64,000 bases of DNA, taken from NCBI GenBank assembly GCA_951406725.2, contig OX597822.1, positions 11,904,001-11,968,000 of the forward strand. The letters run 5' to 3'. This document shows positions 1 to 64,000 of the stretch, piece after piece (positions within the stretch are counted from its first letter, which is position 1; each line of letters opens with the position of its first letter). Below the pieces are notes generated by a model, which was not told the DNA's origin, did no database searches, and worked only from the letters and a program-made list of their open reading frames with translations. This DNA is from Octopus vulgaris (taxonomy: Eukaryota). A program made the translations under genes and the position numbers.

Positions 1-120
1 GTTCTCTGGTTTTGCTGTCTCATTTGATTTGGGAATTAAGATGGTTTTCCCCTTCATGAGCCATTCAGCCTGCTTTTTGTGCATTCCTGTCAGATATTTC
101 AACCAGAAGTTGGGGATCTT
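1..120 (-). mobile_element. 5'-truncated R4/Dong-clade LINE fragment (RT N-terminal region), running off the window
   Basis: Near-identical to the reverse complement of ~45983-46143, with a small internal deletion. Its 5' junction abuts the (ATT/GTT)n tract at 121-282. Confidence 0.8.
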
Positions 121-214
121 ATTATTATTATTATTATTGTTGTTGTTGTTGTTATTGTTATCATTATTATTATTATTATTGTTGTTGTTGTTGTTGTTGT
201 TGTTGTTATTGTTA

Positions 215-264
<50 letters not shown>

Positions 265-371
265 ATTATCATTATTATTATTGACTTAAATGGAGCCTTG
301 ATCAATTTACATCTGCCTAAACCCCTCGATTTGCACACATGCACAACTATATAAATATATATATATTGACA

Positions 372-700
372 CTATTGTGGCTTTGGGCTTAGTGCCACGG
401 CTTGTTAACTTGGCTAGGTGTCCTCTACAATAGCTCCAGAGGGAACAAAGCCTTGTGAGTGGATTTGGTAGACAGAAAGTGAAAGAAGCCCGTCGTATAT
501 ATTTTAACGTATATATGCCTACCTAGACATATATTCGCGTTAATTCTCCCCGATCGCTTGAAGAGTAATGTTGCGTAACTAAGTAGTTTGCTATTTGATA
601 CGAGGATGGTAAAATGTACCGGGGTCGATTTGTGGGATTAACGCATCAAGGCTTTGCCCCATTATGGCCGCAGTACAACAACTGAAACAAGTAAACGATA
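372..700 (+). mobile_element. Degenerate tRNA-derived CORE-type SINE (family A)
   Basis: The segment aaagccttgtgagtggatttggtagacagaaagtgaaagaagcccgtcgta and the tail tggccgcagtac..actgaaacaagtaaa match other copies in the window. Confidence 0.7.
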
Positions 701-1069
701 AGTGATTGATGATATCAGTGTTTGCACCATATGAATATGTTCGTATATATATTTCCATAAACGTGACTTACATTTTTCCCTGCTCAGTGGCTGTTATTCC
801 CAAGCAATATTTCTATGTTAGAATGGTAATGACCCGAACGACTCAATAGTACTGCCTAGGTGTCGAAACCATAAGGATTTCTGAGTGACAGCAGACGTTA
901 GAATGCCTTTCGCTGTAGCGTTTATTAATGATGTGAGCAGTTTGTACCACATATTCTCTTTATTCCAATGACTTGTTTCTAATCTTTTAAATGTGCTAAT
1001 TCGTTAGATTGTGTTAATTGGGCTTTATGGTCAGTGTTAGACGTAGATATTATATTGGTTTCATTGCAA

Positions 1070-1117
<48 letters not shown>

Positions 1118-1976
1118 CTATGTATAAGTATATACATATATACACAGAGATACATACGTATATTATACACTCACGCACACACACATATATATATATATAT
1201 CAATTGGGAACAATACAGGTATACATCAGTATAAACACATCATAAACCTGATTGAACGTCGAAAAAATCTCATTAACTTCATAACCATTAGATTTTTAGC
1301 GAATTCATATAGGAATATGAGAAAACAATATATATGCATATATATATGCATGTATAAATATATGCATATATATATATATATCTACATATATACATATATG
1401 CATATGTATATACACACATATATACATACACACACACACACATGAGTGCATACTTAATATGTATGTATGCGTACGTTTCTATATGGAGAATGATAAACGT
1501 ATATGTTGCTTCGGTGTTTATATACATGTTATGTATATATATATATATTATGAAGTATATATATATACATGTATATATATATATATATATGTTTATGTCT
1601 ACCAATTAAGGGAAGGATATTTGGACGTTATAAGTTTAATGGTGGTGGATCCGTTTTATGTTCGAGAAGATGAAAGCTTTTTCGAAATTATGAGATATTG
1701 CATTAAAACTACGTTATCTCACTCCTCGTATGACGAAAAAATTTCTAAATATACTTATCGAAATTTTTTATCTAAATCTGTAATTTTCTCTTTCTTTTTT
1801 TTTTTTGTTTTATTCTTACTTATTTTACATTTTTGTTTGTCTCCTGAAACTTTGATGATTCGATATGAAGTCTGTTAGAAAGCAATAAGTTTACATATGC
1901 ATGCATATGTATACATGTATATATAAATGTTTATATATATATGTATATATATCTATATATCTATCTCTCTCTCTCA

Positions 1977-2026
<50 letters not shown>

Positions 2027-2645
2027 ATTTATATAAATGAAAATATTTGTTTGTATGTGTGCGCATGTGTGTAGGTGCGTGCGTGTGTCTGTATATGTGT
2101 CTGTGTTTATATGTATATAAATATATGCCTTATATAAATATATGTGGTTGTTTCAATCAGCGTATATTTAAATGGACGCGTATGTATATACGTATTCACG
2201 CGCGCGCGCCCGCACCCACACACACGCACATACATTCCCACACAGATACACATGCTATTTACATAGAGATACTCATATATATATTTATAACGTGGAAAGT
2301 ACGTATATGTATTCTTGTATATATATACATATATATATATATATAGACATATATATACATATATATATATGTATGTATGTATATATATCTGTATATATAT
2401 ATATATTTGCGTATATATATATATATATATATGTACCCGTGGGTGTTATGGTGTGTATTGATGTGGGAGGTTGTTTAGTAGAAAGACACGTTTACATTAT
2501 ATATACATTAAACCAATTACCCTACTGTGCCTTACGTACAAAATTGAAAATATGTTTATATATCTATGCCCTTATTTTCGCTCTTCTTCCCCATCATATA
2601 CATATGCAAACACACACACACACATACACACATACACACACACAT

Positions 2646-2703
<58 letters not shown>

Positions 2704-2838
2704 GTAAATATATGTATACTATTGTATGTTTTTAGATACGTATCTCACTCTCTCTCTCTATATATATATACATAATTATATATAACTATCTATCTAAATC
2801 TGTCTCTGTATATGTGAATATATGTATATATATATGTA

Positions 2839-2888
<50 letters not shown>

Positions 2889-3467
2889 CATATACATACA
2901 TATATAATTATATCTGCCCACACACAAAAGTACGTGTATACTCGTATACATACATGTGTGTTCCTGTAGTTGTAGGGACCTATGAGCCCACGTGTATATC
3001 TGTACATATGTATATAGTGACGTTCTGGGTGGCGAATACTTCCATAAAAATTCTTGTACCACACGTATAAGTTAGAAGATTTGTGTACATAGCAACCTTG
3101 TTGCTATGTCTTCATATTCATATCTCCGGGCTTGCATACACACATTGTGACGTACATACATGTATGCCTATATATGATTATACCTGTGTGTGTGTGAATG
3201 ATATGTAGTTTTCATATACCATACTCGCACACAGGCAAATCTATACCCACATCACATATACCTATGAGTGTATATATTTATTCACAGGTATGCATTTACC
3301 TGGATTTGTCATCCCTGTTTAGGTTAACATTAAGCGTAAGATTAATGGCAGAAATCGCAGCATCCGCGCCATTACATCTAGAATATTACCTCCGTGCAAT
3401 ATGAATGCGACTGGTGGAACCGAAAGGAGAAACTTGATTTGCGATAAACAAACACACATATACCTAT

Positions 3468-3863
3468 ATGGAGCAGCTGTGTGGTTAGGCGCAGGAGTGG
3501 CTATGTTGTAAGTAGCTTGCTTACCAACCACATTGTTCCGGACTCAGTCCAACTGCGTGGCACCTTGGGCAAAGTCTTCTACTATAGCCTCGGGCCGACC
3601 CAAAGCCTTGTGAGTGGAAACTGAAAGAAGCTTGTCGTATATATGTATATATGTATGTGTTTGTATACGTTTTTGTGTCTTGTGTTTGTCCCCTAACATC
3701 GCTTGACAACCGACGATGGTGTGTTTATGTCCCCGTAACTTAGCGGTTCGGCAAAAGAAAATTACAGAATAAGTACTAGACTTACAAAGAATAAGTCCTG
3801 GTGTCGATTTGCTCGACTAAAGGCAGTGCTCCTGCATGGCCGCTATCTCAAATGACTGAAAGA

Positions 3864-3867
<4 letters not shown>
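3468..3867 (+). mobile_element. tRNA-derived CORE-type SINE (family A; resembles octopus OR-type SINEs)
   Basis: A-box-like tggctatgttgtaag, degenerate B-box, CORE-like ccttgggcaa, internal (TA/TG)n, and the tail ggcagtgctcctgcatggccgc..tgactgaaa. Confidence 0.8.
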
Positions 3868-3936
<69 letters not shown>

Positions 3937-4935
3937 TGAATGAATTATCCTATTTTTATCGTCAGCATGGAAAATTCGTGGAACCAATACCAGGGTAGCA
4001 AATTCATGTCAGAAACACGGTTGAAGCGACCTGTCCAAGGGTGGTAACTCCGTTTTCATGTGCAGAAATTTGTGTTATATATGAATAAATGAAAGAATGG
4101 ATAGTGTTAACAATGATAATATTAATAATAATATCAGTCGTGTTAATAACAATAGTAATGTTGATGGTAATAACAATAACGGTATTATTGATGGTGGTGT
4201 TACTGGTTGTATTGCCATTAATAATACTAATAATAATGGAAATAGTGTAGTTGTTGGCGCTAATAATAAAAGAAACAATAATAATAGCAATAAAAACTCC
4301 GTTTCGATTTCGGAGGACAACCCCAACAGAATTACAAATTTAGGATGTTACCAATAGGACCACAACTTCAATTTTAGGACAACTTTATTATCTAGAGTAC
4401 ACATAGAAGGTTATATCCATAAAGAGGCCAGGGACCAGAAGAAAGAAGACATGCACCTGACACACCAGAGCTGAAGACACCTGCGAAAGGGGGCGCGCCA
4501 CGTCAAGACGGTAGAAGAGTAAGGGCTGAAACCAGACGTGGCTCCTCCTGATGATGTCTTGAGCTAACTGGATCCTATAAAGGAGCGATTGTGGTAGCAG
4601 ACCACGAAACACGGTTGAAATTCCTCAGATATAATCATTTTAAATCCTACTATGTCGTACAATAAAATAAAGAACATTAGAAGTAATTAAACATTATTTA
4701 AACATTTTAATATATATATATACATATGTATATACCTTACCTGTTATTAGTCTGTGAGGAAAGAAGATAATATTAATCAACGCTACATGTGTTTCTTCGC
4801 TGGTGGGATGTTTTACCAGGCTATACCTAATGCAAACATCCACCAGTGCGTCCTTAGGCTATTTTTCTTTATATTATTATTATTAATGGATGCTACTTAA
4901 TCCTACAAATTCTAAGTTATCTTCTTTAAAAATAA

Positions 4936-4990
<55 letters not shown>

Positions 4991-5649
4991 TTCCTAATAT
5001 ATTTTTATATGATTTTTAAAAAATTGTAACAATTGCAAAATTATAAAATTTTTAAAATTCATAGAAATAGCATAAAATTTAACTCCTAAAAATATAATAC
5101 CGATATATATATATGTATATATATATGTAGAAAGAGCTAAACATAAAACAATTCTCATCGGTTATTTTATAACCGCATCAAATTAAATCGCCTATCTATA
5201 AAATCTTTACAAGAATTTATAATTTATTGTGGAATTTACCCCTGTCAATACTTGTATATATAACCATAATTATGCCAAACGTATGCAAATAATATTTTAA
5301 AAATCAAAAAAAAATTTATCTCTATACGTGTTGTAAATTTATTGAATAAAACTAGTAAATGAAACTATTTACTAAAATTTATCAAGGAAGAATACTTATC
5401 TGCATGTTCATTCCTTTAACCTGTGGAAATGGCTAACCCTTCTCTCCTGCGCTAAGTATCATGAGAATAAAAAACACAACTCTAAAAAAACTTCTTTAAG
5501 GCTAATATCATTTGAGACGTTGAATTGAAGGGGAGATAATAATACGATACTCTTTAGGTTAAATTGGATTTTATCTAGGGATAAAGATTTATAGATTTAT
5601 TTAATTGCCCTTGCAATCCTTTTTAAGGTAATATTCTTCACATTTATTT

Positions 5650-5701
<52 letters not shown>

Positions 5702-5991
5702 TACACATACATATATATACATACTCCATTCTTATTCATGAAAGCTGCCAGAGAAGAACTCGTTCTCTGGTTTCCTTTTATTAGTTAGGAAGTATAGATA
5801 TAACCACAGCATGGAACTTCGTTAATAAATTATTTAGCACGTGTTTTATTAATGATAATACCATCCACTATATACGGAAAATCTCATAAGAAGATTACAC
5901 TATCTTATCATCAGAAATTCCGTAACCCTCTTAATTAACCTTTAAGATTTTTAATCGCCTTTGGATAGTGTTATAGTGTCAATGACCATAA

Positions 5992-6873
5992 CTCATCAAC
6001 AAGTATCCGGACTGTTGACATAGTAACGATGTTAAAGCTCGCAGAGTAATGCCGCTTGGCATAGATTGATCATTATCTCTGTTGTGAAAGCTCACTAAGT
6101 TTTAACGTTCTAGTTTACTTCCTCTGCTTACTGCGGTGCTTGGAAGGAACGTGTGCTGAGGGTGATCGTCGCATTTACCACAACAGAAAGTTATCATGGC
6201 AATAACACAGAGGCGGACACAAATTTGCAGAAAGTGTATGGCGAGGATTATATGAGCTTCACGCAAGTGTACGAGTGGTTCAGACGTTTCAAAGATGGCA
6301 GAAAAAAATGTCGTTATTCACGAACATTCTCAGAGAGCTGCAACCAGCAGAACGAAGAAAAACATTTCAGATGTTCGTGCAGCTGTAAAGAGAAATCGTC
6401 TAATCACCATCCGTAATTTATCAGAGGATGTGCAGATTAGTCACGGTTCAATTCAGTCAATTATCTCTGAAGATTTGAGTAGGAGTCGCGTATCTGCCAA
6501 GTTTGTGCCAAAACTGTTTTCAGCTGACTAAAGAGACACTCGGGTTTCAGTTGCACAAGATTTTGATTGTGTCGAGAACGATGAACATTTTTTGAAAATT
6601 TGCGTAGGCTTCCGAGCAAGTATCGCCAAGCTTTCGGCAAAATTTGATGCATTCTCTTTTCAACTTTCGTTGTGAATTTTAACGCGACGATCACACGCCA
6701 CACACGTTTCTTCCAAGCACTGCTGTAAACAGCGGAAGTAAACTAGAACGGTGCACATCAGTGCGCATGCACAGCAGAGTTTGAGGTCAACCTGTGTCAA
6801 GCGACTTCACTCTGCGTGCTTTAGCTTTCATTTCTATGGCAACTGTCGGTATACTTATTGATGAGACCACTTA
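5992..6873 (+). mobile_element. Non-autonomous mariner derivative with long inverted arms and a transposase N-terminal (HTH) remnant
   Basis: Peptides LQKVYGEDYMSFTQVYEWFRRFKDGR and RVSAKFVPKLFS (a WVPHEL-like motif). Inverted arms ctcatcaacaagtatc../..atacttattgatgag and cgttctagtttacttcc/ggaagtaaactagaacg. Confidence 0.85.
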
Positions 6874-6889
6874 TGCGAAAGCGTGTGTC

Positions 6890-7400
6890 TGTTGTAAGAT
6901 GTTTGCTTCCCAACCATATGGTTCCTGGTTCAGTACAGCTTCAGCCCGATCAAAGCTTTGTGAGTGGATTTGGAGAGGAAAACTGAAAGAAGCCTGTCGT
7001 TGGCTATTTCTTTTCCTTTTTGGATTTCCCCTCCCTCCTTTCTGACGAAGATCTGTTCACGAAACGTCAAACTTTCTCCTTTCACCCTGCGTCAAGCTAA
7101 TATAATTTTTGTGCACGTCCTCAGGTTCGTTTTTATTCTTCTTTTTATTCGTTTATTTGAATCTTTTACTTGAAAAATACATGTGTGTGTATGTGTGTGT
7201 GAATGTGTGTGTACGCGTGTGTGTTTTGTCCGTCAGCACCGTTGAACAACCGGTGTTGGTGAGGCTATGTCCCCGTACATTAGGGTTTCAGCGGATGTGC
7301 CCAAGAGAATAAGCACTAGTCAATTCGCTCGACTAAAATACTTCAAGGCGAAGCCCCAGCATGGCATCAACCTTATAACTGAAGCAAGTGAAAGCGTAAA
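6890..7400 (+). mobile_element. Family A SINE interrupted by a Penelope-like pLTR fragment (~7000-7170)
   Basis: SINE head and tail flank a segment containing CTGACGA..GAAACGTC. That segment is related to the reverse complement of 63680-63800. Confidence 0.6.
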
Positions 7401-7764
7401 ATGAATAACTACTGTGATTCACTCGGTCAATCGATTTCCTTAAATTCCCAATGATGGGGGAAGTGAATTTTGTTCATCCTGCAAGAGAATTGTGTAAGTA
7501 ACTATGCCTAAATTTTGTGTATGACAATGGATAAGCGTTAATGAATTCGTATATATTGTCAGTTGACGTAATTACATTGTGTTTGAAGATAACCTTATGT
7601 ACGAGGCATTTACCTTCAGGGAGACACTGAATGTCTGCTCTTGTATTACAGAGGGGGTGAATTACATGCAGAGATTCCTCGACGCATTACTAAACCTGCA
7701 TTTTCCTTCTGCTACTTAGTTTAATTTGTCCTCACATTGTATGGTTTTAGTACTAAGTACTATT

Positions 7765-8340
7765 ATTTTATTCTTTTATTCTTTTATTTGTTTCAGTCAT
7801 TTGACTGCGGTCATACTGGAGCACCGCTTTTAGTCGAACAAGTCAACCTCAGGACTTATTCTTTGTAAGCCTAGTACTTATTCTATCGGTCTCTTTTGCA
7901 GAACCGCTAAGTTACGGGGACGTAAACAAAACACCATCGGTTATCAAGCGATGTTGGGGGGACAAACACAGACACACAAGCATATACACACACATACATA
8001 TATATATACATATATACGACGGGCTTCTTTCATTTCCGTCTACCATATCCACTCACAAAGCTTTGGTCGGCCCTAGGCTATAGTAGAAAACACTTGCCCA
8101 AGGTGCTACGCAGTGGGACTGAACCTGGAACCATGTGATTGGTAAGCAATCTACTTACCACACAGCCACTCCTACGCCTCCGGCGGGCTTCTTTCAATTT
8201 CCGTCTACCAAATCCAGTCACAAGGTTCTGGTCGGCCCGTGGCTATAGCAGAAGACACATGCCCAAGATTCCACGCAGTGGGACTGAACCCGGAACAATA
8301 TGGCTGGTAAGAAAGCTACTTGCTACACAACCACTCGTGT
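7765..8340 (-). mobile_element. Family A SINE with a duplicated 5' head
   Basis: A full copy at ~7765-8180 and a second head at ~8182-8338. The tail (ttttattc)n is at 7765-7790. Confidence 0.85.
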
Positions 8341-8544
8341 AATTCTAGTGTGAATGCTTATGTTAGTATTTTCGTGATTGCTTCTATTATTATGTGTCTG
8401 GTTGTTGAAAATATGAAATATGTCTCCTTTCAGAGTTTCTGTGATGTCTATTCATTTACTAACATAAACTTATGCAATGCAGCTTGACTTGCAGAGAATA
8501 TACGGATTTAAAGCACAGTTGGTCCTGATTTTAAACTATGGCCT

Positions 8545-8770
8545 GGCTTTCCGTCGGTTACGACGAGGTGTGTTCCAGTTGATCCGATCATTAACGCTTA
8601 TCCATTGTCATAAGCACAGTTTAGGCATAGTTACTTACACAATTCTCTTATAGGATAAACAAGGGAACAACCTGCTCATGAAATTAAAGTGCAAGTAGTC
8701 GAGCACTCCACAGACACACGTACTCTGAAAGTAGTACTCAGGAAGATTTAGCATGACACACCGAATATGA
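8545..8770 (-). mobile_element. 3' fragment of SINE family C
   Basis: The reverse complement matches 36975-37120 (ccgtcggttacgacga..ccagttgatccgatca; aacagcctgctcatgaaattaa). Confidence 0.65.
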
Positions 8771-8958
8771 CGAGATTGCTCCATTATTAATATCATCCAC
8801 ATTGTGGTTCATTAAGTCATTGTTACATTTAAATCCTTTCCACAGAGTGTTATCAGCATATAATGCGTAAAATATTCCTATCTACACATTTGCACGTCCG
8901 TATAGAAAAAACCCCCCAGCTTTATGTCATTATTGCTATAAATATGGATTTTAACGCA

Positions 8959-9740
8959 AAGGCAGCGAGCTGGCAGAAACGTTAGCATGCAGGGCGAAAT
9001 GCTTAACGGTATTTCGTCTGCCGCTAGGTTCTGAGTTCAAATTCCGTCGAGGTCAACTTTGCCTTTCATCCTTTCGACGTCGATCAAATAAGTACCAGTT
9101 ACGAACTGGGTCGATGTTATCTATTTCATCCGTTTGTCTGTCCTTGTTTGTCCTCTCTGTGTTTAGCTCCTCGTGGGAAGTAAATAAATAGGTATTTCGT
9201 CTGCCTTTGCGGTCTGAGTTCAAATTCCGCCGAGGTTGACTTTGCCTTTCATCCTTTCGGGGTCGATAAATTAAGCACCAGTTGCGTACTAAGGTCGATC
9301 TAATCGACGGGCCTCCTTCCCAAACATTTCGAGCCTAGTGCCTGGAGTAGAAAAGAATATCATGCCTGCAAATTTAGAGAAAGTACCAGCAAGTTCGGAG
9401 GAGGAAGAAATCGATTACATCAACCTCAGTGCTCAACTGAAACTTAATATATCGACAGGATGAAAGGCGAAGTCGGCCCCGGCGGAATTTGAACTCTGAG
9501 CGTAAAGACGGACCAAGTGCAGCAAACCATTTTGCCTAACGTGCTAACCATTCCGCCAGCTAATTGCTCTAAAATACCACATTAAGTTATTACAGTTTAA
9601 GGCGGCCATCAGGCGGAATCGCCAGCACGCTGGGCAAAATGCTTAATTAAACTGTTACGTTCTGAGTTCAAATTCGATGCAATCGACTTAATCCCTCTCG
9701 TGAAGTTGCTGCCCTTTTTGCCAAAATTTGAAGATAATAT
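8959..9740. mobile_element. Cluster of three tRNA-derived SINEs (family B, Meta/MESC-like central domain) in +/-/+ orientation
   Basis: ggcagcgagctggcagaaacgttagc..gagttcaaattcc (B-box)..gcctttcatcctttcggggtcgataaattaagcaccag. Copies at ~8959-9357(+), ~9375-9570(-) and ~9598-9740(+). Confidence 0.8.
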
Positions 9741-9839
9741 CATATGGTATATATTTGAGTGTGTTCAGTGATTTGTGTATTTACACCAGGATCTATATAA
9801 ATGTGTGTGTGTGTGTGTGTATACATATACGCTTATGTA

Positions 9840-10620
9840 TACGAGGCTGTACCAAAAACAAACCGGAATTTTGCAATATTATTTTATTCAATTAGTTTTC
9901 GGTATTTACGCTTTTATCGCCTTCAAAGTATTCTCCAATTGAAGCAATGCATTGGCCCAGGCGCGTTTTCTACTATTCGAAAGAGTGCTGGAATTCTTGC
10001 GAAGTGATTCCTTTTAACACCTCCGTTGTCTTTTTTCTTTCACCTCTTCCACATCTGCAAATTCTGTTGTTTAAATTCTGTAGTACCGTATTGCTGTAGC
10101 ACCACATTTCATCACCAGTGATTACTTTCGAAAAAAAAGATCGGATTTACTTCTAACTGTTCTTCCAGTTTACGACATACATTCAGTCGTGTCTGTTTTT
10201 GAACTTCCGTTAGCAAGCGAAGCACACATTTTGCTGCAACTCTTTTCATTTCTTGCTTGAAATTCATTGGTGGGAGCTCAAGAACACACCAGTCATACCA
10301 GCAAGTTTGTCAATTGTTCGGTGTGGCGCCCATCCAAGATCAGTTTATGAATTTTCATCATGTTAATATCCGTTCAGGAGGTCACCGGTCGTCCTGAACG
10401 TGGTTGGCTTTCAAGCGTCAAGTGACCATTCCTAAAGCGTGGAAACCACTTTTAAAGTTATATTTTGCTCATGGCAGCGTCCTTGTAAGCTTGTCTCGGC
10501 GTTCCTTCGTTTCAGCAAACGCAAAATTCGACGCACCACATGAAAGTATAACTACACCCAAGGATGCAATTCGGCAGACTGAAGCCTTACAGTCGCATCA
10601 AGTGGCTCCTAGCGGCAGAA
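9840..10620 (-). mobile_element. Degenerate mariner transposon with an internal deletion of most of the catalytic domain
   Basis: Minus-strand translation gives KWFPRFRNGH..QPRSGRPVTS, SKVITGDEMWCY and C-terminal GEYFEGDK. TIR-like tacgaggctgtaccaaaa at 9840. Confidence 0.8.
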
Positions 10621-11203
10621 ACAAGAACTACAACGGGGTTGTCCCACAGAGAACCCAGTTGTAGGCATATGTACGTATGCGGGCATATGTACGTATAACT
10701 GTCTGTGTATGTATACACTGACTATATTGTCCGCGAAGACGAATAATAAATATCAGCTTGTAAGTATAAGCAAATATTCAGCTGTAGACATACCCCGCTA
10801 CGATCTTTGACGTTTGACAGAAACAAATACTCATCTCTCTCCATTTTTATAGCCACAATAGAGATATATATATACTTCGTTATCTACTCGATCAGCAACA
10901 CTCTCTTCCTTCCCTTTCAGTATTTAAGATCATATATGGACACAGTATATATGGTCGTTGCTACGGCAACACTGTCCGGTGTCGATTATAAATCTTGGCG
11001 GTTATTTACAAGTGTTATGCAATATCTGATCATTTGATAATGTAATCTTCATAGAAAGTTTTCGATAAATAAGGGACATTATGATTATGTGTGTAAGTGA
11101 CGTGACTAAATAATTCATGAACAAACTTTCATGTTCTATTACATATATATATATATATATATATAAACATATATTTATTTATATATATATATATTTATAT
11201 ATT

Positions 11204-11277
<74 letters not shown>

Positions 11278-11443
11278 TTTATATAAATATTATTTTTCAG
11301 GGAATAAAAATTCCGGCATAACAGAGGTTCAAATTACTCTCAATGAAGAAATATATATTAATTTAGAGATAGTAGGCCCCTACATCCTTCCATATGAAAA
11401 AGAATTTTTATTTTTATTTTAAATACCTACTGTTTTATTGCTT

Positions 11444-11538
11444 GGCAACACGTGTTTCATGAGGTACATGCTCGGGTTCCTAAACCGCTCTGTGTTTTCC
11501 TGGAACCCTTCTTGAAATGTAACCCCAATCATCAGGCC
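11444..11538 (-). ncRNA. Type I hammerhead ribozyme with extended stem II and palindromic stem III
   Basis: Minus strand: GGC-CUGAUGA-[uuggggUuacau..gggUUCC..GGAACCC..auguaccucau]-GAAA-CACGUG-UU/GCC. Confidence 0.75.
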
Positions 11539-11633
11539 CTCATATCACTTTATCAACGTTCAATGCAATAAACTATATTTTAATTTTTTAAAGCCCTTAA
11601 GTATGTTTAAATTAGGTATATTATATATATATT

Positions 11634-11681
<48 letters not shown>

Positions 11682-11704
11682 AGTAAAAGAGTAAGAGTAA
11701 AGAG

Positions 11705-11767
<63 letters not shown>

Positions 11768-11790
11768 AGTAAAAGAATAAGAGTAAAGAG

Positions 11791-11857
<67 letters not shown>

Positions 11858-12664
11858 AATCATGTGTCGATAACCTGCTGAAAAAGATGTTTTCCTTTGG
11901 TTAAAACGTCGTAACGTAGACCTACGCTGGACTGCCACTTTATGTTGGCAAATAAACTTTACAGTACTATAACTACATACATCTCATTCGGAGATTTAAA
12001 ACTAGTTGTTTATACTCGTTACGAGACCAGCGGCTTTCTTTTGCTTCTATATTTATATACTGTAAGGTCGAGTGGCTGCTATTTCTAGCCAACAGTTTTT
12101 CAGATCCGACGACGGGGAATTACCCAGAAGCCATTGGTCAACTGGTACTGCTAACAGCTAGAAGCGAGTAGCAAGATCTCTTGCGCAAAGTATAACTCGG
12201 ACATTGCTCGTGTTGTTGAAAACCGGAGAATCACATATCGTCAGCCACTAAGCGACATTTCAGGCTTTGTGCCGTTGCTAGACAGAATTATTAGTGTGTT
12301 TATTGTAAGGTGGTTGAAAGTGGTGAAAACGGCAAGAGTGGATGGTACCTCTCTAAGCGTAGACATGTGAGTTGGGGAGAAGGAATGGGAGAGGGCACTT
12401 GCTCCTGGGGTTTCAAGGAAATCTAGGACAGTAGGGTTCATCGATTATCCGTAGAGGCCTTTCTGTATCAGGAGGCCCTCATTTCTATCACTCGCCTCAC
12501 CCTTTGCATGTGTCCCTTCTTTTTCAGTGTATACCGTGTACACTTACCCTATTTGTTATCATTTCATTATATGTAATCCCCACACACAGTGCCTGTTTTT
12601 GTATTCCTCCCTCATCCTTCGTCCTTGTGTCAAAGAAATGGAATCATTATTATTATTATTATTA

Positions 12665-12701
<37 letters not shown>

Positions 12702-12740
12702 CATTCATCATAGTTTTATTTTTTATATTATTATTATTAT

Positions 12741-12981
12741 TACTCCATTACCGAGCGCAGCTCTGTGTGCCTTGGGTATGTGCTCTGATTTGTTGTGATG
12801 CTCTGATGGTTATTGTATGACAAAGTGTTCTGAAGTAGGATGTGTGCAGTGCCTAGTAGTGCAATTTTCTGTATGTTATATGTGTTTGTAAGTCCTAGTG
12901 TTTTTGTTATGTATTTGTCTGAATATTTTTTTATCATGCCTAATGAGCACTATCACCTAGCCCCTTTCGCTATATTCCAGG

Positions 12982-12982
<1 letters not shown>
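12741..12982 (-). mobile_element. Short 3' end of an R4/Dong LINE, flanked by (TAA)n on both sides
   Basis: C-terminal peptide LGMIKKYSDKYITKTLG..IQKIALLGTAHIL. The 3'UTR cacatacccaaggcacacagagctgcgctcggta is identical to 47866-47899. Confidence 0.85.
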
Positions 12983-13050
<68 letters not shown>

Positions 13051-13051
<1 letters not shown>

Positions 13052-14820
13052 GTCATTTTACATTTACTTTTAATCTGCATGTTTGATGCAATCACTTGCC
13101 GGGGCACACCCAGCGCCCTAGGGCAAATGAAGGTTAAGTGTTGTTGAAATATAGCTGAAAGCTTGGGGAGGGAAGTAGAGAAATATCTCCATGTAATACA
13201 ACACAAACATTTACATTGATAGTGTTTTTCTAAGGATGTGGGCAGTACTTGTTAGTACAATCTTTTGGACTTCCTTGAGACATGGTTCTCCAGGGATATT
13301 GTCTAGTTGTTTCTGACATCCCTTTTTTATCATACCTAGGGCACCTACAATAACAGGAACAGTTTTTGTTTTAAGATTCCACATCTTTTGTATTTCGATT
13401 TCCAGGTCCTTATATTTACTAAGTTTGTCAAATTCCTTTACAGATATATTTTTATCAGTGGGGACGCTTACCTCTATTAGTCTGCAGGTATTTTCTTCCC
13501 TGTCTTTAACAATTATGTCTGGTCGATTAGCCTTGATCGTTCTGTCAGTGTTGACTGGAAAATCCCAGAGGATGGTGACATTTTACCTTCAACAACTGGC
13601 TGAGGATGGTGTTCATACCAGTTAGCAGGAGTGCCGAATTTGTAGTGTTTACATATCTTCCAATGTATATACTGTCCTACCCTATCGTGGCGATTTTTGT
13701 ATTCGTTTGGTGTCAGCACAGGACATCCCGAAACGAGATGGTCTATTGTTTCGTCAAATGTGTCGCAGAATCTGCATTTAGGGTCAGTACCGTTTCGGAG
13801 AACGTTAGCCTGGTAATTTCTGGTAAACAAGCTTTGATCTTGTGCTGCCAGTATGAAGCCTTCAGTCTCTGCTTTCAATCCTGAACTCTTCAGCCACTGA
13901 TGGGTTGTTGCTTGGTCTACATCAGCATTTTGGCTTCGGAGAAAATATTGTCCATGCAGGGGCTTCTGGCTCCACCGCCTCTCAATTTGATTCTGCCCGT
14001 TCTTTTTGCAGTCTGCTTGATTCGCTTTGCTTGCTTGGTAGCAGTGGTTTTCGGCTCTTCATCTGATTCAAGATTAATGTCTAGTTCCCTTTCGAACTTA
14101 TAAGCTTCCTTGAAAATACAATGCAGCTTTTTGCTGCTTTCGTGTTCGCACACAAGTCGCAGCATTCAGTCCTTTGTACTAGATAGGTACCTGTTCATTC
14201 CTACAGTAGAGGTCTTATAGCACAGCTCTAATTGCATCATTCCTCTCCCCCCGCTGCTTCTAGGTAGGTACAGGCGGTCTACATCTGCCTTAGGGTGGTG
14301 CATGTTCTTGGATGTCAGTAATTTCCTTGTCTTCCTGTCCAAGCGTTGGAGTTCCGTAAGGTTCTAGTTAATGATGTTAAAACTGTACTGGACTACTGGA
14401 AGTGCCAAGGTGTTAATGGCCTCAATGCAATTTTTGGAGTTGAATTCAGTCTTCAGTACAAGCCTTATTCTCCTATAGTATTCCTTTCTTATTTTTTCCT
14501 TCATAGTAGCATGATGTATACCATCTCCTTCGTTGATTCCTAGGTATTTGTAACTTTCTTGTGGGTCAAGTTCCTTGATGGTAGTGTCAATATCTAATTT
14601 AACAGAAGCTGTTTGCCTGAGCTTGCCTCTTACAAAAGTTGCTTTAGCACACTTATCAAGGTCAAAATCCATTCCGATATCATTGCTAAATTCTTTAACA
14701 GTTTTTAGCAGCCCTTCTAGCTCTTGGTCATTCCTGGCAAACAGCTTTAGGTCGTCCATATAGAAAAGGTGATTTATTGACTTACTAAAAACTTTGTACC
14801 CATATCTGGTACTATCCAAT
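13051..14820 (-). mobile_element. 5'-truncated R4/Dong-clade LINE (RT C-half, CCHC knuckle, restriction-like endonuclease), frameshifted
   Basis: Motifs HLFYMDDLKLF, YKYLGI, ETEGFILAAQDQ, CRFC..HLVSGC..RHD and RPDIIVKD..IEVSVP..KLSKYKDL. The 3' end runs into (TAA)n at 12983-13050. Confidence 0.92.
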
Positions 14821-14903
14821 TTGTTTTGTTATTAATATTATTAATATCTTTTCCAAATTTTCTTTTTATTAATATTATCATTATTATTATTATTATTATT
14901 ATT

Positions 14904-15597
<694 letters not shown>

Positions 15598-16314
15598 CAT
15601 TATTATTATTACAGACCAGTTGTCGTAGTACAGTTAGTATATTCCAAATTACTGAATTAAACGTCTTCAAGTAGTTTCACGACTTAATAAATATGTCAAA
15701 GTATTTAATAGAAGACTGGAATTTGATGTTGTAATATATTTCTTATTCGCAATTTGCAGGTGGATTAATATTTAGCCAATTTTTACGTTGTCTGGATTAA
15801 AAGCAATATATCTACCGTCTTTATAACTGCGTATTTAAATCTTGTAGTTGCTGGTAGGTTCCGTGTGAAGATAGCTAGACATACTAAAATAAATGTGACA
15901 TACGCCAAGTCAGATATTGAATTTACTTTACTTAAACACGTTTATAATTAGGGTTCACTGAATACCTCATCAATAATTACTACAACAAAGTATTCTAAGT
16001 TGACTAACAATGATAAAGGTTATTTGAAGAATTATTTAAAAAAATAGAAAAAGTGTAGAAGAGGCACACTTTGTCCAAACCAAAATAAGTGCTGTTGAAT
16101 ATAATTATAATCGAAGATGGAGCTGAACTAAAACTATTTTGACATGGAAAACATCAACATGTGACATCAATAAATGCATAAATGCATAGGTCTTATGACG
16201 ATTCTTTGAAATATTCATTAAATAAAATGTATTATAGATGCAAATAACCCAAATAAATGAGTATGACATGCTTCTTTTCAAAGTTAAAATGAATTTAAAA
16301 CTCATGAAATTAAT

Positions 16315-16620
16315 GTTGACTTTAAACCCTTCGCTCCTTATGGAACATAGGCCATCAACGGCTTTTCTCCACTGTTCACGACTCGGGGTTGTTTTATTTT
16401 CCAGCTTTCCTGAAGATCCCATCTCATGTTTCCCTAAGAAAATGTTTTTCTCTCCCTGGGCTTGTTGGGGCTTGAATTTTCGTCGATGCTTCTATAATTT
16501 AGCTTCTTTCTCTAGTTAGGGACCTACGCAAATGCTTCTTTTATCTCGGGAAATATTTGTTCCATAATTGTCTGGCTTCTATCCCTTGACCTGTCCACCA
16601 TTGGAGGCTCGACCAATAAC
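16315..16620 (-). mobile_element. RTE-clade LINE-derived fragment (3' end)
   Basis: Minus-strand peptide SREQWRKAVDGLCSIRSEG resembles RTE ORF C-termini (DR..WR..V.GLCS). Confidence 0.45.
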
Positions 16621-16644
16621 TTGTGCAACTCAGTATTAAAAGCA

Positions 16645-16835
16645 CGCCGATCAAAACGCTTAACGACATTTCGTCTGTTTTACTTTCTGAGTTTAAATAC
16701 TTCCCAGGTCGACCTAACCTTTCTCTCTTTCAGGATAGGAAAAACTACTACCAGTTGAACACTGGTGTTGGATGTAATCGACTTGGACCTTTCCCCAAAT
16801 ATTCTGGCTTAGTGCCAAGATTTGAAACCAATATT
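16645..16835 (+). mobile_element. Degenerate family B SINE
   Basis: ttctgagtttaaatac..aggtcgacc..taccagttgaacactggtg..gatgtaatcgact. Confidence 0.6.
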
Positions 16836-17259
16836 AAAAGTAGGGAAAATATATTATAAAATTAAGTTTTGTCTGAGATTTTTACATTTTGTCTAAGGAT
16901 TTAATGGACTAGTGAGAAAAATATTTCCACTTTCATGTTTATACAGGAAGAAGAAAAAGATGCATTAAATAAATTTGGTTGCTCAAGTGGCAAGATAAAG
17001 TGGTTTGATCTTCTTAAATCAGGAAACTTTACTCGAAATCTAAAGAATAAACTCAGCTAAATTCACACAAGAACCGGGTGGTGTGGTTAAACTGCGCAGC
17101 AAATTAGGTCTCTCAGCGACAAAGTCCGAACAGAAAGATCCGCAAAACACTTCGTTTGATGTTCGAGCAATTCTGTCAATCCATACCATGGAGTAAAGAT
17201 TATTTTATCGGTATTGAGTTGGGGAAATTAATACGTTGACCGTTGTAGCATTTTAAATA

Positions 17260-17568
17260 AGGATGTTTCAAATTTTGGCACAAAGCCAGCACTTAAGAGG
17301 GAAGGTAAGTCGATTACACTGACCCCAGTGCTTATTCTTTTATTCCTTTAATCGTTTCAGTCATTTGACAGCGGCCAGGTTGGAGCACCACCTTTAGTCG
17401 AGCGCATCGACCCCAGGACTTATTATTTGTAAGCCTACTATTTATTCTATCGGTCAGTTTTGCCGAACCGCTAAGTTACGAGGACGTAAACACACAAGCA
17501 TCGGTTGTCAAGCGATATTGGGGGACAAACATAGACACTAACATACACACACACAAACACACGCGCGC

Positions 17569-17599
<31 letters not shown>

Positions 17600-17880
17600 C
17601 GATGGGATTCTTTCAGTTTCCGTCTACTAAATCCACTCGGCCCGAGGCTATAGTAGAAGACACTTGCCCAAGGTACCACGCAGTGGGACTGAACCTGAAA
17701 CCGTGTGGCTGGTAGACAAGCTACTTACTACACAGCCACCCCTGCGCCTAGCTGGTATTTATTTTATCAACTCCGTATGGATGAAAGGCAAAATAGGACC
17801 ATGGCGGAATTTGAGCGTAAAGGTAGACAAAAATGCCGCAAAACATTTTGCTCGGCATGAAGACGATTCTAAGAGCTGGA
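17260..17880 (-). mobile_element. Family A SINE (~17333-17750) nested inside a family B SINE
   Basis: The family B halves (..gtcgattacactgaccccagtgct | gctggtatttattttatcaac..gatgaaaggcaaa) flank a complete family A copy. Confidence 0.75.
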
Positions 17881-18808
17881 ATAAATATCCCATTCTAAAT
17901 TGTCACCCATCTCGTCTTCATGACTGTTCAAGGAAAGGAAGGGAATGCGCTGAAGAAGATGGGCTTCTCGATCACGTGTCATATGATCAGTTTTCAATAT
18001 CCAAAAAGAAAAAAAAACAAATAAAATGTCCATAAGAGGTGTAGAAAAAACTCTGGATGACACAAGCCCTTGAGAGAGTTTACTTTTTGTTAGGTTGTCA
18101 CAAAACCAGAAGTCGTCAATTAGATACGAATCCTGTTCTTGAACGGTGGTGGACGCGGCGATGGTGGTGGATTCGCCGCACGAACCACTGGACTCCTATG
18201 TCATTAGGATCATGAAAGCTTTCAAAATTGTCACTCGGTAGCAAACAGGAAAATAGTCTCTGATCTGTAGAAACGTGAGAATCTTGATCCTCAGATGCGC
18301 TACTTCGTAGTGCAATAACGTATACGATCTTTAATTCTCCAAAGGACTTGTAAAAAGCTGTAGAGACAAGGAAGTTTAAACAACAGCCACAATAGCAGCA
18401 GTAACATCGGCAGAACAACATGGCAAATCTATTGACAGTTGTCATATCTGACAATAGAACGAGAGGGGACAATAAATATCGCGTGTCCGGTTCCACTGCT
18501 TACAACAAAATATCTCATCTCAGATTCTGAAAATTGAGATTTAAAGTGACTCTTTCAATTCGTCTTCAAATATATTTACATTTATTTGTCTTCCATTCGA
18601 TAATTCTCAACATTCACTTGTCCAAACACACTTCCTTTGTCTCTCCTTCTCTCTCTCACTCTCTGTCTCTCATTCCTTGTCACAGCCATTCTTTCTGTCT
18701 CTCTCACACAATCTTTGTCTCTCTACTAGCATCACTTTCTCAATCCCTCTCTTTCGCTCTCTGTCCCATGCACATTATCAGTAGGTATATTTATATATAC
18801 CTACATAC

Positions 18809-18963
<155 letters not shown>

Positions 18964-19159
18964 TATATATATATATATATATATGTATATGTATGTGTAT
19001 ATTTAAAGGGCTAAGAACCATTATGTGGACAGCCATATGCTAGAAGTAGATCACCTACGATCAAACTACAAAGAGAGAATGTTCTCTAGAGAAAAATTCA
19101 GCGGACACCAGAACAATATGCGGGCAAGACAGAAGAAAGTTATATAAAAACCAAGAATT

Positions 19160-19236
19160 AATCGCAAACCGGTTTCGTCTATTAACGAATAAATCACTTA
19201 CGTAATCCTTCGTCCGTAGGACTCGTCAGTACGATC
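19160..19236 (-). ncRNA. Type I hammerhead ribozyme
   Basis: Minus strand: GAUCGUA-CUGACGA-[GUC..acgaa-ggauuac-GUAA-gugauuu-auucgu..GAC]-GAAA-CCGG-UU/UGCGAUU. Stem I is 7 bp and stem III is palindromic. Confidence 0.85.
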
Positions 19237-19437
19237 GTTCCAAAAGAAATATAATTTGTAAAACTAACCACCAGTTTTCCGTATAAAAACAGACACCTGC
19301 TTAGTTCCACCGATTACATTGGGGTTAATTTCAAAAGTATTAGAATTTTCTCTGATTTTTCAGATTTTTGTATGCTAGGCTACTGCTTTTAAATTGATAT
19401 TAATTAAATCAATATTCAATATATCTCCCTCTTTATT

Positions 19438-19498
<61 letters not shown>

Positions 19499-19624
19499 AT
19501 ATGTATATATATATATATATATATATGAATTTATATATATATATATATGTATGTATATATAGATACATATAAATATATATATATAAATGTATATATATAT
19601 ACATATATATATGAATTTATATTT

Positions 19625-22600
19625 TTTTATTTATTTTATTTATTTTATTTTATTTTATCTAGTTTCAGCTCACGAGCTGTGGCCATGCTGGGGCACCGCC
19701 ATTTGGTGTTGCTACGTGATTTTACTTCACGAATGCCTTTTAGCAACTGCCATTTGGTGCATGAGAGAGTTCGATGCAGCTGGCCTCATCTGCACCTCCT
19801 GCCGTGAAGTTGGTTCATCCGGGACACCTGACAGGAAGAGATCCAGTCCTACATTACAGACATCCGCATTCACCCCAAGCAGGTCCCTCAGGTTCTTCGG
19901 GAGGATATCGAAGAGCTGTGGGCCTCTGAAGCCCAGGCTATCACAGTATCTTGTCCTACATCTTGATGGCAAATTTGGAGTCCTTGGCACCACGCAGTGC
20001 CGCCTAGTTCTGGCATTTGTGTAACTCTCGATGCCAAAGTTTGGGACAAGTCCCTCCAGGATCCTCCAGATGTATATTATCGCATATCTTTCTCGCCTAC
20101 GCTCCAAGAAATAGAGTTATAATCTCTTGAGTCTTTCCCAGTAGCTTATATGCTGCACAGAGGCTATCTTATTCGTGTAGTTTCGTTGGATCGCCTCAAA
20201 TTCTGTGATCAACTTGACACTGGATGGTGACCATAGCTGAGAGCAATAGTCAAAGTGGCTTAGGACAAGTGTCCTCCAGAGGACCATCATGGTTTCTTGT
20301 TCTAAATGTTCTAAGAATCCATCCGGCCAGCCGTCTACATTTCATTACCAATTTAGCAACATGGGATTGCAATCCCTCCAGGTCCAGTGTATTGCATTTA
20401 GTTTTGCATGCTGATAGCATAAAGCTTGAAGCTTTTCAGCATTGAACTGCATGCTATTCTTTTCAGCCCACTTGTATATTTTGTCCAGCTCACATTGCAG
20501 GTGCTTAGTGTCTTCAGGGTTTTGTATTGTGTGTGAAACTTTTGTATCATCTGCATAACCTGTGATCGCGGCTCTCCGCGCGGCCGAGGGCAAGTCCGAA
20601 AGGGCCACCATGAACAGCAGTGGTCCCAAAACAGCGCCCTACGGAACACCGCTCGCTATTTACTACCACCTGACTTCTATCCTTCAGAAAGTCATGAAGC
20701 CATTCTCTCAATCCTCCAACCATGCCAAAATAACGCAGTTTGTATCATTCCATGATCGACTTTATCAAAGGCCTTTGCAAAGTCGAGATATATCACTTCC
20801 ACATTTGAGGGGTTGAGCAGTCGTTTCCGCCACCCAGTCATAGTGTTGTAGGAGCTGAGTTAAGCAGCTTCTTCCTGGTCGGAAACCATGTTGAGTGTCA
20901 GGCAGCATGTCATTTTCTTCAAGGAAGGTGATTAGTTTCCTTCTGACTATTCGTTCCGTGACCTTGCTGATGTGCGAGACCAGAGAGATAGGTCTGCAGT
21001 TCTTGGCCTCCGCTCCGATACCTCCTTTATTAATAGGGCATATTTTACCTTCCTTCAGTTTTCTTCGAAGTTTGCCAGTTGCAAGGAAGCTCTGAAAGAG
21101 GAACTGCAGTGGTCTTGCTAGGACTCTCTTACATACTTTTAGAAGGATTGCCGGGAATCTATCGGGGCCAGTAACTGAGTTAGTTTTCATCTATAGCCTT
21201 TATTACATCGTCTTCCTTTATATTGATATAATCAATCATCGCTGCCTCTGATTTTATATCTGCAGTGATAAAGAAGTCAGTTGGATTGCTGATTTGGAAA
21301 TGCCCAAGGGGGGGGAGTGAAAACACTCTTGAATTGCTCATTTAGTATTTCACTTACCCTCATTGGATTTCCTGTGAGTGTGCCATCCTTTTCAAGGAGT
21401 GGCTCTATCCTACAGTGCACCGTAGCTGTTTCTTTGGCATACCTGTAGAAAGCTCTGGGGTTAGATTTTATGTTGTCTATATATTTTATGTTTTCTATAG
21501 CCCAGCCTTCTTTGTCTGATCTTTCCTTTTCATGGGAGAGTTGCAGATATTTTTCAATTTCCAACAGTTTTATTTTCAGGCGGGACTTTTCACTGCTTTC
21601 AATTTGTTTGTTTAGGCAATTTGAAACTTTTGTACGCCGTCTCATTAGAATTTTCCTCTCTCTGGGGATTTTGTTCTTGTGTACAGTGGCCTTTCTCTCT
21701 GGGACACATATGTAGCATATGGCTTGCATTACAGACATGAATTGTTGAAGTTTCATGTCGATGTCTGGCGACGAGAGACATTCAGGCCAGTTTTGTTTGA
21801 GGATATCTTTCTCAATTTGTTTCCAGTTTACCTTATGGAAGTTCAAGCTGGAAAGATTCTGAGAGTTTCTTGTAGGCTGCATGTCCATGCTTTCCTTTGG
21901 CCCGTACATGGTCAGCTCTACCATGTTGTGATCCGAGAGTAGTGTCGGTGTCATTAACACATTATGGATGAGATCCATATTATTTGTGAAGCAGAGATCC
22001 AGTATGTTACCTGCCCTGGTTGGTTGGAGAATTACTTGCTCCATGTACAGGGTGTTGATGAGGTTCAGGAGGGACCTCACCTGTACTCGTTCACATCGTG
22101 TCATTCCTGGGAGAGAAAGGCCCTCGGGCCATCTGACATTGGGTAGATTGAAGTCTCCCATAAGAAGTACACTTATGTGTTGTTCTAATGTGACTAGAAC
22201 TTCTTCTATTTTTATAAGGCAGTCTTCAAACTTGCCTCCATGGCTTGGGGTATCTGGAGGGCGATATGTAGCACACACAACTACACCAAGTTGCCTTATA
22301 TGTACAATTAGTGCGTCACACACCGAGTTTGAGTATGACAAAAGGACCTGTGATGTGATGTCCTCACGGATGTACATAGCAACTCCTCCATGATTCGTTT
22401 CTTTTTTGTCGGTCCGTAGTACACCATACTGTGGTATGTGTAATTCCGCATCTGCTATGTCTGGTTTCAGGTGTGTTTCCGTAAGTGCTATGCATAAGGC
22501 TTGATTGCATGCAACAAAGTCGCTCAAGAACGGGATTTTGGTCCTATTACTGAGTGTTAGCAGTCCTCTGATGTTCAGTAGGAGCATCGAGGTGAGGTGC

Positions 22601-22637
22601 ATGCTGTTGCCGGCGGTGTCCACCTTGGGTCTAGTTG

Positions 22638-22640
<3 letters not shown>
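19625..22640 (-). mobile_element. CR1-group LINE (APE endonuclease + RT), truncated just upstream of ORF2, with an intact 3' tail
   Basis: APE motifs LLNIRGL, LTETHL, GGVAMYI, YRPP, MGDFN and LSDH. RT motifs RPISLVSHISK, QHGFRPGRSC and YADDTK. 3' tail ggcggtgccccagcatggcc..ctgaaact(aaaat)n. Confidence 0.92.
19727..22602 (-). pseudogene. ORF2 (APE-RT) of the CR1-group LINE, disrupted by frameshifts and deletions
   Basis: Likely start MHLTSMLLLNIRG at 22602. The pieces are ORFs 21277-22956, 20765-21190, 20345-20629 and 19727-20107. One frameshift falls at the G-run near 21310. Confidence 0.85.
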
Positions 22641-22686
<46 letters not shown>

Positions 22687-22689
<3 letters not shown>

Positions 22690-22844
22690 GAGCGGCTGTG
22701 TGGTAAGAAGTTTGTTTCCCAACCACATGGATCCGGGTTCAGTCCCACTGTATGGCACTTTGGGCAAGTGTCTTCTACTATAGCCTTGGGCCAATGAGTG
22801 GATTGGGTAGACGGAAACTGGAAAAAGCCTGTCGTATGTGTGTG

Positions 22845-22875
<31 letters not shown>

Positions 22876-23085
22876 TTGTGTGTCTGTGTCCTCCAAACAT
22901 CCATTCACAACCGATGATGGTGGGTTTACGTCCCTGTAACTTAGGGTTTTCGGCAAAAGAGAACCGATAGCCTAAGTACTAAGCTTACACAGAATAAATT
23001 CTGGGGTCGATTCGTTCGACTAAAGGCGTTGGTCCAGAATGGCCACAGTCAAATAACTGAAACAAATTTTAAAAGAATGAAAGAA
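22687..23085 (+). mobile_element. Family A SINE
   Basis: caggagcggctgtgtggtaagaag..ccgggttcagtcccactg..tttgggcaagtgtc..tggccacagtcaaataactgaaac. Confidence 0.85.
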
Positions 23086-23914
23086 TACACATAGATCAAA
23101 GGGTGCAGGTGTGGGAGTGAGACAAAGATGGAGATGGGGTGTATATGCGTGTGTTTCTATTTGTGTGGATGTGAGTGCGAATGTAAGGCCTCCTACAACA
23201 TTGAAGGTAACAACTAAAGGAGTGTGTGGAAATGTATCGTTGAAATTATGATACAAAGCGACGTGAAATTCTGTCTTAAGAATATGCGATTACTCCTCAT
23301 TGCTACTCGGAGTAACAAAAGAGAGAAATAACAGCAACACAAGTATGCATGTATGTATATATGTATGTATGTCTCTCACACACATAAACTTGTATATAAA
23401 TAAAATCATATATATTAAAACAGTTCAAGGTGCTTACGAGAAAGAGGCTCTTTAAGATGGGTTTCCAGGTTTCTGTGGCGGAGGTATTTCGCTCGGAACA
23501 TGATGTCGTCGCAGGATTCTTCGATTTTAGCAACCGTGTTCAATGGCGTCTATGCTCAAAAGCAAAACGCATCGCTCGGTCCACGAATCGAAACAGCGAT
23601 TTTGCGATCATCTTTACAGAGCTCTAACGAAAATAAAACAAGTTTCTACACGTGTACATATACACACATAAACACAGTCACGCACGCGCACATACACTCA
23701 CACATATACACACATACACACAGACACACACATACACACATGCACACACACACATGCATATATATGTGTGTGTATAGAAGCACACACACATATATATCAA
23801 CATTATCTAGCTATCTATTTATATATATATGTATATATATATATATAGATATATACACATATACACTCACAAATATATATATATGTATATGTATACATAT
23901 ATATATGTTTGTGT

Positions 23915-23952
<38 letters not shown>

Positions 23953-23959
23953 GCGTGCG

Positions 23960-24168
23960 TTTGAGAGTGAATATTTGTGTCTGTGTTTGTCTCCACACAA
24001 TCGCTTGGTGTGATTGATGTTGGTGTGTTTACGTCCCGCAAAGTAGCAGTTCGGCGAAAGAGACCGATAGAATAAGTACAAAGCCTACAAAGACTAAGAC
24101 TTGGTGTCGATTTGTAAGGACGCAGTAAAAATGTCTGAATCAGGTAAAAGAGTAAAAGAATAAAGTAA
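23960..24168 (+). mobile_element. 3' half of a family A SINE
   Basis: ggtgtgtttacgtccc..gttcggcgaaagagaccgatagaataagtac, followed by the tail taaaagagtaaaagaataaa. Confidence 0.7.
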
Positions 24169-24188
24169 TATATATAGGCAAATGTATC

Positions 24189-24260
<72 letters not shown>

Positions 24261-24430
24261 ATTTAAGTAGTTGAATGAATTATCCTAGTATGGATAATTC
24301 GGTAAACCGATACCCGGGTAGCAAATTTACGTCAGAAAGCACGGTTGAAGCTACATGCCAAGGGCAGAAATCACGTGTTGAGAATAAAGGAATTTTATTA
24401 AATCGTCGTTCGACTCCATTCTTTCATTTA

Positions 24431-24472
<42 letters not shown>

Positions 24473-24484
24473 CTAGCAGCATAG

Positions 24485-24500
24485 CCCGGCGTTGCCCGGG
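24485..24500 (-). terminator. Helitron 3' subterminal hairpin (transposition termination signal)
   Basis: GC-rich stem-loop cccgg-gcaacg-ccggg, 8 nt upstream of the terminal CTAG. Confidence 0.85.
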
Positions 24501-24594
24501 TATGTAAGAGCCCCTAGTAGGCAACGACTAATCCCAATGTAGTCCTTTCCCTCCAGGGAACGAAGGTGCATGTGGACGTTGCAATGTCTTGTCT

Positions 24595-27500
24595 TCACTG
24601 GAATACTTCTGTATATACGATGTTCCTAGCTGTCCGTTTGGGCGAAAACATGAAAACATCATTGCGCCTCCCAACGCGTGAACAGCCCACGTAGAGTTGA
24701 CCGTGGGCGAAGCACTGTTCGCCCAAATGTAACCCAGCGACTTGTAGCGTTTGGCCTTGGGATTTATTGATGGACATTGCGAAGCAGAGTTTAACAGGAA
24801 ACTGAGAAAGCCTGAAGTGGATTGGTAGGTCAGCGCCCGACGGTTGAAGGTGCATCCGTGGAATGAAGACGTCCTCTCCCTTCCCACAACCGGTAAGTAT
24901 TGTGGCCGTTATTAAATGTGGTGCCAAATGTTTCACAACCAAACGTGTGCCGTTGCACTGTTTAGGTGGAACCAAATTCCTGATGAGCATAATGGGCGCA
25001 CCGACTTTTAACTTCAGGATGTGTGGTGGCAGGCCTGGCGGTTCAAGTGAATTCAGGAATTCAACAGGATAATCGGCAAGCTGGGCGGGGTCTGCTGTCC
25101 TATCTATAGATTTGTAGACGTGGACATCACAGGAATAGCTTCAAGTAGCTGGATATTGATGGAGTTGACGGTTGTATTTTTGGGTGCGAGAATAGCTCTG
25201 TCTGCCAGCCATTTTAGGTCGCGTAAATTGTTTTGTAGGTCGTGGAAGACAGCGTCCCGGAGGCTAGCAGGTGTGTCGACAATGGTGCAAAGTGAGTCCA
25301 ATTGAACGTAGCCATCCGCATCAGACAGCATCCTATTTTCACCGAGCGATAAGAGGTCCCTGGAGAATGCAGCGGATCCGCTGTCACCAATTAACTGCGC
25401 GCGCATGTTAGTTTGGAGGTGCAAGGGCCGCACATGTGCCCAAAGAGCTGACGACTTAAGGCACGCGCGCACGGCATCGGCATGGGTTCCTTTTGGAATA
25501 ACAGGTAGAGTCTGCCTGAAGTCTCCTGAAAGAAGTAAAGTTAATCCTCCCATGGGGGCCGTAGAGTCTCTGATGTCTTGCAGGGACCTGTCCAGTGCCT
25601 CAAGGGCGCCTTTGTGTGCCATAGTGCACTCGTCCCATACGATGAGTTTGCATCTGCGCAGAATGTCGGCCTGTTCTGAGTTCTTGGCGATGTTGCAGAT
25701 AGGTGACTCGGACTTTGCCAGATCGAGCGGGAGTCTGAAGGCAGAGTGGGCGGTTCTGCCACCCGGAAGCAACGTGGCCGCGATACCAGAGGAAGCTACA
25801 GCCAGGGCAATGTCCGTGTTGCGTCTGACCTCTGCCAGAATTAGTTTAGTGACGAAGGTTTTGCCAGTGCCGCCGGGTGCATCAAGGAAGAAAATCCCCC
25901 CACGTTGCTGTCTGACAGAGTCTACGATGGTGTTGTAGGCTATGCGCTGGTCTGGAAGCAGCCGTGGTTCATTATCTTGGACGTACTGGTGCAGTTCCTC
26001 AATGCAGTAGGAAGTTTCGCGTAACAATTCAGCAGACATAACATTGGCGTGTTCACGTGTGGGTGGTGGAAGGCCGTACTCTGTTAAAGCAGACCCACCC
26101 ATATCGATGACAGCGTCTTCGAGTTGAATGAGCGCAAAATTGTAAATGAAGTTGGTGAACGTGATCTCGGCGGAAGGGCAGTGTTGCTGAGCCGTACGTA
26201 AGAAGTCGTGCGACATGTCATCCCTGTATTCCATCCAGAGACTTAGTGGATCACTAAGCTGACATTTTTGAATAAGGATTGCGAAAAGATGTCGTAGGGC
26301 CGAATGCGTTTGCAGTAAAGCACCCTCTGCCATCGTGGCGTCCCACTGGGAGTCATCCTCTAGAAGGCCAAGTCTCATACATGCTTCCCTGAAGGTGTCG
26401 CACAGAACCCCATTGACGGTACGTATATTGCCGAAACCTGTTGGACCAGTGACCTCATGTAGAAGGAGACGGAGGTAGAAGCATTCTTGCTGGTTTGGCG
26501 GGATGTTGTAAACTCGACCCAGGCAGGAGTCAAACTTGACGCCTGGGAAGCTTTCGACGTTTTTGCCGGATTTCCGTCGAACCCAGGTGTTTTTAGACCA
26601 CACGAAGTACGATGGGACCTGTGGGTACAAAAGCGTTCGAGCGAAGTCATCACGTTGGCATAATTTGAAGAAACCAGTCAACGTTGTGTCTTTAGGGCTG
26701 GTGGCTATCTGCACAGCACTTTGCTCTGTGAAGTAAATCCGCTGTCCATTTTCCAAGTGTACAGCAAGCTGCACCACAGCCGGGTGTCTCTGATGGAGCG
26801 GGAAGCCGTAAATGCGCCAAAACGCTTCGTTGCTGCCGAGGTACCGGCCAGCCAAGTAGTTGGACACTTCGTCGCGACTGGTGGTCCTCTGGATGCTGAA
26901 CATGGCAGCATCGCTGCCTTTGTTGATATATTTGCAGACATATTGTATTGACCTGATGGAGCTGCAGAACTCAACGTTGACGTGGGCTTTGAATATCTTC
27001 GACAGGAGAGGACAGTAGGGGACAATGTAGCTGTTGTCCACTTGATGTCGCCCAACCGTAATCGTGCGGCCTCCATTGGCTGGACTCCTTCGTTTGTACA
27101 GCGGATACCCATCACCGCCTGTTTGAGTCTCCAAAGTGAACCGTTTAGGGAATCCCTTTGAGCAGGCTAATCCGTTTTTGTAGCATGGTGTGTTGGCGTA
27201 ATTTGGTCCACAGGGCCCGTGTACCATGGTAGTGCGGACAATTTCGTAGAGTCCGGGGTCCTCATCGGGGTCAGGAATCTCGGCGGAAATGAATTTGTCA
27301 ATGTCATTAGTCTCGATTTTATGAGTGAGCCAAATTAAGATGTGAGCATGTGGCAAGCCCCTCTTTTGCCACTCGACCGAAAACATGTGGCACCTGACAT
27401 GCCCGAAAATCTGACCCTTAACTATCAAATCCTTCATTTTGCCCAAATTCAGACGGAAAACCCTAGCAACGATGTCGTGTCGATGGGTGTGAGATTGACC

Positions 27501-29454
27501 CGGGAGTGATTTCGTCGCAGCTGGGATTGCACGTGTAGGTGATAAAGAGGTCCGGCCGGCCGTAAATGCGCACGTAGGTCAAGGCGTCTTGGGTCCTTTC
27601 ACGCATATATCGCGGTCCTCCCGTGAAGGTGGAGGGTAGAATGCATGGCTTGCCGATGTTGCGAGGGTCATTTTCTTGTTGCAAACCGTCACGGAGATGA
27701 ATGTAGGAGTCGGAGCGAAGTTTGGTCTGATTAAGTTTAATGTATAGCAGCCTTTCCGATTCCATTTTTGCGGCCATGTCGACGGCGAACTGGTTGAATA
27801 GCTGACGACAACGGGGCAATAAGTTGAACTCACCCTCTCTGACCATGAACCGGTATGAGTAGAACGCCCTGCAGGAAACCGTCTTTGATGCCGCAGTAGT
27901 TTGATTGGAGGGCTGCCGTAAAGGAATTCCGAAGTGGTAGCCGTCTTCCCCATAAGGGAAAAGCAATGGATACTGAAGCGCGTCATAAGATCTGTGAGTC
28001 TCGCTGATACTGTGTAGGTTGTTACCACGGGAGGAGATGATTATGTCACGGCTGTTGTGTTGCTCTCCGTGTATAACTGCGGCAATTTCGTTGCACGCAG
28101 GTGCGTTGAAACGGCGTTCGTGCTCCCCGTAGGGTCGTTTATCAGCATCAATGACAACGGTGAAGTTTGGAGATGGAGCACTGTCCAAGGCATATCTGAA
28201 GCTGCAGACGTAGCTGTTGATATCATGAAGCATGGTTTGGAGTCGGAGAAGAATGTCTTTGCGAGGAACATAGCTTGTACCCGGTATTATTCCAAGGCGT
28301 GCATCAACCTGGTGGTTGTAGTCGGCAATGAAGTATATTTGGAGGAAAGAAGACTGCTGAATCTCGTCTGGCAGAAGTGACCCAATAAGATGGTAGACCT
28401 GTCCCTGCACTTTGAAAGTAGGCATCCAGCCTTCTCTGGGAGGAATTTTGGCCCCGAAAGAGGTCATTTGGAATGAGCAGTTGTACTTTCGAATTATTTC
28501 AAGGAATTGTGACGAATCGGGGGTTAAACCCGCCGCGAGATCCTTCAGTGGTTGAGGTGGTTCCCGTAGGGGTGGCAGGTCCACTTTGCCACCAGAGCAG
28601 CACAAACCAGGTGGCTCTCCGGGCCATTTCTTGGCTTTGCAAAACTGGCATACAATTGTCATTGACCCTATCTTGATGTCGTCACGCAAGGAGAAGTTAA
28701 TTGTGGCGTCGTAGTTGAATGCTAGTGACAACCAGAAAGCGTGGGCAGGGGTACGTACACCACGAATGATATCTCGACGTTTGTTGATACTCTCAAGTCG
28801 AGTGCACCGTGCCTCAGCAGATTCAGATGCACGTGCGACAGCGGTAGCAGTGGCATCCCTTGAAAGCCTTTCAGCTCTCGCCTCAGCACCCTCTGAAGCC
28901 CTAGCAGAAGCAGTGTTAATGGCATGTCTGGATGTCCGAATAGTCCGTTGGTGTGGAGTTTCGGCAGATCGAGCCCTGGCTGTGTTTGCGGCGTTAGCAG
29001 CTTGGCGAGCTCTCCTCTGTTTAGGTGTTTCGGCAGCTTTGGCCATGGCTTTGTTTGCGGCGTCAGCATCTTGGCGAGTTCTCCTCTGCTGTGAGGTTTC
29101 GACAGATCGTGTCCTGGCAGTGCTAGTGGCGTTAGCCGCATTCCGAATGGCCCTTTGTTCGGGGTTCTCGCGAGCTCTGCGGATGGAAGCACAGTAAGAA
29201 GCCCGCATGTTTTGGCTGGACTGTTGCTCTTTCGTCAACCTCGAGCGGAGGGAAGATCTGTACGCTGCGACCCTTGCAAGTCGGGTAGAACGGTCGCTAG
29301 TAGTTTCAGATGCCTGAGCAGCGGCATAACGGGAAGCTGTTTGCGAGAGGCGCAAGGCGGTTTCCTCGTGGGTCTCGCGTGCCCTTCTAGCCCTAGCAGC
29401 CGATGCCTTGGCCGTCCGAGGGCTGAGGAGGGTCCTTCTCTTCTTGGGTGGCAT
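24595..29454 (-). pseudogene. Helitron Rep/helicase (HUH endonuclease + PIF1-family helicase), ~1600 aa, two frameshifts
   Basis: Start MPPKKRR (NLS-like). Zn motif CQFC..CC. Rep motifs PDLFITYTCNP, VEWQKRGLPHAHIL and YVCKYINK. Helicase motifs [27 protein letters not shown] and [11 protein letters not shown]. Frameshifts at ~27507 and ~25130. Confidence 0.93.
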
Positions 29455-30616
29455 TTTGGTGGATAGCAATGTGTTTGGCAAAGGTGTAATAAAAAGGAAC
29501 ACGTGGGGTAAGTATTTTGGTGGATAGCAATGTGTTTGGTAAAGGTGTAATAAAAAGGAGCTCGTGGGGTAAGTATCCGAAAATGTATAAAAATGTACAA
29601 AAACGGCCAAAAAGCTGGCAGCAATGTGAGTGACAACAACGAAAAAGTCAAAAGTGATCAAACTGAACAAACGAAAGGAAAAGTTGTTTGATGCACACGA
29701 CAAAAGTGGTTTATAATAAACCAAGAGTTTGCAAGTAGCGTCCGAGGACCGTTAGGGTACGTCAAAAATTGAAGGTAAAACGTTTGGGGTGGTAGTTATA
29801 AAGAAAGTTTAAACCAAAAAAGTATTCGAATAACTTGCGGCTGCAGCAGCTATTAGCAGAAGTGGCGGTGTTGGGGATAAAGTCTCGAATGTAATTTCTT
29901 CCTGGTAGGAATTGGTTGGATCGAATTATCGATAGCTAAAAAGGTCAAGTTGCGTCCCCTAGACAGTCTGGTTTGTGTTTAATACACAAATTTGTTTGCT
30001 ATGTGTGCCACATATGATTAAATTAACCGATTTTTTCCAATAATGTATCCTATTGGAATAAAAAGGGCTATATAGCACCTTGGAGCAGACATGATGCTCG
30101 TTGTGAAAAAAAAAAAGATTCCTGCCAATTTGTGAAAGATATTGTCGAAAATATGTCATCTTGAATTTGAACGCGATTTCCCAAAATGGCATGATTTTAT
30201 CGATTGTTTCTGATGGTAAGGTATTGCATGGAAAACTAACGTCAGAATTGAGTTTCTTAGGGTAACATTAAGCTTCACCATGAGTTTGGTGAAAATCGAT
30301 TGCAAGTTGTGAAAACTACCATAGATAATGCGTTGCATAAAAAAGCTTAGATTCTCGAGTTGCGTCCCCTAGACAGTCTGTGGTTCATGTTTATGATTCT
30401 CGACCCCATGTCGAATTTATCAATTTTTTTCAGAACTGGGGGAACTTTTCAAAATTTTCGCTGCGTTAGTTTTGAATTATGACATTGGGCTATGTGTGTG
30501 TCAAGTTTCATCAGAATCGGTTGAAAGCCGTGGTCAGGGTGAGGGTACGAGAAAACAGACACACAGAAGCACGCACAGACAAACTGCCGTTTATATATAG
30601 AGAGATATATATATAA

Positions 30617-31562
30617 ATCCTTAAATCCTTAAAAATGTTTTAGCCCGAAGGCCGCGGCCATGCTGGGGCACCACCGCTGAATGAGCCACACTAGTTTGTG
30701 AATCCACCTCTGATACGTGGCACTTGATCAACAAGGAGTTCGATGCTGCTGCCCGCATCCGTGTCTCCTGTCGTGAGGTAGGTTCATCTGGGACTCCCAA
30801 CAAGAAGAGATCCAGTTTAGTTTTAAAGAAACCCACATCCACACCATGTAAGTCTCTCAGGCATTTAGGGAGGATGTTGAAAAGCTGTGGTCCTCTGAAA
30901 CCCAAGCTGTTGCAGTATCTGGACCTGTATTTTGATGGTGATGTTGGAATCCTTGGCACCACGCAGCGGCGCCCCGTTCTGCGGTTGGAGTAACTTTGAA
31001 TGCCAAAGTTTGGGACAAGACCCTCCAGGATTTTCCAGATGTATATTACTGCATATCTCTTCCGCCTCCGCTCCAGGGAGAAGAGGTTTAATACCTTCAG
31101 TCTTTCCCAGTAGCTGACATTTTGCATTGAGACGATTTTCTTTGTGTAGCTTCTCTGAGTTGCTTCGAGTTCTGCTGTTTGTTTTATATTGTGTGGTGAC
31201 CAAAGTTGGGAGCAGTAGTCCAAGCGGCTGAGGACAAATGTTTTCCATAGGACCATCAGTGTCTCCTTCTCTCTTGTTCTGAAAGTTCGGAGAATCCATC
31301 CAGCTAGCCGTCTGCATTTTATCACCAGATTAGCAATATGCATTTGGAAAGATGCATCATTGCTCATGTCAATGCCCAGGTCACGCACTGATTTTGACTC
31401 AGGGATTGCAATTCTTCCTGGGCCAGTGTATCCAGTCTTCACGTCATTTACCTTTGTGTACCAGTAGCGCAGGGCCTGGAACTTACCTGCATTAAACTGC
31501 ATGTTGTTGTCCTCAGCCCACCTGTATATTGTGTCCAGCTCATGTTGCAGATGCGCAATATT
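30617..31562 (-). mobile_element. 5'-truncated CR1-group LINE (RT C-terminus), a different subfamily from 19625-22640
   Basis: LQHELDTIYRWAEDNNMQFNAGK, VRDLGI, SRLDYCSQLWSP and SLERRR..GFRGPQLFN. 3' tail ggtggtgccccagcatggccgcggccttcgggct. Confidence 0.9.
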
Positions 31563-31795
31563 TTCATGTACATATATCATGCATATATGTAAACATATAT
31601 ATTCTCTGCGCGTGTGTGAATGTATTTTAACTTTGTAGATATGTTCGCCTATTTGTCTGTTAAAAGGTAACATAATGCACGACACAATATGCTACCAGCG
31701 AGGCAACATAATGGATGTTTGTATATTTGAGTTGGAGTGAAATGATAACGTATAGGAGAATACCTTTGTAAATGGAGTCATGCACACCCATACGG

Positions 31796-31862
<67 letters not shown>

Positions 31863-31941
31863 GATATATATATACATATATATGTGGTCGAAACGTATCT
31901 AAGTAAGTATTTACATATATATATATGTATATATATATGTA

Positions 31942-31990
<49 letters not shown>

Positions 31991-32118
31991 TGTATATATG
32001 TCTGTCTGTATATATATATATATATATATATATGTCAACTATCTTTCTTTTTCAACAATTATGACGTTAAGGGTATCTATATATCTATCTTTGTATCTCG
32101 CTCTCTCTCTCTCTCTCT

Positions 32119-32155
<37 letters not shown>

Positions 32156-32485
32156 TACATATCCATATATATACTTATATATATGTACACACAGACCCCC
32201 ACACACCAAACACATATATACGTAAATGCATGTACGATATATATTCCCTTGTACGGACACATAAATATGTACATGGAAATATCTCAAATATATCTACACA
32301 CAGAAAAAATTTCATATACATATTTAACATCTTCACTATATGAGTGTGTGTTTCTCTGTGTGTGTTTGTGTGTGTGTGTGTTTGTGCCCGTGTGCGTGTA
32401 CATATATATATATATATATATATACATTCTTACATACACACATATATACACACAGGGAGACACACACTCACACAATATATATGTA

Positions 32486-32558
<73 letters not shown>

Positions 32559-32911
32559 GTATATATATACAGATACAGCTATATATATATATATATTATT
32601 CATATATATACTTACGTGTATGTATATATTCAGATATTCCTATATATACGTTGTTCGTGTATTTTCTGTTCACCCTGTGCCAACAATTCTACCATTAATC
32701 TCATTGTCTCGTAGAATCAGTCCATTCTTAATTGGTTGATTCTACAAAGTCTTCTCTCCGACCTCAAGTCACGTAATATACTCACTATAAAATAATACAA
32801 AATTTGCTTTTAACGTATACAAGGTACTTTTGGCACATATATGCATGTACATACATAAATATATAAGTCTGTATGTATATATATAGGTGTATATATAAAT
32901 GTATGTATATG

Positions 32912-32946
<35 letters not shown>

Positions 32947-33287
32947 ATGTACTTATATATATATATATATATAAATGTATATATATATATATATACATTT
33001 ATATATATATATATATACACATACATATATCCATTTATGTCTCTCTCTATACATATATGCATATATACATATACACACGTGTGTGTCTGTTTATGTGTTT
33101 TCTTACATAGTTCATAATTCATCTTTACGTATTTGTGCGTGTACGAGCTATATGTCTATCATCTATATGTGCTTCTCTCTCTTCGTTTCTCTTTCTCACT
33201 TAATGTATATATATATATATATATATATATACTCATATGCATACATATCACTATATCTATCTATCCATACATACATATATATATGTC

Positions 33288-33358
<71 letters not shown>

Positions 33359-33407
33359 AGACAGACACACATACATATGCGCACACACACATATTTGTAT
33401 ATATATG

Positions 33408-33438
<31 letters not shown>

Positions 33439-33690
33439 CTGTGTTTGTGCGTGTGTGCGTGTGTGTGCATGTATATGTTTCTGTATATATGTTCTCTATT
33501 CACGCACATCCAGGGATGTCGCTCTCTTTGCGTACTTGTGCTATATTTTATGAATGCAATCCTCTGACAGTATAGGAATTTTCAGCTAATTACAAATAAC
33601 TGCATATATGACATTTAATTAATTCAAACATGCATATATGCATATACATGTGTATATACGTATACGCAGATATATACACGTATCCAACTA

Positions 33691-33740
<50 letters not shown>

Positions 33741-33834
33741 CTTAGAGACAAAACCACTATTATGCAAATCAAACAAAGAAAGACTTAATCCAATACATAA
33801 AAAATTTTATATAAATTAAATAAAATTAAGCTAT

Positions 33835-33880
33835 CCACTACAATTGTTTCCTGTCACTTCTAAGGACATTCATCAGGTGG
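33835..33880 (-). ncRNA. Minimal type I hammerhead ribozyme
   Basis: Minus strand: CCAC-CUGAUGA-[aUGUC-cuuagaagu-GACAg]-GAAA-CAAUUG-UA/GUGG. The closing pair of stem II is mismatched (A.G). Confidence 0.8.
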
Positions 33881-33919
33881 TTTCAAGACCTTCTATTCAA
33901 TTTTAAATAATGAAATATT

Positions 33920-34319
33920 TAAATGACAGCCTCAACTTGGCGGACAGATGCCTCATCAATGGCAGAAGAGGGGCCACCAGATCTGGGAGCTGTTTCCACA
34001 GAGTTCCGACCATGTTTGAATTCACGATTTACAAGGCCATATGATGGGGCATCATCACCATAAGTTACTCCTCATTTCATCAAAAGTCTCCCGTGGTGTG
34101 CGTCCTTTCAAATACAAAAACCGGATCACTGCTCGACACTCAACAGGCTCCATTTCACACTTAACTCAGTTCAAACACCTATAAATCAGAAACCACAATT
34201 ATTTCAGAGCTGTAATTTGCCACTTAATCTATAGAGATATAAATAATTAAACATGCAAAATTTCAACTAGATCAAACAATTGTAAGTGGGTCAGGGGCAT
34301 TACTTATTGAACGTCCCTT

Positions 34320-34322
<3 letters not shown>
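33920..34322 (-). mobile_element. 5' fragment of a mariner transposon (TIR + transposase N-terminus)
   Basis: ATG at 34153 gives MEPVECRAVIRFLYLKGRTPRETFDEM..TYGDDAPSY..EFKHGRNSVETAPRSG. TIR-like gcaagggacgttcaataagtaatgcccc at ~34294-34321. Confidence 0.8.
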
Positions 34323-34393
<71 letters not shown>

Positions 34394-34945
34394 TATGTGT
34401 ATGCGTTTGTATTTGTTCATGTAAATTTACACATATATAACTATATGTATGAGTATATGCGTGTATATAGTTATGAACATTTATAAATATGTACTGCTCT
34501 TCTGTTTTTAAAAATGTACGGATTTAGCGAAATATACACTAATTAATTCTGAAAGAAATAACTTATTTTCAACCTAGAACTGTAGGATGATAACCCCAAG
34601 AGAGACTTTGCAATCCTTGAAATTGTTTTAGAGCGACGATCCAGAAATACGGAGAAAAAGGAACAGCGACGGACACGCATACGCATCTATACACACAGAT
34701 ACACACTCGTGGTTATATTAAAGCAACGCCATAGGAAGAAGAAAGCAATGACATACTTATTAGAAATACCAAAGAAACTCACAAATATAAAATTAAAAAT
34801 ATTAATATGAAACACTGTTAAATATAAGAGATGCGAAAAGAAGGAGAAAGAAAGTTGGTTCAATCGAAGAAATATATTTTGAAAATAATGTTTATCAACA
34901 TTGGAAGTCTCCATAAAAAAAGATGTTGCTGCTTCTGATGAAAAT

Positions 34946-35572
<627 letters not shown>

Positions 35573-35779
35573 GTAAATTATAAGAGCAGTAAATTGAATG
35601 GTTGGTAATAGCTCACAGTTGTCTATAGAAAGTTTAATAGACGGACACACGCATATACACACACACACAGCCACACACACATATGCAGAAAGACGCAAAA
35701 TCATATACGAAAACCTATTTTTATATATATAGAATATAATATAATACAGAATAATAATTTTACACACACACACACACAC

Positions 35780-35836
<57 letters not shown>

Positions 35837-36768
35837 ACATATCAGCTGATCAATAGGTAGAGAAATAATATGAAGTTCTTTCCTTAGCGCTGCTGCCTAG
35901 TAATTACATTACCAAAGTCTGAATAGCTTTTAAAGTCAGCATCTATCTGGTTCCATTTTGGGATTTGATGCTGTTATTAACATTTTTATATTCAAACTTT
36001 GTTGTGCTTTAAAATGTTCTCGATTTATTTTGGGGGAATGTTTTACATTTTCCATCTCACCTACTCACGTAGCTTGATATGTGTGTGCGCGTGTGTGTGT
36101 GTGTTAGTGTGTGCACGGGCGAATATGTGTATGTATATGTATGTATGTATGTATGTATGTATCTATATATCTATCTACCTACCTACCTATCTATCTATCT
36201 AGTTATCTATCTGTCTATTTATCTGTATGTATATATATATGTATTTATCTATATGTATATATATGTATATATATATATATGTATATACATATATATATAT
36301 ATATATACATACATATATATATACATATATACACACATACATATATATATACATACTTGTGTTTGCGTGTGTACATATCTATGTATACATATATATGTAT
36401 ATGTATGTATGAATATGCATATCTATATATACGTATGTATGTACATATGCATATATATATATATATATATATATAAATATACGTATGCCAACACCCAGAT
36501 AAACACACACACATACACACACACACACTCTCACACACACACTCACATACACACTCACACACACACTCATACACACAAATATATTCTCTGTGTGTATATA
36601 TTCTCTCTGTCTCTTTTCATATAAATTCCTATATGTATATGTGTGTATGTGTGTGTTCGTGTGAGTGTCTGTGTGTACGCATAAATATCTATATTTATGC
36701 ATCTGTAAATATATGTAAATCCTAATATGCACATATGTTGTATAATTACATATATATGAACCTGTGTC

Positions 36769-37125
36769 GAGGCGCAATGGCCCAGTGGTTAGAGCAGCGA
36801 ACTCGTGATCATAGGATTGCTGTTCTGAGTGTTTATTGATCGAAAACACCTAAAGCTCCACGAGCTCCACGAGTGGACGGTGGCGAACCCTGCTGTACTC
36901 TTTCACCACAACTTTCTCTCACACTTTCTTCCTGTTTCTGTCGTGCCTGTAATTCAAAGTGCTAGCCATGTCACACTCTGTGTCACGCTGAATCTCATCG
37001 AGAACTACGTTAAGGGTACACGTGTCTCTGGGTTGCTCAGCCACTTGCATGTTAATTTCACGAGCAGGCTGTTCCGTTGATTGGATCAACAGGAACTCCC
37101 ATCGTCATAACCGACGGAGTGCCGT
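36769..37125 (+). mobile_element. tRNA-derived SINE (family C), with the B-box region partly deleted
   Basis: A-box head gaggcgcaatggcccagtggttagagcagcg. The 3' part matches the reverse complement of 8545-8770. Confidence 0.7.
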
Positions 37126-37710
37126 AGTAATATGAAAGTGTATTTATTCTTGCGGGTATCTGTATGTGCGTGCGTATGTAAGTGTGTGTGCATTGTATTT
37201 TACGTGAGTCTGTGTAGGCATTTTGGCAATATGTATGGAAGTTCGCTCCACAAGTATGAAGTACTGCTTCCGATAGCTCTGTTAGGCATCTTGTGCTGTG
37301 AAATCATCTGTCTACATGTAAAACTGGGAAAGCCATAGAAGGCCTTCCAGTAAATTGTACCTACCTTTCAAAAGGCAAAGCTTTGTGATGCGCAGTTTGG
37401 CTGAAAATGAACTCCACAGTACATGCGTTTGTGAAATTCTCAGCCACAGGCTCTGTCATTCAGGATCGGATTATTCATTTTAGCGCGCAATTAAGATTTC
37501 ATCATCAAACTTCAGAGAACCACCAGTAATACACGCATTTTTTACACACACACACACATACACGCTTGCAAGCAGACACTCGCAGAAATATACATACATA
37601 GATATGTATATAATTATATATATATGTATAAGGATGAAAAGGACACACGAGTTTATATATATGAAAAAACAAGTCAAGATAGAAAATGCTAAAATAATTT
37701 TATAAAGAAC

Positions 37711-37756
37711 ATTTCAGTACCGGTTTCGGTCATTTGAGACCTTTTCAACTGTAACT
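37711..37756 (-). ncRNA. Type I hammerhead ribozyme, U3:A8 core variant
   Basis: uuaCAG-UUGAAAA-[GGUC-ucaaau-GACC]-GAAA-CCGG-UA/CUGaa. Confidence 0.72.
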
Positions 37757-37920
37757 ATTAAATAATTAAATTTAGAAAAATGAAAGGAAAAGTGTTTAAA
37801 AGAATATTTGTATAGTGTTCAAATATAAGTGGCATTTTCCCTGTTTTTATATTTGAACACTATACAAATATTCTTTTATTAAAACTTTTCTTTTAATTTT
37901 TCTAAATTTAATTATTTAAT

Positions 37921-37966
37921 AGTTACAGTTGAAAAGGTCTCAAATGACCGAAACCGGTAGTGAAAT
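37921..37966 (+). ncRNA. Second copy of the U3:A8 hammerhead variant, with the first pair of stem I broken
   Basis: uuacag-UUGAAAA-GGUCucaaauGACC-GAAA-CCGG-UA/gugaa. Confidence 0.6.
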
Positions 37967-38299
37967 GTTCTTTATAAAATTATTTTAGATTTTCCAATCT
38001 TGACTTGTTTTTTTCATATATATATATATATATATATATTGTATACTGTTCCGTGTTGATAAGATCACCAAAAGGAGAAATAATACTTCCCTCCCTCCAT
38101 CCGTAGAGAGAGACAGGGAAATATTATTTAATAAAAAGAGCATGTTTTTTATGTGCTACTATTAGTTTCGTATCTTGAGAAGATGTCCATGAGTGTTTTG
38201 TAACAAGTCTGGTGTCCTAGAACAATCACCAGTGTCTGCCCACATGACATAAGGAACAAAAAATGGCAAGAGAGGAAAAGCGAGAAAAAGGGGATAAAC

Positions 38300-38336
<37 letters not shown>

Positions 38337-38341
<5 letters not shown>

Positions 38342-38873
38342 TAAATTAGATATAAAACCACTATTAGGCAACTCAAACAGTGATAGACATAAACCAAAAC
38401 ATAAAAAACAAAAAATAAATATAAATAATATAATATACAAAATACATATAAAATTTAAATTTAAAATATTAAAATTTTAAATTTTATAATTTATATTTAT
38501 ACATTTTTATATTTTGAATTTTAAATTTATAAATTTTTAAACTTTTAATTTTTTTTTAATAAACAAAAGTATTAAAAAGTTTAATATATAATATTACTTA
38601 TTATATTATATTAAACTTTTTAATACTTTTTGGTTATTTTTTAAAATTAAAAGTTTAAAAATGTATTAATTTAAAATTTAAAATATTAAAATATAGAAAT
38701 TAATAAATATAAATTTTCAAATTTCAAATTTTGATATTTTCAATTTTCAATTTTATATTTTATATATATTTTGTGTAGTATATTAATTATATTTATTTTT
38801 GTTTAAATGTTTTGGTTTATGTCTATCACTGTTTGTGTTGCCTAATAGTGGTTTTATCTCTAATTTAATTTAT
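38337..38873. repeat. Long AT-rich imperfect inverted repeat (~260-bp arms)
   Basis: aaccactattaggcaactcaaacagtgatagacataaaccaaaaca pairs with tgttttggtttatgtctatcactgtttgtgttgcctaatagtggtt. Centre at ~38596. Confidence 0.88.
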
Positions 38874-38945
38874 GTTTATACTGTGAAATTTGATCTAATC
38901 CTAAATTTAAGTTTTCCCTGTAAGTTTGGATATACTCCCTAATAT

Positions 38946-38999
<54 letters not shown>

Positions 39000-39061
39000 C
39001 ATACATATATACATACATACATACATACATACAAACAGATACATACATAAAACATACATAT

Positions 39062-39115
<54 letters not shown>

Positions 39116-39308
39116 AGAAACGTGCGTATCAGTACGGTTGACAACCGATAGGGCACAGAAAGTGTCCCTTTAGCCAGCTGGAGATGTTCTCCTGAGGCTA
39201 CAAGCTACAGTAACATTCACCCTTAGTGGTTAGCCATATTGAGATGACAAATATACCTGACATTGTTGTGCAGTTACTGTCTATACCTCGTTCAGAGATT
39301 TATTTTTG

Positions 39309-39353
<45 letters not shown>

Positions 39354-39607
39354 TATATATGTATATATGTTTAAAATTGTCACTAAATTGGCATTATCGT
39401 ACTCAGAGTTTGAAATGCAGAAGCGAAGAGCTACGATACATTCTCGTCGGCTATTAATGACAACAGACGCTATGAAAAATCGTTGAATAAAATGGAAGTT
39501 ACTCGAATAAGTAGAAAATGATAAAAGATAAAATAAAAATATTAACAGATGCGATACCATATTTCGTGTGTAAACACGCGAATGTTTTTTCTGTTATACA
39601 TGCATAC

Positions 39608-39705
<98 letters not shown>

Positions 39706-39909
39706 GTAAATATAGATATATATATATATTTATTTTATAGAAGGAGCTTCTACAGGACTAGAACTGTTTCATTCAAAAGAAATCATGATGATTTCTTTTG
39801 AATGAAACAGTTCTAGTCCTGTAAACTCCTTCTATAAAATAAATTAATTTACTCTGCTATGTATTGAGTACCTTATTTACTGTGGTTAACCCCGACTAAA
39901 CCCGTGACC

Positions 39910-39953
<44 letters not shown>

Positions 39954-40739
39954 TCTATATATATGTATAGATCAATAATGGTGGGGTTGTGTTGAGTGCA
40001 CGTGGAGTTCTTTTACCTAACTCTTCTTGATAAGTCACACTATGACGAAAACCGGTTTGAATAAATATATATTTATATATTTTTCAATTTCTCATTTCAT
40101 TAAAATTTTCTTTCAATCTAGCATTCTGCATTTTTATAATTTTTCCTATCTATATATATATATATATATATCTATATATATATATATATATATATAAGAG
40201 TAAAAGGTGGCAGGTTAAAAACTGGAAAACAAAAATGAAATCAGAAAAAAGCAGAAGTGGGAGATGAGACTTACTTCCCTTTGACTGTAAGTTAGGCTGA
40301 AAGGATAGCGGCTTAGAACCTCTAGTGCAGTTGCTCAATGGTGATGGATGCACTTTCCAACTTGTCTACATGAACTTAATCATATGCTCACCACTGCTGA
40401 AGTTCTAGAGTTTAGCAGTAATTTAGAGTTCTTAGGTCTGAAAAGTGTCTGAGTTCTTTTAGCCACGTATAGCTTGCATTTTTTAAATTCGTTTTCGACT
40501 CTATATTAAGTAGTGTGGCGTTCGGGTTCGAATCCCATTCGTGGATACCCAGTTTAGTAGTTTTACTTTTGTCTCTGTGATGGAAAGAATGTATGTAATT
40601 AGTTTGGCGATTTTTAAATTCTCCTTCACAAAGTCCGGTAAAGTGCTTCTTATTCGTTCGGTTATTATATTACGTTGCTGTAATTTGTGTCTCATATATG
40701 ACGGATTTAATTTGGAAAATGTTTGTGTAGGCGCGACAG

Positions 40740-40985
40740 GGATCTTATCTATGATAGTTTTACGTTAAGGGAAAAGCGAGGGGCGAACCAAATTATTTTT
40801 CTTAGGTGTATTTTTAAGTCTGTTATTCTTCCGATTAATATTAGAAGGGCAATATATTAATTTATCCTTAAAGTCAGTATTAGCTAGGGCATTGTTGTAG
40901 TAGGGGACTGCCTTCTCGAAAATGTATTTATAGGAAGACAGGTTAGCTATCAAGTTTTTAAATACTACTGGAGGGTTGTATTCAA
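40740..40985 (-). mobile_element. Penelope-like element ORF fragment (RT thumb/linker before GIY-YIG)
   Basis: NPPVVFKNL..IANLSS..IFEKAVPYYNNALA..FKDKLIY..KIIWFAP.FSLNVK resembles the PLE motif HPP..LSS..IF..A.PYY..AL..RKIIWFNPPFS.NVKT. Confidence 0.7.
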
Positions 40986-41626
40986 AAATCAGATAGCGAA
41001 AAATTTGTTACAGAGTTTCTAACCTCTCTTCCTCTTCCTGTTACATATTTTACCTGCTGTTTTGACTCAGTTTTCATATCATAATATAAACTTATTACTC
41101 ACCAAGAAATTGGGTATGATCTTAATTGCGACCTGTCATATGCTATTACGAATTATCAAAAACCAACAATTGAATTTTCGAATGATTTACTACATCTGTT
41201 TCGAGAGGCTACGAAACAAATATAACCTAGTAATACCAGCATCAGTCGATTACCATAGAGAAAAATATTATTGGAATCGTGTTTGTCCCTAAATGTAGGC
41301 AAGAAATTTTTGTTATGAAACATATGAAGAGTTATAAACTAAAAGAGATGAAAATGAAAAAGGAAAGAAGAGAAGTGGAAAAATGAAGAGAGGGCTATAA
41401 ATAAAATCGGTTTAAACTGCTAATGAAAAAAGCAAGTTATGAAATATTATACTTTGCTGATAACATCAAAGACTGAAGAAATGCAGATTTTCTCAACAGT
41501 CCAGAACAATTTAAGAAAACATTTATTAGTCTATGGAACTTTCAAATCATAAAATTGAAACAAATATAACTTATTTTCCCATTTGTATATGCTACATAAT
41601 CAAAAGTGGATTGTTCCTATTTATTA

Positions 41627-41687
<61 letters not shown>

Positions 41688-41911
41688 ATATATATATATG
41701 TATATATGTAAATATATATATATATATATTTATTTTATAGAAGGAGCTTCTACAGGACTAGAACTGTTTCATTCAAAAGAAATCATGATGATTTCTTTTG
41801 AATGAAACAGTTCTAGTCCTGTAGAAGCTCCTTCTATAAAATAAATTAATTTACTCTGCTATGTATTGAGTACCTTATTTACTGTGGTTAACCCCGACTA
41901 AACCCGTGACC

Positions 41912-41967
<56 letters not shown>

Positions 41968-42161
41968 TCTATATATATATATAGATCAATAATGGTGGGG
42001 TTGTGTTGACCGCACGTGGAGTTCTTTTACATAACTATTCTTGATAAGTCACACTATGACGAAAACCGGTATGAATAAATATATATTTATATATTTTTTC
42101 AATTTCTCATTTCATTAAAATTTTCTTTCAATCTAGCATTCTGCATTTTTACAATTTTTCC

Positions 42162-42205
<44 letters not shown>

Positions 42206-42754
42206 AGTAAAAGGTGGCAGGTTGAAAACTGGAAAACAAAAATGAAATCAGAAAAAAAGCAGAAGTGGGAGATGAGACTTACTTCCCTTTGACTGTAAGT
42301 TAGGCTGAAAGGATAGCGGCTTAGAACCTCTAGTGCAGTTGCTCAATGGTGATGGATGCACTTTCCAACTTGTCTACATGAACTTAATCATATGCTCACC
42401 ACTGCTGAATATTTCAGTTCTAGAGTTTAGCAGTAATTTAGAGTTCTTAGGTCTGAAAAGTGTCTGAGTTCTTTTAGCCACGCATAGCTTGCATTTTTTA
42501 AATTCGTTTCCGACTTTATATTAAATAGTGTGGCGTTCGGGTTCGAATCCCATTCGTGGATACCCAGTTTAGTAGTTTTACTTTTGTCTCTGTGATGGAA
42601 AGAATGTATGTAATTAGTTTGGCGATTTTTAAATTCTCCTTCACAAAGTCCGGTACAGTGCTTCTTATTCGTTCGGTTATTATATTACGTTGCTGTAATT
42701 TGTGTCTCATATATGACGGATTTAATTTGGAAAATGTTTGTGTAGGCGCGACAG

Positions 42755-43000
42755 GGATCTTATCTATGATAGTTTTACGTTAAGGGAAAAGCGAGGGGCG
42801 AACCAAATTATTTTTCTTAGGTGTATTTTTAAGTCTGTTATTCTTCCGATTAATATTAGAAGGGCAATATATTAATTTATCCTTAAAGTCAGTATTAGCT
42901 AGGACATTGTTGTAGTAGGGGACTGCCTTCTCGAAAATGTATTTATAGGAAGACAGGTTAGCTATCAAGTTTTTGAATACTACTGGAGGGTTGTATTCAA
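42755..43000 (-). mobile_element. Duplicate of the Penelope-like ORF fragment
   Basis: Copy of 40740-40985 within the tandem duplication. Confidence 0.7.
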
Positions 43001-43702
43001 AAATCAGATAGCGAAAAATTTGTTACAGAGTTTCTAACCTCTCTTCCTCTTCGTGTTACATATTTTACCTGCTGTTTTGACTCAGTTTTCATATCATAAT
43101 ATAAACTTATTACTCACCAAGAAATTGGGTATGATCTTAATTGCGACCTGTCATATGCTATTACGAATTATCAAAAACCAAACAATTGAATTTTCGAATG
43201 ATTTACTACATCTGTTTCGAGAGGCTACGAAACAAATATAACCTAGTAATACCAGCATCAGTCGATTACCATGGAGAAAAATATTATTGGAATCGTGTTT
43301 GTCCCTAAATGTAGGCAAGAAATTTTTGTTATGAAACATATGAAGAGTTATAAACTGAAAGAGATGAAAATGAAAAAGGAAAGAAGAGAAGTGGAAAAAT
43401 GAAGAGAGGGCTATAAATAAAATCGGTTTAAACTGCTAATGAAAAAAGCAAGTTATGAAATATTATACTTTGCTGATAACATCAAAGACTGAAGAAATGC
43501 AGATTTTCTCAACAGTCCAGAACAATTTAAGAAAACATTTATTAGTCTATGAAACTTTCAAATCATAAAATTGAAACAAATATAACTTATTTTCCCATTT
43601 GTATATGCTACACAATCAAAAGTGGATTGTTCCTATTTATTACTCACAAATTAAAAAGTAACGAAAAGAAAACGATAGAGGTAAAAATTAATAACATTAA
43701 TT

Positions 43703-44480
43703 AAGCGGCGAGCTGGCAGAATCGTTAACACACCGGGCGAAATGCTTAGCGGTATTTCGTCTGCTGCTATGTTCTGAGTTCAAATTCCACCGAAGGAGAC
43801 TTAGCTTTTCATCCTTTCGGAGTCGATCAATTAAGTACCAGTTACGCACTGGGGTCGATGTAATCGACTTAATCCGTTTGTCTGTCCTTGTTTGTCCTCT
43901 CTGTGTTTAGAAATAGGTGTTTTGTCTGAGCTCAAACTCCGCCGAGGTCGACTTTGCCTTTCATCCTTTCTGGGTCGAAAAAATAAGAACCAGTTGAGTC
44001 CTGGAGGCGATGTAATCGACTGGATCCCTCTCCCCCAAGTTTCAGGCATTGTACCTATATTAGAAAGGATTATTAATAACATGAGGAACATTGGTTTCAC
44101 ATTTTAGCTCAAGGACAGTAATTTCAAGGGAAAAAAGAAAATCGATTACATCGACTCCAGTGCTCAATTGGTTTTTATTTTATTAACCTAGAAAGTAATG
44201 AAAGGCAAAGTAGACCTTGGTAGGATGTGTACTAAGATCGTAAACACGAGCAAAATGTTTTGCAGCATTTTTCCCGACGGGCTAACGATTCGGCCAGCAC
44301 GCCGCCTTAAATAGCATCAGAAATAAGCTGGTAGAATCGTTAGCACGTCGAGCGAAATGCTTAGCGGAATTTCGTCTTTCACGTTCCACCGAGATCGACG
44401 GTGTCTTTTGAGGTCGATAAAATAATTACCAGATATTTATCAGTGTCCCCCCGCCCGAAAGATTTGAAATCAATATTAGA
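43703..44480. mobile_element. Cluster of family B SINEs in +/-/+ orientation
   Basis: Copies at ~43703-44075(+), ~44090-44310(-) and ~44325-44480(+). Head gcggcgagctggcagaatcgtta. Confidence 0.8.
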
Positions 44481-44641
44481 TTACAAATACTAATAACAAA
44501 AACAAAACATCAAGTGTATGCGTAAGGCACACCGAGCTGTGCACTGTAGTGCAGTGAAAGTACACAATGAAAATATAACAACTGAATGGTAATGACAGTA
44601 AATGTAGCCTAAAATTAATAACAGCCATGATAATTCAAGGT

Positions 44642-44890
44642 GGAGGCACGTGGCTTAGTGGTTAGAGTGTTGAATTCATGATCGTATGGTTGTGGTTTCG
44701 ATTCCATGACCGGGCAATGCGTTGTGTTCTTGAGTAAAACACTTCATTTTCACGTTGCTCCAGTCCACTTTGCTGGCAAAAATGATTAATCCTGCGACGG
44801 ACCGGCCTCCCGTCCAGGTGGGGAATTTCTACGCCACTAAAACCGGGAAACCGGCTCTTATGAGCCTGGCATGGCTCGAGAAGGAACATT
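44642..44890 (+). mobile_element. tRNA-derived SINE (family D)
   Basis: A-box gtggcttagtggttagag, B-box ggtttcgattcc, CORE-like ttgtgttcttgagtaaaacactt. Confidence 0.7.
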
Positions 44891-44939
44891 TATTTATTCT
44901 ATGCTACTACAAAAACAACAATAGCAACAGCAACAATAA

Positions 44940-45147
44940 TCCTTTCTTCTATAAACGCAAGGCCTGATTGTTTGGCGGTGAATAGTTGATTACACCGACC
45001 CCATTGATGAACTGATAATTATTTCATCGACGTAGAAAGGATAAAATTCGACATCCATGGAGTGTAATCTCAGAATGTAAAAAGAGACGAAAGATCGCAA
45101 AGCAATTTGTCCGACATGGGAGCCATTCTACCAGCTCACTGCCTTAA
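44940..45147 (-). mobile_element. Degenerate family B SINE
   Basis: gattacaccgacccc..atttcatcgac..aaaggat..attctaccagctcactgcctt. Confidence 0.55.
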
Positions 45148-45285
45148 GAACCACAATAATACCAATGCTTTTCTTTTTTGGCCATGAGGGCCACAGAAAT
45201 AAAAAATGATGTTTGTAATACTATGATTGAACTAATAGATTTCAATCATTCTCTTCAGTAAAAGACAATAATAATAATGATAATT

Positions 45286-45335
<50 letters not shown>

Positions 45336-45336
<1 letters not shown>

Positions 45337-45512
45337 GTAAACAAACATAATTTTCGTATGGTTTTTTAGACATTCACTGGTACAACACTAAATACAAAAC
45401 CAAATATATGGCACACTAGGCATAACAACATCAACTTCCAATCTGTTGTCTCTTGAGGTCTCTGTGTGAGACTTGGAACCAAGTTGTACAGATGTAAAGC
45501 AAAAGTCAAACA
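45336..45512 (+). mobile_element. Short insert between (AAT)n tracts, probably the 3'UTR of another R4/Dong family
   Basis: Unique sequence bounded by (AAT)n at 45267-45335 and 45513-45580. Assignment rests on context only. Confidence 0.4.
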
Positions 45513-45634
<122 letters not shown>

Positions 45635-45706
45635 AGAAGAAGAAGAAGAAGAAGAAGAAGAAGAAGAAGAAGAAGAAGAAGAAGAAGAAGAAGAAGAAGA
45701 AGAAGA

Positions 45707-47932
45707 AACGCCAACGCTTCTTTGAACAGAACAAAAAGTTCAACTCCGACCCCAAAAAGTTCTACCAAGAACTGGGCAAAAATAAAATAGAAGTCACTGC
45801 AGCACCAACGGCAGAAGAATTGGAAGAATTCTGGAAAGAAATATGGTCGGCGAACGAACAGCCAAAAAAAGGAGTATGAAAATAACAAACTCGGCATCTG
45901 AACAACTTTGGACCCCCATAACAACTGAAGAGGTCACCAGGCACTGCAAAAACTAAGCAACTGGAAGGCACCTGGGCATGACAAGATCCCCAACTTCTGG
46001 TTGAAATATCTAACAGGAATGCACAAAAAGCTGGCTGAAAACTTTAACAGCATACTAGCAGAGTCAGAGACAATGCCTGAATGGCTCACGAAGGGGAAAA
46101 CCATCTTAATTCCCAAATCAAGTGAAACAACAAAACCAGAAAACTACAGACCAATAAACTGCCTCCCTACTATGTTCAAGGCATTTACTGCAGTGATATC
46201 CCAAAGGCTGAACAAGCACCTGGACGAAAACAAACTGTTCCCAGAAGAGCAGAAAGGATGCCGCAAGGGCTCATATGGCTGTAAAGATCAACTAATGATT
46301 AATAAAGCCGTAACTGAAGACAGCCACAGAAAGAAGAAAGGCCTCAGTATGGCCTGGATTGACTACAAAAAGGCGTTTGATAGCATCCCCCACACATGGA
46401 TCCTCGAAACACTAGCCATTAACAAAGTAGCACCAACAATCATAAAATTCATAGAGCACTCTATGAATAAATGGCAAACAGTCCTACACCTCCAAACAAA
46501 AGAGGGACTCATGAAAACCAAAGACATCCCCATTAGAAGAGGAATATTCCAGGGAGACACGCTCTCTCCACTCCTTTTCTGCTTGGCACTGTCACCTCTA
46601 TCTGATATGCTAAATAGAACTGGATGCGGATATAAATGTTACGGCAAAACGATCAGCCACCTTTTATATATGGATGACCTAAAACTATACGCTGCAAATG
46701 ACAAACAGCTGGAAACACTATTAAAGACAGTTCATGGATTTACCAAAGAAATAGATATGAAATTTGGATTAGAAAAATGCGCCAAAATAACCATGAAAAG
46801 AGGAAAACTAGTTAAGAGTAACAACATCACACTAGATAAAACCAATGAAATAAAAGAATTAGACCAAAGCCAAACTTACAAATACTTAGGAATCCATGAA
46901 CTAGATAAGACACAACACACACAAATGAAAGAGAAAATAAAAAAAGAATATTATAGACGAGTTAGATTAATACTGAAAACAGAGCTCAATGCGAAAAACA
47001 AGATAATGGGCATCAACACACAAGCCGTCCCAGTTATAAGTTACAGCTACAATATCCTCAATAGGACACTAAATGAACTAACCAAAATAGATAGGAAAAC
47101 AAGAAAAATACTGACAGGATCTAGGATGCATCACCCAAAATCTGACATAGAAAGACTATATATACAACGTATAGAAGGTGGTAGAGGCCTTATACAGCTG
47201 GAAAACTACTATAAAATAACCACCATAGGACTGCAAAAATACCTACTTCAGAAGGAAGGAAAACTGATCCAGATAGCAGCAAAACACGAGCAAAACAAAA
47301 AACTGTTCTCACTATTTAAGGAAGCTGACAAATACAAACAAGAAATCATACCACCTAATAAACACAAAGAAGGAGAAGAAGATGATGAAGAAACAACAAA
47401 AGCTATAAAACAAATGAAATCCAAACTAAAAATAGAACAGCAACGAGCCATGATAAAACGATGGCAAGAAAAGCCCCTTCATGGTAAATACTGGACTAAA
47501 CTAAACGCAAAAGAAATAGACAAAGAAAAATCCCAGCAATGGTTGAGAAGCTCAGGACTCAAAGCAGAAACAGAGGGATTTTTAATTGCAGCACAAGACC
47601 AAAGCCTCCCCACCAGAAATTACCAAAAATATGTAATGAAAAGAAATATTACAAGTAACTGCAGAATATGTGGAGATGGACAAGAAACAATAAATCATAT
47701 TATCTCTAGCTGCCCAGTCCTGGCTAAGAAGGAATATATTCACAGACATGACAGAGTTGGAACCTACATACATTGGAAGCTATGCCAACATTATGGAATA
47801 ACAACAGAAAAAAGATGGTATAGGCACACACCAGAAAAGGTCACAAAGATCACAACAAATCACAGCACATACCCAAGGCACACAGAGCTGCGCTCGGTAG
47901 TGAAGTGAAAGCACGCTAGAAAAATAAAACTA

Positions 47933-47935
<3 letters not shown>
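45707..47935 (+). mobile_element. 5'-truncated R4/Dong-clade LINE with an open RT reading frame and a deleted endonuclease domain
   Basis: ORF 46001-47908 contains NYRPINCL, EEQKGC, WIDYKKAFDSIPH, GIFQGDTLSPLLF, YMDDLKLY, GGRGL and CRICG..HIISSC..RHD. It jumps to the 3'UTR at ~47847 and ends in (AAT)n. Confidence 0.93.
46001..47908 (+). CDS. R4/Dong-type reverse transcriptase with CCHC knuckle (N- and C-truncated)
   Basis: Uninterrupted 635-aa ORF with the RT motifs listed above. Confidence 0.85.
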   Translation: MKYLTGMHKKLAENFNSILAESETMPEWLTKGKTILIPKSSETTKPENYRPINCLPTMFKAFTAVISQRLNKHLDENKLFPEEQKGCRKGSYGCKDQLMINKAVTEDSHRKKKGLSMAWIDYKKAFDSIPHTWILETLAINKVAPTIIKFIEHSMNKWQTVLHLQTKEGLMKTKDIPIRRGIFQGDTLSPLLFCLALSPLSDMLNRTGCGYKCYGKTISHLLYMDDLKLYAANDKQLETLLKTVHGFTKEIDMKFGLEKCAKITMKRGKLVKSNNITLDKTNEIKELDQSQTYKYLGIHELDKTQHTQMKEKIKKEYYRRVRLILKTELNAKNKIMGINTQAVPVISYSYNILNRTLNELTKIDRKTRKILTGSRMHHPKSDIERLYIQRIEGGRGLIQLENYYKITTIGLQKYLLQKEGKLIQIAAKHEQNKKLFSLFKEADKYKQEIIPPNKHKEGEEDDEETTKAIKQMKSKLKIEQQRAMIKRWQEKPLHGKYWTKLNAKEIDKEKSQQWLRSSGLKAETEGFLIAAQDQSLPTRNYQKYVMKRNITSNCRICGDGQETINHIISSCPVLAKKEYIHRHDRVGTYIHWKLCQHYGITTEKRWYRHTPEKVTKITTNHSTYPRHTELRSVVK

Positions 47936-48010
<75 letters not shown>

Positions 48011-48014
<4 letters not shown>

Positions 48015-48503
48015 CCGGATATTATTATAAAAGATCAGACAAAAAAATGTGTTTATTAATTGACATGAGTATCCCTAGCCATCGCAATATAACGGTGAAA
48101 GTATTTGACAAGATTAGTAAATATAAAGACCTGCTAATAGAAATTGAAAAAATGTGGCATCGCAAGGCGACTACAGTACCAGTGATTGTAGGATCTCTAG
48201 GAATGATAAAAACAGGTACTGAAACCTATTTGAAAATGATTCCAGGCTTACCATCCCTACAGGAAGTGCACAAAATCGTATCAACTGGAACGTCTTATGT
48301 ACTGTGAAGAGCATTATCGCTGTGAAAATAACATCCATCCATGAATTTATTTATTTATTAATTTTTAAATACATATTTTATCTGTGAATTTGCGTGTGTA
48401 ATCTGGTAATGCATACAATGAGCTTCTCTGCCCGGGTGTACGGAAAACACTCGGCGAGAAACGGAAGAAAATTTGAAGAAAGAAGGAAAAAAAAATAAAA
48501 ATA

Positions 48504-48505
<2 letters not shown>
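48011..48505 (+). mobile_element. 3' fragment of a different R4/Dong LINE (restriction-like endonuclease + 3'UTR)
   Basis: KPDIIIKD..CLLIDMSIP..KISKYKDL..VPVIVGSLG (PD..D..K motif). Flanked by (AAT)n on both sides. Confidence 0.88.
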
Positions 48506-48568
<63 letters not shown>

Positions 48569-50429
48569 GAAAAACGAGACTAAATATAAAGATGTAATAA
48601 ATCATATCAACATCAGCAATAATGTCACTCGTAATGTTTTAATTTCGTGCCTAGAGACGATAGAGACATCTATGTATATGTATATATTATGTATGTTCTG
48701 TATCCCTTTACGTGTTTGACTACGTCCATAGAGGGGTACCAACGTCAAGGGCTCAGGCGATTAGAACGACCCCAGTGCTCAATATCAGGCTGCTAAATAT
48801 TTTGTGGGCCGCTTATTCCGATCTGCTAACCTGCTAAGTTACAGCTAGGTAAGTAAGCTGAATACGGTTTTCAAACCTCGAGACAGGGACAGAGAGAGAG
48901 AGAGAGAGACAGAGAGGAAGGGAGGGAGACCGATACACACACTTAAATGCACACATACACCCACCCACACATCCTTTCACATACACGCATGCACACATTG
49001 ACGAGAGACTTCAGTGGAATTGAACCTGAAACCACGAGTTTCATAACAACTTACTACGCTTGCGGTTGAATCCAAATAAGCCCTGCACACACACACACAC
49101 AGATACACATACACACGCACAGACACTCCAGCATCCAAACACCTTCACTCATCGCATCACAAACATGAAGACACCCACGCCTGCAGGATGGCGTTTTGCT
49201 TCCATAAACAGGAATTTAATTTTTGTCTGTGAATGTCATCATTGAAAATTCAGTGAAAGTACTGAAGAAAAAAATTAAATGTCGAAATATAATCTATCGA
49301 AATAAAATTTCTCCAATGAAATGCGAAATATTTATCTGTCAAAAATTAACCTCAAACACATTTAATATTTTAACAAAACATCAAAATAGATATCGGAGAA
49401 GCCGGCACATTGTACAGTTCCTCAGCAGTTCTCTTAAAGAAAGGCTTCTAGACGTGAAATATTAAAATACAAGGCGAAATTACAAAGCCGCATCCGTATC
49501 ATTTCTTATAACTTGCATTATTTCTGCTTTATGAAAAAAATTACGGAGATGTACTTGCATAGCAAGTGACCTGATCTGATATCGTGTGCTGGAACAAAAA
49601 CAATGATGCAGCACAGAATTTTGTCAGTGAACAGGTCGCAATCTAAAAGCGACGAACATATTTTGACAAATTAATTTTAAATATTGAAGTGAATCTAACG
49701 GATTTTGTGTGTTTCTTAAATGGCTTATAAACAACTTCCACACTGAAAACAAAATGTTTTAAAATTTTTGGACAAGACCAACAGTTTTGGGAGATGAGGT
49801 ACGTCGATTACATTCACCCCACAGCTAAACTGGCACTTGTTTTTATCGACCCTGAAAAGCTGAAATAAAAAAGTCAACCTCGACGGAGTTTGAACTCAGG
49901 ACGGGAAGACAGCATTTATAAGTATCAGAGAGGGGTCCGCTATTGCAGGTTGCGGAACCTTGAGTAGAATTTCAGTGGATCTTTGAATTCTCACCGACCA
50001 TTAGCATTACACAGTAAACACGATTGAGTAAGACCATTGAATTCCAGTAGTGAGAAAATCGTAAACAATACGGACGATGACCGATGCAACAAGAACAAAA
50101 CAAAGCTGAACGAATTTGCATTACACGAACGAATATTAATTGTTCACGAACAAACAGAATATAATGAGAGAAGAAAACAAAGAACTGAAAGACAGCTAAG
50201 AACAAAATCCAAAAATTAACCCTCTGCATTTACAATTGCACGATAAAGCAATTACCACTCGAATCGATAGCAAACCTACTAAATTAATGCTAGGTTTTAT
50301 AGAAGAAAAAACAACTAAGGGAGACTATACATATGTGTGCGTATTTACGCTGTGTATACATAATCTTCTTTTCTACTCTAGGTACAAGGCCCGAAATTTT
50401 GGGGGAGTGGGCCCAGTCGATTAAATCGC

Positions 50430-50650
50430 CCCTAAGACTTATTCTTTGTAAGCTTAGTACATATTCTATTGGTCTCTTTTGCCAAACCGCTATGTTTCGG
50501 AGAAGTAAACACCAAAATCGATTGCCAAGTGATGTTGGGACGAGGGAGACAGACACGCAAGCAGATGCAAACACACACATACATGCATACATACATGCAT
50601 ACATACATACATACATACATTCATACATACATACTAACATACATACATAT

Positions 50651-50699
<49 letters not shown>

Positions 50700-51040
50700 G
50701 ACTTTTCTTTTTTCGCCGAACCGCTAATTACGGGTACTTAAACACACCAATATCGGTTGTCAGGTGATGGTGGGGGACAAACACACACACACATACACAC
50801 TCACACACACACATACACTCATATATATATGTATATATACCTATATATCTATATATCTATATCTATATATATATATATACATATATACGACAGGCTTCTT
50901 TCAATTTCCGTCTAACAAATCCACTCACAAGTCATTAGTCGGCCTGAGGCTATAGAATAAGACACTTGCCCAAGGTCCCACGCAGTGAAACTGAACTCGG
51001 AGCCATGTGGTTGGTAAGCAAGCTACTTACCACACACCCA
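50430..51040 (-). mobile_element. Family A SINE with an internally duplicated segment and expanded microsatellites
   Basis: gacttattctttgtaagcttagtac..; ttccgtctaacaaatccactcacaag..cacttgcccaagg..aagctacttaccacaca. Confidence 0.75.
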
Positions 51041-51699
51041 CTTTGTACATACTTACTTGCAAACATATTCACATAGAGTATAAAAATGAAGAATACTATG
51101 TAGAAAATGCATAGCTACTAAGCGCAACAGCTGTTTCAGGAAGCTCAGATTTACGTAAAAATCTCAATCTTCATAATTTGTAAATGGAATATAGAACCCG
51201 ATTTTGATATGCAACCAGTAAACTGTCATACGTCAACTTTACAATAACTCCTGCTCCCCTCATCAAGAGAGAGTTAGCAAAAACCATCTCATTTGTTTCT
51301 ATATAAAATTAAGGTATTAATTCTCTTACACAGAAGAAAGAATATTGGAAAATGTTGAAGTCTGTTACTAAATAAATGAGCTTAAAGGCCACAAGGTTGT
51401 TGTGAAAGATTTCTTCTCGTTACGTAGTGAATATCCAACATACACAATATCTTATGTGTTCAGTAACGCTATTCTTTACTATAATCAATACAACCCGTGA
51501 CATTAGCAGTATTTTCTAGTCTTAGGCATTTCATGACTTATACCTACACCAGCTAAATGCTTCTTTCTTTATTGTTGCTGCAGAATGTTGCTTGTAAATA
51601 AAATTGCACCTCCATTTCTAGCAGGAAGAGCTAATGTCTGGAAATATTCATGTCGGCCTCTAGTAATCATATCAATATTAATATTTGTTAATATGACCG

Positions 51700-51890
51700 T
51701 AAGCTGTCAGAAACGTTAGCACGCCGTGTGAAAAGTTTAGCAGTATTTCCTCTGCCGCTATGTTCTGAGATCAAATTCCGCCGAGGTTCACTTTACCTTT
51801 CATCCTTTCGGGGTCGATTAAATAAGAACCAGTTACGCACTGGTGTCGATGTAATCGACTTAATCCGTTTGTCTGTCCTTGTTTGTCCCT
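51700..51890 (+). mobile_element. Family B SINE
   Basis: gaaacgttagcacgccg..tcaaattccgccgagg..ttcatcctttcggggtcgattaaataag. Confidence 0.8.
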
Positions 51891-52054
51891 TTTCTCTCTA
51901 ATACATACCTGCTAACTCGGAAGCCTGCTATAGACTCTAGCTCAAGCCTCAGCTGTGAATTTAGAACCGAGCAGATGACGTCTTACAGAACTTACACGGC
52001 ATAACAGCGTAGCTATACTTTTAGATCACCAGTGAACTAAAACCAGCATATTCC

Positions 52055-52160
<106 letters not shown>

Positions 52161-52305
52161 TGAGGTTATAAGAGATAATGGTGTCATTGAGACCCAGAGG
52201 TGTCAAGTAATGCTGAATAAGTGCTATAGACATACCATAGTTAACTTCCAGATTCGGTAATTTTGTGAATAAGGGGTTCAACATTGGTACTAGGTCAGCG
52301 TGTGC

Positions 52306-52427
52306 ATATAAGAATTTTGTGGGTAATGAGATAAATAAACCAAGGCTGTGTAGATATTAGAACATTTATAGATAGAATATCTTCACAGCCTTTGTTCTTT
52401 ATCTCATTACGCAAAAGCTTCTTATAT
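52306..52427. repeat. Imperfect palindrome (~50-bp arms)
   Basis: atataagaattttg..gtaatgagataaa..aaggctgtg pairs with cacagcctt..tttatctcattac..caaaagcttcttatat. Confidence 0.7.
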
Positions 52428-52626
52428 ATAAGTAGGAAAAACATTCATAAATGCAAAGTCAGAAATCCGGATCTAGAATTATCCAGTAATTTTTTACTAG
52501 TTTCATCTTGTCTCTTTGTTTTCTCTCCGTGTTGATATATGGAAAATTAAGGTGGTTTTAAAGTCAGATGATGGCTGCTATTTTCAACATGGTGGTATAT
52601 CGTAGATAACCTAATTTATAATTTTA

Positions 52627-52674
<48 letters not shown>

Positions 52675-53407
52675 TCTTATATCTGTGTGCATGCCTGTGA
52701 GAGTGTGTGTTCACACATATATATCTCAAGGATGTATGTGCTCAGTAGTTTATAAATAGTATTCATATTGCACGTCATGGTGGTATGAAGACGAAAACAG
52801 AGCGTAAATTTGCAAGCGTTGCCGCTGCACATATTCGCAAACATCGCTCTGTTTGCATACTTGCATAATTTAAAGCAATTCAACTTCCGTTCGCTTCATA
52901 TTAGATATATTTCCAATACAACCGCTTCATTTACACACAGGTCTTTATTCGAATTCTCTACTCGCTTCCTCAAACAGGCCAAAGCAGCTATGTTCAGGCA
53001 TATAAAACTGGTTATTGTCACTAATTCAAAACCCGACAAAACCAGGCTATCCTTCGAGTCTATGTATGACACAGTGTGCAGTACTATACAATCATATATA
53101 TATATAAATGTGTATGTATGTATATATATAGTATATACATAACATGCATTCAATACTTGTTGGAAGACAACAGGAAAATTGATACTGATGCATATGTATG
53201 TACACATATATATATGTGTGTGTGTGTGTGTGTGTATATGTATGTCTGTCTCTATGTGTGTATATGTGTGTAAGTGTGTGTGTGTTGGCGTGCTTGTCGG
53301 TGAATATCCTTATGGATTTATAAATATATTTGTGTGTGTATATATGCATATGTGTGTATATCTTTATAATTGCGCATGAATGCTATGTATGTATGTGTGT
53401 ATGTATG

Positions 53408-53458
<51 letters not shown>

Positions 53459-54215
53459 GTATGTATGTATATGTATGTATATGCATATATACTTATATGT
53501 ATAGATATATTTATATACATCTATATATATATAAGCATACACACACACACATACACACGCATACCCCCCACCACACACACATACATATTTTCGGCATAAA
53601 AGTATATAGCTCGAATTATATGTTGAATTTGTTGAGAGAGGTGCGTGTGTGAATTGAATATAATAAAGAATAACTCGAAAATCTCGCCTATGATATTCTT
53701 CACGTCTTTTGTCCATATTCACACTGTTTAAAAATAGGTTTCTGTGTTCCATTTGTCTGACGAGAAGATCTGTTCAGAAACGAAAGGAAAGCCTTCTGGG
53801 TTTATTTTCTTTATTTGCTGTGTGAATTTGTTTCCATTTGCAAACCATATTTCATTTAATTCAAAATTTCGCATCTATCATCTCCTCCTTGTTGCTGCAG
53901 TTGCTGTAATTTCTATTGTTGCAGCTGTTGCTACTGCTGCTGCTGCTGCTGTTGTTGTTGTTGTTGTTGTTGTTGTTCTTCTTCTTCTTCTTGTTCTTGT
54001 TCTTGTTCTTGTTCTTCTTCTTCTTCTTCTTCTTCTTCTTCTTCTTCTTCTTCTTCTTCTTCTTCTTCTTCTTCTTCTTCTTCTTCTACTACTACTTCTT
54101 CTTCTTCGTTCGCCTTCTGCTGTCGACACTTTTATTTAGTATTCTTCATTTAGTATTTCCCAGTGATAACTTCATAAGTTTCCTCCTCTCTCACCAAATA
54201 TGCGTGTCCGTCCAC

Positions 54216-54271
<56 letters not shown>

Positions 54272-54373
54272 ATAAAAAATTGTAAGACAACAAAAGAAGG
54301 AAAGAGACCTCAATATTATGTAAATACAGGAATTTATCTGTAAATGTAATATGTGACAATTATTCGGTAGTCA

Positions 54374-54436
54374 AGATAAAACTCCGAGTTTCGGATGCCG
54401 TGGAGGAAAACCACGCCGCCATCTCTTCAGTTATCC
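54374..54436 (-). ncRNA. Type I hammerhead ribozyme
   Basis: GGAUAA-CUGAAGA-[GAUG..CGUGG-uuuuccu-CCACG..CAUCc]-GAAA-CUCgGAG-UU/UUAUCU. Confidence 0.8.
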
Positions 54437-54437
54437 G

Positions 54438-54507
<70 letters not shown>

Positions 54508-55646
54508 CATATAAACATATACGTGTATGCATGTGTGTGTGGCTGGGCGTGCATGTGTGTCTCCATGTCTGTGTATGTATGGGTGCACCATTTTGATATA
54601 CGACACAATATAACCCTTCACACTCACGAATATACATAAGTGTGCGCGTGTGTTCCTGCGTATATTAAGTCGCGAGGACCAATTGATTATTCCACTCCAT
54701 CATAAGTATTTCAAACGAGGGCTTGAATCGTATAGCACTGTTTAAATACTTTTATACTCTTACTAGAGAACTAAGGTGTCCAGGCCTCGTGTTTCATGCT
54801 TATAAACATTGAAGAAATGGAGAAATCACGATAACTTCTTGTATTCTATTTGGGTGGTATTATCACGTCTGTTTGCATCGGCTCTTGTATTAGAGTGTCT
54901 TGAATGCTGGATAACAACTTTGTAAGTGAATAACCGCATATCAGTTATACAAGTGAATATATAAATATCTATTCTACAGTATAACACAAAGGGGCAGATA
55001 TTCACTGGTTGAGCTTGAAGGGTGATACGTTCGACTGGTGCCGAAACCGCTGTGTTTCCTTGTTGACAGCTGACGAAAGGAGTGTCCCGCCGGGTAAAAC
55101 TCACAGTAAAATATAACCAAGAATATTTAAACGGCTTAATGCTTCTGAAATTGAAGAAAATCAGGCAATTGGATAGTGAGATAATAATACTAATAAAAGG
55201 TTAAACGACTTTATGAGTCAATTAGCAAAATGTACGCATTTACGAGAACTCAAGAATACTGTTGGGCATCGTTAACGGACTAAGTGAATATATAATTAAA
55301 ATGTTACGTTGGAATATATGACAATATTGTTACGCCAGTTAATTGGCTTAACGAGACGATGTGTGAAAGGTAGCATTGATTACTAGAATTCCTTTAGGAA
55401 TCAGTGGCTGACTTTATGATTGACAAAAGCTGAATTACAAAGCTTGAGATTCCTTCCTTCGCATATTCGCGTGCAGACGTCATTCAAATTCCAAACGTTG
55501 TTAAGATTGTTAAATCTGATTTGAAAGATATGTGCATATCAGAAATAATAATTAATATTATATAACATACACAGGCGCATACAAACAAATACACACACAC
55601 AAACACACACACACGTATGTGTGTGTGGTGTGTGTGTGCATGTACG

Positions 55647-55681
<35 letters not shown>

Positions 55682-55842
55682 ATATGTATATATATATATA
55701 TATATGTATGTATATATATATACATATATATATATGCACACTCATATATATATTTATATTGATATACACATATACACACATGACTAAGCATACACACACA
55801 TAAATTTTCATAGACATGTATATGTATATATACATATATCTG

Positions 55843-55885
<43 letters not shown>

Positions 55886-55947
55886 GTATATGTGCATGTA
55901 TATAATTACAATTATATATATATGTATATAGATACATGCACATATAC

Positions 55948-55993
<46 letters not shown>

Positions 55994-56296
55994 GTATATG
56001 TGCATGTATATAATTACAATTATATATATGTGTATATAGATACATCATACACACACACATATATATAGGCATTTCTAAATTCATATATATGAGATATTTA
56101 CGTACAAGTATTCATATACACACGGACACAAACCCCGAAATGAAGATACATAAGCCACATACAGACACAGACATGCGATCTTGACGAAAGCTAGCGTAAG
56201 AGTTCGTGTGAGGACGTGTGAACATACAGTTCTAATATATATTTATATGATTTTAAATCTAGTTATCCATATTATAATTTCACTCTCATTCACCAC

Positions 56297-56297
<1 letters not shown>

Positions 56298-56362
<65 letters not shown>

Positions 56363-56379
56363 GTCTGTCTACCTATCTA

Positions 56380-56444
<65 letters not shown>

Positions 56445-56457
56445 GTCAATCTACCTA

Positions 56458-56488
<31 letters not shown>

Positions 56489-56503
56489 CTATCTATATGT
56501 CTG

Positions 56504-56562
<59 letters not shown>

Positions 56563-56575
56563 GTCAATCTACCTA

Positions 56576-56626
<51 letters not shown>

Positions 56627-56633
56627 ATGTCTG

Positions 56634-56688
<55 letters not shown>

Positions 56689-56705
56689 GTCAATCTACCT
56701 ATCTA

Positions 56706-56762
<57 letters not shown>

Positions 56763-56820
56763 ATGTCTGACTATCTATGTATCTATCTATCTATCCATAT
56801 ATCTCTCTATCTATCTATCT
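56298..56820. repeat. Compound (ATCT)n microsatellite with a ~120-130-bp higher-order period
   Basis: The variant block ctgtcaatctacctatct recurs at ~56443, ~56561 and ~56687. Confidence 0.85.
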
Positions 56821-57015
56821 AGTTAGTCATTTTGTTAGCTAGCTAGTTATTTATCAATCACCCTAAATATCTATCTTCTCATGCTCTCTCTATCTCTATC
56901 TCTCTCTATAAGTATACATTCATATTCTCTCACTCTCTAACTGACATACAACTTCTGATGGTACATATTTAATATATGCGTTGTAGCGTACGTGTTATAA
57001 GCGTATGTATTTCTA

Positions 57016-57102
<87 letters not shown>

Positions 57103-57480
57103 GTATATGCATATATATAAGTGTTGGGGGTTACATATATATGTGTATGTATATATGTATATATATATATATATATATACATGCATACACATTTATATAC
57201 ATGTGTGTGTGTGTGTGTGTTACCAGCCATGAAAGATGAGTGAAAGATGAGAACCGAGAGAAGCGTTATCAATGGCAATTGGAATTTGCTTAACATGACG
57301 TCCACTCTACCAGGCACGGTCACAATAGTTACATAACGTTAGTTGAAACCTTTCCAGAGATTTAATAATGCTGTCCATACTTCAATAGTATCTATGTCCT
57401 TATTGGTAGACACACAATCCCATGCTCACGTTCATATATACATTGTGTGAATGGATGCATATATTATATATTTATGCATG

Positions 57481-57542
<62 letters not shown>

Positions 57543-57544
57543 CT

Positions 57545-57591
<47 letters not shown>

Positions 57592-57662
57592 TATATATAC
57601 ATATAAATATATAATATTCATGTAAATATATGTATAATATTCATGTATGTGCATATATATAA

Positions 57663-57709
<47 letters not shown>

Positions 57710-57722
57710 TATATATATATAT

Positions 57723-58109
57723 TAGTATATAATTAAAAGGGCAGGCAACAGGTTGCTCTGCTGCATACCGAAAGAATTAGAAATGGCAGTCAGAGACTGT
57801 TTATTTCCTTTTTCTACAAGTGGAGGCTCCATATACGACACAACCCTGCGATTCACAGACGCCAAATGGGAGTAGTAAATAAACGAAAACAATCTCTTAC
57901 CGTTAATGGTAAACATGTTTCTAGATCGTAGGCGAGAAATTGCCTAATTTCTTTCGTCAGCACCATATTCGATAGATTTATCAAATGCCACCAACCTCCA
58001 CCTCTGAGCAGGCGTCATCAGATAGTGGGGGGAAGTGTGCATAGGTTAAACCTAAGTAAACGACAGGGACCGTAAATTTTCTGTTGCCTGCCCTTTCAAT
58101 TATATACTA
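57723..58109. mobile_element. Short element with 29-bp inverted ends enclosing a hammerhead (Penelope-like pLTR)
   Basis: tagtatataattaaaagggcaggcaacag (57723-57751) and ctgttgcctgccctttcaattatatacta (58081-58109). Confidence 0.65.
57906..57966 (-). ncRNA. Type I hammerhead ribozyme
   Basis: AUGGUG-CUGACGA-[aAGA..UAGGC-aauuucuc-GCCUA..UCUa]-GAAA-CAUG-UU/UACCAU. Confidence 0.8.
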
Positions 58110-59289
58110 CTATATATACTGAACTATACATAAGTTCCAGACGCTAAAAGTCATATTTACATACCGAAATTTACCGGTAAATAATTGTTGGTTGTCTAAA
58201 AATCCACGAAAAAAATTATTTACCCTTTTTATTATATATATATATATGTAGATAGACAGATTTTATAGAAAGAAAGATAGATAGACAGATAGATATGTGT
58301 AACTTTGCAACACTTATGACTAAAATCCAGGGGCAACCCCTGTTCGCCTGACTTCTGTGTGATGCCACTGGACGGTTGTACCTATGTGTTTTTTTTATGT
58401 GTGTGTGCGTTTTCATGAGTTGCAAACAATCTTTATACTGAAATGTACACACGTAAAATGTTCCCGGTTCTACTCGCTATTGCCATCTGTGTTCACAATT
58501 AATGCAAATCTATAACGGAAGGCAAATGTACTACGTATATCATTCAGATATAAAATCTCTTATGGCGGACGTATTTTGTTTCAAAGTCAGGAATATATTT
58601 TTAGAAAACGGAAATCGTCATGGAGCAGCGCTCAGAATGCTAGATGCGTATTTCTGACCGTTTGTGCTTTGTCAGCAGCAGTTACTTAATTGCAAGCTCA
58701 GACTATTAGCTTATCGTCGCAACATCCAACTGACGAAGTGCAAAGAAGCAGAAATGTGCAATTGGAGTTCTTAACACAGATACAGGATGGTTTTCATCTG
58801 CCACTGATATATATATATTTTTTTTTTGGCACAGTGCGTCCTTAAGAGACATTATCTCCGAACGAATACCGAAGCTGGTTTGCGTTTCGTGATGAATTTA
58901 CATGAATTTACAATATGAAACGCTAATGCTTATTTTATCTAATGCTGCTGTCATTCAATATAGCCAGACGCCGCAGCATGTTAAGAATATAAAGTCGTGG
59001 CTCTGTGCTACCTAAACACATGGTTCTGGGTTCACTCCCACAGCATGGTTCCTGGAACAACTGTCTCCTGCTGTAGCCTCGAACCGACCAAAGCCTTTTG
59101 AATGGAGTGGTCGTGGCTGTACTAGAGAATTTAGGAAACATTACTTTATACAAAATTGGTGCAAAGTCGAACTACAACATAGAAGAGTTTTACTGGTGTA
59201 CATTTTATGTATTCCAGAGAATAGATGTGGATCGATCACACCTTCAACATATTAAACAGAGTATGCAGAATAAAAAAAAATACCTGCAT

Positions 59290-59509
59290 GGGTTCAGGTA
59301 TGACTGCGTGGTTACGAAGCTTGCTCTGTGAATTCGTGGTTCGGCTTAACCCCCCCCCCCCTCCGGAGCCCTCCACTGTAGCCCCGGTCCGACAAATGTC
59401 GTGTGAATGAAGTTATTAGGTGGAAACGTTATGGAGTCTCATAATGTGTGTGTGTGTTTTGCGTGTGTGTGCGTGTGCATGTGAATGTGTGCGTATGTCT
59501 ATGTGGGTT

Positions 59510-59560
<51 letters not shown>

Positions 59561-59840
59561 TCACACACATTTTTGTGCATATGTATGTATATTTATGTGT
59601 GTGTGTTTCTGTATGCCTGTATCTGTGCTTTTTTATCACCGTTTATCCTCCAGCCGCTTGATAACCGGTGTTAGTTTATTTGGAGTCTAGTAACTAAGCC
59701 GTTCGGCAAAAGAAACCGTTTAAATAAATTTCAAATAAAAACAAAACATAAGTCAGTGGTGTATTTGTTTGACTAAACTCTTCCAAACCGTGCCCCAGCT
59801 TGGCCGCAGTCACATGCGTGAAACAAGTAACTGATAAAAC
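59290..59840 (+). mobile_element. Degenerate family A SINE
   Basis: ccgcttgataaccggtgt..gttcggcaaaagaaaccg..gtgccccagcttggccgcagtc..tgaaacaagtaa. Confidence 0.65.
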
Positions 59841-61925
59841 ACAATCGATACACTTCATATTAGGTTGTATTCACAAGATTCAGTACTTTATGGAAGGTTG
59901 TGGGATTAGGGCGAAGCCGATCGGTTAAAATCACCCACAGAAAGCATTGCAGTGAACTTTCATTGATTACAACTAATTTTATATTTATCTTCTTTGTTTT
60001 CGTGCAACTAAATTAAAGGAAAAAGAGCAGCAGGCCAACAATCTTCAGATCTTCCGTAATTGCAAGTGTAAGAAAGAAGGAGGTGCTTGTCATTAGGTTG
60101 GAACCATATCTCCAATGTCTGAAACAAAATCTACTTCATCATCGGTTCTTTAACATTCCTCGCACATAAACAGGGTACACTATAAGCCAATTATTTTTAG
60201 CGGGCTTGTATATGCTAGTCTGATTAGGTATAACCGGTTGCATCTACCCAAGAACGTGATTAGCACTAAAGTATTTGGCACCACAGAAATGATTAACAAT
60301 TATGAAAAGATAGCATAAATTTTCTTTGCAATTTGGACTCAGAATACTGACGGATCGAACTTAATTCTTACCGTTTTCGCATTCAAATTTCAACTAACAT
60401 CTTAATACCTTTCCTACTGATATTTTCTGGGTAGCATGTCGGTGCTATTGTAGAATATCTAGAACCCAGTCAAAAACCCTTGTGTTCTTTAATCATAGTT
60501 CTTCACTTCTTCCATCCAATTCACACTGTCAAAATTGAATTTTATACATCTGGGATCGGTAAAAGATGATATACCAATCAAGAAGTGAGAGTAATATATT
60601 TGATTGTAGGTCTTCGGTTACCGTGTAGCTGTGCACCAACGTGAGCACATGAATATTGTCAGAATATATCGAATTATGTGGCAAATGAAATCGAGTCACT
60701 TAGTCTGAAGTACGATGGTGAAAATATTAAAAATTCTGATTCGATAGGCCTCCAGTTTTGACGTGGCAATTCACTTTTCTGGTTTCTATGGTAACAATAA
60801 AAACCAATAAAATACTATAAATTATATTCCATCGATTGCTTTCTCCTCCTTTCTTCGAAGGATCTTGCAGAATCATTCACTATCAGCAAATATGGAGCTG
60901 TCATTGTTAGCGTTTGTTGTATAGCCTATTTGTGCGGCGAATGGGCGCATTTGTTTCTAGATTGTAAAATAAATATACCTCCCGGGGTTTGTCACGCAGC
61001 ATCAGTTCAAAACCCGCTGAGATCAATTTGTCTTTTATCCTTTCAAAATCGATAGAAATATGCCGACACGGGGCGCTGGGTTGACGTAAATGTTACAGGG
61101 ATGAGTAATATGACTTACAGTATCTGATCCTTGAACAAACACGGATGTGTAGAGAAGAACACGGAATCCGTGCTCGCGTGGCCATATGCCTGCAGTCTGC
61201 ATCGGAAATTTAATCCATGCCAGCAGATGCTAAATTAACTTACCCGACGAAGGCCTGAATGATCTAACCCTTAAACACAACAGTCCTAGATACCACGTTG
61301 TCACCTTTTTTAAAATATGAGTATGTCCTGCCTTCAAAATGGCCGAACGTGATTAGATTCGAATGAAACTCGTGATGATTCCAGCACTCACACAAAATCT
61401 TATTCTTTTGTTCATAAGTAGAACGATTCAAACGCAACATTGCATAAAATATTTGTTGACAAAGAACAATAAACAACTATTGGTTTCAAACATTAAACTT
61501 TGGTTTGACACTTCTATGACAATCTCGTATTATATACTGGTTCTTTGGTCACTTTATAAAGACACTAACTTCAAAGCTACAATTGAAATACAAGATTTTT
61601 GGGAACAATGGTTGTCTACTGATTTTAAGTGTCTTTATGTAAAAATCTATGCAATTCAATGATGTTGAATTCTAGAATTGAATTTGTATTGCAAAAGAAG
61701 ACAACGGTATTTGCTGAGAGACTTGGCCAAATTTGTATTTGAATAAAGATCGAGACGACAGCTTATTGACGATATTGTATATATAGACTCGCATATAGCC
61801 GCCACAGCAATTACACAACTCGGACACCATTAAACAGAAATCTATACACGCAGACATCAATATACAGAATGCATAGAAGATTCTATGCAAATACACATGC
61901 ACACACACACAAGCATATATATGTG

Positions 61926-62051
<126 letters not shown>

Positions 62052-62129
62052 CTTGCATAATTGTATATAAACCTATATATATGCACATATGTGGTTCTAG
62101 AAATATATATATCTATAACAAAGAGGTAA

Positions 62130-62160
<31 letters not shown>

Positions 62161-62619
62161 GGTGTACGTGCTTTAGTTAATGGTGATAGTGTTACCTCTG
62201 AATACGTTGACACTAAAAGCAACAACAACCACAATGGCCACAACAGTAACTATGTAAATCTATTTAGTCATGTATTATTTATCTATATACATATAAATGC
62301 GTTCACGTACATATTCATGTATGCATAGATAGATGTAAACACACACTCATGCTCACAGACACACATACACACACATACACACACACACACACATATATAT
62401 CGAGACAAGTATCCGTCAAATGTGAATAATGTAAATAGTGTATATAATTCCTCATCTCTTAAATATAGAACTGTATATACCTATATGTATATATGCATAT
62501 ATATATATATATATATATGACCATTCCGAAATATAACAATATATATATATCTTTATACATATATATATGTATATGTATATATGTATATATATATATATAT
62601 ATATACATACATACATATA

Positions 62620-62658
<39 letters not shown>

Positions 62659-63252
62659 TTATACATATATATATATATGTATGTATATGTATATATGTAT
62701 ATATATATATGTGTGTATGTGTGTAAATATATATATATACATAGAGAGGAAGAGAGAGAGAAAGGTGGAGGGTGAGAGGCAGACAAACAAATAAATCCAC
62801 AGGTGCACGCAGGTAGAGGAATAAATAGATGCAATGTAATGGTTAACAAAATATTAAGGAAACAATTTGAGACACGGAAGAAATCAATGAACTTAGAAAT
62901 CGAGTGATATCCGCAGCGTGTTCGATAGTTAGGCAAAGATTTCGAAACGGCAATGTCCAAGCCGCTCACTTTCACATCAAGGACTACATACGATTGAGAT
63001 ATTTCGGCGTGTATTAATGGGAAAGATAATTAATTGCATTAGTTTATTATAACGAAGCTGATGCGCTGTAAGCTCCATATAGGTAAGGCGCTTATAGGAG
63101 AACCGGCAACATGAGTTGAAACAATTAAAGATAATGAGGAGTAGAATGTCAAATATTAAGGAAAAAATGTTCTGAGGATGGATGCAATATGTGTAATGTG
63201 TGTATGAAGCACCTATCTCTCTATCTATCTATCTATCTATCTACCTATATAC

Positions 63253-63293
<41 letters not shown>

Positions 63294-63295
63294 TC

Positions 63296-63658
<363 letters not shown>

Positions 63659-63659
63659 T

Positions 63660-63870
63660 GCTAGGGCGTAGAGTTCACAAAAAAAAGCAAAAGATGAAGC
63701 CAGGTCGTGTAGTCAACAAACAGATGTATTAGTTTAACGCTCGGGAAGTGAAAAATTCTTAAACGTTACGAGCCTACGCTTTTCCACAGAAATAAACAAG
63801 GAAAGAAAATAAAGAATGTGTAGTGGCTAGCGATCTATCATGGTGAATGTCGGACAGAGAGGTCACACTG
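63660..63870 (-). mobile_element. Penelope-like pLTR remnant with a decayed hammerhead
   Basis: Minus-strand ctgtggaaaagcgtaggctcgtaacgtt resembles CTGANGA-agagc..gctc-GAAACGT. Related to 7020-7170. Confidence 0.45.
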
Positions 63871-64000
63871 GAGAGCTACCTATCTATCTATCTATCTATC
63901 TATCTATATATATATATATATATATATATAATGTAATAAAGAAGAAAAAAATCCTTCAACGTTGTGCAAAACACCCAATTCACTGGTACGTCAGTTGAAA

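Follow-up and report, generated by a model that had tools for sequence, protein, structure and literature searches.

A nine-repeat STPR array heads the transposase of a young Octopus vulgaris Helitron and is a probable low-specificity anchor on duplex DNA

We found that the transposase (RepHel) of a Helitron family in Octopus vulgaris begins with nine in-register STPR repeats of 23 residues each. The copy that we describe lies in the 64,000-nt stretch of DNA analysed here (the window) and belongs to a young and abundant family of canonical Helitrons. By analogy with the silkworm protein FMBP-1, the array probably acts as a low-specificity anchor that holds the RepHel of this many-copy element on double-stranded DNA.

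The repeats occupy a single uninterrupted interval:

28756..29376, minus strand: nine 23-residue STPR repeats, protein residues 27-233 (translation, profile, periodicity and model)

A sequence-only reading of this DNA had listed nine such repeats at the N-terminus of the RepHel. All nine strings are present letter for letter in the minus-strand open reading frame at 27463..29751, the first of them starting at residue 27, and the interval 29376..28756 measures 621 nt, which is exactly nine units of 23 residues with no indel. Translation of the plus strand over 28756-29376 gave no such repeats. The signature that had been described also holds, with E1 in 8/9 repeats, T/S2 in 7/9 and R9 in 8/9; repeat 3 is the deviant (L1 and Q9). 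Glu1, Thr/Ser2 and Arg9 are the residues conserved in each STPR unit (PMC4856987). Other register positions are similarly constant, namely R6 (7/9), A/S14 (8/9) and R/K21 (8/9). The in-register column score was 83 at a period of 23, versus 36-47 at the other periods tested (18-29), and none of 20,000 shuffles reached this value (42.1 +/- 3.2, maximum 57). The Pfam profile PF21107 (STPRs), which has a gathering cut-off of 27 bits, matched the window copy at E 1.2e-14 and 54.9 bits and an intact copy at 51.2 bits. In the PDB, residues 1-233 had a single sequence match, FMBP-1 (5d23_A; E 0.002), gap-free and in register. Based on the family profile and the defining residues, these are STPR repeats, as had been proposed. 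The array has a net charge of +21 and a pI of 11.6, with 37 Arg in 207 residues. At the DNA level, the 69-nt tandem repeat is recognisable in repeats 5-7 only, and because it has decayed outside these units we regard the array as old and retained.

An AlphaFold2 model of the array, made without DNA, had a mean pLDDT of 93.1 and contained nine 20-residue helices exactly 23 residues apart, the first at 29-48, the second at 52-71 and the last at 213-232; the breaks between them are three residues long, at positions 23-1-2. The unit of the Bombyx mori domain (BmSTPR) is a 2-residue linker plus a 21-residue helix (PMC4856987), and the predicted octopus unit matches it. A Foldseek search of the model against the PDB gave no match at E <= 0.001, an extended helical zig-zag being a poor query.

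The likeness to the STPR of FMBP-1 (PF21107; PDB 5d23, 5d2q, 5d2s; PMC4856987) extends to the strict 23-residue unit, residues E1, T/S2, R6 and R9, a short linker plus a helix of ~20 residues per unit (in octopus, as predicted), a strongly basic composition and the in-register sequence match. The two differ in number, nine repeats versus four (other proteins have three to seven; PMC4856987), and in setting: the FMBP-1 repeats are part of a transcription factor, whereas the octopus array is attached to a transposase. They also differ in the residues expected to touch DNA. BmSTPR contacts DNA through R6, R9, L10, Y16 and R20, and through M13, S14, A17 and L21 (PMC4856987). The octopus array keeps the phosphate-binding arginines R6 and R9, as well as A/S14, at the frequencies given above. 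The thymine-methyl and phosphate contacts are mostly absent (L10 in 4/9 repeats, Y16 in 1/9, R20 in 1/9), as is M13, and in place of R20-L21 the basic residue has shifted to position 21 in 8/9 repeats. Arginines 14 and 16, typical of the clade, are largely lost (basic in 0/9 and 2/9). BmSTPR recognises AT-rich DNA by shape (PMC4856987); since its contacts and the clade's R14 and R16 are mostly lost, this AT preference is not simply transferable to the octopus array.

The array heads a transposase gene that is real but broken in the window copy, by an 11-nt deletion (~27504) and a 1-nt deletion (~25131):

29434..29454, minus strand: start codon and basic MPPKKRR motif (likely nuclear localisation signal); first in-frame ATG, with no Met upstream in the open frame
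28582..28650, minus strand: Cys-rich zinc-finger-like motif CQFC...CC of the conserved Helitron N-terminal domain, aligning to the Helraiser N-terminal domain (7lcc_A)
27463..29751, minus strand: first open piece of the broken gene (ORF), with the array, the N-terminal domain and the beginning of Helitron_like_N
27503..27504, minus strand: site of the 11-nt deletion, a frameshift within the Rep domain (versus copy L014; public-run contigs)
25104..27578, minus strand: second open piece (ORF, profile matches), with the remaining Helitron_like_N and the PIF1 helicase
27330-27350, minus strand: HUH motif HAHILIW, in the second open piece
within 25857-25883, minus strand: Walker A motif GGTGKT of the PIF1 helicase, in the second open piece
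25129..25131, minus strand: site of the 1-nt deletion that truncates the helicase (versus L014; public-run contigs)
24595..25128, minus strand: third piece, the helicase C-terminus in a different frame, up to the family's usual TGA stop at 24595-24597 (versus the intact L014 ORF)

The missing 11 nt are present in contigs of 3/4 public runs, and the base missing near 25131 is present in 4/4. These contigs span the whole element and show internal-deletion forms; they have no bearing on transcription. The fusion of array and RepHel is real because other genomic copies, L014 and L015, have intact ORFs of 1623 aa in which STPR, Helitron_like_N, PIF1 and Pif1_2B follow in order. The array is therefore in frame with an HUH-nuclease/PIF1-helicase protein, as the sequence-only reading had it. 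The intact RepHel scored 175.6 bits for Helitron_like_N, 213.5 bits for PIF1 and 56 bits for Pif1_2B, and a domain search of it found no DUF6570, OTU or Exo_endo_phos.

The element itself is a canonical Helitron with complete anatomy:

24473..30605, minus strand: complete copy, 6133 bp (alignment to three further genomic copies with differing flanks)
30604..30605, minus strand: 5' terminal TC, the beginning of TCTCTCTATATATAAACGG, joined to a flanking A (A|TC in 30/30 independent 5' junctions)
24473..24476, minus strand: 3' terminal CTAG, joined to a flanking T (CTAG|T in 30/30 3' junctions)
24485..24500, minus strand: subterminal GC hairpin CCCGG-GCAACG-CCGGG, 5-bp stem and 6-nt loop (direct sequence reading)
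30606..30615, no strand: (TA)5 adjoining the 5' end, flank outside the element (sequence reading)
24449..24472, no strand: (TA)12 adjoining the 3' end, followed by (GA)9, flank outside the element (sequence reading)
29453..29576, minus strand: two tandem 61-bp units adjoining the start codon, in the 5' UTR or promoter region (TRF; present in the window copy, L014 and L015)

The features of canonical Helitrons (HLE1) are all found here: (i) 5' TC and 3' CTRR ends without inverted repeats; (ii) a short hairpin ~10-12 nt upstream of the 3' end; (iii) insertion between A and T, at every junction counted above; and (iv) a RepHel that joins an HUH Rep (Helitron_like_N) to a PIF1-type helicase. The last base of the hairpin lies 12 nt upstream of the final base of the element, with 8 nt between the hairpin and CTAG. 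The termini, TCTCTC... at 30605 and ...CTAG at 24473, are common to other copies, and no target-site duplication was seen in 12 paired flanks. This copy does sit in (TA)n, as had been noticed, between (TA)5 and (TA)12. It is 99.4% identical to the intact-ORF copy L014, from which it differs by 19 mismatches and 5 indels. Searching the genome with the array gave at least 170 matches, many of them 99-100% identical, and an initial look gave 880 candidate 5'-end sites.

Helraiser, the reconstructed bat Helibat1 transposase (PDB 7lcc; PMC4778049), shares the 5' TC, the 3' CTAG, the subterminal hairpin and the A|T target. Unlike the octopus RepHel, it has no described STPR array. Octopus residues 213-506 align to Helraiser residues 75-386, so that the last repeat alone falls inside the alignment; the HMMER envelope extends to Helraiser residue 9. 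The N-terminal region of Helraiser is needed for DNA binding (PMC4778049).

An STPR front end is widespread among related animal Helitrons. For comparison we took the 120 nearest full-length RepHel relatives, which are 51-59% identical. At least four in-register repeats directly follow an MPPKR start in 44 of them, mostly from residue 24-27, versus 1/120 for a control region (aa 351-700). The array-bearing relatives come from insects, arachnids, molluscs, nematodes, rotifers and a flatworm; the relatives retrieved from octopus species either have arrays or are truncated models. An MPPK(R/K) start is common to many relatives in other phyla. R21, a residue outside our selection criteria, is conserved at 92% in the 266 repeats of the 44 relatives. 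When 17 arrays (29-46% identity) were aligned, the columns conserved at 90% or more fell only at STPR position 1 (in three columns), position 9 and position 14. The octopus array is ~43% identical to its nearest (cuttlefish) relatives, and the adjoining domain is much better conserved. Repeat number varies, as had been supposed, from 4 to 14 among Helitron and Helentron proteins; most relatives carry 4-5, which places the nine of the octopus family at the high end. A word-indexed protein search with residues 1-260 against proteins of 892-2841 aa returned no match at E <= 0.001, low-complexity words having probably swamped it; a HMMER search of representative proteins did recover relatives.

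The suspicion that related repeats may already be annotated in other Helitrons was borne out: 20/120 relatives already carry the PF21107 label in the same ORF as RepHel, and HELIANO (2024) lists STPRs as a Helitron domain (PMC11417382). The STPR-Helitron fusion is not new, and the octopus family joins the known STPR-bearing Helitrons. Annotated HLE1 examples are P0116 (Nucella lapillus, 1631 aa), P0178 and P0169 (Cordylochernes scorpioides), P0107 (Centruroides vittatus), P0167 (Ancylostoma caninum) and P0005 (Acanthosepion pharaonis); the octopus RepHel resembles STPR-bearing HLE1 Helitrons in its MPPK(R/K) start, an array from about residue 26, the Cys-rich N-terminal domain, Helitron_like_N and PIF1. 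HELIANO counts STPRs with the domains that are "encoded in different ORFs" from RepHel (PMC11417382), whereas in the octopus family and the 20 labelled database proteins the array and RepHel share one ORF. Helentron (HLE2-type) proteins can likewise have an N-terminal 23-aa array, of 7-12 units, before a rolling-circle Rep-helicase. They differ from the octopus RepHel in carrying DUF6570, OTU or endonuclease domains, as in P0025 (Branchiostoma floridae: STPR, DUF6570, Helitron_like_N, PIF1, endonuclease) and P0006 (STPR, DUF6570, OTU, Rep, PIF1). Because HELIANO gives STPRs as almost exclusive to HLE1 (PMC11417382), these Helentrons are exceptions.

Within the octopus family, the residues of the array evolve about neutrally. 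The dN/dS of the array was 1.22-1.58, versus 0.27-0.35 for Rep. Nonsynonymous and synonymous changes (N:S) numbered 63:16 among shared changes and 121:37 among singletons, where the neutral expectation is 2.85; CpG transitions make up 38/184 N changes, and in dead copies the loss of CpG from Arg codons pushes dN upward. Such near-neutral evolution also fits a part of little importance. Among 26 distinct arrays, the minimum number of changes per register position ranged from 3 to 11 across nearly all 23 positions, and the TALE-like pattern of a few hypervariable positions on a fixed scaffold was absent. Of 35 sampled copies, 29 keep the full 621 nt without an indel; two others aligned partly, two have in-frame deletions and two have 1-nt indels. 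A class of array matches covering positions 1-135 looked like a six-repeat variant, but its member L076 proved to be a 99% copy of full length whose array carries a frameshift.

We propose that the nine basic helices would lie in a zig-zag along the major groove of duplex DNA, each repeat spanning ~4 bp and the whole array up to ~36 bp. The anchor would keep the nuclease-helicase on AT-rich double-stranded DNA, close either to the ends of the element or to the target, and the A|T site would be chosen by the Rep domain itself. We infer helical DNA binding from homology to the Bombyx FMBP-1 STPR, whose complexes with DNA have been solved; low sequence specificity is suggested by the within-family dN/dS, the about-neutral N:S and the reading of AT-rich DNA by shape in BmSTPR. 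The arm thus likely helps the transposase to grip double-stranded DNA rather than to read a base-by-base code. Helitron chemistry acts on single-stranded DNA. We count this against a duplex anchor, along with the lost BmSTPR contacts, the near-neutral evolution, the Foldseek result, the DNA-free model and the mapping of Helraiser DNA binding to the N-terminal region as a whole (489 residues) and not to repeats (PMC4778049).

The array might instead recognise AT-rich repeats such as (TA)n or (TATC)n and steer insertion into or beside such tracts, its residues perhaps specifying bases. The nine best 4-bp repeat ligands of BmSTPR include (atat), (tata), (tatc) and (atac) (PMC4856987, Table 1). 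(TA)3 adjoins 10/30 5' flanks and 17/30 3' flanks, versus 16-20% of all A|T sites in microsatellite-rich octopus DNA, and several insertions coincide exactly with the left boundary of a (TA)n tract. On the 5' side, however, the excess is gone once the local TA|TA preference is accounted for (10/13 with (TA)3 given TATA|, versus a 76% baseline), although on the 3' side it persists given a local TA (17/22 versus 35-39%). With this number of flanks, the difference between the two sides is too weak to support a claim. Among 12 elements with both flanks seen, (TA)3 is on both sides in one, the window copy, and on neither in six. Furthermore, Helraiser, with no described STPR array, already prefers AT-rich DNA within ~20 bp of the insert, most strongly on its 3' side (PMC4778049), and (TA)n could have expanded after insertion. 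These tests do not support the suggested steering to (TA)n, since the enrichment is modest and a local TA|TA preference accounts for most of it, nor do they support the suggested repeat-to-base code, since the arrays vary at nearly all positions with about-neutral N:S. We consider a targeting arm unlikely, and it is just as doubtful that the arm reads AT-rich repeated DNA 3' of the insertion point at ~4 bp per helix, biasing landing to (TA)n edges, with repeat number and residues tuning insertion.

Slightly less probable is a basic tail with a role other than DNA recognition, which might bring the transposase into the nucleus or nucleolus and retain it there, tether it to chromatin, bind RNA or let the transposase associate with itself. 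The MPPKKRR start, the arginine-rich 207-residue tract that follows and the retention of charge and helical periodicity with little constraint on residue identity are consistent with it, but the strict 23-residue register and the keeping of E1, R9 and R21 across phyla exceed the needs of a charge tract, and the sole solved relative binds DNA. Least probable is a functionless in-frame coding minisatellite, kept open only for translation of the downstream RepHel: the dN/dS above 1, the about-neutral N:S in shared and private changes, the fluid repeat number and the near-identical repeats of some relatives would suit it, but the array stands at the same place in 44 relatives of several phyla with structural residues >90% conserved, most sampled copies keep all of it, and its DNA-level repeat has decayed as in an old, retained array.

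A low-specificity duplex anchor therefore remains our preferred reading. The practical gains from the window are modest. It provides a clean and young example with nine repeats, and the same genome also contains intact sister copies. The same-ORF array corrects the printed statement that STPRs lie in an ORF separate from RepHel, and the tests of (TA)n steering, being negative, call for caution over the idea of targeting. More broadly, an STPR arm heads a large share of animal Helitron transposases (44/120 nearest relatives). If this arm does bind duplex DNA, it would add a second module for DNA contact to the N-terminal domain, which in Helraiser is known to bind single strands, and it might influence donor-end recognition or target choice.

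The repeats stand at the front of a RepHel transposase encoded by a Helitron on the minus strand, whose bounds were set by alignment to three genomic copies with unrelated flanks.

Features of the window Helitron
24473-30605, minus strand: Helitron copy, 6133 bp
5' end: starts TCTCTCTATATATAAACGG, directly after flanking A
3' end: ...CCCGG-GCAACG-CCGGG-CTATGCTG-CTAG, then flanking T
29454, minus strand: protein start at the first in-frame ATG, MPPKKRR

The hairpin ends 12 nt upstream of the terminal base. Junctions (slash) read A/TC at 30/30 independent 5' ends and CTAG/T at 30/30 3' ends, with no target duplication among the 12 elements in which both flanks were seen. The window copy is dead. 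Against L014, a sister copy elsewhere in the genome, 11 nt are missing near 27504 and 1 nt near 25131, and 19 further bases differ; the missing bases were found in contigs of public runs. Downstream of the array are a Cys-rich zinc-finger-like motif, Helitron_like_N with an HUH motif, and a PIF1 helicase. L014 and a second sister copy, L015, have intact ORFs of 1623 aa each, ordered as STPRs, Helitron_like_N (531-711), PIF1 (1170-1358), and Pif1_2B, and contain no DUF6570, OTU, or endonuclease. These ORFs establish that the array is truly fused to the HUH nuclease-helicase, as the sequence-only reading had held, and their domain set makes the element a canonical (HLE1) Helitron. Two tandem 61-bp units, 95% alike, occupy window positions 29453-29576 (minus strand), and the pair recurs at L014 2751-2874 and L015 7907-8030. 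In 3/3 copies examined, the end of the pair coincides exactly with the start codon of the transposase; the pair may be a promoter or 5'-UTR element that was duplicated in this Helitron family.

Plus-strand translation of 28756-29376 gave nothing of note. The minus-strand stop-to-stop frame 27463..29751 includes all nine repeat strings, unchanged from those quoted in the sequence-only reading. The array spans exactly 29376..28756 on the minus strand (621 nt, 9 x 23 aa) and begins at residue 27 of the protein. Compared in register, the repeats have E1 in 8/9, T/S2 in 7/9, R6 in 7/9, R9 in 8/9, a small residue at position 14 in 8/9, and a basic residue at position 21 in 8/9; repeat 3, with L1 and Q9, is the deviant unit. 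The 23-residue period is unique: column conservation scored 83 at period 23 versus 36-47 across periods 18-29, and shuffled arrays scored 42.1 +/- 3.2, with 0/20,000 as high as 83. A 69-nt tandem repeat is detectable at the DNA level in units 5-7 only, which indicates that the array is old, not freshly amplified.

The identity of the repeats as STPR, and their fusion to RepHel, is near certain. The profile search proposed in the sequence-only reading gave a match above the gathering score of 27 for Pfam STPRs (PF21107), with 54.9 bits (E 1.2e-14) for the window copy and 51.2 bits for an intact sister copy. Residues 1-233 had a sole match among all PDB sequences, Bombyx FMBP-1 (5d23_A, E 0.002), aligned without gaps and with repeats in register; the name first given to the repeats was correct. 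An AlphaFold2 model of the array from a 17-sequence alignment (mean pLDDT 93.1) consists of nine helices of 20 residues; each begins at position 3 of its repeat, and successive helices are offset by exactly 23 residues, leaving breaks of 3. The predicted unit is the same linker-plus-helix unit described for BmSTPR, the STPR domain of FMBP-1 (PMC4856987). Foldseek of the model against the PDB returned no match.

We think that the array probably acts as a low-specificity duplex-DNA anchor. It is strongly basic (net +21, pI 11.6), and would form a basic helical zig-zag in which the STPR scaffold and two phosphate-binding arginines are kept; homology suggests a span of ~4 bp for each helix and about 36 bp for the nine repeats. 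The thymine-contact residues reported for BmSTPR (PMC4856987) are mostly lost from the window array, as are the clade-typical R14 and R16 of Helitron STPR repeats. The anchor reading rests on these features together.

A sequence-preferring targeting arm is an unlikely alternative to such an anchor. The sequence-only reading had raised steering to (TA)n, and the window copy does lie between (TA)5 and (TA)12, but steering by the array found no specific support. (TA)3 or longer makes up 8% of window sequence beyond the element and 4% of far-flank sequence, and TATATA stands immediately 5' of 16-20% of all A/T sites. The surroundings (18000-36000) are dense in (TA)n, (TG)n, (TCTA)n, and (GA)n microsatellites (e.g., (TCTA)n at 34946-35530 and (TA)n at 32837-33353), so the chance baseline for sitting in (TA)n is high. 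TATATA adjoins 10/30 5' junctions and 17/30 3' junctions, two of the latter 30 flanks being one duplicated locus; T at -2 in 22/30 and A at +2 in 22/30 give a TA/TA core. This short core accounts for the 5' excess, since 5' flanks with TATA at the junction extend to TATATA in 10/13 cases versus a 76% baseline. On the 3' side TATATA continuation occurs in 17/22 versus 35-39%, and part of the excess therefore remains. Among the 12 elements with both flanks seen, (TA)3 was on both sides in 1, on one side in 5, and on neither in 6. At L014 7866-9901, one intact copy is embedded in >2 kb of (TA)n (>1000 units, 99% match), a tract far longer than those next to other copies. Helraiser, the reconstructed bat Helibat1 transposase, is not known to carry an STPR array; it likewise favours AT-rich surroundings out to about 20 bp, with the strongest bias 3' of the insert (PMC4778049). 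Hence, the (TA)n setting is typical of Helitrons and does not specifically favour steering by the array, which may still contribute on the 3' side. When Helraiser (7lcc_A) is aligned to L014 residues 1-509, the alignment starts in the last STPR repeat (query 213 = Helraiser 75); its HMMER envelope extends to Helraiser residue 9, so the first ~90 residues of Helraiser may correspond to a degenerate array.

It is quite doubtful that the array is a basic tail with a non-DNA role. Register and structural residues persist across species: conservation of at least 90% in the 17-sequence alignment (29-46% identity) is confined to columns at STPR positions 1 (three columns), 9, and 14. Within the family, the diverged copies L077-L079 compared with the intact ORF gave dN/dS of 1.28, 1.58, and 1.22 in the array, versus 0.36-0.70 in the adjoining N-terminal domain, 0.27-0.35 in Rep, and 0.11-0.32 in the helicase. 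Among 28 distinct array DNAs (out of 35 copies), N:S was 63:16 for changes common to at least two sequences and 121:37 for singletons (neutral expectation 2.85:1; Fisher p 0.62). CpG transitions make up 38/184 N changes, so decay of Arg codons somewhat inflates array dN. These near-neutral values indicate that residue identity is barely constrained within the family. Minimum changes numbered 3-6 at register positions 1, 2, 4, 5, 16, 22, and 23 and 7-11 elsewhere, and no hypervariable position pair stood out. A functionless coding minisatellite is the least probable reading; all 621 nt are without indel in 29/35 copies, the remaining six comprising two partly aligned, two with in-frame deletions (6 and 9 nt), and two with 1-nt indels.

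The array has at least 170 genomic matches, many 99-100% identical, with stop-to-stop open frames of up to 1744 aa. First-look candidates numbered 880 for the 5' end and 247 for the 3' end; 40/40 scored were 100% identical in each case. Copies matching residues 1-135 only were considered as a shorter array and rejected, as they share a frameshift inside the array. This set includes L076 (C10:63486800-63494800) and about 17 further places, near-identical and full-length, with matches ending at residue 135 and frames of 277 aa. A defective copy has thus multiplied, presumably mobilized in trans or by segmental duplication. In public contigs, sequence from about 29833-30119 also runs directly into about 24514-24553 or 25168; such internally deleted forms lack the entire ORF and retain just the ends. 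Word depth in public runs is tens to hundreds of times higher at the 5' end than in the interior. For Octopus vulgaris, a repeat survey from 2026 reports 8 Helitron families with 178 recently active insertions (PMC13282606).

An HMMER search with residues 1-233 against 1.84 billion representatives (E <= 0.001) found 75 proteins (best E 4e-20), the closest being from Helitrons of the cuttlefish Acanthosepion pharaonis. Proteins of Octopus bimaculoides and O. sinensis are among the RepHel relatives, which come from the Rep-region search described below. By Pfam scan of the 75 array relatives, 44/75 carry STPRs at E <= 0.001 and 13/75 carry Helitron_like_N, PIF1, or DUF6570. They include the Helentron-type proteins P0025 from amphioxus (STPR, DUF6570, Rep, PIF1, endonuclease) and P0006 (with OTU). 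STPR arrays also accompany THAP, with or without OTU, or C2H2 zinc fingers in P0034, P0075, and P0009, which are candidate products of other transposons or of domesticated genes. A 2A-like ribosome-skipping motif, LLLSGDIETNPGP, sits a few to about 20 residues upstream of the arrays in 5/209 proteins examined, all Helentron-type with DUF6570 (P0006, P0018, P0078, P0083, P0089); a literature search combining Helentron with 2A terms gave no mention of Helentron among the matches listed.

Literature pairing STPR with Helitron comprised the HELIANO paper and its preprint only, and STPR with transposition yielded nothing further relevant among the matches listed. HELIANO names 20 domains as stably included in Helitron-like elements; STPRs are one of them, described as almost exclusive to HLE1 and grouped with domains 'encoded in different ORFs' (PMC11417382). 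The latter two statements need qualifying, by the Helentron proteins with STPR and by the in-frame array here, respectively. The Rep region (residues 234-900) found 2933 proteins at E <= 1e-20. As had been anticipated, related repeats are already annotated in other Helitrons, with PF21107 in the precomputed annotation of 20 of the best 120 (scorpion, pseudoscorpion, spider, dog whelk, wasp, leafhopper, blowfly, and hookworm). An in-register finder, counting units with at least two of E1, T/S2, and R9, located at least four units within the first 350 residues in 44/120, mostly from residue 24-27 behind an MPPK(R/K) start, versus 1/120 in control residues 351-700. Repeat number is indeed variable, from 4 to 14 with 4-5 commonest, and R21, which played no part in selection, is 92% conserved in the 266 collected repeats. 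The window array is real and cleanly delimited, a commonplace example of an architecture that is widespread and annotated in databases, and this front end is standard in a large clade of animal Helitrons.
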